Assembly (NCBI GenBank): GCA_964478005.1
Contig: CAYZGJ010000001.1
Location: 1 to 44,617, forward strand
Length of the DNA: 44,617 bases
Reading direction: 5' to 3'
Source: an uncultured Candidatus Peribacteria bacterium
Lineage (GTDB): Bacteria > Patescibacteriota > Gracilibacteria > Peribacterales > Peribacteraceae
Position numbers and translations under genes: made by a program. Below the pieces are notes generated by a model. It was not told where the DNA came from, made no database searches, and worked only from the letters and a program-made list of their open reading frames with translations. This document shows, in pieces, positions 1-44,617 of this stretch. Within the stretch, counting starts at the first letter, position 1; every line of letters begins with the position of its first letter.

Positions 1-440
1 TGCCGTGGGATTTGCCGAGTGAGCTTCGCTACTTTCGCGATACGACGCGGGGGAAGCCCGTCATCATGGGGCGTAGGACGTACGATTCCATCGGGCGGCC
101 GATGCCGGGGCGGCACAACATCGTGGTGACGCGCGATGCCTCCTGGAAGGCGCCCGGGTGCGATACGGTGACCTCGGTGGAGGAGGCGATTGCGCTGGCG
201 ACGGAGGATGCCGCGGAGGAGATTTTCGTGATCGGCGGGGAACAGATCTACCGTTTGGCATTGCCGCTGGCCGACCGCATCTACCTGACGCGGGTCCATA
301 CGGTCATCGAGGACGGCGAGGCGTTTTTCCCGGAATTTGATACGTCCGCATGGGAGGAGATTCGCAATGATCATCATCCGGCGGACAGCGAGAATCCGAT
401 CGCGTATACGATCCACGTCTATCAAAGGAAATCGCCGTAG
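1..440 (+). CDS. folA: dihydrofolate reductase, 5'-truncated by window edge
   Basis: Frame starting at nt 3 reads PWDLPSELRYFRDTTRGKPVIMGRRTYDSIG...VIGGEQIY, the DHFR core. No true start lies in the window. The TAG stop at 438-440 lies inside a REP-like palindrome. Confidence 0.9.
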   Translation, partial: PWDLPSELRYFRDTTRGKPVIMGRRTYDSIGRPMPGRHNIVVTRDASWKAPGCDTVTSVEEAIALATEDAAEEIFVIGGEQIYRLALPLADRIYLTRVHTVIEDGEAFFPEFDTSAWEEIRNDHHPADSENPIAYTIHVYQRKSP

Positions 441-462
441 AGACGTTCCGACGGAACGTCTC
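437..462. repeat. REP-like palindrome GTAGAGACGTTCCG-A-CGGAACGTCTC
   Basis: 11-bp perfect inverted arms around a single central base. Shares the GTAGAGACG arm with copies at 493, 15886, 22797, 26018 and 43067. Confidence 0.8.
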
Positions 463-492
463 GCCCGGGAATGATATGTATCAACGGATGGG

Positions 493-520
493 GTAGAGAC
501 GCCCCATGGGGCGTCTGTAC
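493..520. repeat. REP-like palindrome GTAGAGACGCCCCATGGGGCGTCTGTAC
   Basis: Near-perfect 28-bp palindrome. Differs by one base from the copy at 26018-26045. Confidence 0.8.
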
Positions 521-575
521 AAATACGATACATATTTTGTGGCGTGTTCCCCGGGATGTTGATAGGGTGCGGGGG

Positions 576-1211
576 ATGGTGCACGCGCCCACATGGCCGG
601 CCACTGCGGCGGAGACGATCAATGCGGTGGTGATGGATCATGATGATTCTGCGGACATATTGTCGGGTTTGCAGGAGGCGCAGGAAACATTGGAGGCAAA
701 GGAACGGGCGACCTTGGATCGGTATATTGCGGCGATGCGCCCTGTGTATGTCGGTATGATGACGGACGATCTCGAGGGGAATACCGCCGGATTGTATAAT
801 GGATCAGAGATTTTTGTGGATCGATCCGTTTTGTTGGTGGATGAATCAGTCGAACAGACGATTGCTCAATCCAATGAAGTCCTCGAACACGAGACCTGTC
901 ACCGAGAGAATGATCATACCGCTCCCCTTATCGTCATGGCAGAAACGAAGGGCGACATTGCCGCGGTCATCGGTGGTGTGGAATTCACGGAGACGGCGTT
1001 GATTGAAGGTGTGACCGTAAAGGAAACCGGAAATCAGTTCGTATCGGTGGAGTATCTGGCGTATGAGAGGATGGTTGAACGGGCGGCAGCGAATTCCCAT
1101 CGAACATACGAGGAAATCAGGGATGCAGTGAATGATACGAAGAATGTTGCTGCAATTGATGACAGGGCGCCGGAACGTGCGGCGGAGACGCAGGGGGCGA
1201 GAGCGGGCTGA
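576..1211 (+). CDS. hypothetical protein with HExxH motif (HETCH), possible metallopeptidase-like
   Basis: Long ORF in an AT-richer patch with motif LEHETCHREND. Start chosen at ATG 576 because TAGGGT lies 7 nt upstream. Alternative ATG at 633. Confidence 0.5.
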   Translation: MVHAPTWPATAAETINAVVMDHDDSADILSGLQEAQETLEAKERATLDRYIAAMRPVYVGMMTDDLEGNTAGLYNGSEIFVDRSVLLVDESVEQTIAQSNEVLEHETCHRENDHTAPLIVMAETKGDIAAVIGGVEFTETALIEGVTVKETGNQFVSVEYLAYERMVERAAANSHRTYEEIRDAVNDTKNVAAIDDRAPERAAETQGARAG

Positions 1212-1274
1212 GGACCTCACCCCACCCCTCCTTCCCGCCCGTTTGCCTGCAGGAGAGGGCGCAATTTCCCTTGC

Positions 1275-1949
1275 TCAGGAGACGGGGTCACCAGTCATTG
1301 TTTCCTCTCCCCGCAGCCACCACACGCCCAGGTAGACCAGCGGGGTCTGGAGGAACGAGACCGTGCACTTGAGGAGCCAGTAGGGAAGGATCAGGCTGAA
1401 GAGGAAGGCGGCATTGTCACCCGCGCTCCGGTCGAAGGCGTAGAAGGCGATGGTCATGAAGACGATGGTGTCCACCAGCTGCCCCAGGATGTTGGAAGCG
1501 TTGTTGCGCAGCCACAGGGCCCGGCCGTGCATGCGTTCGCGCAGCAGGGCGAAGACGTACACGTCCAGGAATTCGGCGGACGCGAAGGCCACCAGGCTGG
1601 CGAAGGCGATGCGCGCCGACGTGCTGAACACCGCGAAGTACGCTTCCTGCCTCTCCAGGAACCGGGCGGAGGGCGGGAGGTGGATGGCAAAGAGCGCGAA
1701 GAGGAGGATCAGCGCGATGACGAACAGCCCCGTGCGGACCACGTTGCGGGCCCGGGCCTTGCCGTAGACTTCATTGATGACGTCGATGATGGTGAACAGC
1801 GGCGGGATCAGAAAGATGCCCACGCTGGCATTGAGCTGGTACCCCCAGAGGTTGGCGAGGGGAAACGTTTTGCCCCCCATCAGCTCCGCCGCCGCCAGGC
1901 AGAAGATGTAGAGGCCCAGGAGGTAGTCGTACTTGTGCGCGGAGGGCAT
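1275..1949 (-). CDS. yhhQ: queuosine precursor transporter, VUT/YhhQ (DUF165) family
   Basis: 224-aa polytopic protein. Motifs PLFTIIDVINEVYG, FASAEFLDVYVF and NILGQLVDTIVF are typical of the YhhQ family. Confidence 0.8.
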   Translation of the reverse strand: MPSAHKYDYLLGLYIFCLAAAELMGGKTFPLANLWGYQLNASVGIFLIPPLFTIIDVINEVYGKARARNVVRTGLFVIALILLFALFAIHLPPSARFLERQEAYFAVFSTSARIAFASLVAFASAEFLDVYVFALLRERMHGRALWLRNNASNILGQLVDTIVFMTIAFYAFDRSAGDNAAFLFSLILPYWLLKCTVSFLQTPLVYLGVWWLRGEETMTGDPVS

Positions 1950-2003
1950 GGGGTGGGGGGAAAGACCAAAGCGCTCCGAGGAGGATTGGTCATGGATTCC
2001 CGG

Positions 2004-4433
2004 TCATTGGTCGTTCCGTCGCCCTCCCGGGTACAACCACGCCTTCTCCGCCAGAGCGGTCCTCGCCACCCGGCGGCTGATCCATCGCGAGACGAGGATG
2101 CCCGAGAACATGGAAATGACGACGCCCAGGCCCAGCGTGACCGCGAAGCCCCGCACGATGGAGGTGCCGATCGTGAAGAGGATGACGCAGGTGATCAGCG
2201 TGGAGACATTACTGTCGCGGATACTGGGCCAGGCCTTCTCGAAGCCGATCTCCACGGCGGTCTTCAGCAGCTTGCCGCGCCGCAGCTCCTCCTTCACGCG
2301 CTCAAAGACGAGGACGTTGGTATCCACGGCCATGCCGATGCTGAGGATGATGCCCGCCGCGCCCGCCAGCGTCAGGACGATGTACTGGTCGGTGACCAGG
2401 AAGAGCGGCAATTTGAGCAGGGCGAGGAAGATCGCCGCGTAGGCAAGCAGCGCGAGGTTGGCGATGAGGCCGAGCAGTCGGTACACCGCCAGCATGTAGC
2501 ACATGAGGATGAGCGCGCCGAGCAGTCCCGCCAGAACCGAGGTCTCCAGCGCCTGCGCGCCGAGCGTCGCCTCCACCGTGCGCTGGCCGCTCAAGTAGAT
2601 GGGGGCGGGGATGGCGCCGGTATTGAGGTCCTGCGCCAGTTGCTGCGCTTCCTGGATGGTGCCGGCGCCGGTGATGACGGCCGAGCCGCCGGTGATCTCG
2701 CCCTGGACGGTGGGGGCCGAAACCAGTTCGCCGCCCACGAAGATGGCGATGCGCCTGCCGACGTTGTTGCGCGTCAGCTCCTGGAAGAGCGCGCCGCCCT
2801 CCGGGCTGAAGAGGATCTGCACCACGGGGAGATTCGTGGTGGGGTCCAGCGTGACTGCGGCCGAGCGGAAGTGCGTGCCGGTCAGGGGCGTGTCCTTCCA
2901 GCCGGTGGGCTGCAGTGAGAAGAACAGCATCCGCAGGCCGATCGCCTCTTCCTGCTGCCGTACCCGTCCTTCCTCCAGGCGCGTCTTGAGTTCCTCCGCG
3001 CGGTCGGCCGCATCCGGACCCGTGAGGGTGAGGACGTCGTACGACGCGCGGTCACTGGCGCTCCGGGGAGCCTCGTTGACCCGGATGAGGTGGTAGCCGA
3101 ACGGCGTTTCGACCGGCTCGCTGATGATGCCCGGTTGCTGCGCGAAAGCGACGTCTTCGAACGCAGGGACCAGCTCGCCGCGGCCGATGCGTCCCAGGCT
3201 GCCCGCACTCTCCGCGGAGGGGCCGTCGGACTCCGTCCGTGCCAGATCCTCGAAGGATGCGCCATTCTCGAGTTGCTGCTTGAGTTCCTGTGCGCGCTGC
3301 AGGGCTTCCTCTTTCGTGCGGCGGACGGAGGCCTCTGCGGCATTGGCGCCGGAGTAGGCGACGAGGATGTGACTGACGTCCACTTCTTCCCGGCCGGCGG
3401 CGAAAGAGCGCAGGAAGAGGAGCCCGGCCGTGCCGTCCTCCATCTCCGCCACTCGCAGCGTGCCCGGTTGCATGCCGCGCAGCGCCCCGATGAGACGGCT
3501 GGAAGACAGCTCATCGAGCGCCTGATCCTCCTGGACGGATGCGGTGGCGCCCGTCTCGGTGCGCGCCAGGAGTTCGAAGGCGGCCGCGGCTTCCGCCACC
3601 GTGCGGCCGGTCATCGCGCGCGGCGAAACGACTTCCGCCAGGAAGATGCCGGGAATCTGCTGCTGGATGGGCTGCTGGTTCTCATCCGGGACCTGCACGG
3701 TCAGCGTGCCTTCGCGGCGCAGCACCCCCTGATCGGGCCGTGCATTCCACAGATCATCCAGTCCCTCCGGCAACGTATCCCGGAAGAAGAGGCGGTTGTC
3801 TTCGTAGGCGACGCCCAGCGTGCTGCCCACGTCCTGCCCCACCACCGCCAGGCTGACGCCGCTCTGGGTGATGCGGCGCTGCGCATCGTCCGCGCGGGCG
3901 CGCACGGAGGCTTCGTACTCTTCCGTGGCTTCGGTGAATTCTTCCTTGAATTCCAGCTGGATGGTCTTGCCGACGGTCTCGATGCACACCTGCACGTCCA
4001 CGACCCCGGGGCACTCCACCAGCAGGTGTTTCTCGCCGCCCACGTACGAAGGCGTGATGACGGCCTCGCTCACGCCCAGCGCATTCACCCGGCGCTCCAG
4101 CACCGTGCGGATGGCTTCCACCAGGTTCTGCCGCTGCTGCTCCACGACCTGCCGCTCCAGGCGCAGTTCGCTGATGCGTTCGCCGGATCCGTCCGCGGCT
4201 TCCAGCTGCGCAATCTCTTCATCGATGCGCCGCAGCTGCTCCCGGATCTCCTGCTCGGAGATGCGGAAATCCAGCTGCGTGCCGCCGGCCAGGTCCAGCC
4301 CCAGGTGCAGGCCGGGATTGAGCCAGGCGGGCGCCCATCCCTGCTTCCACTGGTCGGGCAGGGCGATGACGAGGATGACGGCCGCGACGAGCGCTGCGAG
4401 GAGCGGCTTGAGAGAGGCGGTACGGGAGGTCAT
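2004..4433 (-). CDS. secD: protein translocase subunit SecD with embedded parvulin-type PPIase domain
   Basis: N-terminal TM plus GLDLAGGTQL. C-terminal SecD core with five further TM helices (VYRLLGLIANLAL, SIGMAVDTNVLVFERVKEE, IRDSNVSTLIT). Aa about 354-453 (nt 3075-3374) read SHILVAY...GSLGRIGRGELVPAFEDVAF...PVETPFGYHLIRV, a PpiC/parvulin signature. Confidence 0.85.
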   Translation of the reverse strand: MTSRTASLKPLLAALVAAVILVIALPDQWKQGWAPAWLNPGLHLGLDLAGGTQLDFRISEQEIREQLRRIDEEIAQLEAADGSGERISELRLERQVVEQQRQNLVEAIRTVLERRVNALGVSEAVITPSYVGGEKHLLVECPGVVDVQVCIETVGKTIQLEFKEEFTEATEEYEASVRARADDAQRRITQSGVSLAVVGQDVGSTLGVAYEDNRLFFRDTLPEGLDDLWNARPDQGVLRREGTLTVQVPDENQQPIQQQIPGIFLAEVVSPRAMTGRTVAEAAAAFELLARTETGATASVQEDQALDELSSSRLIGALRGMQPGTLRVAEMEDGTAGLLFLRSFAAGREEVDVSHILVAYSGANAAEASVRRTKEEALQRAQELKQQLENGASFEDLARTESDGPSAESAGSLGRIGRGELVPAFEDVAFAQQPGIISEPVETPFGYHLIRVNEAPRSASDRASYDVLTLTGPDAADRAEELKTRLEEGRVRQQEEAIGLRMLFFSLQPTGWKDTPLTGTHFRSAAVTLDPTTNLPVVQILFSPEGGALFQELTRNNVGRRIAIFVGGELVSAPTVQGEITGGSAVITGAGTIQEAQQLAQDLNTGAIPAPIYLSGQRTVEATLGAQALETSVLAGLLGALILMCYMLAVYRLLGLIANLALLAYAAIFLALLKLPLFLVTDQYIVLTLAGAAGIILSIGMAVDTNVLVFERVKEELRRGKLLKTAVEIGFEKAWPSIRDSNVSTLITCVILFTIGTSIVRGFAVTLGLGVVISMFSGILVSRWISRRVARTALAEKAWLYPGGRRNDQ

Positions 4434-5110
4434 GGGAGAAGGGGAAGAGAGGAGCGCGGCGTGAAGGTGACGTGCGTGCCGACAATGACGTCATCGGCAA
4501 AGATCTCGGCGAAGGCGGGCGTCGGAATGCCGCGGATGATGATGTCTTCCCCGCTCCCGCCGCCGCTCTGCAGGATGCTGACCAGCACGCCCCGGACGAC
4601 GATGCCGATGGGCGTCTCGCCGGCGGATGCCAGGAGCGCGGCGTAGGCGGTGCGCCCTTCCTCCGTCAGCGTGATCCGGACGATGCCCTCCCCGCCCTCC
4701 GCCGCCGCCTCCACCCAGGCGAGGTGCTCCTCCGTGATGCCGGTGGCGCGGAAGCCGCCGAAGGATTCCACGGTGATATCCGCCGCCTCCCCCTCCTCCG
4801 CGGCGATCATGATCGCGAAGTCCAGCGGTCGCGCAAGCTGCTCGCTGAGCAGCTCGATGGTGGCGGGATCGTCCACGGTGACGTCCATCAGGAGCGACCC
4901 GTCCTCCTCCTGCCGGATGGCCTGCTCGATCAGCCGTACCTGCATGCTCTGGATGCGGCGTTCCACCACGCGCATGGCCGCCTGGGACAGCGCTTCGCGT
5001 CGGGCCGGGTCCTGCGTCTCCATCACGAGTGCGTACGATTCCGTCACCGCTCCGCCCGTACAGGCGGCGAGGAAGAGAAGGACGCTGAAGAGGGCTCCGA
5101 GGCGTTTCAT
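4430..5110 (-). CDS. lipoprotein resembling the SecD periplasmic P1 domain
   Basis: Start MKRLGALFSVLLFLAAC has a lipobox. RVVERRIQSM and IGIVVRGVLVSILQSGGGSGEDIIIRG parallel SecD VLERRVNALG and IAIFVGGELVSAPTVQGEITGGSAVITG. Stop overlaps the secD start as ATGA. Confidence 0.65.
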   Translation of the reverse strand: MKRLGALFSVLLFLAACTGGAVTESYALVMETQDPARREALSQAAMRVVERRIQSMQVRLIEQAIRQEEDGSLLMDVTVDDPATIELLSEQLARPLDFAIMIAAEEGEAADITVESFGGFRATGITEEHLAWVEAAAEGGEGIVRITLTEEGRTAYAALLASAGETPIGIVVRGVLVSILQSGGGSGEDIIIRGIPTPAFAEIFADDVIVGTHVTFTPRSSLPLLP

Positions 5111-5175
5111 GGGTGCAGGGAGTGTAGGGGAGGGTTGCGCGGGGTGCAATTGGATTGACTGATGTCCGATGGCGG

Positions 5176-6132
5176 TCAGCGGCGGATCAGCCGGGCGCCC
5201 GCGCGGATCATCTTGCCCGAGAGATCCACTCCCCGCAGCACGCACCCCTCATCGATCACGCAGTCCTCGATCACGCAGTCCTCGATCACGCAGTCGGCGA
5301 AGGTGACGGTATCCGTCAGACGGCTCTGCCGGACGGCCGTCCGGTCGCCCAGGACCACGCTGCCCGACGTCTCGCTCTCTTCCAGGACGGCGCCTTCCCC
5401 GCGGAGGACGCGGTCGCCCACCAGGCCGCGCGTGGCGTCCAGGTACGCAGAGAAGGACCCGATGTCGTACCACGGCGCGTCCGTCACGAAGCAATCGATG
5501 CCGATATTGCGCCGCAGACACTCTTCGAAGATGCCGCCGATGTTGTCGGGCCTGCGCTGTGCGTAGACGAGCAGCAGCGGCAGCACCTCGCGCGGGAGGA
5601 TCGAGCAGCCCGTGCTCACGATGCTGCTCCCGGGTTCCTGCGGCTTTTCTTCGAATCCGATGACGCCGCGGGTTTCCGCGTCCAGCAGGACCGTGCCGAA
5701 TGCCCGTGCCCGTGCGCGATCGTGGAGATCCACGGCGGCCAGCAGCGGGCGCTTGGGTTGGAATGCCCGCACAAATGCGCGCAGGTCGAATCCGAGGTAG
5801 TTGTCCCCGGCCAGCAGCAGCACGTCGTCGCGGATCTCCTCCCGCATGATCCACTGCGCCAGCGCCCCGAGCGCGCCCAGCTTGTCATCGTCACTCCTGG
5901 TTTCCTCGATGCGCACCGTCAGGGCGGGGTGGTCCATGGCTTCGGCCCACTGCATCATGTCCTCCCGGAACGCCGCGTTGGTGCTGACCGTCACAGGCAG
6001 GTCACGGGGCAGCCCGCGGACGATGTGCGTGAGGAGGGGGACGCCCGCCAGCGGCAGCAGCGGCTTGGCCCTCTTTTCCGTGAGGGGCCAGAGCCTGGTC
6101 GCATAGCCGCCGGCGAGGATGAAGACGCGCAT
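5176..6132 (-). CDS. sugar-1-phosphate nucleotidylyltransferase family protein with C-terminal left-handed beta-helix
   Basis: MRVFILAGGYATRLWPLTEKRAKPLLPLAG is the NTP-transferase G-loop. C-terminus has repetitive DCVIE units. Start at ATG 6132. Confidence 0.8.
   Translation of the reverse strand: MRVFILAGGYATRLWPLTEKRAKPLLPLAGVPLLTHIVRGLPRDLPVTVSTNAAFREDMMQWAEAMDHPALTVRIEETRSDDDKLGALGALAQWIMREEIRDDVLLLAGDNYLGFDLRAFVRAFQPKRPLLAAVDLHDRARARAFGTVLLDAETRGVIGFEEKPQEPGSSIVSTGCSILPREVLPLLLVYAQRRPDNIGGIFEECLRRNIGIDCFVTDAPWYDIGSFSAYLDATRGLVGDRVLRGEGAVLEESETSGSVVLGDRTAVRQSRLTDTVTFADCVIEDCVIEDCVIDEGCVLRGVDLSGKMIRAGARLIRR
5252..5296. repeat. 15-bp in-frame tandem repeat x3 (TCGATCACGCAGTCC)
   Basis: Two perfect copies plus one with a single mismatch. 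Encodes DCVIEDCVIEDCVID in the beta-helix tail of the nucleotidyltransferase. Confidence 0.9.
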
Positions 6133-6152
6133 GGGGAAGGGTTTCGAATGTA

Positions 6153-6180
6153 AAATGTTAAATGCAAAATGCAAAATGAT
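6153..6180. repeat. heptamer microsatellite (AAATGYW)x4
   Basis: aaatgtt aaatgca aaatgca aaatgat, 21 nt upstream of the nucleotidyltransferase start (minus strand). Same unit as 44024-44058. GCAAAATGATC here is inverted against GATCATTTTGC at 6247-6257. Confidence 0.85.
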
Positions 6181-6261
6181 CACCGGAGAGAGCTTCATCG
6201 TACATCGTCATTTCACATTTTGCATGGAGTCCGCCGCAGCGGACGATCATTTTGCATTGCT

Positions 6262-7062
6262 TCAAAAGAACCACTTCCACTTCCCCTCCTTGGGCCGCAC
6301 GACCGTCACCGGCTGTCCCTCCAGCGTCTCCACGCGTTCGTCACGTTCCACCATGCCCAGGACGGAGGGGAGCAGGAGGTAAGTGATGCCCCGGTTGCGG
6401 CAGGCGGAGAGCAGGTTGAGCGACTGCTCCAGATCGCTGCACTGGAGGAGGTGCGTGATGCGCTGCCCCGTCAGCACGTCTTCCAGCTTATTGAGTTTGC
6501 CCCGCACGGGGACGCCTGCGATCTCCGGCTCGGGAGTGCCGCGTCCGTCGAGCACGGCGACGGGCGTCAGGGGGTTGCGGCTGCGCTGCAGCGACTCGAT
6601 GAGGGCACGGGACTCGCGCGTGGCGCCGATGATCAGCGTGGGGAAGGCCGGAGGCGCGCGGCGCAGGAGCCGGCGCTGCAGACGGCCGAAGACGATGTGC
6701 CAGCCCCACGGAAGGACGACGGTGAGGGCCAGCGCCGTCAGCAGCAGCAGCCGACTGAAGAAGAGCCCGTAGACGAAGTAGTACCCCAGGGCGAAGAGCG
6801 CCGTCGCGACGACCGCCGCGTAGGCGATGTACATGCCCGTCCGCAGGCTTTCCTGATTCCTCAGCAGCGCGAACGTCCGCGTGGCGATCAGCGTGGCGAG
6901 CCACAGCGGCGCGGTGAGCAGCGCGATCAGCAGGAACCGGTCGAAGGGGAATGCGGTGGAGAGGACCCAGCCCACCCGCAGGAAGTACGCCAGTGCGTAG
7001 CATCCCACGAAGAGGGCCAGATCGGTCAGGAGCCAGAGGATCAGGAGGAGGGGGCGGCGCAT
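6262..7062 (-). CDS. N-terminal (TM plus Rossmann-like) portion of a polyprenyl glycosylphosphotransferase; catalytic domain absent
   Basis: Four to five TM helices, then TLIIGATRESRALIESL...VAVLDG...KLEDVL...ITHLLL as in WbaP/EPS-type sugar transferases. The ORF stops (KEGKWKWFF*) where the Bac_transf domain normally begins. Confidence 0.6.
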   Translation of the reverse strand: MRRPLLLILWLLTDLALFVGCYALAYFLRVGWVLSTAFPFDRFLLIALLTAPLWLATLIATRTFALLRNQESLRTGMYIAYAAVVATALFALGYYFVYGLFFSRLLLLTALALTVVLPWGWHIVFGRLQRRLLRRAPPAFPTLIIGATRESRALIESLQRSRNPLTPVAVLDGRGTPEPEIAGVPVRGKLNKLEDVLTGQRITHLLQCSDLEQSLNLLSACRNRGITYLLLPSVLGMVERDERVETLEGQPVTVVRPKEGKWKWFF

Positions 7063-7081
7063 GGCAACAGCATAATGCAAC

Positions 7082-7109
7082 AATGGATAATGGATAATGG
7101 ATAATGAAG
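7082..7109. repeat. heptamer microsatellite (AATGGAT)x3 plus a degenerate fourth copy (aatgaag)
   Basis: aatggat aatggat aatggat aatgaag, starting 20 nt upstream of ATG 7062 (minus strand). Same unit as 43937-43964. Confidence 0.9.
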
Positions 7110-7252
7110 GGAAGCGAAGGAAGGCGAAGAAGCTAAGGAAGCTACAGAGTGCTCTGCAGCGGGATCCATCGCAGCACAACACAAGATCAATGGAGATAGT
7201 GGATCTCCTGAGTTCTCAGCATCCATACAATCCTCAATACTCCTTAGCTTCT

Positions 7253-8137
7253 TTAGCTTCCTTCGAAATAGTCCTTAGCTTCTTTCAGGGCAATCGCCAG
7301 CTTCGTGATATCCCACGGAATCACCCGTCCCGGCACGTACAGGCTCTGCGCGATGGCGTCCGCCGGGAGCGACAGGTGCGTCTCCATCCACGCCAGCTTC
7401 GCGGCGAGAGCGGCATTCTCCGCCGCCCGCTGCGCCAGCATTTCCCGGTGCAGGACGTAGGCGGCGAAGGTTTCGGCAAAGTCCTCGAAGGCATCCGCTT
7501 TGGCGTAGCCCGAGATGAAGTCCTCCGTCCGGGCCTCTCTGCGCAGGACCCGTTCCGTCTCCCAGGAGATGGCGAAGAATGCGGCTGCGGGACTGTCGGC
7601 GTAGAACCGGTCGTGCCCGTCCCGGAAGACGCTGTCGCCGGCGGAGGGGGTGCCCGGCAGGTTTCCGTGCGTCACGTGGGCGCACTCGTGGACGAGCAGG
7701 CTGACGAATTCTTCCTCCGGCACCGTGCCGTCGAGGATGATGGTCGTCTTGCCTCCCAGCCCGCGGCGCGAGGCGTCGCCGTAGCGAACGTAGAAGGTGC
7801 GCAGGTGCGTGCGGCAGGCGGGGGGCAGCGCGAGGAGCGTCCGCAGCGTGAGGGCGCGGTGGCGGGAGGTCATCTCGCTGCGGTCGAGCACGGGCAGCAC
7901 GGAGGCGGGGAGCGTCTCGGCCGCCAGCACCTGAAAGGGGACTCCGATGCGTCGCGCGCGGCGTTCCTCCTGGCCAGCGAGCAGTCTGGTTGCGGGTGCG
8001 GTGGCTGCTTCCTGCAGGGAAACCGTGACCGTTTCGCTTGCCGACGGTGCAAACCATGGTACACTTGCGCCCAGAATCAGCAGTGCGGTGACGGCACTGG
8101 CGGCCGGAACGACGAGGAGATGCAGACGTCTGTTCAT
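7253..8137 (-). CDS. secreted putative zinc metallopeptidase (HExxH)
   Basis: Signal-like N-terminus MNRRLHLLVVPAASAVTALLILGA. Motif LLVHECAHVTHG. C-terminal DAFEDFAETFAAYV. Confidence 0.6.
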   Translation of the reverse strand: MNRRLHLLVVPAASAVTALLILGASVPWFAPSASETVTVSLQEAATAPATRLLAGQEERRARRIGVPFQVLAAETLPASVLPVLDRSEMTSRHRALTLRTLLALPPACRTHLRTFYVRYGDASRRGLGGKTTIILDGTVPEEEFVSLLVHECAHVTHGNLPGTPSAGDSVFRDGHDRFYADSPAAAFFAISWETERVLRREARTEDFISGYAKADAFEDFAETFAAYVLHREMLAQRAAENAALAAKLAWMETHLSLPADAIAQSLYVPGRVIPWDITKLAIALKEAKDYFEGS

Positions 8138-8183
8138 GGGCGGAAGAGCAGAAAGTAGCAATTTTTAACATCTTTCGATTCGC

Positions 8184-9638
8184 ATGTCAACATCCGTCGC
8201 GAGCGCGGTCCACAACGGGCAGCAGCTCGCCCTCACCATCGAGAAACTGACCCATGGCGGGGCCGGACTGGCTTTCGTAGACGGCCTGCCTGTCTTCGTT
8301 CCCGGAGCCACCCCCGGCCAGCAGGTCGAGGTCGTGATCACCAAGCAGCGCGGCAGCTACGCCGAAGCGAAACTGCAGCGCGTGGTGCGCCGGGCGATCG
8401 ACGATGTCCCGCCCCGCTGCCAGCACGTGCACGACTGCGGCGGCTGCAGCTGGCAGCACCTGCCGTACGACAAGCAGCTCACGCACAAAGAGGACATCGT
8501 CCGCGAGACCCTGGGGCATCTCACGCCCGTGGACGAGGATCTGCGCCGCCAGCTGCCGGGCCGCGTGCTCAAGATCATCCCCAGCCCCCAGGTCTTCCAC
8601 TACCGCAATAAATTGGAGCTCTCCTTCGGGTACGCCACCATGCGGACGGAGGAGCGCGCCGGCAAGCGCATCTATCTGGATCAGGATCCGTCCATCGGCT
8701 TCCATCGCCCCAGCGACTGGGCCACGGTGCTGCCGATCAGCGAGTGTCATCTGTACGACGAGCAGAGCGCTTCGCTGATTGCCGATGTGAAGCGCTTCCT
8801 GCAGGAGACGCGCCTGCCCGTCTACAATCCCAAGACGCACAAGGGGTTCCTGCGCACGCTGCTGCTGCGCCGCGGCGTGCACACGGGGGAACACATGCTC
8901 TGCTTTCTCGTCAATGCGCGGAAGAAGGAACTCGAGCCGCTCTTCCAGCACTTCATGCGCTTCGCCGGGCGGCCGGGACTCAAGAGCCTGCTCGTCGTCG
9001 AGCACACGGGCATGAGCGACAAGCCCGAGCAGCCGCAGGTCCATGCGCTCCTGGGCAAGCAGACCATCACCGAGCGCCTCTTCGACCTCACGTTCGAGAT
9101 CTCGCCGTTCTCCTTCTTCCAGACCAACACCCTGGGCGCCGAAAAGCTCTACCAGGCCATCGCGCGCGGCGCGGACCTGCAGCGCACCGACACCGTCCTG
9201 GACGCCTACTGCGGGATGGGGACCATCGGGCAGTACCTGGCGCGCTCGTGCGAGAAGGTGGTGGGCATCGAGAGCCACCCCGCCGCCATCCAGGACGCCC
9301 TGACCTCCAGCGGCCGCAACCGCATCGCCAACATCAGCTTCTACAAGGGCCGCGCCGAGCAGGTCCTGCGCGACCAGCTGCAGCCGGGCGGCAAGTACCA
9401 CTTCGACGTCATTGTGGTCGATCCGCCCCGCGCGGGCCTCCACCCCAAGGCGCTCGATGCCCTGATCGCCCACGCCCCGCGCACGCTGGTCTACGTTTCG
9501 TGCAACACGGCGACCCTCGCGCGCGACATGGGCGGCCTCCTGAAAGCCGGCTACGAACTGCGCACCGTCCAGCCCGTCGACATGTTCCCCCACACGCCGC
9601 ACATCGAGACGGTCAGCGTGCTGGAGAGGAAGGGGTAG
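8184..9638 (+). CDS. rlmD: 23S rRNA (uracil-C5)-methyltransferase RlmD/RumA family (TRAM plus Fe-S plus SAM MTase)
   Basis: TRAM-like N-terminus (LTHGGAGLAFVDGLPVFVPGATPGQ). Cys cluster CQHVHDCGGCSWQH. MTase motifs LDAYCGMGTIG, VIVVDPPRAGL, YVSCNTATLARD. Confidence 0.9.
   Translation: MSTSVASAVHNGQQLALTIEKLTHGGAGLAFVDGLPVFVPGATPGQQVEVVITKQRGSYAEAKLQRVVRRAIDDVPPRCQHVHDCGGCSWQHLPYDKQLTHKEDIVRETLGHLTPVDEDLRRQLPGRVLKIIPSPQVFHYRNKLELSFGYATMRTEERAGKRIYLDQDPSIGFHRPSDWATVLPISECHLYDEQSASLIADVKRFLQETRLPVYNPKTHKGFLRTLLLRRGVHTGEHMLCFLVNARKKELEPLFQHFMRFAGRPGLKSLLVVEHTGMSDKPEQPQVHALLGKQTITERLFDLTFEISPFSFFQTNTLGAEKLYQAIARGADLQRTDTVLDAYCGMGTIGQYLARSCEKVVGIESHPAAIQDALTSSGRNRIANISFYKGRAEQVLRDQLQPGGKYHFDVIVVDPPRAGLHPKALDALIAHAPRTLVYVSCNTATLARDMGGLLKAGYELRTVQPVDMFPHTPHIETVSVLERKG
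9575..9627. repeat. direct repeat copy A: last 53 bp region of rlmD
   Basis: CGTCGACATGTTCCCCCACACGCCGCACATCGAGACGGTCAGCGTGCTGGAGA recurs at 10385-10437 with one mismatch. Confidence 0.95.
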
Positions 9639-9643
9639 GCAGA

Positions 9644-10267
9644 TTATTGTGCGCGATAATCTTTCGGATCAATGCATGCATCGAACGTCGTACGGTCTAT
9701 CCGAATCCACTCGGTACCATTGATGCCGCGTGCATGTTTGACGGTTGGACTATAGGGAAATGCGGATGCAATTTTGATCCATCTGTGTTGCTCGCGTGCG
9801 ATGATGCGTATCTCATCCGCCACCTCCGATAAGTCCTGGTCCTGACTGAGGACGAGCGCGACATCGAATTGTCTTTTGTGTGCAAGGTTGATGACATCCA
9901 CAGCGATGCGGACGTCGATGCCCTTTTCCTCGCCGACCAAAAAACTGTGGGTGGTTCCATCGGGGAGAGTGACAATTTTGTTGCGATAGCGCAACGGGCG
10001 CGAATACACTCGTACGCCCGACCGCATCATTGCCAGTTTCTTTGCCGCCCAGAACTGATGCCATGTTTCATTGTCTGCGCTATCCGGTACTCCCGTATAG
10101 AAGCGTACTTCCGCACATTCCCAGTGATGTTGCGTACAGAGCGTTTGAGCCAATCGCAGCGGATCACTATTGGGGTAGGTATAACCAAAGGCTTTCAGTG
10201 CAGCATGAAACAAATTCTGACCATCGATGAAGACCATTGCCCGTTTGGTGGGTGGCTCAGGAGGCAC
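9644..10267 (-). CDS. NYN (LabA/PIN-like) domain protein
   Basis: KRAMVFIDGQNLFHAALKAFG...EEKGIDVRIAVDVINLA...DVALVLSQDQDLSEVADE. AT-richer than the flanks. GTG start 10267 chosen because TATTTT lies 6 nt upstream; alternatives are ATG 10237 and ATG 10393. Confidence 0.75.
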   Translation of the reverse strand: MPPEPPTKRAMVFIDGQNLFHAALKAFGYTYPNSDPLRLAQTLCTQHHWECAEVRFYTGVPDSADNETWHQFWAAKKLAMMRSGVRVYSRPLRYRNKIVTLPDGTTHSFLVGEEKGIDVRIAVDVINLAHKRQFDVALVLSQDQDLSEVADEIRIIAREQHRWIKIASAFPYSPTVKHARGINGTEWIRIDRTTFDACIDPKDYRAQ

Positions 10268-10384
10268 GCGCAAAAAATAACCCCGCCCGGGCTTTGCAGC
10301 AAGTCGGTCGGGGAGGAAGTACGTACAGTATAAGGCATTGTTGATATAAATCAATCCATTCACTCCTTTTTCCCAGTAGCAAAT

Positions 10385-10437
10385 CGTCGACATGTTCCCC
10401 CACACCCCGCACATCGAGACGGTCAGCGTGCTGGAGA
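10385..10437. repeat. direct repeat copy B: vestigial rlmD 3' end
   Basis: 52/53 identical to 9575-9627. Would encode VDMFPHTPHIETVSVLEMK* against VDMFPHTPHIETVSVLERKG* in the intact gene. Confidence 0.95.
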
Positions 10438-10452
10438 TGAAGTGACGGAGGG

Positions 10453-10488
10453 GAGAAAAGGCAGGAAGGGCAGAAAAGGCAGGAAGGT
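10453..10488. repeat. 18-bp tandem repeat x2 (AGAAAAGGCAGGAAGG core)
   Basis: gagaaaaggcaggaaggg / cagaaaaggcaggaaggt immediately after repeat copy B. Confidence 0.8.
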
Positions 10489-10504
10489 TGTGCGGTGACA
10501 CCCG

Positions 10505-10663
10505 TTACACCTTCTGCATCTCCTCGCGTTTGCGGGTTGCCTCTTTTTCCAGCTGCTCGGCTTCCCGCTGCAGACGCTCCGCTTTGCGTGCGGCTTCCTT
10601 GCGCGCAGCAGCTTCTCTTTCCAATTGTTTCGCCTGTTCTTTCAGCATGTCTGCATCGGCCAT
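10505..10663 (-). CDS. small charged coiled-coil protein (52 aa), hypothetical
   Basis: MADADMLKEQAKQLEREAAARKEAARKAERLQREAEQLEKEATRKREEMQKV. This is the only part of the long antisense ORF 10505-11239 that does not overlap rlmH. Confidence 0.35.
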   Translation of the reverse strand: MADADMLKEQAKQLEREAAARKEAARKAERLQREAEQLEKEATRKREEMQKV

Positions 10664-10741
10664 GGGAAAAGGGGGAAAGTGTCCGTCAGTGTAGACGGAT
10701 GAAGGGCGGGGGAGTGACGGAATGCGTGGTAGAGTGTTCGC

Positions 10742-11206
10742 ATGCAGAAGATCACCCTCCTCACGATCGGCGCGCTGAAGGAGTCCTGGGCGAAGGAGGC
10801 GGCGCGTCTGTATCGCGAGCGCATCGTGCATGCCGCGGATCTGCGGGTGCTGGAATTGCAGCCCAGCCGCCAGCCGCATGCGGCGGGGCAGCAGGCGGAG
10901 GAATCGGAGCGATTGCTCCTTTCCGCACGCAAACAGCCGGGACTTCTGATCGTCCTCGACGAACGGGGCGAGGACATTACATCGCAGGAACTTGCAGAGC
11001 TGCTGGGAACAGCCCGGGACCGGGGCGAATCGTTGCAATTCATTCTGGGCGGGTCCTATGGCCTCACCGATACCGTCCGTTCCTCGGCGCACACGGTCCT
11101 GCGCCTCAGCTCCCTGACGCTGCCGCATGAGCTCTGCAGAGTGCTCTTTCTCGAACAGCTCTACCGGGGCTTCGAAATGCTCAAAGGGAGCGGGTATCAC
11201 CATTGA
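10742..11206 (+). CDS. rlmH: 23S rRNA (pseudouridine1915-N3)-methyltransferase RlmH (SPOUT)
   Basis: 154 aa. LDERGEDITSQELAELL, FILGGSYGL, LSSLTLPHELCRVLFLEQLYRGF...GSGYHH are typical of RlmH. TGGTAGAGT lies 6 nt upstream of the ATG. Confidence 0.9.
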   Translation: MQKITLLTIGALKESWAKEAARLYRERIVHAADLRVLELQPSRQPHAAGQQAEESERLLLSARKQPGLLIVLDERGEDITSQELAELLGTARDRGESLQFILGGSYGLTDTVRSSAHTVLRLSSLTLPHELCRVLFLEQLYRGFEMLKGSGYHH

Positions 11207-11230
11207 ATGCCGCATTCGGTATTTTTTGAG

Positions 11231-11259
11231 TTGTCGCATCGCGCTCGCTTTCCTATACT
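11231..11259 (+). promoter_or_regulatory. sigma70-like promoter for tRNA-Glu
   Basis: TTGTCG (11231-11236), 17-nt spacer, TATACT (11254-11259), about 40 nt upstream of the tRNA. Confidence 0.5.
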
Positions 11260-11299
11260 CTGTGCCCGTCGCCTCCGGCGATCGTTCTTTTCTCTCTGT

Positions 11300-11374
11300 G
11301 GCGCCATCGTCTAGCGGTTAGGACGCCAGGTTCTCATCCTGGTAACCGGGGTTCGATTCCCCGTGGCGCTGCCA
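11300..11374 (+). tRNA. tRNA-Glu (anticodon CUC), CCA encoded
   Basis: Manual cloverleaf: acceptor GGCGCCA/TGGCGCT, D arm GTCT-AGCGGTTA-GGAC, anticodon arm CCAGG-TTCTCAT-CCTGG, variable TAAC, T arm CGGGG-TTCGATT-CCCCG, discriminator G, CCA. Confidence 0.92.
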
Positions 11375-11380
11375 TTTCTG

Positions 11381-11429
11381 TCTCTACCGCGCCCACGAAA
11401 TCCTGAAGGGGAGCGGGTATCATCACTGA
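11381..11429 (+). pseudogene. diverged duplicate of the rlmH 3' end
   Basis: ctctaccgcgcccacgaaatcctgaaggggagcgggtatcatcactga aligns with rlmH 11159-11206 (39/48). It would encode LYRAHEILKGSGYHH* against LYRGFEMLKGSGYHH*. Confidence 0.8.
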
Positions 11430-11469
11430 TTCCTCGCGCACCTCTGTCGATTGGTGTACAGTGTTCCTC

Positions 11470-11634
11470 ATGCAAAAAATTCACGTCGAGCAGCACTCGT
11501 TCACGGGCGGCATGTGGTTCGCCCTGTGGCTCTTCACCATCGGGTTCCTGCAGCTTGGCTTCTGGAAGGGCGTGCTGGCGCTCCTCCTGTGGCCGTACTT
11601 TTTGGGCGCGGCGCTGAGCGGACTGCTGTCATAG
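11470..11634 (+). CDS. small two-TM membrane protein (54 aa), below the ORF-track cutoff
   Basis: MQKIHVEQHSFTGGMWFALWLFTIGFLQLGFWKGVLALLLWPYFLGAALSGLLS. TACAGT lies 7 nt upstream of the ATG. Its 3' end is duplicated at 13962-13994. Confidence 0.6.
   Translation: MQKIHVEQHSFTGGMWFALWLFTIGFLQLGFWKGVLALLLWPYFLGAALSGLLS
11590..11622. repeat. direct repeat copy A (33 bp, 3' end of small membrane gene)
   Basis: TGGCCGTACTTTTTGGGCGCGGCGCTGAGCGGA is identical to 13962-13994. Confidence 0.95.
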
Positions 11635-11802
11635 GGCGTCGTTTTTCCGTATGCTCTCCAGTATCTCCAGCATCCGCTGCCAGGCTGCGGAGCGAGCGGA
11701 GGCGTTTTCGTGCGAAGCGTCTGGTTCTTCCTCCAGCCGCATGAAAGCGTGGCCGGCTCCCTCGTAGATGACGGGTGCAAACGCGATGTGCGTCAGCGAA
11801 AA
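11629..11802 (-). pseudogene. C-terminal remnant of a dienelactone hydrolase-family gene
   Basis: Minus-strand frame reads FSLTHIAFAPVIYEGAGHAFMRLEEEPDASHENASARSAAWQRMLEILESIRKNDAL*. It is preceded by an in-frame TGA, has no start, and lacks the N-terminal three quarters of the fold. Confidence 0.45.
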
Positions 11803-11825
11803 TCATTCCGCATTCGTGTATGCAT

Positions 11826-12053
11826 TCACAATCTACAAGGCAAATCCAACCCAAGATTACATCCGATTACAAAAACGAATAAAAGAATCATGCCACCGGA
11901 AAGCATCACAATGGTGACCATAATAGCTGTAAATACAATCATCTCCGGCCACTTTCGTCGCTTCCAATACAGAAACACATTCCTTCCCAATATGAACATG
12001 AGCGTACCCCAGAGCAGTACGATACTACCAAGAATGAGGTTATCTTCATTCAT
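11826..12053 (-). CDS. small membrane protein, hypothetical (75 aa)
   Basis: Two to three hydrophobic helices in an AT-rich patch. No recognisable family. Confidence 0.4.
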   Translation of the reverse strand: MNEDNLILGSIVLLWGTLMFILGRNVFLYWKRRKWPEMIVFTAIMVTIVMLSGGMILLFVFVIGCNLGLDLPCRL

Positions 12054-12128
12054 GTAAGAATGCTATCACACATTGCCATCGGGAGAGTCTCTTGAGATTT
12101 TAATGAACAAGAGGACTACACTGTGCCA

Positions 12129-13952
12129 ATGAAGCTGTCTGCTCTCCGCAGGATGCCGGATTTCCGCCGGGCGCGCGATGCCGTGTCCGTCTCCCGGCGG
12201 TTGCTCGGGATGATCTGGGATATGGACCCGAAACTGTTCATTGGATCATTGATTGTGATCCTCATTCCGGCTGTCATTCCCTTCATCAATGCGTACATCT
12301 ACAAACTTCTCATTGATGCGGTAATCCTGAACATTGCCGGTGCGGCGCTGGAGGTCCGGCACCTCGTCATTCTCCTTATCATCCGCGTTGCCACGTACTT
12401 TTTGCAGGATGCTTCCTTCAGCGCGCAGACCTACATGGAGAGATTGCTATGGACCAAGTTTCCCATCTATTTGCATCAGCGCTTGTACACGGACCTGTCG
12501 CAACTGGATATGGAGACATTGGAGAATCCGCAATTCCGCAATACGCTGGAGCAGGTGAAGGAATCGGTGTACCGTCCTCAGAATCTCATTACCAACTTGC
12601 TCTACGGCTGTCAGAGTCTCGTGCAACTCTTCATCGCATTCGGTGCTCTTCTCGCACTGAACTGGGTGTTCATTCTGTTGGTACTCTTCGTCGCCATCCC
12701 CGAATTCGTCTATCGCCTTTACGAAGACAAAGCCGGATGGACCATCTGGGCTTGGCACAGTCCGCGCAAGAAGCGATTTTCCTATGTGTCGCACTTGTTG
12801 CAGGATGCGCAGAGCGTCAAGGAAATGCGCATTTTTCGGTTGGCACCGCTCTTTGTACGGGAGGCGACGGAGGCACAGGAAGCGTTTTATCGCGAGAACA
12901 AGGCGCTCGCGGGACGGGCACTTCTGTTTCAGATTCTGTTCAATGTTCTCTCCACCCTTCTGATCGTCGGTATCGAAACATATGTCATCCTGCTTGCGTT
13001 TCTGCGTCGGGTGACGATCGGTGACATCAGTTTTTACACGTCCGTGGTGGCCAACTTTCAAAACGGTCTCGGGGGATTGCTGCGCAATATGAACGGCATT
13101 TTTGAATCGAGTTTGTATGTTCGGAGTATCTTCGATGTCATGGATGCCCCGAGGCACATTGTTTCTCCACCCGATGCTCCGGCCAGGACGATGCATCGGC
13201 CGCCGTCCATCGTGTTCGATCACGTGACATTTCGTTATCCGGGTGCGGACCGGGATGTTCTGCATGATTTTTGCGTTGGTATCGCTCCGGGCGAGAAGGT
13301 GGCTTTTGTGGGAGAGAACGGCGCGGGAAAAACGACGATCATCAAGCTGTTGGCGCGCTTCCATGATCCCACGTCCGGACGCATTCTCGTCGATGACAAG
13401 GATTTGCGGGAGCTTCACTTGGAGAGCTGGCATCAGCAGTTGGCCGTTCTGTTTCAGGATTTCAACCGCTACGAAGATACGGCGAAGCATAATATATATT
13501 TTGGGAATGTGCTTAAAGCGATGGATGCACGGGAAATCGAAAGGGCCGCAGAGGATGCAGGAGCCACAGTCGTCATTGATACCTTGAAGAAAGGATATGA
13601 TCAGATGCTCGGACGCGTGTTCGAATCGGGGGAGGAGTTATCGGTGGGTCAGTGGCAAAAGATTGCGCTGGCGCGGGCATATTTTCGGAATGCGCCGGTG
13701 CTGGTGCTGGATGAGCCCACGGCGGCCATCGATGCCAAAGCGGAAGCGGAGATTTTCGCGCGGGTGGAGGAGCTGAGTCAGGATAAGACCGTCCTCCTCA
13801 TTTCCCATCGGTTCTCGACCGTCCGCATGGCCGATCGCATCATCGTGGTGCAGGACGGTGCGGTGCTCGAGCAGGGCAGCCACGATGCATTGATGAAACG
13901 AAAAGGTCTGTATGCGGAACTCTTCACTCTGCAGGCGAAAGGATATCGTTGA
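12129..13952 (+). CDS. ABC exporter, fused permease/ATPase (MsbA/multidrug-like)
   Basis: Six N-terminal TM helices. Walker A GENGAGKTT, signature LSVGQWQK, Walker B VLVLDEPT, H-loop LISHR. TACACT (12117-12122) lies 6 nt upstream of ATG 12129; the ORF track starts at GTG 12123. Confidence 0.9.
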   Translation: MKLSALRRMPDFRRARDAVSVSRRLLGMIWDMDPKLFIGSLIVILIPAVIPFINAYIYKLLIDAVILNIAGAALEVRHLVILLIIRVATYFLQDASFSAQTYMERLLWTKFPIYLHQRLYTDLSQLDMETLENPQFRNTLEQVKESVYRPQNLITNLLYGCQSLVQLFIAFGALLALNWVFILLVLFVAIPEFVYRLYEDKAGWTIWAWHSPRKKRFSYVSHLLQDAQSVKEMRIFRLAPLFVREATEAQEAFYRENKALAGRALLFQILFNVLSTLLIVGIETYVILLAFLRRVTIGDISFYTSVVANFQNGLGGLLRNMNGIFESSLYVRSIFDVMDAPRHIVSPPDAPARTMHRPPSIVFDHVTFRYPGADRDVLHDFCVGIAPGEKVAFVGENGAGKTTIIKLLARFHDPTSGRILVDDKDLRELHLESWHQQLAVLFQDFNRYEDTAKHNIYFGNVLKAMDAREIERAAEDAGATVVIDTLKKGYDQMLGRVFESGEELSVGQWQKIALARAYFRNAPVLVLDEPTAAIDAKAEAEIFARVEELSQDKTVLLISHRFSTVRMADRIIVVQDGAVLEQGSHDALMKRKGLYAELFTLQAKGYR

Positions 13953-13961
13953 TTCATCAGT

Positions 13962-13994
13962 TGGCCGTACTTTTTGGGCGCGGCGCTGAGCGGA
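13962..13994. repeat. direct repeat copy B (33 bp)
   Basis: Identical to 11590-11622. Would encode WPYFLGAALSGWL*. Confidence 0.95.
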
Positions 13995-14031
13995 TGGCTC
14001 TGATCGCCGCGCCCGTTGGGATGCCATGGGC

Positions 14032-14232
14032 TTACGGATTGCCGCCGTTGCCCGGTCCGGGGAGGTTCACGTCGATGTCGTCGGGCACAGCGGGAGGAAG
14101 CAGGATGTTATCCGTGCCTGCGGGTTCCGCCCACAGGAGCCTGATGGCGTAGAAGGCGACGGCGAGGATGGCCACGATGGCGATGATCGCGAGGATGACG
14201 CTGCCCATGTTGTTGCTGTCATTGTCCGCCAT
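14032..14232 (-). CDS. small single-TM protein, hypothetical (66 aa)
   Basis: MADNDSNNMGSVILAIIAIVAILAVAFYAIRLLW followed by a Pro-rich tail. Confidence 0.45.
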   Translation of the reverse strand: MADNDSNNMGSVILAIIAIVAILAVAFYAIRLLWAEPAGTDNILLPPAVPDDIDVNLPGPGNGGNP

Positions 14233-14272
14233 AGGAGAAGATGGGGAAAGGGACAGAAGGTGCGCGACGCGA

Positions 14273-14518
14273 TCAGGCGGGGCGCTTGAAGAGGCTGGCC
14301 AGCCCCAAGAAGACGACCGCGCCCACGACGGCCATGGCGAGCGTGCCGAGCACGTTGGTGTCGGCGATGCCCAGCATCCGGAAGAGGAGTCCCCCGACGA
14401 GGGCGCCGATGACGCCGACGACGAGGTCGCCGACCAGGCCGAAGCCGCGGCCCTTCATGATGAGGCCGGCAATCCAGCCGGCGACGATGCCGATGACGAT
14501 GAATCCGAGGAGTTCCAT
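14273..14518 (-). CDS. GlsB/YeaQ/YmgE family stress-response membrane protein
   Basis: 81 aa. IVIGIVAGWIAGLIMKGRGFGLVGDLVVGVIGALVGGLLF is typical of the transglycosylase-associated protein family. Confidence 0.8.
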   Translation of the reverse strand: MELLGFIVIGIVAGWIAGLIMKGRGFGLVGDLVVGVIGALVGGLLFRMLGIADTNVLGTLAMAVVGAVVFLGLASLFKRPA

Positions 14519-14551
14519 AGTACCCGTGATGACGAAGCGGAGCGGCGGTTC

Positions 14552-14579
14552 TTACATCAATCCGGTTGCGTGGTATACT
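14552..14579 (+). promoter_or_regulatory. promoter with extended -10 (TGGTATACT) for the AI-2E transporter gene
   Basis: TTACAT, 16-nt spacer, TATACT (14574-14579). The ATG is only 7 nt downstream. Confidence 0.45.
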
Positions 14580-14586
14580 GCAGAGC

Positions 14587-15603
14587 ATGCGCGAATCGTC
14601 CCTCCGCACGGCATTCTTCCTCTCACTCCTGCTGGGGGCGCTGGTGCTGGTGTTCTTCATCGTGCGTCCGTACCTCATCACGCTGACGCTCGCGGCCACC
14701 GCGGCGGTCATCCTCTACCCGCTCTACGACCGCATGCGGGAACAGATGGGCGGGCGCGACCGGCTGGCGGCCGTGCTGATGGTGATCCTCACCATTCTCC
14801 TGCTGCTCATTCCCCTTTCGCTCCTGGGCGTGCAGATCGGGACGGAGGCGGCCGGGCTCTACAACGATCTGCGTGGCGGCGCCGTCACGCTTCCCGCGGA
14901 TCTGCTGAGTCGCGCGGAAGAATTGGTCCAGCAGTACCTCCCGGGCGCCTCGGTCAATCTCAGTGAGTACGCGGGGCGGACGCTCAACTGGATCGCCTCC
15001 AGTTTGCAGGCGATCTTCGCGGAGACGTTGCGGTTCGTCTTCCTCCTCTTCCTGGGCATCATCGCCTACTACTTCCTGCTCAAGGACGGGCGGCGGTTCG
15101 TGGGGGCGCTCATCGACCTCAGCCCCTTGCGCGATCGAGAGGATCGCCAGCTCATCGACCGCCTGCGCGAGGCGGTGAATTCCGTCATCCGGGGGTCGCT
15201 CATCATCGCCGTGCTGCAGGGCATCGCGAGCGGCATCGGCTTCGCGCTCTTCGGCATCCCGAGCGCCGTGCTGCTGGGCAGCCTGGCGGGGGTGGGGGCG
15301 CTCATCCCGACGCTGGGCACCACGATCGTCTTCGCGCCGCTGCTGGTCTATCTTCTCGTGATCGGCAGTTACTGGACGGCGCTGGGATTGCTGATCTGGG
15401 GGTCGGTGGCGGTGGGTCTCATCGACAACTTCCTCCACCCCATCCTCGTGGGGCGCGGCATGCACATGCATCCGCTCTTCATCTTCCTCGCCGTCATCGG
15501 CGGCGTCCGGCTCTTCGGGCTGGCGGGGTTCGTCCTGGGCCCGCTGGCGATGAGTCTGCTCTTCGGCCTACTCGACATCTTCCGGCAGGAGCGGGCGGGG
15601 TGA
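14587..15603 (+). CDS. AI-2E family transporter (PerM/UPF0118)
   Basis: Polytopic protein. Motifs VNSVIRGSLIIAVLQGIASGIGF, IPTLGTTIVFAPL and LIDNFLHPILVG. ATG 14587 preferred over TTG 14566. Confidence 0.85.
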   Translation: MRESSLRTAFFLSLLLGALVLVFFIVRPYLITLTLAATAAVILYPLYDRMREQMGGRDRLAAVLMVILTILLLLIPLSLLGVQIGTEAAGLYNDLRGGAVTLPADLLSRAEELVQQYLPGASVNLSEYAGRTLNWIASSLQAIFAETLRFVFLLFLGIIAYYFLLKDGRRFVGALIDLSPLRDREDRQLIDRLREAVNSVIRGSLIIAVLQGIASGIGFALFGIPSAVLLGSLAGVGALIPTLGTTIVFAPLLVYLLVIGSYWTALGLLIWGSVAVGLIDNFLHPILVGRGMHMHPLFIFLAVIGGVRLFGLAGFVLGPLAMSLLFGLLDIFRQERAG

Positions 15604-15610
15604 AGGGGGA

Positions 15611-16291
15611 TCAGGAGGCCAGCATCCACCGCACCGGATTGTCCGCGATGTAGGCGCGGATGCGATCCCGTTCCGCCTCATTCCGGATGATGCGGTCGTG
15701 GTACCGGGCTTGCCATGCGAAATCGATCCCGTGTTGCCGGGCGTACAGGGTGACGCCGATTTTGAATCCGCGGATGATGGATGCCAGGTTGCGGGATTGG
15801 GGACCGAACCGGTTGCATGTGCGTGTGTGTGGTGGGTGTTGGGACGCGGTGGGTGGGGGTGGTAAATGCGCGGTGGGTGGGGGCGGTAGAGACGCAAAAT
15901 CTTGCGTCTCTACCACGAAACACCCATGCGTTCGTACCATGGATTGCGGCGCATCGATGACCACGATCCCATGCACGTGGTCCGGCATGATGACGAATGC
16001 GTCCAATCGCACGAACGGGAAATGATCCGGAATGGCCATCTAACAGGCGTGCGCGGCCTCCCCCAAGGGCGTCCGGTGCATGCGTGTCGCGTCGCGGGGG
16101 TCATCGGGTCTGGTGTTCCAGGCCGTTTCATCAATGGTGCCGAACGAGGGACGTCGCCCTTTCGTGCAGATCGTCACGTAGTACGCGCCCTTCGATCCGT
16201 AATCCCATCGCGGATTGCGGGCGGAGGGGATGCGGTATGTGCCTCGGAACCATTCATCATTTGATCTATCCACATGTTCCATGTCCCTCAT
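15611..16291 (-). pseudogene. REP-associated tyrosine transposase (RAYT, IS200/IS605-like Y1 HUH) interrupted by in-frame TAG
   Basis: ORFs 16040-16291 and 15611-16039 are in the same frame, separated only by TAG (plus-strand cta at 16040-16042). HUH motif MPDHVHGIV. Tyr motif WQARYHDRIIRNE. The stop aligns with a Trp of the intact paralog at 25679-26269. Confidence 0.75.
15886..15913. repeat. REP-like palindrome GTAGAGACGCAAAATCTTGCGTCTCTAC inside the RAYT pseudogene
   Basis: 12-bp perfect stem with a 4-nt loop. Translated as VVETQDFASL in the RAYT frame. Near-identical copy at 43067-43094. Confidence 0.85.
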
Positions 16292-16324
16292 GGTAGCGAC
16301 TGCATGAGGTGTTGTCCTCTCCTG

Positions 16325-16960
16325 CTACATTGCCTCTTCTCGCTCTCTCTTCAGCACCCGCGTCCACCAGAGGAGCTGATCGAGCATCGTCGCGGCGTCG
16401 CCCATCAGCTTCTCGTTTTCCATCGGCTTCCACTCCGCTTTGCCGAAGAGAACCGGGAAGTGGATATCCGCGGGGATGTGGACGGACGATCGGATGGGCG
16501 CCATCTGGAGTTCCACCGCCACCTGCCGCAGCTGCTCCACCGCCCGCCCGCCGCCCACGGAGCCGTAGCTGACGAAGCCGACGGCCTTGCCGTTCCATGC
16601 GTGGTAGACGTAGTCGAGGGCGTTCTTGAGCACCGCGGGGTAGCCGTGGTTGTACTCGCCCGTCACGATGACGAAACCGTCGTGCTCGGCAATCTGCGCC
16701 GCCCAGCGCTTGGCTGTTTCATTACCATAGTCCTCCGGGGTGATCATCGCCGGGGAAGCGGGCTCGTCGTAGAAGGGCATCGGGTAGTCGCGCAGGTCCA
16801 GCGCCGTCACGTCCACGCCCTCGCGCTGCCGCAGCACGTCCGCAATCCATGCCGCAGGCTTCTCGCTGAAGCGGCCGGGGCGGGTCGTGCCGGTGATGAC
16901 GGCGATGCGCGATGAGTCAGGCACGTCTGTGAAGACCGCGCGCGCCGCATTTCCTATCAA
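16325..16960 (-). CDS. NAD(P)H-dependent FMN reductase family oxidoreductase
   Basis: RIAVITGTTRPGRFSEK, FVIVTGEYNHGYPAVLKNALDY, GFVSYGSVGGGRAVEQLR. TTG start 16960 overlaps the upstream stop (TTGA). Alternative GTG at 16924. Confidence 0.85.
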   Translation of the reverse strand: MIGNAARAVFTDVPDSSRIAVITGTTRPGRFSEKPAAWIADVLRQREGVDVTALDLRDYPMPFYDEPASPAMITPEDYGNETAKRWAAQIAEHDGFVIVTGEYNHGYPAVLKNALDYVYHAWNGKAVGFVSYGSVGGGRAVEQLRQVAVELQMAPIRSSVHIPADIHFPVLFGKAEWKPMENEKLMGDAATMLDQLLWWTRVLKREREEAM

Positions 16961-17496
16961 TCATTCTCCTGAAAAACCGATCCTTCGATGGCCGCCGGCA
17001 GCAGGCCCGCGATGGTCTCGCCCACCCGGTCGGGATGCGGGACGTAGGGGAGGCAGCGCTCCAGCGATTCCTCCCGATTGACCGGCGCCTCGAAGCAGAT
17101 CGATCCGAAGTTGAGCAGATACGTGATCAAGCCGACCCGCCGGACGCTCACGTCGTGGATGCGCCGCAGCGGGATCTCGTGCTCGTGCGCGGCGAGGTAG
17201 AGCCGCAGGTGCAGGTAGATGACCCTCTTGCTGGTGACGATGATGGTGCGCATGCGTTCCGAGAAGAACATGTGGAAGAACTTGTGATAGGCCAGCAGTA
17301 CCAGCGTGGCGCCCAGGAGATAGAGGATGCCGGCGGCGAGTGCCATGAGTTCGATGGAGGCGGCGAGGACGATGAACAGCACGCCGACCAGCAGCAGCAG
17401 CAGGCAGACGCATCCCGATGCCACGTACCGCGCCCAGTGCGCGCGGGTCACGAGCACGACGTGTTCCTGAGCCAGCGGCAGCGGGAGTTCAGCCAT
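16957..17496 (-). CDS. membrane protein with two TM helices and a bacterial PH-like C-terminal domain, hypothetical
   Basis: Start MAELPLPLAQEHVVLVTRAHW, then two TM helices, then TIIVTSKRVIYLHLRL...RRIHDVSVRRVGLITYLLNFGSI, which resembles YdbS/YdbT-type bPH proteins. Confidence 0.55.
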   Translation of the reverse strand: MAELPLPLAQEHVVLVTRAHWARYVASGCVCLLLLLVGVLFIVLAASIELMALAAGILYLLGATLVLLAYHKFFHMFFSERMRTIIVTSKRVIYLHLRLYLAAHEHEIPLRRIHDVSVRRVGLITYLLNFGSICFEAPVNREESLERCLPYVPHPDRVGETIAGLLPAAIEGSVFQEND

Positions 17497-17740
17497 TGTC
17501 TGCAGGGAGAAGATCCAGGAGATGCGGGAGCGCCACGAGTGCCAGGACCAGCCCCAGGGCGCCTGCCAGATAGACGATGCGCAGGATCCCGTCACGCAGC
17601 CGGAGAGACTGCGGGGCCTTGATGGATCGCAGGAAATCGCGCCGCATGCGCTCTACCCGCCGCGCTTCGAGAGCGATCGCCCCGGCGAAGAGGAGAGACA
17701 GGAGCGCGAGTGCCGAGAGGATGGCAAGGAAGAGGGACAT
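17489..17740 (-). CDS. small two-TM membrane protein, hypothetical
   Basis: MSLFLAILSALALLSLLFAGAIAL...IVYLAGALGLVLALVAL. Overlaps the downstream gene by 8 nt. Confidence 0.45.
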   Translation of the reverse strand: MSLFLAILSALALLSLLFAGAIALEARRVERMRRDFLRSIKAPQSLRLRDGILRIVYLAGALGLVLALVALPHLLDLLPADNG

Positions 17741-17890
17741 TGTTTTTTCATAAGCCAAAACATCAACTATGTACTGTACAGTAAACACTGGAATGAGTCA
17801 ACGAAACGCCGGATTTCTCCGGCGTGGCACCGCGGGAACTCCGCCGGGTGCGCGAGCCGCCCGGCGGAGCCTGTGCCTTACGGAACGCGA

Positions 17891-18109
17891 TCACACCACC
17901 CCCTTCTTCGTCAGTTTGCTGCTGATGACCAGCACGTACACCGCCGAGAGTCCCACGATGGTGTAGACGACCCGGGAGACGACCGTAGCCGGACCGCCGA
18001 AGAGCGCGGCGACCAGATCGAACTGAAAGAGGCCGACTAGGCCCCAGTTGATGCCGCCGATGACCAAGAGCAGCAAGGCGACCCAATCGAGAACGCTGAG
18101 GTTCTTCAT
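17891..18109 (-). CDS. DUF378 family membrane protein
   Basis: MKNLSVLDWVALLLLVIGGINWGLVGLFQFDLVAALFGG is the characteristic DUF378 motif. Confidence 0.8.
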   Translation of the reverse strand: MKNLSVLDWVALLLLVIGGINWGLVGLFQFDLVAALFGGPATVVSRVVYTIVGLSAVYVLVISSKLTKKGVV

Positions 18110-18273
18110 AAGAGAGAGGAGGGAGGGGATAAGCAACCGTACACTCTACACGATTCTTGGCCAAAGTAACGTTTGCAGGGTTCTCGCCTCTTCGAAATGA
18201 GTGGCGGAATCGTCCTTTTTGCATTCTCTTCATTCCTGTTCCCCGGCTGGAAATGCAGGTATACTCAAGAGAC

Positions 18274-19512
18274 ATGCACTCGGCAACTCCTTCCATAGGC
18301 TTCGGCGACCTGGGCATCGCGCCGGTGTTCCTGTCCGTGATGGAACGGCTGCGGTTCTCCGTGCCCACGCCCATCCAGCTCCAATCCATCCCCACGGCGG
18401 TGGCGGGCAAGGACATCATCGGCATCGCGCAGACGGGGACCGGCAAGACGCTGGCCTTCGGCATTCCGCTGCTGCAGCGACTCTCCCAGGCGCGGGGACG
18501 CGCGCTCATCGTGCTCCCCACGCGTGAGCTGGCGTTCCAGGTGGAGGAAGCGCTGCGGCCGTTCGCCGATGCGGTCGGCATCCAGACGGCGGTCTTCGTC
18601 GGCGGAGCGTCCATGCACCAGCAGAAGCTGATGCTCCGGCGCGATCCGCGCGTGCTCATCGCCACGCCCGGCCGCCTCAACGATCACCTGGAACAGGGCA
18701 CGGTGACGCTGCGCGAGGTGTCCATCCTGGTGCTGGATGAAGCCGACCGCATGCTGGACATGGGATTCAAGCCGCAGATCGACCGCATCCTCCGGCACGT
18801 GCCCCGGGAACGGCAGACGCTGCTGTTCTCCGCGACCATGCCGCAGGCGATCGTCACCATCGCCACGCGTGAGATGCAGCTGCCCCTGCGCATCGAGGTG
18901 GCGCCCGCGGGAACGGCCGCGGAGAAGGTGGAGCAGGAACTCTTCATCGTCCGGCGCGAGGACAAGAGCCGCTTGCTCGTGTCCCTCCTGCACGAGTTCC
19001 AGGGATCGGCGCTGGTCTTTTCCCGCACCAAGCACGGCGCGACGAAGATCGCCCGCAGCCTGCGGGATGCAGGATTTTCGGCGGCGGAGATCCATGCCAA
19101 CCGGTCGCTGGCCCAGCGACGCGCAGCGCTGGAAGGATTCAGGCGCGGCACGTACCGGGTGCTGGTGGCCACGGACATCGCCGCGCGCGGCATCGACGTG
19201 ACGGGCATCGCCGTGGTGCTCAATTTTGACCTGCCCAACGATCCCGCCGACTACGTCCACCGCATCGGCCGCACCGCCCGCGCGGGTCGGGAGGGCCGGG
19301 CGATCTCGTTCGCCACGCCGGACCAGTCGAAGCACATTCGTGAGATTGAACGGCTCATCCGCGCCCCGCTCAAGCGCAGCGCGCACGCTTCTCTGCCGAC
19401 GACCGTGCTGGATCCCGGGGCATCCGCCCCCGCTTCCCGCCGGTCCGGCCGGGGCGCAGGGCAACGTTCCCGCGGCGGCCGCGGATTCGGACGGGGCGGG
19501 AGGCGTCGCTAG
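18274..19512 (+). CDS. DEAD-box ATP-dependent RNA helicase with RG-rich tail
   Basis: Q motif FSVPTPIQ, motif I AQTGTGKT, PTRELA, DEAD (VLDEADRM), SAT, HRIGRTARAG. TATACT lies 8 nt upstream of ATG 18274. Confidence 0.92.
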   Translation: MHSATPSIGFGDLGIAPVFLSVMERLRFSVPTPIQLQSIPTAVAGKDIIGIAQTGTGKTLAFGIPLLQRLSQARGRALIVLPTRELAFQVEEALRPFADAVGIQTAVFVGGASMHQQKLMLRRDPRVLIATPGRLNDHLEQGTVTLREVSILVLDEADRMLDMGFKPQIDRILRHVPRERQTLLFSATMPQAIVTIATREMQLPLRIEVAPAGTAAEKVEQELFIVRREDKSRLLVSLLHEFQGSALVFSRTKHGATKIARSLRDAGFSAAEIHANRSLAQRRAALEGFRRGTYRVLVATDIAARGIDVTGIAVVLNFDLPNDPADYVHRIGRTARAGREGRAISFATPDQSKHIREIERLIRAPLKRSAHASLPTTVLDPGASAPASRRSGRGAGQRSRGGRGFGRGGRRR

Positions 19513-19516
19513 TCGA

Positions 19517-19741
19517 TCAGTCTTCGAACTTCAGCAACTTCCACACGGGCATGTCGAAGGCCCGGGCGAGCTTGTCGAGTACGAGGAGCGAGGGGTTCTT
19601 CGGCTTCTTGCCTTCCAGGAGCTGGAGGTAGTAGAGGCTGATGCCGGCTTTCTGGGCCAGCTTCTCCTGCGTGAGCTTGCGCTCTTCGCGCAGGGCTCGC
19701 AAACGTTCCTGTACTTTCAGGGTGATGGGTGAGACTTTCAT
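19517..19741 (-). CDS. XRE-family helix-turn-helix transcriptional regulator (74 aa)
   Basis: LRALREERKLTQEKLAQKAGISLYYLQLLEGKKPKNPSLLVLDKLARAF matches HTH_3/Cro-C1 type. Confidence 0.8.
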   Translation of the reverse strand: MKVSPITLKVQERLRALREERKLTQEKLAQKAGISLYYLQLLEGKKPKNPSLLVLDKLARAFDMPVWKLLKFED

Positions 19742-19918
19742 AAGAGTGGAGGAATGGTGCCTGTAATTCTGCGATGCGGAAGAAATGATAGTTTGTCTAC
19801 TGTGCCTGCCGTCTCATCATTCCGATCGCTTGCGGAGGGGATTGCGTCCTCCGCCTTTTCCAAGACGATCGTACCGTACTACGGTGTACAGTAATTTCCA
19901 ACAATTTTCTCTTCGCGC

Positions 19919-21451
19919 TCACCCCAGGCTCCTGCGGATGACGCCGGCTTCCACGATGTCGCGGGTGAGGGCGGCGGCGTCGGGCGCAGGGGCGCGCAGG
20001 CGGTGGAGGATGGTGGAGGAGAGGTTCCGGTGGATGACGTGCGACGGTTCCTGCGGCCCGAGGCGGATGCCCATGATGCGCTCGATGCCGCCGATTCCGT
20101 CGTGAATGGCGGCGAAGGCCGGATGCTCCTCTGCCAGCAGCGCGATGTTCTCCGCATGGTAGTAGCGGCCGGCTGCTTCCAAGTCCGCGCGCAGCGCGGG
20201 GTAGTGCTTCTCCAGGAGCGGCAGCAATCCCTGCTTCTCCGCGGCTTCCAATCCTCTGCCCGTAGCGATCAGTTCCGGCGGCACGCCCAGCGAGTACAGC
20301 GCGGCGGTGAAGACGATGGCGCGCGGCAGCTTGACCGATCCCACGCCCCGGCTGTAGCCGAAGAGCCCGATGTGCAGCATGCGTTCGCGCCGCGGGGGGA
20401 CGTAAGCCGCGACCCGGTTGATGACGGGAGCGATGGCCTCGATCGTCGGCTTCCACGTCTGCTCGAAGAGGGCGCTGAGCGTGCGCAGTTGATCGCGTTC
20501 TTCCTCCGTGAGCAGGATGGTGCGGTGCCGCGCCACGTCGCGCTGCATCGTTTCCAGGGCGCTCTGCACGTCGGCACGGGGATAGTCGTACCGGAAGGCC
20601 GATTGAATCGAATACGTGGCGGTGCCGGCGTACTGCCGCAGAAAGTGTTCGGTGTTGCCCGGGTGGACGGAGCCGCGGAAGGGGAGGGAACCGGTGCCGA
20701 TGACGGGGTAGACGGGATGGCCGTGCCGCTCTCCCAGGCGAGACAGCGTGGAGAGCGCGGCGCGGATCGCGAGGACCGACGGCACCAGGCCGGAGTTCAT
20801 GGCGGGATCGGACCGCGCGAGGAAGGCGCGGCGCCCCCGTTCCGCTGCGCGTGCTCCCTCCTCCCGCAGCGCGCTCCAGTACGGCTCGATGATCCGCTCG
20901 ATGGCGAAGAGCGAGTCGACGTCCTCCACCAGCGGGGTGACGGTGAACAGGTCCAGGAGGTGCTGCTCATCCGCTTTGGATTCGTGAAACACCATGCGGT
21001 GGTAGTCGGCCGTCTCGCGGAACGCGCGGCGCGCCCCGATGGGCTGGGCGGCATCGGTGGTCATCGGCAGGAACATCTCCGTGACGGGCGGCTGCGGCAG
21101 GTGGAGTTCCCGCGCCAGGTCGGCGAGAGACAGGATGTTCATGAAGGCGCGCGCGGAGCGGTGCGTCCGTCCCTCCTCCCACGCGGGGATGCGGTAGGTG
21201 AGGTGGAGGTCTCCCCCCAGCGGACGTGTCTGGAAGTACTCGCGGGCGCGGGAGAAGAGCTTCTCCCCCACGGCTTCATCCACGTACTTGCCTTCCCAGT
21301 CCCACATGTACTCGTCGATGGGCAGCTCGCGGAAGAGCGTCAGCAGCTCCGTGATTTCATCCTGCGTGGGGATGAACGCATCGGAACGCCACCACGGCAC
21401 GGAGGCATTGTCCGGATGCTGGGTCGCCATGGTGACGGGTGGCCAAGTCAT
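19919..21451 (-). CDS. ppcA: archaeal-type phosphoenolpyruvate carboxylase (PepcA)
   Basis: MATQHPDN motif near the N-terminus. EYMWDWEGK, TPLVEDV, ARSDPAMNSGL, GTGSLPFRG. About 510 aa from ATG 21451. The upstream 227 aa of the listed ORF look spurious. Confidence 0.8.
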   Translation of the reverse strand: MTWPPVTMATQHPDNASVPWWRSDAFIPTQDEITELLTLFRELPIDEYMWDWEGKYVDEAVGEKLFSRAREYFQTRPLGGDLHLTYRIPAWEEGRTHRSARAFMNILSLADLARELHLPQPPVTEMFLPMTTDAAQPIGARRAFRETADYHRMVFHESKADEQHLLDLFTVTPLVEDVDSLFAIERIIEPYWSALREEGARAAERGRRAFLARSDPAMNSGLVPSVLAIRAALSTLSRLGERHGHPVYPVIGTGSLPFRGSVHPGNTEHFLRQYAGTATYSIQSAFRYDYPRADVQSALETMQRDVARHRTILLTEEERDQLRTLSALFEQTWKPTIEAIAPVINRVAAYVPPRRERMLHIGLFGYSRGVGSVKLPRAIVFTAALYSLGVPPELIATGRGLEAAEKQGLLPLLEKHYPALRADLEAAGRYYHAENIALLAEEHPAFAAIHDGIGGIERIMGIRLGPQEPSHVIHRNLSSTILHRLRAPAPDAAALTRDIVEAGVIRRSLG

Positions 21452-21651
21452 ACGTGGAGGATGGAGAGCTCTCTGCCACGCGTCACTCTGAATGCAATCG
21501 AAGGGATGACGGGTGGCCAGGTCATCGCGGGGATTGTACTGATCTTCGGGAAAAGGGATAGGGGAGGAGGAGTATGGAAATGGAACATGGGTCATTCCGG
21601 AGAGGGGCGTCGGGTCGCGTTGCGGGGGGCGCGTGCGATACACTGCCCCTG

Positions 21652-22800
21652 ATGTCGCTGCTCTCCCGTCTCGCATCCGTTCCTCCCGATCCCATCTTTG
21701 CGGTGGCGGCAGCCGCGCGGGCGGCGGGGCCGGAGGCCATCGATGCCTCCATCGGCGAGATCCGCGGCGAGGACGGGGGGCCGTTCTTCCTGCCCTCGAT
21801 GCAGGAGGCGCTGGGCCGGTGGGAACGGGAAATGGTGCCCCGGGCGGGCGGTTTCCCTCTGCCGCCCCTCTTGGGGGTGCCTGCGTTCCGCGCGTGCGTG
21901 ACCCGACTGGCGGCGGGAGACGACGTTCCGGTGGCATCCATCGCGGCGGCAGGCGGCACGGGAGCGCTCGCGCTTCAATTGAAGCTGCTGCAGCGGATGG
22001 GAATCCGGCGCGTGGTCCTGCCCGTCCCGACGTGGCCCGCGCACCGGCGGCTGCTGGGGGGCGCCGGGCTGGAAACGGTGTCCGTGCCCTTTGCGGCGGA
22101 TGATGCAGGCGTCGATGCCGTCGGGGATGCACTGACCCGGGAACGGCAACCGGCTGCCGCCCTCCTGCAGGTCAGCGGGCACAATCCGACCGGCTGGACC
22201 TGGTCCTCCGCGCAGTGGCAGCGGCTGGCTGCGGCGCTGGAAGGCTCCTCCTTTGTCATCCTGCTCGACTGCGCGTACCAGGGGCTGGGGTTGGGCGTCC
22301 AGGAAGACGTTGCTCCCGTGGGGATTCTGCGCAGAGCGGGCGTCGGGGTGTTTTTGGCGTGGTCCGCGTCGAAGAATCACACGATCTACGGTCTGCGCAC
22401 GGGACTGGCCTGCGCTCCCGTTTCCTCCGACGAAGAGCGCGCGCTGGTCGAAGGGCACTACGCCCAGTGCACGCGGGAGCTCTGGTCGGCCGCGCCCACG
22501 CCCGGCCAGCAGTTGGTTGCCCTGGTGCAGCAGGAGCACCGCGCAGCGTGGGAGGAGGAGCTCTCCGTGGCGCGCGCGCTCCTGCAGCGCAAGCGGGCGC
22601 TCTTGACGGAAGCATTTCCGGACTGGGCGGAGCGGCTGCGGGGTGCCGGTTTCTTCACGCAGCTGCCGCTGTCCCCCGACGCGATCGGCCGCCTGCGCGC
22701 GGAGAAGGTCTTCCTGGCCGATGACGGGCGGATGAATCTGGCGGGGGTGCCGATGGCGCGGTTCGATGCGTTGATCGAGAAGATACGCGCCATCCTGTAG
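21652..22800 (+). CDS. class I (AspC/TyrB-like) aminotransferase
   Basis: PPDPIFAV, SGHNPTG, LDCAYQGL, SASKNHTIYGLRTG (PLP-lysine motif), RMNLAGV. TACACT lies 7 nt upstream of ATG 21652. The TAG stop lies in a REP arm. Confidence 0.85.
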   Translation: MSLLSRLASVPPDPIFAVAAAARAAGPEAIDASIGEIRGEDGGPFFLPSMQEALGRWEREMVPRAGGFPLPPLLGVPAFRACVTRLAAGDDVPVASIAAAGGTGALALQLKLLQRMGIRRVVLPVPTWPAHRRLLGGAGLETVSVPFAADDAGVDAVGDALTRERQPAAALLQVSGHNPTGWTWSSAQWQRLAAALEGSSFVILLDCAYQGLGLGVQEDVAPVGILRRAGVGVFLAWSASKNHTIYGLRTGLACAPVSSDEERALVEGHYAQCTRELWSAAPTPGQQLVALVQQEHRAAWEEELSVARALLQRKRALLTEAFPDWAERLRGAGFFTQLPLSPDAIGRLRAEKVFLADDGRMNLAGVPMARFDALIEKIRAIL

Positions 22801-22968
22801 AGACGTTCCGGCGGAACGTCTTTACTGCATGGGACGAGAGAGATATCCGGCGGAACGTCTGTACTGCATGGGGCGAGAGAGATATCCGCTGCAACGTCTG
22901 TACTGCATGGGACGAGAGAGATATCCGGCTGCATGGGACGAGAGAGATATCCGCCGGAACGTCTCTAC
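22797..22968. repeat. composite REP array filling a convergent intergenic region
   Basis: Left end GTAGAGACGTTCCGGCGGAACGTCT, right end CCGGAACGTCTCTAC. In between, the core CTGCATGGGRCGAGAGAGATATCCG occurs at 22825, 22864, 22903 and 22929 (39-bp period, then 26). Confidence 0.9.
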
Positions 22969-24149
22969 GAAATCCACAAGAGGAGCGATTTCAGGTAATC
23001 CGTTTCCGGATGAAAGATATTGACGGGGTGATCGAAGGCCGCGCGGTGGCGCTGGAGGATGCGGGCGGTGCGGTTGCATTGCCGTGCCGCGTGGAAGACG
23101 ACGGTCTGGAAGAGTGCGGTGTCCATTTGATACGAGCACGAACAGGTGAGCAACAGCCCGCCTTCTTGTGGCAACAGCTGCATGCCGAGACGGTTCAGAT
23201 CGGTGTAGGCGCGCTTGGCCTGGTCGAGGTCCGTGCTGCGCTTGGCGAATGCGGGGGGATCCAGGATGATGAAGTCGTAGTCGCGGCGGGGAGGATTGCG
23301 CAGGAAATCGAACACGTCCCGCCCATGGATGCCCAGCCTCTCCGGCGCGATGCCGTTCATCGCCGCATGCTCCCGCGCCTGGGCCAGCGCGTCCTCGTCG
23401 TAATCGACGGCGTCGGCGTAGAGCGCGCCTCCGTGCAACGCATTCATCGCGAAGCCGCCGACGTAGCTGAAGCAATCGAGGACCGTGCGGCCGTTTCCCA
23501 GTTCCCGCACGAGCGCGCGCATCTCCCGCTGGTCGAGGAAGAGGCCGGTTTTCTGTCCTCCCTGCAGTGCGATGCGGTACGAGAGGCCGCGTTCCGTGAC
23601 GGTGAGGTCCGTCTCGCCCTCCCCTCGCAGCCATCCCTCGCGATTCTCCAAACCTTCTTTCTTTCGCGCGGGTCCCGTCGATTTCTCGTAGATGCCCGCA
23701 GGCTGCACGAGGTCCGTCAGCAGATCGCCGACCCAGTCGCGCAGCCGGTCCATGCCCAGCGTGGTGAACTGCACGGACAGCACATCGCCGTAGCGGTCCA
23801 CGATGAGGCCGGGGATCGCGTCGCCTTCTGCGTTGATCAGGCGGTACGCCGACGTGTCCGCGCCGGAGAAGAACGATTGTCGCAGGGTGATCGCCTGCCC
23901 GATGGCGCGCCGCAGCAGCTGCAGGGGGTCGCCCTCCTCGAAGGCGAATGCCCGGGCGCAAATGTACGCCTTCGTATTGAGCATGGCGTAGCAGAGGAAG
24001 CTGCCGTCGTGCGCACGCACCTCCACGATCGACCCGTTCTCCGTCCGCGGCATGTCCGCGACGGCGTTCCTGAATATCGCGTGGTGCCGGTTCTTCACAT
24101 GGATCTCGCGGTCGCGTTTCAGCCGGAGCAGGGGGAGGGAGGATGGCAT
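22965..24149 (-). CDS. rlmI: 23S rRNA (cytosine1962-C5)-methyltransferase RlmI-like (PUA plus SAM MTase)
   Basis: 394 aa from ATG 24149. AYRLINAEGDAIPGLIVDRYGDVL, QKTGLFLDQRE, VLDCFSYVGGFA, FIILDPPAF, LLLTCSCS. The upstream part of the listed ORF is spurious. Confidence 0.85.
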   Translation of the reverse strand: MPSSLPLLRLKRDREIHVKNRHHAIFRNAVADMPRTENGSIVEVRAHDGSFLCYAMLNTKAYICARAFAFEEGDPLQLLRRAIGQAITLRQSFFSGADTSAYRLINAEGDAIPGLIVDRYGDVLSVQFTTLGMDRLRDWVGDLLTDLVQPAGIYEKSTGPARKKEGLENREGWLRGEGETDLTVTERGLSYRIALQGGQKTGLFLDQREMRALVRELGNGRTVLDCFSYVGGFAMNALHGGALYADAVDYDEDALAQAREHAAMNGIAPERLGIHGRDVFDFLRNPPRRDYDFIILDPPAFAKRSTDLDQAKRAYTDLNRLGMQLLPQEGGLLLTCSCSYQMDTALFQTVVFHAARQCNRTARILQRHRAAFDHPVNIFHPETDYLKSLLLWIS

Positions 24150-24198
24150 GGATGCGTGACTATAGCGCACGGCGTCGCGCTTTGCTACGATGCGGGCC

Positions 24199-25599
24199 AT
24201 GCCTGCCAACACCCCCCCCGCCCCCGTTACCGACCTGCCGCCCGCTCCCGCCTTCCGCAAGCTCATCGGGCCCAGCTTCATCATTTTGGGACTGGGACTC
24301 GGCAGCGGCGAAGTCATCCTGTGGCCGTACCTCTCCAGCAACTTCGGCCTCGGCATCGTCTGGGGGATGCTCGTGGGGATCACGATGCAGTTCTTCATCA
24401 ACATGGAGGTGGAGCGGTACGCGCTGATCCACGGCGAGAGCGTCTTCGTGGGATTCAAGAAACTGTGGACGTGGCTGCCGGTGTGGTTCCTGCTCACGAC
24501 GTTCTTCGCATGGGTGTGGCCCGGCATCGGCCTGGCGGGAGCGACGCTGCTGGCCCGCGCGTTCGGTATCGATCAGGTGTGGTGGCTGGGCGTGCTGCTG
24601 TTCGTGGGCATCGGGGCGATCCTCACGCTGGGGTCGGTGGTCTACAAGACGGTGGAGCGCCTGCAGATGATCCTCATCGGCATCGGCGTGCCGTTCATCG
24701 TGGCGCTCACGGCCTACCTCGTCACGCTTCCCGACCTCGGCGCGATGCTGGCGGGCCTGGCGGGACAGGGCACGGGGTACGCCTTCCTGCCCGAAGGCAT
24801 CGTCATGGGAACGTTCCTCGGCGCCCTGGCCTACGCGGGCGCGGGGGGGAATCTCAACCTGGCGCAGTCGTTCTACGTGCGCGACAAGGGGTACGGCATG
24901 GGGGCGTACGCCGGACGCATCACGAGCGTGATTACGGGGGGCGGCGCCGCGCAGAAGATCAAATTGACCGGCACGACCTTCCCCGTCACGCCGGAGAACG
25001 TCAGCCGCTTCCGCGCCTGGTGGAAAGTCATCAACATCGAGCACGCGCTCATCTTCTGGGGGCTGGGACTCTTCACCATGCTGACCCTCACGATGCTGGC
25101 GTACGTGACAACCTTCGGTTCCGCCGATAACGCCGAGGGAATGCAGTTCCTTTTCAACGAAGCCGCCGCCATCGGCCTGCGCACCCTGCCCGTCTTCGGC
25201 GTGCTGTTCCTGATCGTCACGGGCATCATGCTGACCGCCACGCAGCTGACGGTGCTCGATTCCACCAGCCGCATCATGACGGAGAACGTGCTGCTCCTGC
25301 ACGGCGGCGATCGCGCCTTCAACGTCTCGCGCCTGTACTACGGCATTCTCTGGCTCCAGATTCTCTTCGGCATCGCGGTCTTCAGCCTGGGCTTCACGCA
25401 GCCCCGGGAATTGATCACGCTGGGCGCCATCATCAACGCGTTCACGATGTTCAGCTACACGGGCATTCTCCTGTACCTCAATAACCGCCTGCTCGCGAAG
25501 GAACTGCGCCCCAGCCTGTGGCGCAACCTGGCGCTGGTGTTTACGTTCTGCTTCTTCGGGATCTTTAGCGTGCTGACGATTCTGCAGTATCTGCCGTAA
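24199..25599 (+). CDS. Nramp-family divalent metal transporter
   Basis: Polytopic protein. GPSFIILGLGLGSGEVILWPY and MQFFINMEVERYAL. ATG 24199 preferred because TGCTACGAT lies 7 nt upstream; the ORF track starts at 24190. Confidence 0.75.
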   Translation: MPANTPPAPVTDLPPAPAFRKLIGPSFIILGLGLGSGEVILWPYLSSNFGLGIVWGMLVGITMQFFINMEVERYALIHGESVFVGFKKLWTWLPVWFLLTTFFAWVWPGIGLAGATLLARAFGIDQVWWLGVLLFVGIGAILTLGSVVYKTVERLQMILIGIGVPFIVALTAYLVTLPDLGAMLAGLAGQGTGYAFLPEGIVMGTFLGALAYAGAGGNLNLAQSFYVRDKGYGMGAYAGRITSVITGGGAAQKIKLTGTTFPVTPENVSRFRAWWKVINIEHALIFWGLGLFTMLTLTMLAYVTTFGSADNAEGMQFLFNEAAAIGLRTLPVFGVLFLIVTGIMLTATQLTVLDSTSRIMTENVLLLHGGDRAFNVSRLYYGILWLQILFGIAVFSLGFTQPRELITLGAIINAFTMFSYTGILLYLNNRLLAKELRPSLWRNLALVFTFCFFGIFSVLTILQYLP

Positions 25600-25678
25600 A
25601 ACGGCATTTCTCTTTTTCCACGGAGAAAGGTGCTCTATAGAGCGTCTGTACGATTTGCTATTGCTATGATCGGGAACC

Positions 25679-26269
25679 ATGAAAGATGATTCCGTTCTCT
25701 TTCTCGGCCAATTCCGTTCTACATCGGCACGGTGTCCGCGGTGGGAGTATGCAAGCGTCGGGTGGTACCTTGTGACGATATGCACACAGGGAAGACGGCA
25801 TTGGTTTGGAGAAATTCGCAATGGTCGCATGTGCGTGTCGGCGATCGGATCCATCGTTTGGCAATGTTGGGAGGCCATTCCGCATCATCATCCTCATGGT
25901 ACGTTGGATCGGTGCATCGTGATGCCGGATCATATGCATGGGATCGTGCACATCATCGGATCATCTTCCGCATCGGGGAATGCATCGTTCATTGAACGTC
26001 ATTCTTCTTGTGATGTGGTAGAGACGCCCCATGGGGCGTCTCTACGATGTGCAAAGAATGACCTCCATTGGAAGAAGGGTGTTTTGGGTGTCATCGTCAA
26101 TCAATTCAAAGGGGCATGCACGACACACATACGACCCCATTGCTCCACATTTGCGTGGCAATCCCGGTTCCACGATCGCATCATCCGTGATAACGATGCC
26201 CTGGAATCCATGCGGCGGTACCTCGATGATAATCCCATGCAATGGGAACGTGATAGCGGCCGCACGTGA
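25679..26269 (+). CDS. REP-associated tyrosine transposase (RAYT), apparently intact
   Basis: WYLVTICTQGRRHWFG, HUH motif MPDHMHGIV, Tyr motif WQSRFHDRIIRD, YLDDNPMQW. AT-richer than neighbours. TGCTATGAT lies 8 nt upstream of the ATG. Confidence 0.8.
   Translation: MKDDSVLFLGQFRSTSARCPRWEYASVGWYLVTICTQGRRHWFGEIRNGRMCVSAIGSIVWQCWEAIPHHHPHGTLDRCIVMPDHMHGIVHIIGSSSASGNASFIERHSSCDVVETPHGASLRCAKNDLHWKKGVLGVIVNQFKGACTTHIRPHCSTFAWQSRFHDRIIRDNDALESMRRYLDDNPMQWERDSGRT
26018..26045. repeat. REP-like perfect palindrome GTAGAGACGCCCCATGGGGCGTCTCTAC inside the RAYT ORF
   Basis: 28-bp perfect palindrome, translated VVETPHGASL. Same element as 493-520. Confidence 0.9.
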
Positions 26270-26278
26270 TTGGCGGCA

Positions 26279-27358
26279 TCAATCCCGCAACGTGTCGACA
26301 TCCACCACCCGGTCATACCGTCTTCCGTCCCAGATCAGGGTGGGGATCTTGATGGTGCGGATGTCCTCCTCGGCGATGCGGCGCTGCTCGTCGATGCGGG
26401 CCAGGATCTCTTCCGATTGCGCGAGCGCCGCGATGCGGTCGATCTGTTGCGGGGCATAGCCGATGTCCGCGAGGAGGCCGTGCAGGGTCTCGATGGCCTG
26501 CGCGCGCGTCATGCCGATGTTGAACCGGTGCTGCAGATCGGAGCCGTCGTTGTCCTCCGGCATCACGAACAGACGCTCGAGCAGCTGCCAGTCGCCGGGG
26601 ATGCCGGACGGATTGTCCGGGAGCGGCACCTGTTTGGCCGCTTCGAGATACCGGGCGCGCAGGAGGCTGTGTTCGAATTTGTACCCGCCCTCCGGCAGCG
26701 GGATGGGGTAGAGCAGGTACGTGACATTGGCGCGGTCCATCAGGCCGGCATCCCGCATGTTGTGCGTCAATGAACGGCAGAACTGGCAGCCCGGATCCAC
26801 GATCTCCAGGGCGTAGGGCTTGGCCGGATCTTCGGGGAAGAAGAAGGACGCCGTCGGGGGAAGGAACTCCTCGGCGTGCCACACCCGCAGACGGTCGGGG
26901 ATGCGCGTCACCGTCTCGCCGAAGCGGACCAGCGGCCCCGCTGCCCACTCGCCCATGCGTCCTTCGCTGGCGGCCTGCCGGATGCCGAGGGTCGCCTGGT
27001 CCACCCCGCATGCCTCCCCGCCCAGCGCGCAGGATTCCACGTTCCGCGGATCGCACGTGCCGTACACCCAGTAGTTGAGGCCGGCATTGGCCACGTACAC
27101 CAGGCTCCAGACGCTCAAGGCGACGAAGGCGAAGGAGATCCAATCCAGCCAGCGGTCCAGGAACTTCGCGAGCCGCGGCATGCGGAAGACCAGCCTGGCC
27201 AGCAGCTTGCCGCGCATTTCCTCACTGAAGCTGATGTCGCACGGCTGGAACGAGAGACGCCGCCACGTGCAGTGCCAGGCAGCCCGGGCCAGCGGGCGGT
27301 ACGTGGCCGAGAAGATGCTGAGGATGGCGAAGACGATGAAGGCGGCGATGCAGAACAT
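26279..27358 (-). CDS. membrane-anchored DsbA-like thioredoxin-fold protein
   Basis: N-terminal TM helices with Cys pairs (CTWRRLSFQPC; CDPRNVESCALGGEAC). CxxC in IVDPGCQFCRSL. cis-Pro loop IKIPTLIWDG. ATG 27358 preferred over TTG 27400. Confidence 0.6.
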   Translation of the reverse strand: MFCIAAFIVFAILSIFSATYRPLARAAWHCTWRRLSFQPCDISFSEEMRGKLLARLVFRMPRLAKFLDRWLDWISFAFVALSVWSLVYVANAGLNYWVYGTCDPRNVESCALGGEACGVDQATLGIRQAASEGRMGEWAAGPLVRFGETVTRIPDRLRVWHAEEFLPPTASFFFPEDPAKPYALEIVDPGCQFCRSLTHNMRDAGLMDRANVTYLLYPIPLPEGGYKFEHSLLRARYLEAAKQVPLPDNPSGIPGDWQLLERLFVMPEDNDGSDLQHRFNIGMTRAQAIETLHGLLADIGYAPQQIDRIAALAQSEEILARIDEQRRIAEEDIRTIKIPTLIWDGRRYDRVVDVDTLRD

Positions 27359-27441
27359 ACAGAAAGGAGAAATGACCAATACCCAAGCACCAATGACCAA
27401 TCGTCAGCGGACGATGATCAACAGAGACAGCATACGTGGCC

Positions 27442-27465
27442 ATTGGAAATTGGAAATTGGAAATT
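27442..27465. repeat. heptamer microsatellite (ATTGGAA)x3.4
   Basis: attggaa attggaa attggaa att, in the 5' region of the DsbA-like gene. Confidence 0.9.
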
Positions 27466-27474
27466 TGACATTCT

Positions 27475-28683
27475 TCAAACCGCTTTCACCACCGCTTCCA
27501 GCGTCGACACAAACCGATCCACGTCCGCCATCGTATTGTGCAGCCCCAGGGAGGCGCGCAGGAGCGGGGGCAGCGTGCGCCGGTGCTGCAGTTCGTAGTG
27601 GCAGCAGAAGTGCCCGCTGCGGCACATCACGTTCTTCTCATCCAGATACAGCGCCAGGCGGTGCGCCTCGATGCCCTCGACGTACAGGCTGAGGATGCTC
27701 CCGGGCTTGCCGTTGACCACCGTGACCTTGGGTATGGCGGCGACCCGTGCGAAGAGCGCGTCCGCCAGCGGATGCTCCCGCTCCGCGATCTTCTGCGTCC
27801 GCAGCCACGCCGCCGCTTCGCGCAGGCCCACGATGCCGCTCCAGTTCTGCAGTCCCGGCTCCAGGACCGCGTGCTCCTCCTCGCCGTGGTGCAGGGTGTA
27901 CGCGTCGCGCTCCACGTCCTCCACCGCGCCGCCGCCCAGGAAGAACGGCTGCAGCGAGCGCAGCAGCGCGCGCCGGATGACGATGAACCCGATGCTGGGT
28001 CCGTACATCTTGTGTCCCGATCCGAACGCCGCGTCAAAGTCGATGGCGCGGAGCCCTGCGGGATCGTGGCCGAAGGACTGCGCCGCATCGAGGAGCAGGA
28101 TGCCCCCCTGCGCGTGGACGTCGCCGGCCAGTTGCTCCGCATTGGGCAGCGTGCGTCCGTCGATGTTCGAGGCGTTATTCACCAGGACGATCGTCCGCTC
28201 CAGCTGCGCCTGCTCGTACACCAGGCTGCCGTTCGTCGCCCGGTCCGGCACCAGTCGTTCCTTCCCGTTGCGCTGCGCCCACGTGAGGGCGGGGAGGAAG
28301 ACGGAGTTGTGCTCGATGGTCGACGTGGCGATGCGGTCGTAGCGGTCGGCGGGCAGCTGATGCAGGACCAGGTTGATGCCGTAGGTGGTGTTCAGGGTGA
28401 ACGCGACGGCATATTCCTTCTCCGATTTGCCGCAGAGCGCCAGGATTTCCTGTCGTGCACCCCGCACCCGCTCGTCCACCCATTTGCCCCACCGGTACTG
28501 CACGCGACCGCCGCACGCATTGTGGTGCAGGGCGTACTCCCGCTCCGCCTCGATCACCGGAGCAATCCGCGGCGTCTGGCAGGCGCTGTCCATGTAGCAG
28601 ACGTCGGCGGGGAGGTGGGCGAACGCCGCCGGACGTCCGTTGTCACCGGCTGCCTGCGGGGATGGTTTGCGGAAGAGGGACAT
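27475..28683 (-). CDS. class V aminotransferase / cysteine desulfurase-like PLP enzyme
   Basis: 402 aa from ATG 28683. YMDSACQTP, TLNTTYGINLV, NASNIDG, DAAQSFGH, GSGHKMYGPSIG (PLP Lys), CRSGHFCCH. Confidence 0.8.
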   Translation of the reverse strand: MSLFRKPSPQAAGDNGRPAAFAHLPADVCYMDSACQTPRIAPVIEAEREYALHHNACGGRVQYRWGKWVDERVRGARQEILALCGKSEKEYAVAFTLNTTYGINLVLHQLPADRYDRIATSTIEHNSVFLPALTWAQRNGKERLVPDRATNGSLVYEQAQLERTIVLVNNASNIDGRTLPNAEQLAGDVHAQGGILLLDAAQSFGHDPAGLRAIDFDAAFGSGHKMYGPSIGFIVIRRALLRSLQPFFLGGGAVEDVERDAYTLHHGEEEHAVLEPGLQNWSGIVGLREAAAWLRTQKIAEREHPLADALFARVAAIPKVTVVNGKPGSILSLYVEGIEAHRLALYLDEKNVMCRSGHFCCHYELQHRRTLPPLLRASLGLHNTMADVDRFVSTLEAVVKAV

Positions 28684-28843
28684 GGATGGTGAAAGTGTAC
28701 AGGACGTCTCCTGTTTGAGAATGCTTTTTCCTCCTGATCGTCCTGTTTGCCACCTTTGCCTGTCGCAACAAAGGTGGCGCCAAAATGCGACCGCGCGCAA
28801 CCACCCCCCTGCGCCGGGCCCCCAGCAATTGAGGATAATTTTC

Positions 28844-28884
28844 TTGAAAAAGTGGGGTTATCACTCTATACTGTCGAGTGACAA
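28844..28884 (+). promoter_or_regulatory. hsp20 promoter with overlapping CIRCE-like inverted repeat
   Basis: TTGAAA (28844-28849), 17 nt, TATACT (28867-28872). TTATCACTC-N9-GAGTGACAA (28858-28884) against CIRCE consensus TTAGCACTC-N9-GAGTGCTAA. Confidence 0.55.
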
Positions 28885-28910
28885 TCTTCTATTTCCTTCC
28901 CCCCATTCCT

Positions 28911-29348
28911 ATGAACCAGATGGTTCCCTGGCGGAGGAAATCCGCCTTCCCGCGGCCCTTCGACGAACTGTTCTGGGACCCGTTCCAGGCATTTGCCGAC
29001 ATGGACCGGCGCATGAGCACGTACGTGCCGGCCACGGACATCGCCGAGACGGACAAGGAGATCGTCGTGTCCGCCGACGTCCCCGGCTACGAGCCCGGGC
29101 AGATCGAGGTCAGCCTGGAGAACGGTGTCCTCACCATCAGCGGCAAGATGCGCGAGGAGCACGAGGACAAGGGCAAGCGCTGGCGCCGGCGCGAGACGGC
29201 CAGCGGCAACTTCCTCGTCCAGTACTCCATGCCCCAGGGCGTGGACGAAGAGGGCGTGACCTGCCGCACCAAGCACGGCCGCCTCACGGTCACCATCCCG
29301 AAGTCCGCCAAGTCGCAGAAGCGGACGCTGCAGGTGGAGGAGGGGTAA
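28911..29348 (+). CDS. Hsp20/alpha-crystallin small heat-shock protein
   Basis: PATDIAETDKEIVVSADVPGYEPGQIEVSLENGVLTISGK...SGNFLVQYSMPQGVDEEGVTCRTKHGRLTVTIPK. Confidence 0.9.
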   Translation: MNQMVPWRRKSAFPRPFDELFWDPFQAFADMDRRMSTYVPATDIAETDKEIVVSADVPGYEPGQIEVSLENGVLTISGKMREEHEDKGKRWRRRETASGNFLVQYSMPQGVDEEGVTCRTKHGRLTVTIPKSAKSQKRTLQVEEG

Positions 29349-29362
29349 AGCGGCGTCGTTGT

Positions 29363-29405
29363 CCGAACGGGAGATTCGGTCTAGGATGACCGGGTCTCCT
29401 TTTTT
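29363..29405 (+). terminator. putative rho-independent terminator after hsp20
   Basis: GGAGA (29370-29374) pairs with TCTCC (29395-29399), with an alternative inner stem CCGAA/TTCGG. Followed by TTTTTT (29400-29405). Confidence 0.45.
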
Positions 29406-29408
29406 CGT

Positions 29409-31142
29409 ATGCTTCTCCTCTCCCGGCTCTTCACCAAGACCTCCAAAGATGCGGCATCCGATGCGTCTAGCCGCAATGCGGATCTGTTGATCCGTGGAGG
29501 ATTCGTGCAGAAAACGATGGCGGGCGTCTATGCCTATTTGCCGCTTGGCTTGCGGGTGCTCACGCGCATCGAACGGATACTGCGGGAGGAAATGGATGCG
29601 ATCGGGCAGGAGGTGTTGCTCCCTGCTTTGGCGCCGACAGAATTGTGGGAACGGACCGGACGGCTCGATTCCGTCGGTGTGCTCTTCCAGGCATCTGCGG
29701 CCAACGACGCATCGAAGAAAACGAACGACGCGCGCTACGTCCTCAACTCCACGCACGAAGAACTCATCACGCCGATCGTGCAGTCCTTCTGCGGCAGTTA
29801 CAAAGATTTGCCTTGCGCCGTCTACCAGATCCAGACGAAATTCCGCAATGAAGCGCGCCCAAAGTCCGGCTTGATGCGCGGGCGCGAATTCCGCATGAAG
29901 GATCTCTACAGCTTTCACACCTCCGAAGAAGATATGCTGCGATACTTCGCGGATGTTGCCATTCCGGCCTACAGGAAGTTCTTCGATCGCATCGGGATCG
30001 GAGATCGCACGGTGGTGGCGCTGGCATCCGGAGGAAGTTTCAGCAAAGAGCCATCCCGCGAATTCCAGACGATCTGCGAGACGGGGGAGGATCATCTCTT
30101 CCGCGTCCCGGGAACGGACACCATCTACAATCGCGAGATCTGTCCCTCGCTGGCGCCTGTGTGGGATAATGGCGCCGAGGAGGAACGACCGCTGGAGCAC
30201 GTCGTCGGCAAGGGCATCATCGGCGTGGATGAACTGGCGGCGTTCCTGAAGATCGAGGTGGAGCGGACGACCAAGACGTTGCTCTTCGAAATCGACAACG
30301 GTGCGATGATTGCCGTAGCCGTGCGCGGCGGATATGACGTGAATGAAGAGAAGCTCCAAGCGGTGCTGGGATGCTCCGCGCTGCGGCTGGCATCGGCGGA
30401 AGCAGTGCGCAAAATCACGGGCGCGGAAGTCGGGTACGCCGGTCCGCTCAATCTGCCTCCCGACGTACGTATCATCTGGGATGATTCGACGCGCGGACGG
30501 AAGAACTTCGAGTGCGGCGCCAACGTCACGCATGAGCACACCATCAACGTCAATTTCGGACGGGATCTGCCGATGCCGGAACAATTCCATGACGTGAAAA
30601 TTGCGAAAGAAGGAGATCTGGTACCGGGGACGGAGACGCCCTACGACGTCTTCCGCGGCAGTGAAGTGGGCAACGTCTTCACGCTCTACACGAAGTTTTC
30701 TTCTGCGTTTGACTTTACGTTCCAGGACAGCGACGGCGTGCAGAAACCCGTGTATATGGGATGCTACGGCATCGGCACCAGTCGCATTCTGGGGGTCCTC
30801 GCGGAGGTCTGCAACGACGAACGGGGACTCATCTGGCCCGCAGCCGTCGCGCCCGCGGATGTTCACATCGTCCCGATTGCCAAGAAGCCCGATGATCCGG
30901 TGCTGCAGGAGGCGCTGCGTATCGCGGAGGAACTGACGAAACTGGGCAAAGAATGCATCGTGGATGACCGCACGGATGCGTCCGTCGGATTCAAGCTGGC
31001 GGATGCCGATCTCATCGGCGTGCCCGTGCGCCTCATCGTGTCTCCCAAGACCCTGGAGCAGCAGGCGGTGGAGTGGACGGACCGCGCCACGGGCCAGACG
31101 GAGATCGTGCCGATTGCGGGGGTTGCCGCTCGGTGCGAGTGA
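29409..31142 (+). CDS. proS: proline--tRNA ligase, bacterial type with INS editing domain
   Basis: 577 aa. GFVQKTMAGVYAYLPLG, FRNEARPKSGLMRGREFRMKDLYSF, GCYGIGTSRILG. C-terminal anticodon-binding domain. Confidence 0.92.
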   Translation: MLLLSRLFTKTSKDAASDASSRNADLLIRGGFVQKTMAGVYAYLPLGLRVLTRIERILREEMDAIGQEVLLPALAPTELWERTGRLDSVGVLFQASAANDASKKTNDARYVLNSTHEELITPIVQSFCGSYKDLPCAVYQIQTKFRNEARPKSGLMRGREFRMKDLYSFHTSEEDMLRYFADVAIPAYRKFFDRIGIGDRTVVALASGGSFSKEPSREFQTICETGEDHLFRVPGTDTIYNREICPSLAPVWDNGAEEERPLEHVVGKGIIGVDELAAFLKIEVERTTKTLLFEIDNGAMIAVAVRGGYDVNEEKLQAVLGCSALRLASAEAVRKITGAEVGYAGPLNLPPDVRIIWDDSTRGRKNFECGANVTHEHTINVNFGRDLPMPEQFHDVKIAKEGDLVPGTETPYDVFRGSEVGNVFTLYTKFSSAFDFTFQDSDGVQKPVYMGCYGIGTSRILGVLAEVCNDERGLIWPAAVAPADVHIVPIAKKPDDPVLQEALRIAEELTKLGKECIVDDRTDASVGFKLADADLIGVPVRLIVSPKTLEQQAVEWTDRATGQTEIVPIAGVAARCE

Positions 31143-31146
31143 TCCG

Positions 31147-31560
31147 CTACCCCGCCACGGCGATACCCGCGTAGGTGACGAGGGTGCCGAAGGCGATGCC
31201 GGCGAGCACTTCCCGGACCGAGTGACCGATGCGGGTGCGCAGCTGCTGCAGGTGCTGGATCCGGTTGAGCATCTCCGCCTGCAAACCGACCTCCCGACGG
31301 AGGCTGACGGCGTCGTACCACACGACCGCCGCCACCGTGAAAGCGATGGCAAAGTCGATGGAAGTGACGCCCCGCGACCGTTCCACGATGATGAGCAGCG
31401 ACGTGACGAAGGCGGAGTGGGAGCTGGGCATGCCGCCCGTTTTGAAGATGCCCGCGTGCCAGCTGCCCGTGCGCAGGTACTCCACCATCGCTTTCGTGAT
31501 CTCCGAGAAGAGCATCACGAGGACGGGGATCAGGAAGGGGAGAGTGCGGAGAAAGGTCAT
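31147..31560 (-). CDS. divergent PAP2 / DUF212 family membrane protein
   Basis: 137 aa. GGMPSSHSAFVTSL and GHSVREVLAGIAFG motifs. Confidence 0.75.
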   Translation of the reverse strand: MTFLRTLPFLIPVLVMLFSEITKAMVEYLRTGSWHAGIFKTGGMPSSHSAFVTSLLIIVERSRGVTSIDFAIAFTVAAVVWYDAVSLRREVGLQAEMLNRIQHLQQLRTRIGHSVREVLAGIAFGTLVTYAGIAVAG

Positions 31561-31580
31561 GGGGACGGAGGAGGGAGAGG

Positions 31581-31708
31581 TTTTAGGTTTTAGGTGATTC
31601 GTTATTTCGATATTTCGTTAGTTCGTTAGTTCGTTAGTTCGTTATCTCGTATCTGGTTACTTGTGTCTTACGTCTCATATCTCACATCTCATATCTCATA
31701 TCTCATAA
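31581..31708. repeat. three adjacent short tandem repeats: (TTTTAGG)x2, (TTCGTTAG)x4, (CTCAYAT)x5
   Basis: 31581-31594; about 31613-31645; 31674-31708. All lie in the 159-bp spacer between 31720-32295 and the PAP2-like gene. Confidence 0.9.
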
Positions 31709-31719
31709 CTCAAGACTCA

Positions 31720-32295
31720 TCAATACATCTGCCTCTCGATCCGTACGGGAATGCCCTCCGCCGTGCGCGTCCGGTACGGACGGCCGGAGCGGAGGTTGCC
31801 GAGGAGCGCGGGCAGGTCCGCCGTGGGGATGGAGACCGCGTGCGCGCGGCCCGGAGCGGCACACCGCAGAGACCACGTTCCGTCTTGCTCCTGTGCTCCG
31901 GTGATCGCCAGCTCCTCGTCGCTCAGGGCTCCTCCGGCCAGCACCTTGTACTTGATGCCGTCCAGGTACACGCCGTCGCGCCGCAGGAGGACGGTTACGC
32001 CGCGCCCGTCCGCTTCCACGGTCTGCGGCCGGTCGAGCAGGGAGCGCTCCGCGCCGGGAGGCGGCGGCTTGAGCGGCGCGGCGATGATGACGGTGGTGCG
32101 AGGGGCGGGCGGGGGGGGTGGCCGGCGGGCAGGAGATGCCCGCTGCACGGGCGGCCGTTGCCGGGGGGCCGCCGTCCTGCGCGCCGTCTTCTTCTCCGCG
32201 GCGGGCTTCACCGTTTTCCGCTTCAAAAACGCCCGCACCCGCCCGCGGAGCGTCTGCCGCTTGGAGGGGGCCGGCGAGCGGGGGGAGGGGGGCAT
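31720..32295 (-). CDS. hypothetical protein with basic Pro-rich N-terminus
   Basis: 191 aa from ATG 32295. High-GC codon usage like the backbone. No recognisable motif. Confidence 0.5.
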   Translation of the reverse strand: MPPSPRSPAPSKRQTLRGRVRAFLKRKTVKPAAEKKTARRTAAPRQRPPVQRASPARRPPPPPAPRTTVIIAAPLKPPPPGAERSLLDRPQTVEADGRGVTVLLRRDGVYLDGIKYKVLAGGALSDEELAITGAQEQDGTWSLRCAAPGRAHAVSIPTADLPALLGNLRSGRPYRTRTAEGIPVRIERQMY

Positions 32296-32375
32296 GGATG
32301 CTAATGAGGTATTTTCCTGATGTGGAAGAAGGAATGCAATGTGTGATGAAGGGATTGCATGGTCCCGTACGGCCT

Positions 32376-35300
32376 TCATGCCGCTTGTGCCGGTTGCACA
32401 TCGGATGGATCGATCGTTGCAGTGCGTTCAGGGCGAGAGACGGGCGTGGGAGGTGGACGGGGCAGAATCGCATCAGCGCGCTGCAATAATCCTTCCACCG
32501 AAAGCAGGTGTGTATCTGCTCCGATGGCAGCAAGAGTATCTGCCTGTCCGGACTTCGCCTGCTGCAATGCAATCTCATTGGGATCGTCGTCCAGGAGGGA
32601 GATACGCAACGCAGTGATGGCTGATGCCACATCTTCCGGTGTCAATGATGTGCTGCTTTGCGCTTTTGTGGAAAGATCGCGCAAAACCGTCAGTGCCCTC
32701 TCGGCGAACGCGCCGCGCGCGATAGCACGCAAACTTTCTTCACTCTGCCCCCTGCCCGGCATCCAAGACCAGCTGCGTCTGTCCGTCCAGTTGGAATAGT
32801 TCGCCGAAAGAATTTTTGCCTCGCAAGCCGCCAGTTCATGCTGCACTGCAAGGAGCATCTTCCACGGCATGTGCTCCCGGAACAGGGAAGGATGCGCCGC
32901 CAGCGATGCGATATCCATCACCTGCAGTGCCTCGACTTGCGCATAAGCCTCCTCAACCTCCGCTTCCTTTTCTTCCCACGATCGTTCATCGGACCGGCTG
33001 TTGCCCGCAGGATCACGCAGGAAAGCGCGCTGCTCCAGCGTGCGAATGCGAGCGTACAACTCCGCCTTACGTACGGTCTCGGGATCAACCGGCACAAATG
33101 TCTTCTGCGTCTTCTCCTTGAGGTAGGTGACCGCTGCCGTAGCAAAGTATCCCATTTCGTCGCGCAGGCGCTGCGCGATGCGCTCCTCCCGCTTCTCCGG
33201 AGGCAAGCCGCGATCGCTTTCCGACAGATCGTCTTCTGCAAGGGGCGGGAGGGACCAGAGTGCTGCCTGGCGGAAGTATCCGGCGTATCCTTGCATGCGC
33301 GCAGTGGCATCAGCTTTGTCAAATGTTTCAGACATGTCCGATGCCACGAGATTCAATTGCGGACCGGCAAGCATCTTTGCAGGATCGGCAGCGAGCGCCT
33401 GCCCCCATGTCTTCTCCTGTTGAATGTGGTGCAGAATGGCCCCCGGTGTTTCCTGTGACAGCTCTTGTTCATTTCTCAATAATCGCTTTGTCCCCGCTTC
33501 GATGTTCCGACGAATCGGTTGCGCTACAAGATTATTGGTAGCCAACATGGCAACACCAATCGGCATTCCAGGTGAGTACAGAAGTGCTGTTCCTGCTGCA
33601 TTGATTTCCAAACTTGCCGTGTTGCCCCAATTTAACTCTCGTTCCAATTGCGCTTTCTTTGCGGGGTCCGTCTCTGCATCTATCGCATCCAACAAACGTG
33701 GGCGCTCGTTTTGAAAATAATCGTATGCCTCATATCCGACTGCAGCCGTATCAAGTACCACCGTTCCCTTCACCACTTTCCCTAGCCGCGCTAGGCGGGC
33801 GGGAACGGGGATGTGAGAGATGATTCGGGAAGATATCCCCATAGCTGCGCTTCGTCCTCGTTCATACTGCCGTAAAAAGCCTCTCAGTGGGGGCGCGAGG
33901 AATGAACCGCGAATACTCACGAAGCGCTGAATATTGATCGCGTGTCTCAAAGCCGGTTGTCGTGCGATAAGGAGGGCTTTATTCCTCTCAGCTATGAGAC
34001 CATATTGCCTGAATTCAGCTGCCAATTGCATCCAAAGCGCTTTGTTATGCGGTGATGCCGTACACCTGTTGAGTAGTTCCTTGAGGCTGCTCCGCACCTG
34101 CGAAGACAAGGCCGTATTATCAAGAGCCGATTCGAATTTCTTATAACAATCCGCCGCATGCCCGATGGCCGAAACCGAAGGGCCGCCGATCATCCTTTGC
34201 GACGCATTGATCACCCGATTCACAGGGTCCGTATTGAGCGCGCGAATATGCCAGGACTTCAATCCATCTTGTACATTGGCATACGTAATAAACGGACGTG
34301 TAACGAACCGGCTTGCTTCTCCAACAGCTATTGTTGCGCCGAGGGCGGGCAAGGGCCATTCCTTTACAATGGATGACATAATCTCCATTGTTTCCACTCC
34401 CCCTCGCACAAAGGTATATCCTACCGTTTTGCCAATCATGACCAGCGAGGGCACCGCCTTTTCAAACATTTCCGGATAACTCATACTGACCCCGAGCTTC
34501 TGCCATTCCTCCTGCAACGTTTCGCCGCTGGCACCGGCCAGCTTCTTCGCAATTCTCTGGATGATGCGATATTTTCTATCGCTAAACCAACGTTCATCTG
34601 CATCCGCGACAAATTTCAGTACTTCCATCTGCATGAGAATGAGTCCGGTGGGATTCCCCTGTTTCATCATGCGCTTATAAAAATACAGGCGCAGTGCTTG
34701 ATGCGGAGGCATGCGGTCCAAGAGATAGGTGCGCACGCGCTCGGCATCGGTGTCCCCTTCATTGCTGGGGAAGATGTCATGGAAACAAGGGAGAATGAAA
34801 AGATGCGTGTCGCCGTTCTGAATCTCTTCAAAGACCTTTGCAATGATTTGATCCTCCAATGTTTCCGCAGGGTTGCGCCTTGCGTACTCAATGCGATCAG
34901 CCACGGTGGAGTTGACTGAGCTTGCCGCGGCAATCGCAAAAAGCTTGCCGCTATCGACCGCTGTTTCTTCCTCCGTCAAACCGAATTCCGCGGCATGCTC
35001 CCGCACGAACTGCTGCAATTCCCGTTGCAAGTCTTGGTTGCCGCGAGAAATAGTCTGCAAATCAAGATGCCGCAAAGCCTGCACGATATCCTGACCCTGT
35101 TCAATTTGTTGCGTGAATCCGTATAACACCTCCGTCACTGATTCCATCACGGCATACCGCAGATATTCCTTCAGTGTCATCGCATCCATTTGCATCTGCG
35201 CCTGTTCGGGTGAGATGCCATCTCTCTCCACGAGCTGTGCCAGTACTTCCGGCTCCTTCTCTGCGCAGAGCGACAACAGGAGTTCTGCTCCCTGCATTCT

Positions 35301-36416
35301 ATTGGAACGATCGGACTCAGGTATGATAAGGATTTCTTCCGCCGACACATTTTGCTCCAGTTTCTCAAAGATTGCACTCATCGGCTTATCTCCATTATTG
35401 AGGAGCAACCCTCCCATCTGATAGATCTTGGCACCGGAAGAAATGCCCCAGTCCCGATCATCCATATTTGCCAAGATAGCTCGCGCCAAAAAAATATCCG
35501 TGGGGTTTTCCACAATTTCAGCGAATTCACTCACGGCTTCAGATCCCGAAACAGGGACATCGGCTCCTTGTGAAGTAACAGGCCGTTCCGATAACCGAAC
35601 AGCGTCCGCAGCTTGGCGCAATTGTGCCTCTATCTCATTTTTTCTCTGCATCAACTTTCCGAATTCTGCGGCAGTCAATCCTTCCATCTGCGTAAGTTTG
35701 CGCTGCACTTCTTCAAATTCAACCTGCAATTTTTTCATCGCCATACCCTTCAGATATTTACCGGCGGCATTGATGCCAAAATACCCTCCTACCGTCAACA
35801 CGCCGGCGAGCGCCCCCCACTTGATCCATCCCCATCCTTTTCCAACTATCGCTCCGGCTTGATGCGCTCTTTGCTTCAATCCTTTCCCAATCCATCGTGC
35901 CAACAGCAATCCGCCTACGACCACCGCTCCCGTTCCTGCGTACATCGCCGCGCGCTTCTGTTCCTCCGGCGTCCAGGTGTGCGGCTTGTACCACTTCTTT
36001 TCGGCAGCGGAAGGAACCTGTGGCGGTGACGGCTGCCGCTCGGCAGGGGCTACCGCGGGTGCGGGAGCGCTCTCCGGTTGCGCGGGCGTTGCACTGACGG
36101 GAGGCAGTGATTCCAAATGCGTGCGCATAGCTTCCGTCACGCCGCGCAATTGCTCCAAGTCCGCCGCGACCAGATCCCTGTACGTGCGCCTCTCCAAGTC
36201 CTGAAGATTTGCCTGTATCAACGCGCGTTCCTGCGCATTCAATCCATCAAGATTACGTTTCAATGCGTCCAGAATCTGCGGCTTTTCGGCATCGGAAGTC
36301 GCTTGTATCTCGGTAAGTAGTTGTTGCAATTGTTCCTCCGTCCGATGGGGCGTGCGCACGGTCTCGACGATGCGCTCTGCAAGAGCGGGACCGGAGGAAG
36401 GTGTGGGTGTGGACAT
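32376..36416 (-). CDS. 1346-aa orphan protein with N-terminal TM hairpin and long helical/coiled-coil body
   Basis: Uninterrupted 4 kb ORF in the AT-richer patch. Pro-rich linker, then hydrophobic helices at about aa 156-176 and 195-217. No known motif recognised. Confidence 0.8.
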   Translation of the reverse strand: MSTPTPSSGPALAERIVETVRTPHRTEEQLQQLLTEIQATSDAEKPQILDALKRNLDGLNAQERALIQANLQDLERRTYRDLVAADLEQLRGVTEAMRTHLESLPPVSATPAQPESAPAPAVAPAERQPSPPQVPSAAEKKWYKPHTWTPEEQKRAAMYAGTGAVVVGGLLLARWIGKGLKQRAHQAGAIVGKGWGWIKWGALAGVLTVGGYFGINAAGKYLKGMAMKKLQVEFEEVQRKLTQMEGLTAAEFGKLMQRKNEIEAQLRQAADAVRLSERPVTSQGADVPVSGSEAVSEFAEIVENPTDIFLARAILANMDDRDWGISSGAKIYQMGGLLLNNGDKPMSAIFEKLEQNVSAEEILIIPESDRSNRMQGAELLLSLCAEKEPEVLAQLVERDGISPEQAQMQMDAMTLKEYLRYAVMESVTEVLYGFTQQIEQGQDIVQALRHLDLQTISRGNQDLQRELQQFVREHAAEFGLTEEETAVDSGKLFAIAAASSVNSTVADRIEYARRNPAETLEDQIIAKVFEEIQNGDTHLFILPCFHDIFPSNEGDTDAERVRTYLLDRMPPHQALRLYFYKRMMKQGNPTGLILMQMEVLKFVADADERWFSDRKYRIIQRIAKKLAGASGETLQEEWQKLGVSMSYPEMFEKAVPSLVMIGKTVGYTFVRGGVETMEIMSSIVKEWPLPALGATIAVGEASRFVTRPFITYANVQDGLKSWHIRALNTDPVNRVINASQRMIGGPSVSAIGHAADCYKKFESALDNTALSSQVRSSLKELLNRCTASPHNKALWMQLAAEFRQYGLIAERNKALLIARQPALRHAINIQRFVSIRGSFLAPPLRGFLRQYERGRSAAMGISSRIISHIPVPARLARLGKVVKGTVVLDTAAVGYEAYDYFQNERPRLLDAIDAETDPAKKAQLERELNWGNTASLEINAAGTALLYSPGMPIGVAMLATNNLVAQPIRRNIEAGTKRLLRNEQELSQETPGAILHHIQQEKTWGQALAADPAKMLAGPQLNLVASDMSETFDKADATARMQGYAGYFRQAALWSLPPLAEDDLSESDRGLPPEKREERIAQRLRDEMGYFATAAVTYLKEKTQKTFVPVDPETVRKAELYARIRTLEQRAFLRDPAGNSRSDERSWEEKEAEVEEAYAQVEALQVMDIASLAAHPSLFREHMPWKMLLAVQHELAACEAKILSANYSNWTDRRSWSWMPGRGQSEESLRAIARGAFAERALTVLRDLSTKAQSSTSLTPEDVASAITALRISLLDDDPNEIALQQAKSGQADTLAAIGADTHLLSVEGLLQRADAILPRPPPTPVSRPERTATIDPSDVQPAQAA

Positions 36417-36424
36417 ATCACATC

Positions 36425-36433
36425 AGTATAGCA
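36425..36433 (-). promoter_or_regulatory. extended -10 (TGCTATACT) 8 nt upstream of the giant ORF start
   Basis: The minus strand reads TGCTATACTGATGTGATATG. Confidence 0.4.
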
Positions 36434-36482
36434 AAAAACGATCCAAAATGCCACTTTACCTTGGTCTCCCGCTCTCCTATCC

Positions 36483-36701
36483 TCAGCCACGAAATGGTCG
36501 TCCCATGGCCCCGGCTACAGCCCCACGCACACCCGCAACAAGGGTCCTACCTAGGGCACCACCTGCATATCCGGCAGCAGATCCACTAAATACAACAGCA
36601 TCACCCAAGGTAGCAGCCACCCCACGTCTCGTGCCGGCGCATACATGTTCGACAGCACTTAGTGCAACGGGGCCCGTTTCAGGATGTCGTCGGACCGGCA
36701 T
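36483..36701 (-). CDS. Gly/Ala-rich small protein (72 aa), hypothetical
   Basis: Its start overlaps the stop of the 297-aa ORF as TAATG. GVAATLGDAVVFSGSAAGYAGGALGRTLVAGVRGAVAGAMG is glycine-zipper-like. Confidence 0.45.
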   Translation of the reverse strand: MPVRRHPETGPVALSAVEHVCAGTRRGVAATLGDAVVFSGSAAGYAGGALGRTLVAGVRGAVAGAMGRPFRG

Positions 36702-37594
36702 TATGCAGTTGTGGAAGCGGGAGGGGCATCTGCGGCCGGTGCAGCACCGGGAGTCTCGGGAGCGGCGGCGGGTGCGGGGGCAGGAGCAGCAGGTGCTTCA
36801 GGAGTGGATGCCGGTGGAGCGGATGCAGGAGCAGGAGTCGATTGCTGTTGCATATTCTCTTTCACTTTTTGCGCACTCTCCAATATATCCTTTGTAGTAA
36901 GTTTTTGCTTGTTCGAGGGGCTTTGCTCGACCACACTGATCAGAAAGGATGCAAGCGGAATCTGTTGCGCAGCCACTTTCCCGCTATTGACACTACTGAG
37001 AATTTTGACAACTTCTCGCATGTTCTCGTCATCCTTGGACCCCGCCTCAAATGTTCTCTTGTTTGCACTGAGAGCAGCGAAAAGCTCTTTCATCCCCGGC
37101 CCCTTCGGCAGCAGCCAATCGGGCACGGTGATTCCAAAACTCATTAAGGATGGTAAGAGCGGCCCCAACATTTTTGCCAGCAAATTTTGCAACTTATCCG
37201 CCGTCTCCATGAGCATATTCGTAATCTTTGTCACCGCACCCATGCCTTTTTCAATATTGTCTTGCGCAAAGAGCACCGTATTATCTTGGAATCTTTGATA
37301 AATACTGTCGATACTGAGTTGTGTAGCTTCTACAGCATCCCTCAATGCATCCGGCACTTCATCCAGTCGCCATTTGGCTACTTCAGTCTTGAGACCATCC
37401 AGAGCTTCTCCACTCATGTTCTTCACTTGCTCGCGCGCGTCTCTCAACGCAGTCAATGCGCTGTTCACGATATCTTCCGACACTTCCGCACCGGTCTCTT
37501 GCACTACTTTCATTCTTTCTCGTATTGCGCTCAGTGTATCGACTGGGCGCTCAGGTGGATTGGTGTCGGGTGCGGAACCGGGTGCGTTTGTCAT
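36701..37594 (-). CDS. 297-aa helical protein with Pro/Ala-rich C-terminal tail, hypothetical
   Basis: Long ORF in the same low-GC block, with no TM helix and no motif. The tail reads STPAPASAPPASTPEAPAAPAPAPAAAPETPGAAPAADAPPA. Confidence 0.6.
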   Translation of the reverse strand: MTNAPGSAPDTNPPERPVDTLSAIRERMKVVQETGAEVSEDIVNSALTALRDAREQVKNMSGEALDGLKTEVAKWRLDEVPDALRDAVEATQLSIDSIYQRFQDNTVLFAQDNIEKGMGAVTKITNMLMETADKLQNLLAKMLGPLLPSLMSFGITVPDWLLPKGPGMKELFAALSANKRTFEAGSKDDENMREVVKILSSVNSGKVAAQQIPLASFLISVVEQSPSNKQKLTTKDILESAQKVKENMQQQSTPAPASAPPASTPEAPAAPAPAPAAAPETPGAAPAADAPPASTTA

Positions 37595-37629
37595 ACGGAA
37601 AGATGGGAAGGGATGTGTGTATGAGTAAA

Positions 37630-37857
37630 TTAAGCAGCGAGTACAGAAGATAACTCCCTTGGAGTACCGGAAGGATTCAATGCGTCCTGCAGTGAAGTAA
37701 CTTTGTTGATTTCTTCCCCAACAAGCCCATGAACATCATTGTTGATTTGCAATTGAAGATCCGGAAGCGACGGCGTCTCTACGGGATCGTGTGATGCAAA
37801 ATGATCAGACTGATCGTTTGCTGCATCAGGCGTCTCGAAAGCATCAGGATGATTCAT
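37630..37857 (-). CDS. 75-aa acidic protein, hypothetical
   Basis: First ORF of the low-GC block. Candidate promoter TTGCGG-17-TAGAAT lies upstream. Confidence 0.4.
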   Translation of the reverse strand: MNHPDAFETPDAANDQSDHFASHDPVETPSLPDLQLQINNDVHGLVGEEINKVTSLQDALNPSGTPRELSSVLAA

Positions 37858-37884
37858 GAATGCGTTTGGTATGTATTTGCCACT

Positions 37885-37913
37885 ATTCTACTCCAAAACA
37901 TCAAAATCCGCAA
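37885..37913 (-). promoter_or_regulatory. candidate sigma70-like promoter for the low-GC cluster
   Basis: The minus strand reads TTGCGG (37913-37908), 17-nt spacer, TAGAAT (37890-37885). Confidence 0.4.
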
Positions 37914-37976
37914 CCACCGCCCCACGGGCCGCTCGGATGTGCTACCATGCCCCCGTTCCTTCCCCCCTCGCTCTCT

Positions 37977-38333
37977 ATGCACATCGAGCACTACGAGAAA
38001 GGCATCCGGTATACGGACAAGGAATTGCTGCTGCTGGCCCGGAAGCTGGGCAAAATGGCGACGTACTGCAGCCGGCTGAAGGACGAGTCGTCCGTCATCC
38101 GCGTGGATGCCCAGCGGCGGCCGACCAAGAAGGCACGTGACGAGGTGCACGTGACGATCACCGTGGAACTGCCCCGGAAGACGCTGCGGAGCGAGTCGCG
38201 CAAGGCAACGGTCGTCGAAGCGATTGACCGCTGCGTGGAGAAGATGGAGCCGCAACTGCTGAAGTACAAGGACGCCTGGACCACCAAGGGCAAGCGCATC
38301 CGGCAAGCCCGCTCTCCCATCCCCGCCCGCTGA
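37977..38333 (+). CDS. hpf: ribosome hibernation promoting factor / RaiA family (short form)
   Basis: MHIEHYEKGIRYTDKELLLLARKL...VHVTITVELPRKTLRSESRKATVVEAIDRCVEKMEPQLLKYKD. Alternative ATG at 37947. Confidence 0.75.
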   Translation: MHIEHYEKGIRYTDKELLLLARKLGKMATYCSRLKDESSVIRVDAQRRPTKKARDEVHVTITVELPRKTLRSESRKATVVEAIDRCVEKMEPQLLKYKDAWTTKGKRIRQARSPIPAR

Positions 38334-38337
38334 TCCC

Positions 38338-39879
38338 ATGCGCCGATTGCTTTCCGTCACCGGCCCGGTTCTCTGCTGCCTCGCCCTCGCTGCCTGGGCG
38401 CCGGGGGCGGCCGCGCAGGAAGACGTCCTGCCTGAGGCGGGCACGGGCGCGGCCGCGGCGCGGGCCGTCATCACCGGACCCCGGGACGTGGCGGCGGGGC
38501 GCACCATCGTGCTCGACGGGTCGCTCTCCACGGCCGAGGGGGAGATCACCGGCTACCGGTGGTTCCTGGAGGGGCAGCAGCGTCCCATCAGCGAGACGGT
38601 GGAGGCGGTCTTCACGCCGGAGAATGCGGGGACGCTCGTCTTCCGCCTCACGGTGACGGCGCAACTGCCCGACGGCACGGAGGTGACGGGCACCGCGACG
38701 CATAGTGTGACGGTCTACAGCCGCAAGATCGTGCTGGTGGCCGATGCGTCGGTGTCCTCCGACCGACTCGAGCTCCACCGGCAAATGGCGGCGGACGCGG
38801 ACATCTTCCTCAGCATCCTCCAGCCGCCTCCGTCTCCCGCGCCCATCGGGGCCGAAGAGGCACTCATCACGCTGCTGTCCGAGCAGAGCGCGGCCTTCGT
38901 GGGGGCGGACGCCATCGTCCTGTGGACGGACGGCATCACGGGGCTGCAGGCGCTCACCAGCGTGCTCCAGGATGACGGGCGGCTGCTGGCCGGCGTGCGC
39001 AACCAGAGCATCATCCTCCTCTCGGAACGGGGGCTGGGCACCCTGGGACGCATTGCGCGCGGGACGTTCTCCGCGCTCGAGCCCCGCCAGATTCTGCTCA
39101 CGCGCCGCGAAGCGTTGGGGCCGCTCTTCGCCGCGCCCACCATCGATGCCTTCCTCGTCTCCCTCGCGGAGCGTGACATTGAGGTGCTGCGCATCGACGA
39201 GAGCACCGCCGGCCTGCGTCCGTGGAACCTGCTCTCGGGCCTCGTGAACCTGATGCTCACCAAGGGGGTGCCGAGCCAGACGGTCATCCTGCTCCTGGTG
39301 CTCCCCGTCATCGCCATGATCCTCGCCTTCCTCAAGCAGGTCGTGGGCATCACCACGTTCGGCCTCTACACGCCGTCGATCATCGCGCTGAGTTTCCTCG
39401 CGCTGGGGTGGCAGCTGGGCGTGCTCTTCCTCTGCTTCATCGTGGCGACGGGCTACCTGACGCGCGCGCTCATGCGCACCTGGCGCCTGCTCTACATTCC
39501 GAAGGTCGCCATCATCCTGACGGTCGTGAGCGTCACGCTGCTGCTGCTGACGGGCGTCAGCGCGTACTTCGACATCACCTTCTCGCGGGAGACGATCTTC
39601 ATCCTGCTCATCATGAGCACGCTGGCGGAGAGTTTCCTGAACCTGAAGACGGAGCAGGGCTGGACCTCGGCGATCATCGGCATCGGCGAGACGATTCTGG
39701 CGGCGCTGCTGTGCGTGTTCCTCGTGCAGTGGACGGTGTTCCAGTCGCTCATTCTGGCCTACCCGGAGCTGCTGCTGCTCACCGTCGTCGTCGACGTCAT
39801 TCTGGGCCGATGGACGGGGCTGCGGCTGGTCGAGTACTTCCGTTTCCGCGAAGTGTTCCTCCACCTGAAAGAGGAATGA
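38338..39879 (+). CDS. secreted-domain plus 7TM membrane protein (7TM_transglut-type C-terminus)
   Basis: Signal peptide. Ig/PKD-like stretch (ITGPRDVAAGRTIVLDGSLS...GYRWFLEG...TVTVY). C-terminal seven TM helices ending ILGRWTGLRLVEYFRFREV, typical of 7TM partners of RimK-like ATP-grasp ligases. Confidence 0.75.
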   Translation: MRRLLSVTGPVLCCLALAAWAPGAAAQEDVLPEAGTGAAAARAVITGPRDVAAGRTIVLDGSLSTAEGEITGYRWFLEGQQRPISETVEAVFTPENAGTLVFRLTVTAQLPDGTEVTGTATHSVTVYSRKIVLVADASVSSDRLELHRQMAADADIFLSILQPPPSPAPIGAEEALITLLSEQSAAFVGADAIVLWTDGITGLQALTSVLQDDGRLLAGVRNQSIILLSERGLGTLGRIARGTFSALEPRQILLTRREALGPLFAAPTIDAFLVSLAERDIEVLRIDESTAGLRPWNLLSGLVNLMLTKGVPSQTVILLLVLPVIAMILAFLKQVVGITTFGLYTPSIIALSFLALGWQLGVLFLCFIVATGYLTRALMRTWRLLYIPKVAIILTVVSVTLLLLTGVSAYFDITFSRETIFILLIMSTLAESFLNLKTEQGWTSAIIGIGETILAALLCVFLVQWTVFQSLILAYPELLLLTVVVDVILGRWTGLRLVEYFRFREVFLHLKEE

Positions 39880-42263
39880 TCCTGCCCTTCTTTTCCAGTC
39901 GCGGCGTCCTGGGGCTCAACGCGCGTAACCTGCTGTACATCAAGCCCTTCAATCCCCGCAAGGCGATCGCCTTCGCGGATGACAAGCTGAAGACGAAGGC
40001 CTATCTCGCGGCGCGGGGCATTCCCGTCGCCCGGATCTACGCGCGCATCGAATCGCGCCGGCAGCTGCGGTCCTTTGACTTCTCCACCCTGCCCGACCAG
40101 TGCGTGCTGAAGCCGAAGTACGGTTTCGGCGGCGGGGGCATCAAGGTGCTCAAGGGGCGCAAAGACGGCGTCTTTCTGGAGCAGGGGAAGATCCCGGTCA
40201 CGTACCGCGACCTCACCGAACACATCGAGGACATTCTGGACGGCAAGTACTCCATCAACGGCATGCACGATACGGCCTTCTTCGAGAAGATCCTGGAGGC
40301 CGATCCGGCGTTCGCGCCGCTGCGTCCGGCGGGCCTTCCCGACATCCGCATCGTCGTCTTCAATCTGGTGCCGGTGATGGCGATGCTGCGGATCCCCACG
40401 GCGGCCAGCGGCGGCAAGGCCAACGTGCACCTGGGCGGGATCGGCATCGGGATCGACCTGGCGACAGGGCGGACGACCTTCGCGACGCAGTACAACAAGC
40501 GCATCCATGTCCTGCCGCACGGCGGGTCTCCCTCAGGCATCCAGATTCCGCACTGGGAAGAGTTGCTGCGCATTGCTTCGCGTATCCAGGAGCTCACGAA
40601 CATCGGCTACCTCGCAGTGGATCTGACGCTCGACCGCGAACAGGGCCCCGTGCTGCTGGAGGTCAATGCGCGCGCGGGACTGATGGTGCAGGTGGCCAAC
40701 CTCGCGCCGCTGCGCGCGCGGTTGGAGCGCGTGAGCGGCGTGCGCGTGCAGAGCGTGGAGAAGGGCGTGCGTCTCGCGCAGGATCTGTTTGGGGCCAAGC
40801 GGCCGGCACGCGCGACGGACACGGCGCCCGATCGACCGGTCCTGGGCACGCGGGAACTGCTGAGCATCAGCGGGACCGGAGCGACCGTCGATGTCCCCGC
40901 CCTCCTGTCCCCCGACCACGAACGGACCGTCTTCGCGCCGGATCTGCTGGCCGAACTGATCCGGGCCGGCGCGGCGGAGGTCGAGAGTGAGACGGACCGC
41001 ACCTTCCGCGTGAAGTTCACGCTGGGTGGGCGGCGCATGCAGACCATCGTGCAGGAGGGGGAAGTGGAGCCGCCGTCCGTCCGCGCCCTGGTGGGCCGGC
41101 GCGACCTGAAAGGGTTTCTCATCGATCCGGACAAGGCCGCCGCGTTTACCATCCTGCGCCCCGCCGTCCGTGAGGATCTGCGCGCCATCGACAAGACCCT
41201 TGCGCAGATCGATCACGACCTGGTGCTGCTCCCCCATGTGAAGCCGTCCAACCTGCTGCAGGAGCGTGAGAAACTGCTGGTGGATCCCGCGTACAATCCG
41301 TTCTTCACCTACGATCCCCCCCGCCTGCCGCTCGATGACATCGAGGCGCGTCTGCTGAACCTGTCCATTGAAGATTCGCCCATGGGCACGCTCTTCCAGA
41401 AGAAGCGGCACGAGCTCCTGCTGCGCATCGCGCTCATCCGCGCCCGGGGCTCCGCGCGCGCGTTCACGGAAGCTTCCGTGGCGCTCTTCGGGCGGCCCAC
41501 GACCACGCTGCTGACCGCTGCAGCCGCCGATCTGCGCCGGCATGCTTCCGCGTCCGCAAAGACCGATCCCAATGATACCCTGACCGCAGAGGAGGCTGCC
41601 GCTTTGTTCCGCGAGGCGCTGGACCGCTACGCGCTGGACAACTGGAAGGTGTCCGTGCGGGAGGAGACGGTCGCCCGCGTGACGGTCGGCGGCAGCTCCG
41701 TGGTGCTGCGGGGGAGCGCCACCTTCGCCAAGGCTTCCCTGCGCGGCCTCATCGCGCACGAGATCGAGACGCATGTGCTCACGGCGGAGAACGGCGCGCA
41801 CCAGCCCTTCGAGCTCTTCCGCCGCGGCTGCGCCCACTATCTGGATACCCAGGAAGGCCTGGCCATTTTCAATCAGAACCGCTTCCTGCCTGCGGGACAC
41901 GAGAAGCGCGTGGGGCCCGCCCGCAACATGCTCGGCGCGGCGTACGCCCTGGAGCACTCGTTCGTGGAGACGCGCCGGTCGCTGGAGGAAGACCTGGGCT
42001 ACGAGCCGTCCAAGGCGCTGAGCAAGGCGATGGAACTCAAACGGGGACTCGGCGACACAGCGGAACCCGGCGGCTTCACCAAGGGGATCGTCTACGAGCG
42101 GGGACTGCGCGCCATCGAGCAGTACCTGGCGCAGGGCGGAGACATCCTGCGACTGTACATGGGCAAGATCGCGCTGGAGGACCTGCCGCTCCTGGAACAG
42201 GTACCCGATCTGAAGCCGCCGGTGCTGCTGCCGGAGTTCCTCCGGATGACCAAATCGCCATGA
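39876..42263 (+). CDS. fusion protein: alpha-L-glutamate-ligase-like ATP-grasp enzyme plus DUF1704 (QEGLA-motif, MATCAP-like) metallopeptidase domain
   Basis: The start overlaps the upstream stop (ATGA). N-terminus GLNARNLLYIKPFNPRKAIAFADDKLKTKAYLAARGIPV...CVLKPKYGFGGGGIKVL...LAVDLTLD...LLEVNARAG. C-terminus HEIETH (41757-41774) and TQEGLA (41850-41864). Confidence 0.8.
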   Translation: MILPFFSSRGVLGLNARNLLYIKPFNPRKAIAFADDKLKTKAYLAARGIPVARIYARIESRRQLRSFDFSTLPDQCVLKPKYGFGGGGIKVLKGRKDGVFLEQGKIPVTYRDLTEHIEDILDGKYSINGMHDTAFFEKILEADPAFAPLRPAGLPDIRIVVFNLVPVMAMLRIPTAASGGKANVHLGGIGIGIDLATGRTTFATQYNKRIHVLPHGGSPSGIQIPHWEELLRIASRIQELTNIGYLAVDLTLDREQGPVLLEVNARAGLMVQVANLAPLRARLERVSGVRVQSVEKGVRLAQDLFGAKRPARATDTAPDRPVLGTRELLSISGTGATVDVPALLSPDHERTVFAPDLLAELIRAGAAEVESETDRTFRVKFTLGGRRMQTIVQEGEVEPPSVRALVGRRDLKGFLIDPDKAAAFTILRPAVREDLRAIDKTLAQIDHDLVLLPHVKPSNLLQEREKLLVDPAYNPFFTYDPPRLPLDDIEARLLNLSIEDSPMGTLFQKKRHELLLRIALIRARGSARAFTEASVALFGRPTTTLLTAAAADLRRHASASAKTDPNDTLTAEEAAALFREALDRYALDNWKVSVREETVARVTVGGSSVVLRGSATFAKASLRGLIAHEIETHVLTAENGAHQPFELFRRGCAHYLDTQEGLAIFNQNRFLPAGHEKRVGPARNMLGAAYALEHSFVETRRSLEEDLGYEPSKALSKAMELKRGLGDTAEPGGFTKGIVYERGLRAIEQYLAQGGDILRLYMGKIALEDLPLLEQVPDLKPPVLLPEFLRMTKSP

Positions 42264-42297
42264 CCCATGGCCAAAACGAAAGCACCCAATCCCAATG

Positions 42298-42337
42298 ACC
42301 CATGACCAAATCTCTTCGGAGTGCATTGGTCATGGGT
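42298..42337. terminator. bidirectional hairpin between convergent genes
   Basis: 12-bp stem ACCCATGACCAA / TTGGTCATGGGT. The 16-nt loop contains CTC-TTCG-GAG. Lies between the ATP-grasp fusion stop and the rplY stop. Confidence 0.5.
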
Positions 42338-42343
42338 GCTTGG

Positions 42344-42997
42344 TCATTCTTTCTTGTCTTCCTCTTTCTTCTCTCCCTCTCCCGCCGCACCGTCGGCAGC
42401 GGCTGCCTCGCCTTCCGCGGCGGCAACCGGCTGCGGTTCAGGCTCCTCCTCGCGCGGCTCCTGGGCGATGACGAGTACTTCGTCGGGGTCATTGAGAATC
42501 GTGACGCCCTCGGGCGCCTTCAGGTCGGCGACGGTCAGGGTGCCGTCGAGCTCCTCCAGCTTGGTCATGTCCAGCTCCAGGTCGTGGGGCAGCTTGGCGG
42601 GCAGCGCCCGGACCGTCACGGTGTCGAGCGGCGTGACGAGGATCGCGCCCAGGTTCTTCACGGCGGGCGCTTCGCCCTCGTGGCGGATCTGCACCTCGGC
42701 CTCCACTTCCTTCTTCATGTCCACGGCGTAGAAGTCCACGTGCGTCAGGCGGTCGGTCACCGGATCGAGCTCCAGCGCGTGGAAGAGGACGGGCAGCGTC
42801 CTGCCCTCCAGGTCGATCTCCACCAGCGTGCTCTCGCCCGCCTTCCGGTAGGCGCGCAGGAGGTCCATCTCCCCGACGGCGATCAGCGTGTTGTCCGTGT
42901 TGCCGTAGATGACGCCCGGGACTTTTCCTTCCCGGCGCAGGATGCGGGCGGGGGTCTGGGTGGTGCGGGCGGCGACGGCGAGGGTGACGGAGTCCAT
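42344..42997 (-). CDS. rplY: 50S ribosomal protein L25 / general stress protein Ctc, with acidic tail
   Basis: ARILRREGKVPGVIYG...LVEIDLEG...VLFHALELDPVTDRLTHVDF. Start at ATG 42997. Candidate promoter TTGACC-17-TACCCT lies upstream. Confidence 0.88.
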   Translation of the reverse strand: MDSVTLAVAARTTQTPARILRREGKVPGVIYGNTDNTLIAVGEMDLLRAYRKAGESTLVEIDLEGRTLPVLFHALELDPVTDRLTHVDFYAVDMKKEVEAEVQIRHEGEAPAVKNLGAILVTPLDTVTVRALPAKLPHDLELDMTKLEELDGTLTVADLKAPEGVTILNDPDEVLVIAQEPREEEPEPQPVAAAEGEAAAADGAAGEGEKKEEDKKE

Positions 42998-43066
42998 GGG
43001 GGATGGGCGAAAACGGGCTCGTAGGGTACGGGATGGCGTTCGGACGGTCAATGGGAATGTGTGGCG

Positions 43067-43094
43067 GTAGAGGCGCAAAATCTTGCGTCTGTAC
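43067..43094. repeat. REP-like palindrome GTAGAGGCGCAAAATCTTGCGTCTGTAC
   Basis: Degenerate copy of 15886-15913. An additional half-site GCGTCTCTAC lies at 43107-43116. Confidence 0.8.
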
Positions 43095-43112
43095 CACCCA
43101 TATGCCGCGTCT

Positions 43113-44000
43113 CTACCGCCATTTCCAGAAATACCGCATCGCGCTCGCCAGGTGGATGCGCACCGTCCGTTTGGTGAAGATCGACAGGAATCCGCCCTCG
43201 CTCAGCCGTTGGTGGCCGTCCAACGCGCAGACCTGCGGATCGTAGACCACCCGCTTGCCCGCCTGCCACACCCTGCGGCAGAGATCCGTATCCTCGAAGA
43301 ACAAGAAGAAGCGCGGGTCGAATCCTCCCCACTGCTCATAGCATGACCGTTTCAGCAGGATGCACCCCCCCGCCAGCCAGTCGACATCGCGCGTGCGTCC
43401 GGGGTCGCCGTCCTCGCCCAGGGCGCGGGCCAGCCGTGCGCGGAAGAGGAAGCGCAGCGGCGTGCGCTTGATGAGGATGTCCGCGGGGCGGGGGAACGGG
43501 CGGCCGGAGGGGCGGATCGTGCCGTCGGGGTACCGCAGCTGCGGACCGAGGATGCCGATGGAGTCGTCGGCTTCCATGGTCTGCACCATCCGCTCCAGCC
43601 CGTCGGGCGGCAGCGTGACGTCCGGGTTGATGATGAGGAGGTACGTCCCCGTGGCATGCCGGATGCCCGCGGCGTTGCCCTGCCCGTAGCCCAGATTCTT
43701 CCGCGTCTCCACGATGCGTATCCCCGGCTCTTTCCCGAACGTATTGCGCAGCAGCCCGATGGAATCATCCTGCGAGTGATTGTCCACGATGATGATTTCG
43801 AGAAAAGTGTCAGGGTGAGTCCTTCGGCCCTGCTCAGGACAGGCCTGCCGAACCATGGATTGCTGTTGCAGCGCCCGCACGCACCGCACCGTGCGCCGGG
43901 CTTCCCAGGTGTTGAGGACGATGGCGGAGACGGAGCAATGGATAATGGATAATGGATAATGGATACTGACGAGGGTCCAATGATGAATGCCAACTGTCAA
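43113..44000 (-). CDS. family 2 glycosyltransferase
   Basis: SAIVLNTW...IIIVDNHSQDDS...GYGQGNNAG-like GYGQGNAAG...LLIINPDV...FFLFFEDTDLCRR. The only canonical start upstream of the first beta strand is TTG 44000, so the heptamer repeat falls inside the predicted N-terminus. Confidence 0.8.
   Translation of the reverse strand: MTVGIHHWTLVSIHYPLSIIHCSVSAIVLNTWEARRTVRCVRALQQQSMVRQACPEQGRRTHPDTFLEIIIVDNHSQDDSIGLLRNTFGKEPGIRIVETRKNLGYGQGNAAGIRHATGTYLLIINPDVTLPPDGLERMVQTMEADDSIGILGPQLRYPDGTIRPSGRPFPRPADILIKRTPLRFLFRARLARALGEDGDPGRTRDVDWLAGGCILLKRSCYEQWGGFDPRFFLFFEDTDLCRRVWQAGKRVVYDPQVCALDGHQRLSEGGFLSIFTKRTVRIHLASAMRYFWKWR
43937..43964. repeat. heptamer microsatellite (AATGGAT)x4
   Basis: Four perfect copies, translated SIHYPLSIIH in the GT2 frame. 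Confidence 0.95.
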
Positions 44001-44023
44001 AGGACCAATGCCGAATGAATGCT

Positions 44024-44058
44024 AAATGCAAAATGCAAAATGCAAAATGCAAAATGCG
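44024..44058. repeat. heptamer microsatellite (AAATGCA)x5
   Basis: Four perfect copies plus aaatgcg, just upstream of the GT2 ORF. Confidence 0.95.
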
Positions 44059-44215
44059 AAATGGCGTGCTGAGAGGATCATCAGGGGATGGGAGTATGGT
44101 AGCATAGCAGCAGGTCTTCCTGCCTGCGCCTCCTGAATTCCGACCCGATGCCGGCAATGCTGCGAAAGCCAATCCCCGTTGACAGCGCGCCAAGCAGGCG
44201 TGGAGTCGGCCTCCT

Positions 44216-44563
44216 ATGTTTGAATACGTCTCTATTGGAGTTCGAGAGCGGTCGCAGAAGGGTCCGACTGTTGGAGCAAAAGGATATATCCCTTACCAGG
44301 GAGCAAATTTTAAGCGTTATTGGCTCTCTGTTGAGGTTCATGAAATTGAGAATGATGTATCCCAAGGGGGGATGAGTACCTATCCGTCATTTATTCCTAG
44401 GGAACAGCGTTCAGACGCGTTGCTTCACCCGTGTACAGTTGAATATTTTTGCGAGAGTCCTACAGATGAGGCTCCTGTTATCGACACACTAGATGCATAT
44501 GCGGGAGCAAGGGCAGAGCAGATGATAGAAACTCAGAACTTCCGGCACTGGTCATTAATTTAA
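44216..44563 (+). CDS. hypothetical protein (115 aa) in AT-rich terminal patch
   Basis: Longest ORF in the low-GC region at the window end. No motif recognised. A competing minus-strand ORF lies at 44081-44365. Confidence 0.3.
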   Translation: MFEYVSIGVRERSQKGPTVGAKGYIPYQGANFKRYWLSVEVHEIENDVSQGGMSTYPSFIPREQRSDALLHPCTVEYFCESPTDEAPVIDTLDAYAGARAEQMIETQNFRHWSLI

Positions 44564-44617
44564 ATGGCTATCTAGTTAAGGCAGCAAATGGTGTTGTCTC
44601 CTTTTCTAGACAGGCAA

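Follow-up and report, generated by a model that had tools for sequence, protein, structure and literature searches.

The locus lies in a window of 44,617 nucleotides (the whole stretch of DNA analysed, from an uncultured Candidatus Peribacteria bacterium, a member of the Peregrinibacteria within the CPR) and consists of two genes on the forward strand, where all their parts described below also lie. Gene 1 (38338..39879) encodes a 513-residue membrane protein with a signal peptide, a PKD domain, an alpha/beta ecto-domain, a 7TM_transglut module and a predicted cytoplasmic tail; gene 2 (39876..42263) encodes an enzyme of 795 residues with three domains, a predicted ATP-grasp ligase, an apparent retropepsin relic and a MATCAP peptidase. 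The genes meet in the ATGA overlap already seen in the original prediction, the ATG of gene 2 at 39876 sharing letters with the TGA stop of gene 1, and no terminator was found between them. Upstream, an HPF gene stops 4 nt short of gene 1; on the opposite strand, an L25/Ctc gene follows gene 2 and a family-2 glycosyltransferase (GT2) gene, syntenic in close relatives, lies 850 nt downstream.

The N-terminus of gene 1 (aa 1-26, MRRLLSVTGPVLCCLALAAWAPGAAA; 38338..38415) has a hydrophobic core at aa 4-22, and its AlphaFold (AF2) model (pLDDT 83) has a signal helix at aa 9-18 followed by a disordered stretch, which bears out the signal peptide first proposed; the cleavage site is putative. The proposed Ig/PKD-like extracytoplasmic region is likewise present, as a PKD/Ig-like beta-sandwich at aa 40-127 (38455..38718) that matches Pfam K319L-like_PKD and PKD_4 weakly (aa 43-126; both under the gathering score) and the ColG PKD domain in Foldseek (E 3e-5, TM 0.83). 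Next to it is an alpha/beta domain without family assignment (aa 130-290; 38725..39207), modelled as five strands alternating with helices at pLDDT ~90; a Pfam search at E<=5 gave no match to it and a PDB fold search no convincing match. This domain, which should also be extracytoplasmic, is conserved in nearly all loci ('ecto' HMM) and sits where RloB has an inactive transglutaminase domain. The alpha/beta domain and the missing transglutaminase domain, together with the invariant Glu-Glu end and degenerate retropepsin described below, were absent from the original prediction.

The C-terminal 7TM module claimed for gene 1 was recovered as seven transmembrane helices (aa 313-490; 39274..39807), from hydropathy analysis, AF2 helices and a match to Pfam 7TM_transglut (PF14402, aa 314-506, E 2e-28); the NCBIfam RloB model covers only this 7TM part. 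The tail that follows (RWTGLRLVEYFRFREVFLHLKEE; 39808..39876) carries a family-wide motif, G-x-[WFY]-x-G-L-R..E..RF, and five K/R residues, compatible with the positive-inside rule. Its last residues are Glu512-Glu513 (39871-39876), gene 1 ending in ...GRWTGLRLVEYFRFREVFLHLKEE as previously read. In the predicted topology, from which the placement of the tail derives, the PKD and alpha/beta domains would lie outside and the basic C-terminal tail in the cytoplasm.

Gene 2 (AF2 pLDDT 82) begins with a predicted RloC-type ATP-grasp amino-acid ligase domain (aa 8-307; 39897..40796), in agreement with the RimK-related ATP-grasp domain expected in the first 300 aa or so: TIGR02291, 'alpha-L-glutamate ligase-like', covers aa 8-307 (E 7e-79) and Pfam ATPgrasp_ST (PF14397) aa 17-287 (E 2e-60). 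Its closest folds are ArgX/LysX, RimK and cyanophycin synthetase. The domain falls into the RloC (TIGR02291) rather than the RimK branch, the RimK model TIGR00768 scoring only 43 bits. The ligase motifs (Lys79 in LKPKYGFGGGG, D156-I-R158, N183-V-H185-L-G-G and the metal-binding L-E262-V-N264) are invariant in homologues.

Behind the ligase a linker of about 200 aa had been supposed; instead, only ~45 low-confidence residues (275-318) precede a folded beta-rich domain at aa 320-425 (40833..41150), which appears, by transitive homology, to be a degenerate retropepsin of the RimB/RloA type. Direct Pfam search of aa 320-425 gave no match, and comparison with the RloA structures 9g59 and 9g58 was weak (E 0.13 and 0.44; hhalign probability 9%). 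The domain is, however, homologous to the domain at the same position in a Saccharibacteria protein, L085 (HMM E 4e-12), which itself matches PF05618 (40.6 bits; GA 27) and retains AKIDTGA. In gene 2 the catalytic D-T-G has become S345-P346-D347 (40908-40916), with the terminal motif LVGRRDLKGFLIDPDK kept.

The C-terminal part of gene 2 (aa 437-793; 41184..42254) is a MATCAP/DUF1704 (QEGLA) domain with predicted metallocarboxypeptidase activity. Pfam MATCAP (PF08014) matches aa 474-778 (E 1e-44, 153 bits; GA 27) and TIGR02421 'QEGLA' aa 440-793 (E 5e-50); the original statement that DUF1704 is the MATCAP family was correct, PF08014 now bearing that name. Human MATCAP (7z5g) is matched by PDB profile (E 2e-12) and by fold (Foldseek E 1e-10, TM 0.65). 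The family domain starts near aa 437, ~190 residues ahead of HEIETH, which lies at 41757-41774 as first reported and supplies the putative metal-binding H628 and H633 and catalytic E629. It aligns with HEIGTH of human MATCAP, in which E281A is a dead mutant (PMC10499314), the inactive cryo-EM construct 7z6s having HQIGTH at this place. The TQEGLA motif was also correctly recognised, although it starts at 41847 and ends at 41864, the 41850 first given being its Q; it aligns with TEEGLA of MATCAP, where the EEG motif is proposed as third metal ligand (PMC10499314), a role that E660 may have here.

The families originally expected (ATP-grasp_ST/RimK-related, MATCAP and 7TM_transglut) were thus all recovered by profile and fold searches, and the domain matches of both genes are far beyond chance. 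H628, E629, H633 and E660 are invariant (42 homologues), the ATP-grasp Lys and E-x-N are conserved, and across the loci HExxxH is found in 79/81 and T[QE]EG[LI]A in 80/81. Judged by these residues, the ligase and MATCAP active sites of gene 2 are catalytically intact.

The architecture of gene 2 was found again in hundreds of database proteins, and its homologues at 58-74% identity all have PF14397 plus PF08014; gene 1 has 120 homologues at 58-79% identity. The two-gene module is kept across Patescibacteria, the 7TM gene standing directly upstream of the enzyme gene in 60 of 64 informative loci, and the pairing persists down to ~35% identity. Gene 1 is the obligate 7TM partner of gene 2. The HPF/L25/GT2 synteny, in contrast, occurs only in the closest Peribacteria and is absent from more distant loci that retain the pair.

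This difference bears on two readings. In the first, the target of the enzyme is a ribosomal protein (S6 or some other acidic-ended protein), which it would glutamylate and trim back as RimK and RimB do; the 7TM protein would only localise or regulate the enzyme, and the adjacency of HPF and L25/Ctc would reflect this role. For the first two domains of gene 2, the relatives characterised best are RimK and RimB, and in Photobacterium low salinity induces RimK together with a QEGLA gene. The loss of synteny in distant loci, the RloC-branch ligase and the C-terminus of the HPF here (...SPIPAR, no acidic tail) argue against this reading, which we consider improbable. In the second, the ligase would decorate a polysaccharide of the cell surface, or a lipid-linked precursor handled by the 7TM protein, with amino acids; its best Pfam family is the 'sugar-transfer associated ATP-grasp', and the nearby GT2 gene would fit. 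We hold this to be the least probable reading: GT2 too is missing from distant loci, the RloC/alpha-L-glutamate-ligase-like match is stronger and more specific, and the fusion of two peptidase-type domains to the ligase indicates a peptide substrate.

Among the nearest known systems is the RloA-RloB-RloC operon of P. aeruginosa and other Gammaproteobacteria (PMC12239564), whose rloBC genes correspond to the originally stated link of 7TM proteins with ATP-grasp ligases; further examples are a Legionella plasmid (L087) and Aeromonas (L088). The gene 2 ligase is of the same TIGR02291 subfamily (37% identical to RloC of Legionella and of Aeromonas), gene 1 shares the 7TM_transglut module and the tail motif G-x-Y/W-x-G-[LY]-[RK]..E..RF with RloB, gene order and overlap are the same (7TM gene, then ligase gene), and a peptidase is part of the system. 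There are differences: RloB has an inactive transglutaminase outside where gene 1 has PKD and alpha/beta domains; RloA is a separate, secreted retropepsin, whereas here an apparently dead one is fused behind the ligase; and gene 2 alone has a MATCAP peptidase fused at its C-terminus. Gene 1 is far under the NCBIfam RloB cut-off and gene 2 under that of RloC. In P. aeruginosa, the effect of losing the RloA peptidases is suppressed when rloB or rloC is lost as well (PMC12239564), so that there the ligase/7TM pair and the peptidase are antagonistic on one process. The RimK-RimB-RpsF system is another close parallel: it too pairs an ATP-grasp alpha-L-glutamate ligase with a cytoplasmic retropepsin, which binds RimK and trims the added Glu, and its substrate, S6, ends in Glu-Glu; it differs in having neither membrane partner nor MATCAP, and in that its ligase is of another subfamily and its retropepsin is active and a separate protein.

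RloB tails end ...KARS or ...GKDK, whereas gene 1 ends in -EE. This end is found in all 120 close gene 1 homologues (two or three terminal Glu, the residues before -EE being variable) and in 61/67 locus copies of the 7TM protein; it is rare elsewhere (4/294 other fetched proteins) and absent from classic RloB and from MATCAP-less variants. The -EE tail of the 7TM protein is the likeliest substrate or primer, but could be a docking or pseudo-substrate motif instead. A Halobacterium plasmid ORF, in which the 7TM C-terminus is joined directly to the ligase N-terminus and so is not free, locates the ligase at that tail. This fusion, together with three loci (L059, L083 and L085) whose short 7TM proteins lack outer domains and the -EE tail although MATCAP is present, and with Parcubacteria that have the core 7TM plus ligase::retropepsin module without an acidic tail, implies that tail modification can be neither the original function of the 7TM/ligase pair nor one that all such pairs share.

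We tentatively propose, as the reading we favour at somewhat under even confidence, that the two genes form a writer/eraser module which is anchored in the membrane and acts on C-terminal amino acids, a Patescibacteria version of the systems RloB-RloC and RimK-RimB. Docked on the 7TM protein at its conserved cytoplasmic tail, the ligase would use ATP to add alpha-linked residues to a C-terminal Glu, by preference at the 7TM protein's own -EE end; the added residue would most likely be glutamate, by analogy with RimK on the -EE end of S6. The enzymes structurally nearest to the ligase all have the C-terminal Glu of a protein as their target, RimK that of S6 and LysX/ArgX that of LysW. The MATCAP domain would take the added residues off singly, and tail length would therefore depend on how addition and removal are balanced, presumably under control of the outward-facing domains, and would tune the activity of the 7TM protein. 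We infer the added residue, the substrate and the carboxypeptidase activity of the gene 2 family alike. The original prediction had offered a membrane-associated add-and-remove cycle or a synthesis-and-trimming machine; the comparative evidence is consistent with this and narrows it.

The pair has the look of a bacterial counterpart to the cycle of adding and trimming C-terminal residues on tubulin tails, where an acidic -EE tail receives Tyr or Glu from TTL/TTLL ATP-grasp ligases and loses it again to MATCAP/TMCP (KIAA0895L, KIAA0895) enzymes, these being carboxypeptidases that shorten -EEY/-EE tails and polyglutamate chains (PMC10499314). The C-terminal domain of gene 2 is a true MATCAP homologue, over the Pfam GA, with HExxxH and EEG/QEG aligned and the fold similarity given above. 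The differences are that ligase and peptidase are here in one polypeptide, that there are no microtubules, that the candidate substrate is a membrane protein rather than tubulin, and that the ligase is RimK/RloC-type, not TTL-type (the Pfam model of TTL matched the relative L085 no better than by chance, E 0.12).

A less probable alternative, though one to be weighed, is that the product of the ATP-grasp domain is a free anionic peptide polymer (e.g. poly-alpha-L-glutamate, which RimK can make in vitro) that the 7TM protein carries across the membrane, with MATCAP only limiting chain length or recycling unexported product; -EE would then not be a regulated substrate but would mimic a primer or serve for docking. 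The P. aeruginosa antagonist RloA is a secreted peptidase whose substrate channel is positively charged and which cleaves poly-Glu tails in vitro, and the rloA triple mutant is rescued when either rloB or rloC is deleted, which suggests an RloBC-dependent product outside the cytoplasm. The 7TM/ligase core occurs without the -EE tail, even covalently fused as in Halobacterium; parcubacterial versions with one or two extra ATP-grasp ligases and an M17 peptidase resemble a small peptide-assembly line; and the ligase has cyanophycin synthetase among its nearest folds. However, both peptidase-type domains here would be cytoplasmic and fused to the synthase, so that the product would be destroyed before export; a secreted retropepsin was not found in the window; the 7TM module has no detectable transporter similarity except a weak TMEM175 match; and the invariant -EE end, co-varying with MATCAP, would not be accounted for.

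Returning to the writer/eraser proposal, its possible origin is suggested by Patescibacterial proteins annotated 'RimK/LysX family protein' or 'ATP-dependent zinc protease', which combine the same 7TM module with the same ligase and retropepsin order and are direct architectural precursors or sisters of gene 2. In place of MATCAP they have further ATP-grasp genes (a second and a third) or an M17 peptidase, and their 7TM protein is short (~220 aa) and without outer domain. The retropepsin is still active, with D-[TS]-G, in 115/120 of the MATCAP-less relatives, whose 7TM tails are basic (...SGKK), while the MATCAP-fused proteins have lost D-T-G and have 7TM partners ending -EE; the split Saccharibacteria locus, L085, has both peptidases. 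The best reading is that MATCAP replaced the retropepsin as ligase antagonist in this RloBC/RimKB variant, the trimming role having passed to it in this lineage from the now-dead domain. Proteobacterial MATCAP/QEGLA proteins, which share only 25-34% identity with the gene 2 domain, also adjoin, independently, an ATP-grasp peptide ligase; this is glutathione-synthetase-like (GshB-like) rather than RloC-like, there is no 7TM partner, and an N-formylglutamate amidohydrolase (FGase) domain is present, either fused or alongside. In Photobacterium at low salinity, the QEGLA gene and its adjacent ligase gene are induced 27- to 38-fold.

The gene 1 protein (513 aa; 38338-39879, + strand) and the gene 2 protein (795 aa; 39876-42263, + strand) are encoded as a pair, with the ATG of gene 2 at 39876 overlapping the TGA stop of gene 1, in the ATGA overlap that the original prediction had proposed. 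This start/stop overlap is consistent with translational coupling. A terminator scan found no terminator-like site between the two genes, and Rfam, tRNA and promoter/terminator scans added nothing at this locus. The gene 2 protein combines two catalytic domains, both intact and opposed in predicted action, with a seemingly dead peptidase domain between them. In its AlphaFold model (mean pLDDT 82) these correspond to an ATP-grasp domain (~aa 25-275), a low-confidence segment (275-318), a beta-rich domain (320-425) and a helical MATCAP domain (433-790).

A RimK-related ATP-grasp ligase had been predicted for the N-terminal ~300 aa, and this is borne out by Pfam (ATPgrasp_ST, aa 17-287, E 2e-60), by TIGR02291 'alpha-L-glutamate ligase-like' (aa 8-307, with E 7e-79 across the whole model and 265.1 bits, below the curated cut-off of 314.2) and by fold search, Foldseek matching the ligase domain model to ArgX/LysX, RimK and cyanophycin synthetase in the PDB. 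A PDB sequence search with the same domain returned chance-level matches only, RimK being found at E 0.1-0.7. The N-terminal motif of the ligase is GVLGLNARNLLYIKPFNPR; none of the residues K79, D156/R158, N183/H185, D249 and E262/N264 varies among 42 homologues, and the ATP-grasp motifs are conserved across 72 loci. Gene 2 is also encoded immediately after a 7TM_transglut gene, which is the context that marks the RloC family.

MATCAP/TMCP enzymes were recognised as erasers of the tubulin tail code only in 2022-2023; we know of no function for their bacterial relatives and, to our knowledge, many bacterial and archaeal relatives are uncharacterised. The C-terminal half of the gene 2 protein had been assigned to DUF1704 with its catalytic residues intact, and both parts of that assignment hold: the renamed family, PF08014 MATCAP, matches aa 474-778 (E 1e-44, 153.4 bits vs GA 27), the motifs align, and the fold is that of MATCAP. 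HEIETH (41757-41774, + strand) pairs with HEIGTH of human MATCAP and TQEGLA (41847-41864, + strand) with TEEGLA, the first motif lying where it had been placed and the second having been placed 3 nt off its start at 41847; the third pair is KRGLGDTAEPGGFTKGIVY in gene 2 and KRGQTDTSLPGCFSKDQVY in MATCAP. With a predicted model of the gene 2 protein as query, the top PDB match in Foldseek was human MATCAP 7z5g (E 1e-10, probability 1.0, TM 0.65 over the target). TIGR02421 'QEGLA' is also found (aa 440-793, E 5e-50) and, because its 170.9 bits lie below the cut-off of 338.65, the domain is a relative, not an equivalog. All 42 homologues have H628, E629, H633 and E660 unchanged, and the catalytic motifs are kept across ~80 distant loci; the inactive cryo-EM construct 7z6s has HQIGTH at the HEIGTH position. 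E281 is the catalytic residue of MATCAP and its EEG motif the likely third metal ligand, and enzymes of the MATCAP/TMCP type take off both C-terminal Tyr and C-terminal Glu and cut back polyglutamate chains (PMC10499314).

The middle of the gene 2 protein, originally described as a linker of ~200 aa, is instead a folded beta-rich domain (aa 320-425) in the AlphaFold model. Its relationships run through a Saccharibacteria locus, L085, in which the module is split into three genes encoding a 7TM protein of 226 aa, a ligase with middle domain of 460 aa and a MATCAP protein of 379 aa. The L085 middle domain matches PF05618 (RimB-like / 'ATP-dependent zinc protease') at 40.6 bits vs GA 27 and carries the canonical AKIDTGAYRTS motif; a middle-domain HMM built from Peregrinibacteria only picks it up at E 4e-12, and its alignment with the window domain is collinear through the C-terminal motif (IIGRRDLKKFLVDP in L085, LVGRRDLKGFLIDP in the window). 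The window domain itself has no direct Pfam match at E<=5, the RloA structures 9g59 and 9g58 rank second and third against the PDB at weak E values of 0.13 and 0.44, and hhalign of the middle-domain alignment with one Legionella RloA gives a probability of only 9%. Since these direct matches are weak, the assignment to the retropepsins rests on the L085 bridge and on architecture; by such transitive and positional homology, the reading of this domain as a retropepsin relic is well supported, though not proven. ATP-grasp::RimB-like proteins of ~440-456 aa form a very large Patescibacteria family, and D-T/S-G is kept in 115 of the best 120 matches among the MATCAP-less proteins of this type. In the MATCAP-fused family the retropepsin catalytic columns hold S/A, P and D/E (42 homologues); the window has S345-P346-D347 there and so lacks the catalytic Asp-Thr/Ser-Gly of PF05618. 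No separate RloA-type secreted retropepsin gene adjoins the module, and PF05618 is absent among the families listed (best 25 of 34) for the 35 window ORFs. One enzyme lineage here would thus document a peptidase replacement, in which the putative retropepsin died and MATCAP was gained.

Pfam and the AlphaFold model also agree with the description of the gene 1 protein as a signal peptide, an Ig/PKD-like region and a 7TM module. 7TM_transglut PF14402 matches aa 314-506 (E 2e-28, 100 bits vs GA 25) and PKD weakly matches aa 43-126, while the model (pLDDT 83) comprises a signal helix, a PKD sandwich (TM 0.83 to ColG PKD in the fold search), an alpha/beta domain, seven TM helices and a C-terminal helix. 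For the five-stranded alpha/beta outer domain there was no convincing fold match and no direct Pfam assignment. This outer region of PKD and alpha/beta domains differs from that of RloB, the Pseudomonas aeruginosa 7TM protein, where it is an inactive transglutaminase domain: the RloB model NF052267 matches the gene 1 protein only over model positions 311-504, at 60.7 bits vs a cut-off of 900, and the protein shows neither a RloB-type full-length score nor the N-terminal inactive transglutaminase domain.

The C-terminal tail of the gene 1 protein, with its conserved helix GRWTGLRLVEYFRF, probably lies in the cytoplasm, because there are five Lys/Arg in the tail and because of the hydropathy/charge distribution. 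Glu-Glu is terminal in 120/120 close homologues (89 -EE, 31 -EEE) and in only 4/294 other proteins examined. Among the copies of the 7TM protein at the compared loci, 61/67 end in -EE and 3 in -QE, with varying residues before the terminal Glu (HLQEE, HTEE, KNIEE, HIGEEE, AEEEE, GTSEE). The three exceptions (L059, L083 and L085) are short 7TM proteins without outer domains, and their genes stop at a genuine TAA or TAG; code 25 stop read-through, which would join short 7TM genes to the enzyme gene, was rejected, as the stops in L083 and L059 are TAA. Classic RloB proteins differ in their ends (...VLAKARS in Legionella, ...TPGKDK in Aeromonas), and where a ligase::retropepsin protein has no MATCAP, its short 7TM partner ends in ...SGKK, ...PKKR or ...SRKK. 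An acidic end therefore goes together with the architecture of long 7TM protein and MATCAP fusion.

Both proteins have their best homologues in Candidatus Peregrinibacteria/Peribacteria MAGs, at 58-79% identity over full length, and homologues of both amount to hundreds of 90%-identity clusters. This strong conservation in the small Peregrinibacteria genomes, together with the occurrence of the module across Patescibacteria, suggests that it has an important envelope or signalling role in its carriers, organisms with few recognisable regulatory systems. Homologues of gene 2 are annotated as 'DUF1704 domain-containing protein', 'tyrosine/phenylalanine carboxypeptidase domain-containing protein' or 'alpha-L-glutamate ligase-like protein/uncharacterized protein (TIGR02421 family)'; thus the fusion architecture is already in databases, without a function. 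In the literature searched, beyond the reach of which lay Iyer et al. 2009 (comparative genomics of ATP-grasp systems), we found no account of the bacterial variant fused to MATCAP, of its retropepsin relic or of the -EE ending of its 7TM partner. The domain combination as such has database entries, and some characterisation exists for related systems.

Gene 2 aa 301-795, searched exhaustively against 1.84 billion cluster representatives, has 2278 relatives there, and both fused (~780-840 aa) and stand-alone (~350-375 aa) MATCAP forms are common among the best 150 of these. Scanning one genome per GTDB species with an 8-sequence subset of the MATCAP alignment gave 80 loci, which were then analysed with our own HMM for each domain. 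In 60/64 loci with enough upstream DNA, the gene immediately before the enzyme gene, on the same strand and as a rule no more than 100 nt away, is the 7TM gene, and the pair is kept, at 35-60% identity, in MAGs labelled Peregrinibacteria, Gracilibacteria, Magasanikbacteria, Parcubacteria and Altimarinota. The gene 1 protein is an obligate partner of the enzyme, and its -EE end is invariant.

Five contigs from MAGs named 'uncultured Gammaproteobacteria' (L068, L071, L076, L077, L081) carry a Patescibacteria-type module, with an enzyme 46-60% identical to Magasanikbacteria, Parcubacteria and Patescibacteria-labelled MAG copies. Their label probably reflects mis-binning or mislabelling, or else horizontal transfer; as they cluster with Patescibacteria-labelled loci, we do not claim the fused form outside Patescibacteria. 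Stand-alone MATCAP genes had no ATP-grasp neighbours in the Woesearchaeota, Nanoarchaeota and Methanosarcinales checked, nor in one Clostridia; their neighbours were unrelated (Trm1 twice, RsmB, a GTPase and others). The two archaeal MAGs in which the Trm1 (N2,N2-dimethylguanosine tRNA methyltransferase) gene adjoins MATCAP, a Methanosarcinales (L067, 11066-12193) and a Nanobdellota (L084, 8747-9934), are unrelated to each other.

We class the window module as a variant among the RloBC/RimKB-type ligase-peptidase systems. RimK and RimB act on ribosomal protein S6, adding Glu to its terminal -EE and removing it again, and the nearest studied system to the module is rloABC of P. aeruginosa. This encodes the secreted retropepsin RloA, the inactive-transglutaminase 7TM protein RloB and the ATP-grasp protein RloC; in a triple rloA mutant, hypo-osmotic lethality and further defects are suppressed when rloB or rloC is deleted, and RimB substrates are cut by RloA in vitro (PMC12239564). 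In Proteobacteria, the 'QEGLA motif protein' (~620-660 aa; L090, 5116-7107, in Vibrio sp. HDW18 and L091, 3977-7719, in Shinella) has an N-formylglutamate amidohydrolase (FGase) domain fused or adjacent, and its gene adjoins a glutathione-synthetase-like ATP-grasp gene, which in Shinella follows it. In Photobacterium at low salinity, the QEGLA gene and a glutathione-synthetase-like ligase gene are induced 27- to 38-fold (PMC10308900). There are thus two independent ways in which bacterial MATCAP relatives are paired with ATP-grasp peptide ligases. On the Halobacterium sp. DL1 plasmid CP007061, an unannotated 589-aa ORF (L089, 5149-6915) fuses a 7TM_transglut-like module directly to a RloC-type ATP-grasp N-terminus, an arrangement that puts the ligase where the 7TM protein has its cytoplasmic tail; this ORF adjoins transposase genes.

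We propose that the ligase of gene 2 would add alpha-linked residues, Glu being the likeliest, to a C-terminal Glu, that the MATCAP domain would trim the residues so added, and that the preferred acceptor may be the tail of the gene 1 protein. The main rival is an export/synthase role for the module, which fits the Pseudomonas genetics and also the multi-ligase operons of Parcubacteria-type loci (L092-L097). There the gene order is a short 7TM gene, an ATP-grasp::RimB-like gene, a ~500-aa second ATP-grasp gene and lastly an M17 aminopeptidase or a third, GshB-like ATP-grasp gene, always with YebC and RuvC genes upstream, in what looks like a multi-ligase peptide assembly system. We consider such an export/synthase role possible but doubtful for the window module, and prefer tail modification because both peptidase-type domains are cytoplasmic, because the -EE end and MATCAP appear together, because the start/stop overlap is consistent with translational coupling, and because the ligase's nearest structural relatives all act on protein C-terminal Glu. 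Caution is nevertheless needed on tail modification, since in other lineages the 7TM/ligase core functions with no acidic tail, the 7TM C-terminus is not free in the Halobacterium fusion, and three MATCAP-bearing loci are without -EE.

In the window a MATCAP domain is joined to a RimK/RloC-type ligase and paired with a membrane protein that has an -EE end resembling the substrates of both families. Tentatively, the 7TM protein may itself be the substrate, its -EE end being lengthened and shortened by its own fused writer-eraser to gate a sensor or channel, and the eukaryotic MATCAP detyrosinase/deglutamylase may have descended from such a ligase-coupled prokaryotic trimming enzyme. If true, this would be a 'tubulin-code-like' reversible C-terminal tail modification in bacteria. 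The finding offers a concrete, cheaply testable biochemical hypothesis, and would bear, from the bacterial side, on how the tubulin-tail eraser MATCAP arose.

The genes around the module include an S30AE/HPF ribosome hibernation factor gene (37860-38333, + strand), 4 nt before gene 1, and an L25/Ctc gene (42344-43078, - strand), which faces gene 2 and encodes a Glu/Lys-rich C-terminal extension (...GEGEKKEEDKKE). The synteny of HPF upstream and L25/GT2 downstream is found in the window and close Peribacteria only and is absent from more distant loci; we therefore treat it as lineage inertia, and reject a functional link to HPF, L25 or the glycosyltransferase, as the distant loci keep the two-gene module without these neighbours. 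Ribosome-tail and glycopolymer models of module function are minor alternatives. In close relatives (L001-L005) a DUF3048 gene separates the fused enzyme gene from the L25 gene, where the window has only ~80 nt (42263-42344), so that the gene was either lost here or never there. A small bAvd-like PF05635 '23S rRNA intervening sequence protein' gene (5615-6001 in the relatives L003/L004, 8448-8873 in L005) lies between the 7TM and enzyme genes of one relative and shortly after the enzyme gene of another, which indicates that it is mobile within the module. On the - strand of the window, ORFs of 1346 aa (32376-36416) and 297 aa (36701-37594) are without a Pfam match, in a region (32376-37594) with a G+C content of 0.52-0.54 vs ~0.65 elsewhere; as L005 has a 1350-aa gene at the same relative position, the large ORF seems to be a conserved CPR-specific gene and not inserted DNA. 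The sole RNA gene detected in the window is a tRNA-Glu (anticodon CTC) at 11300-11374 (+ strand).
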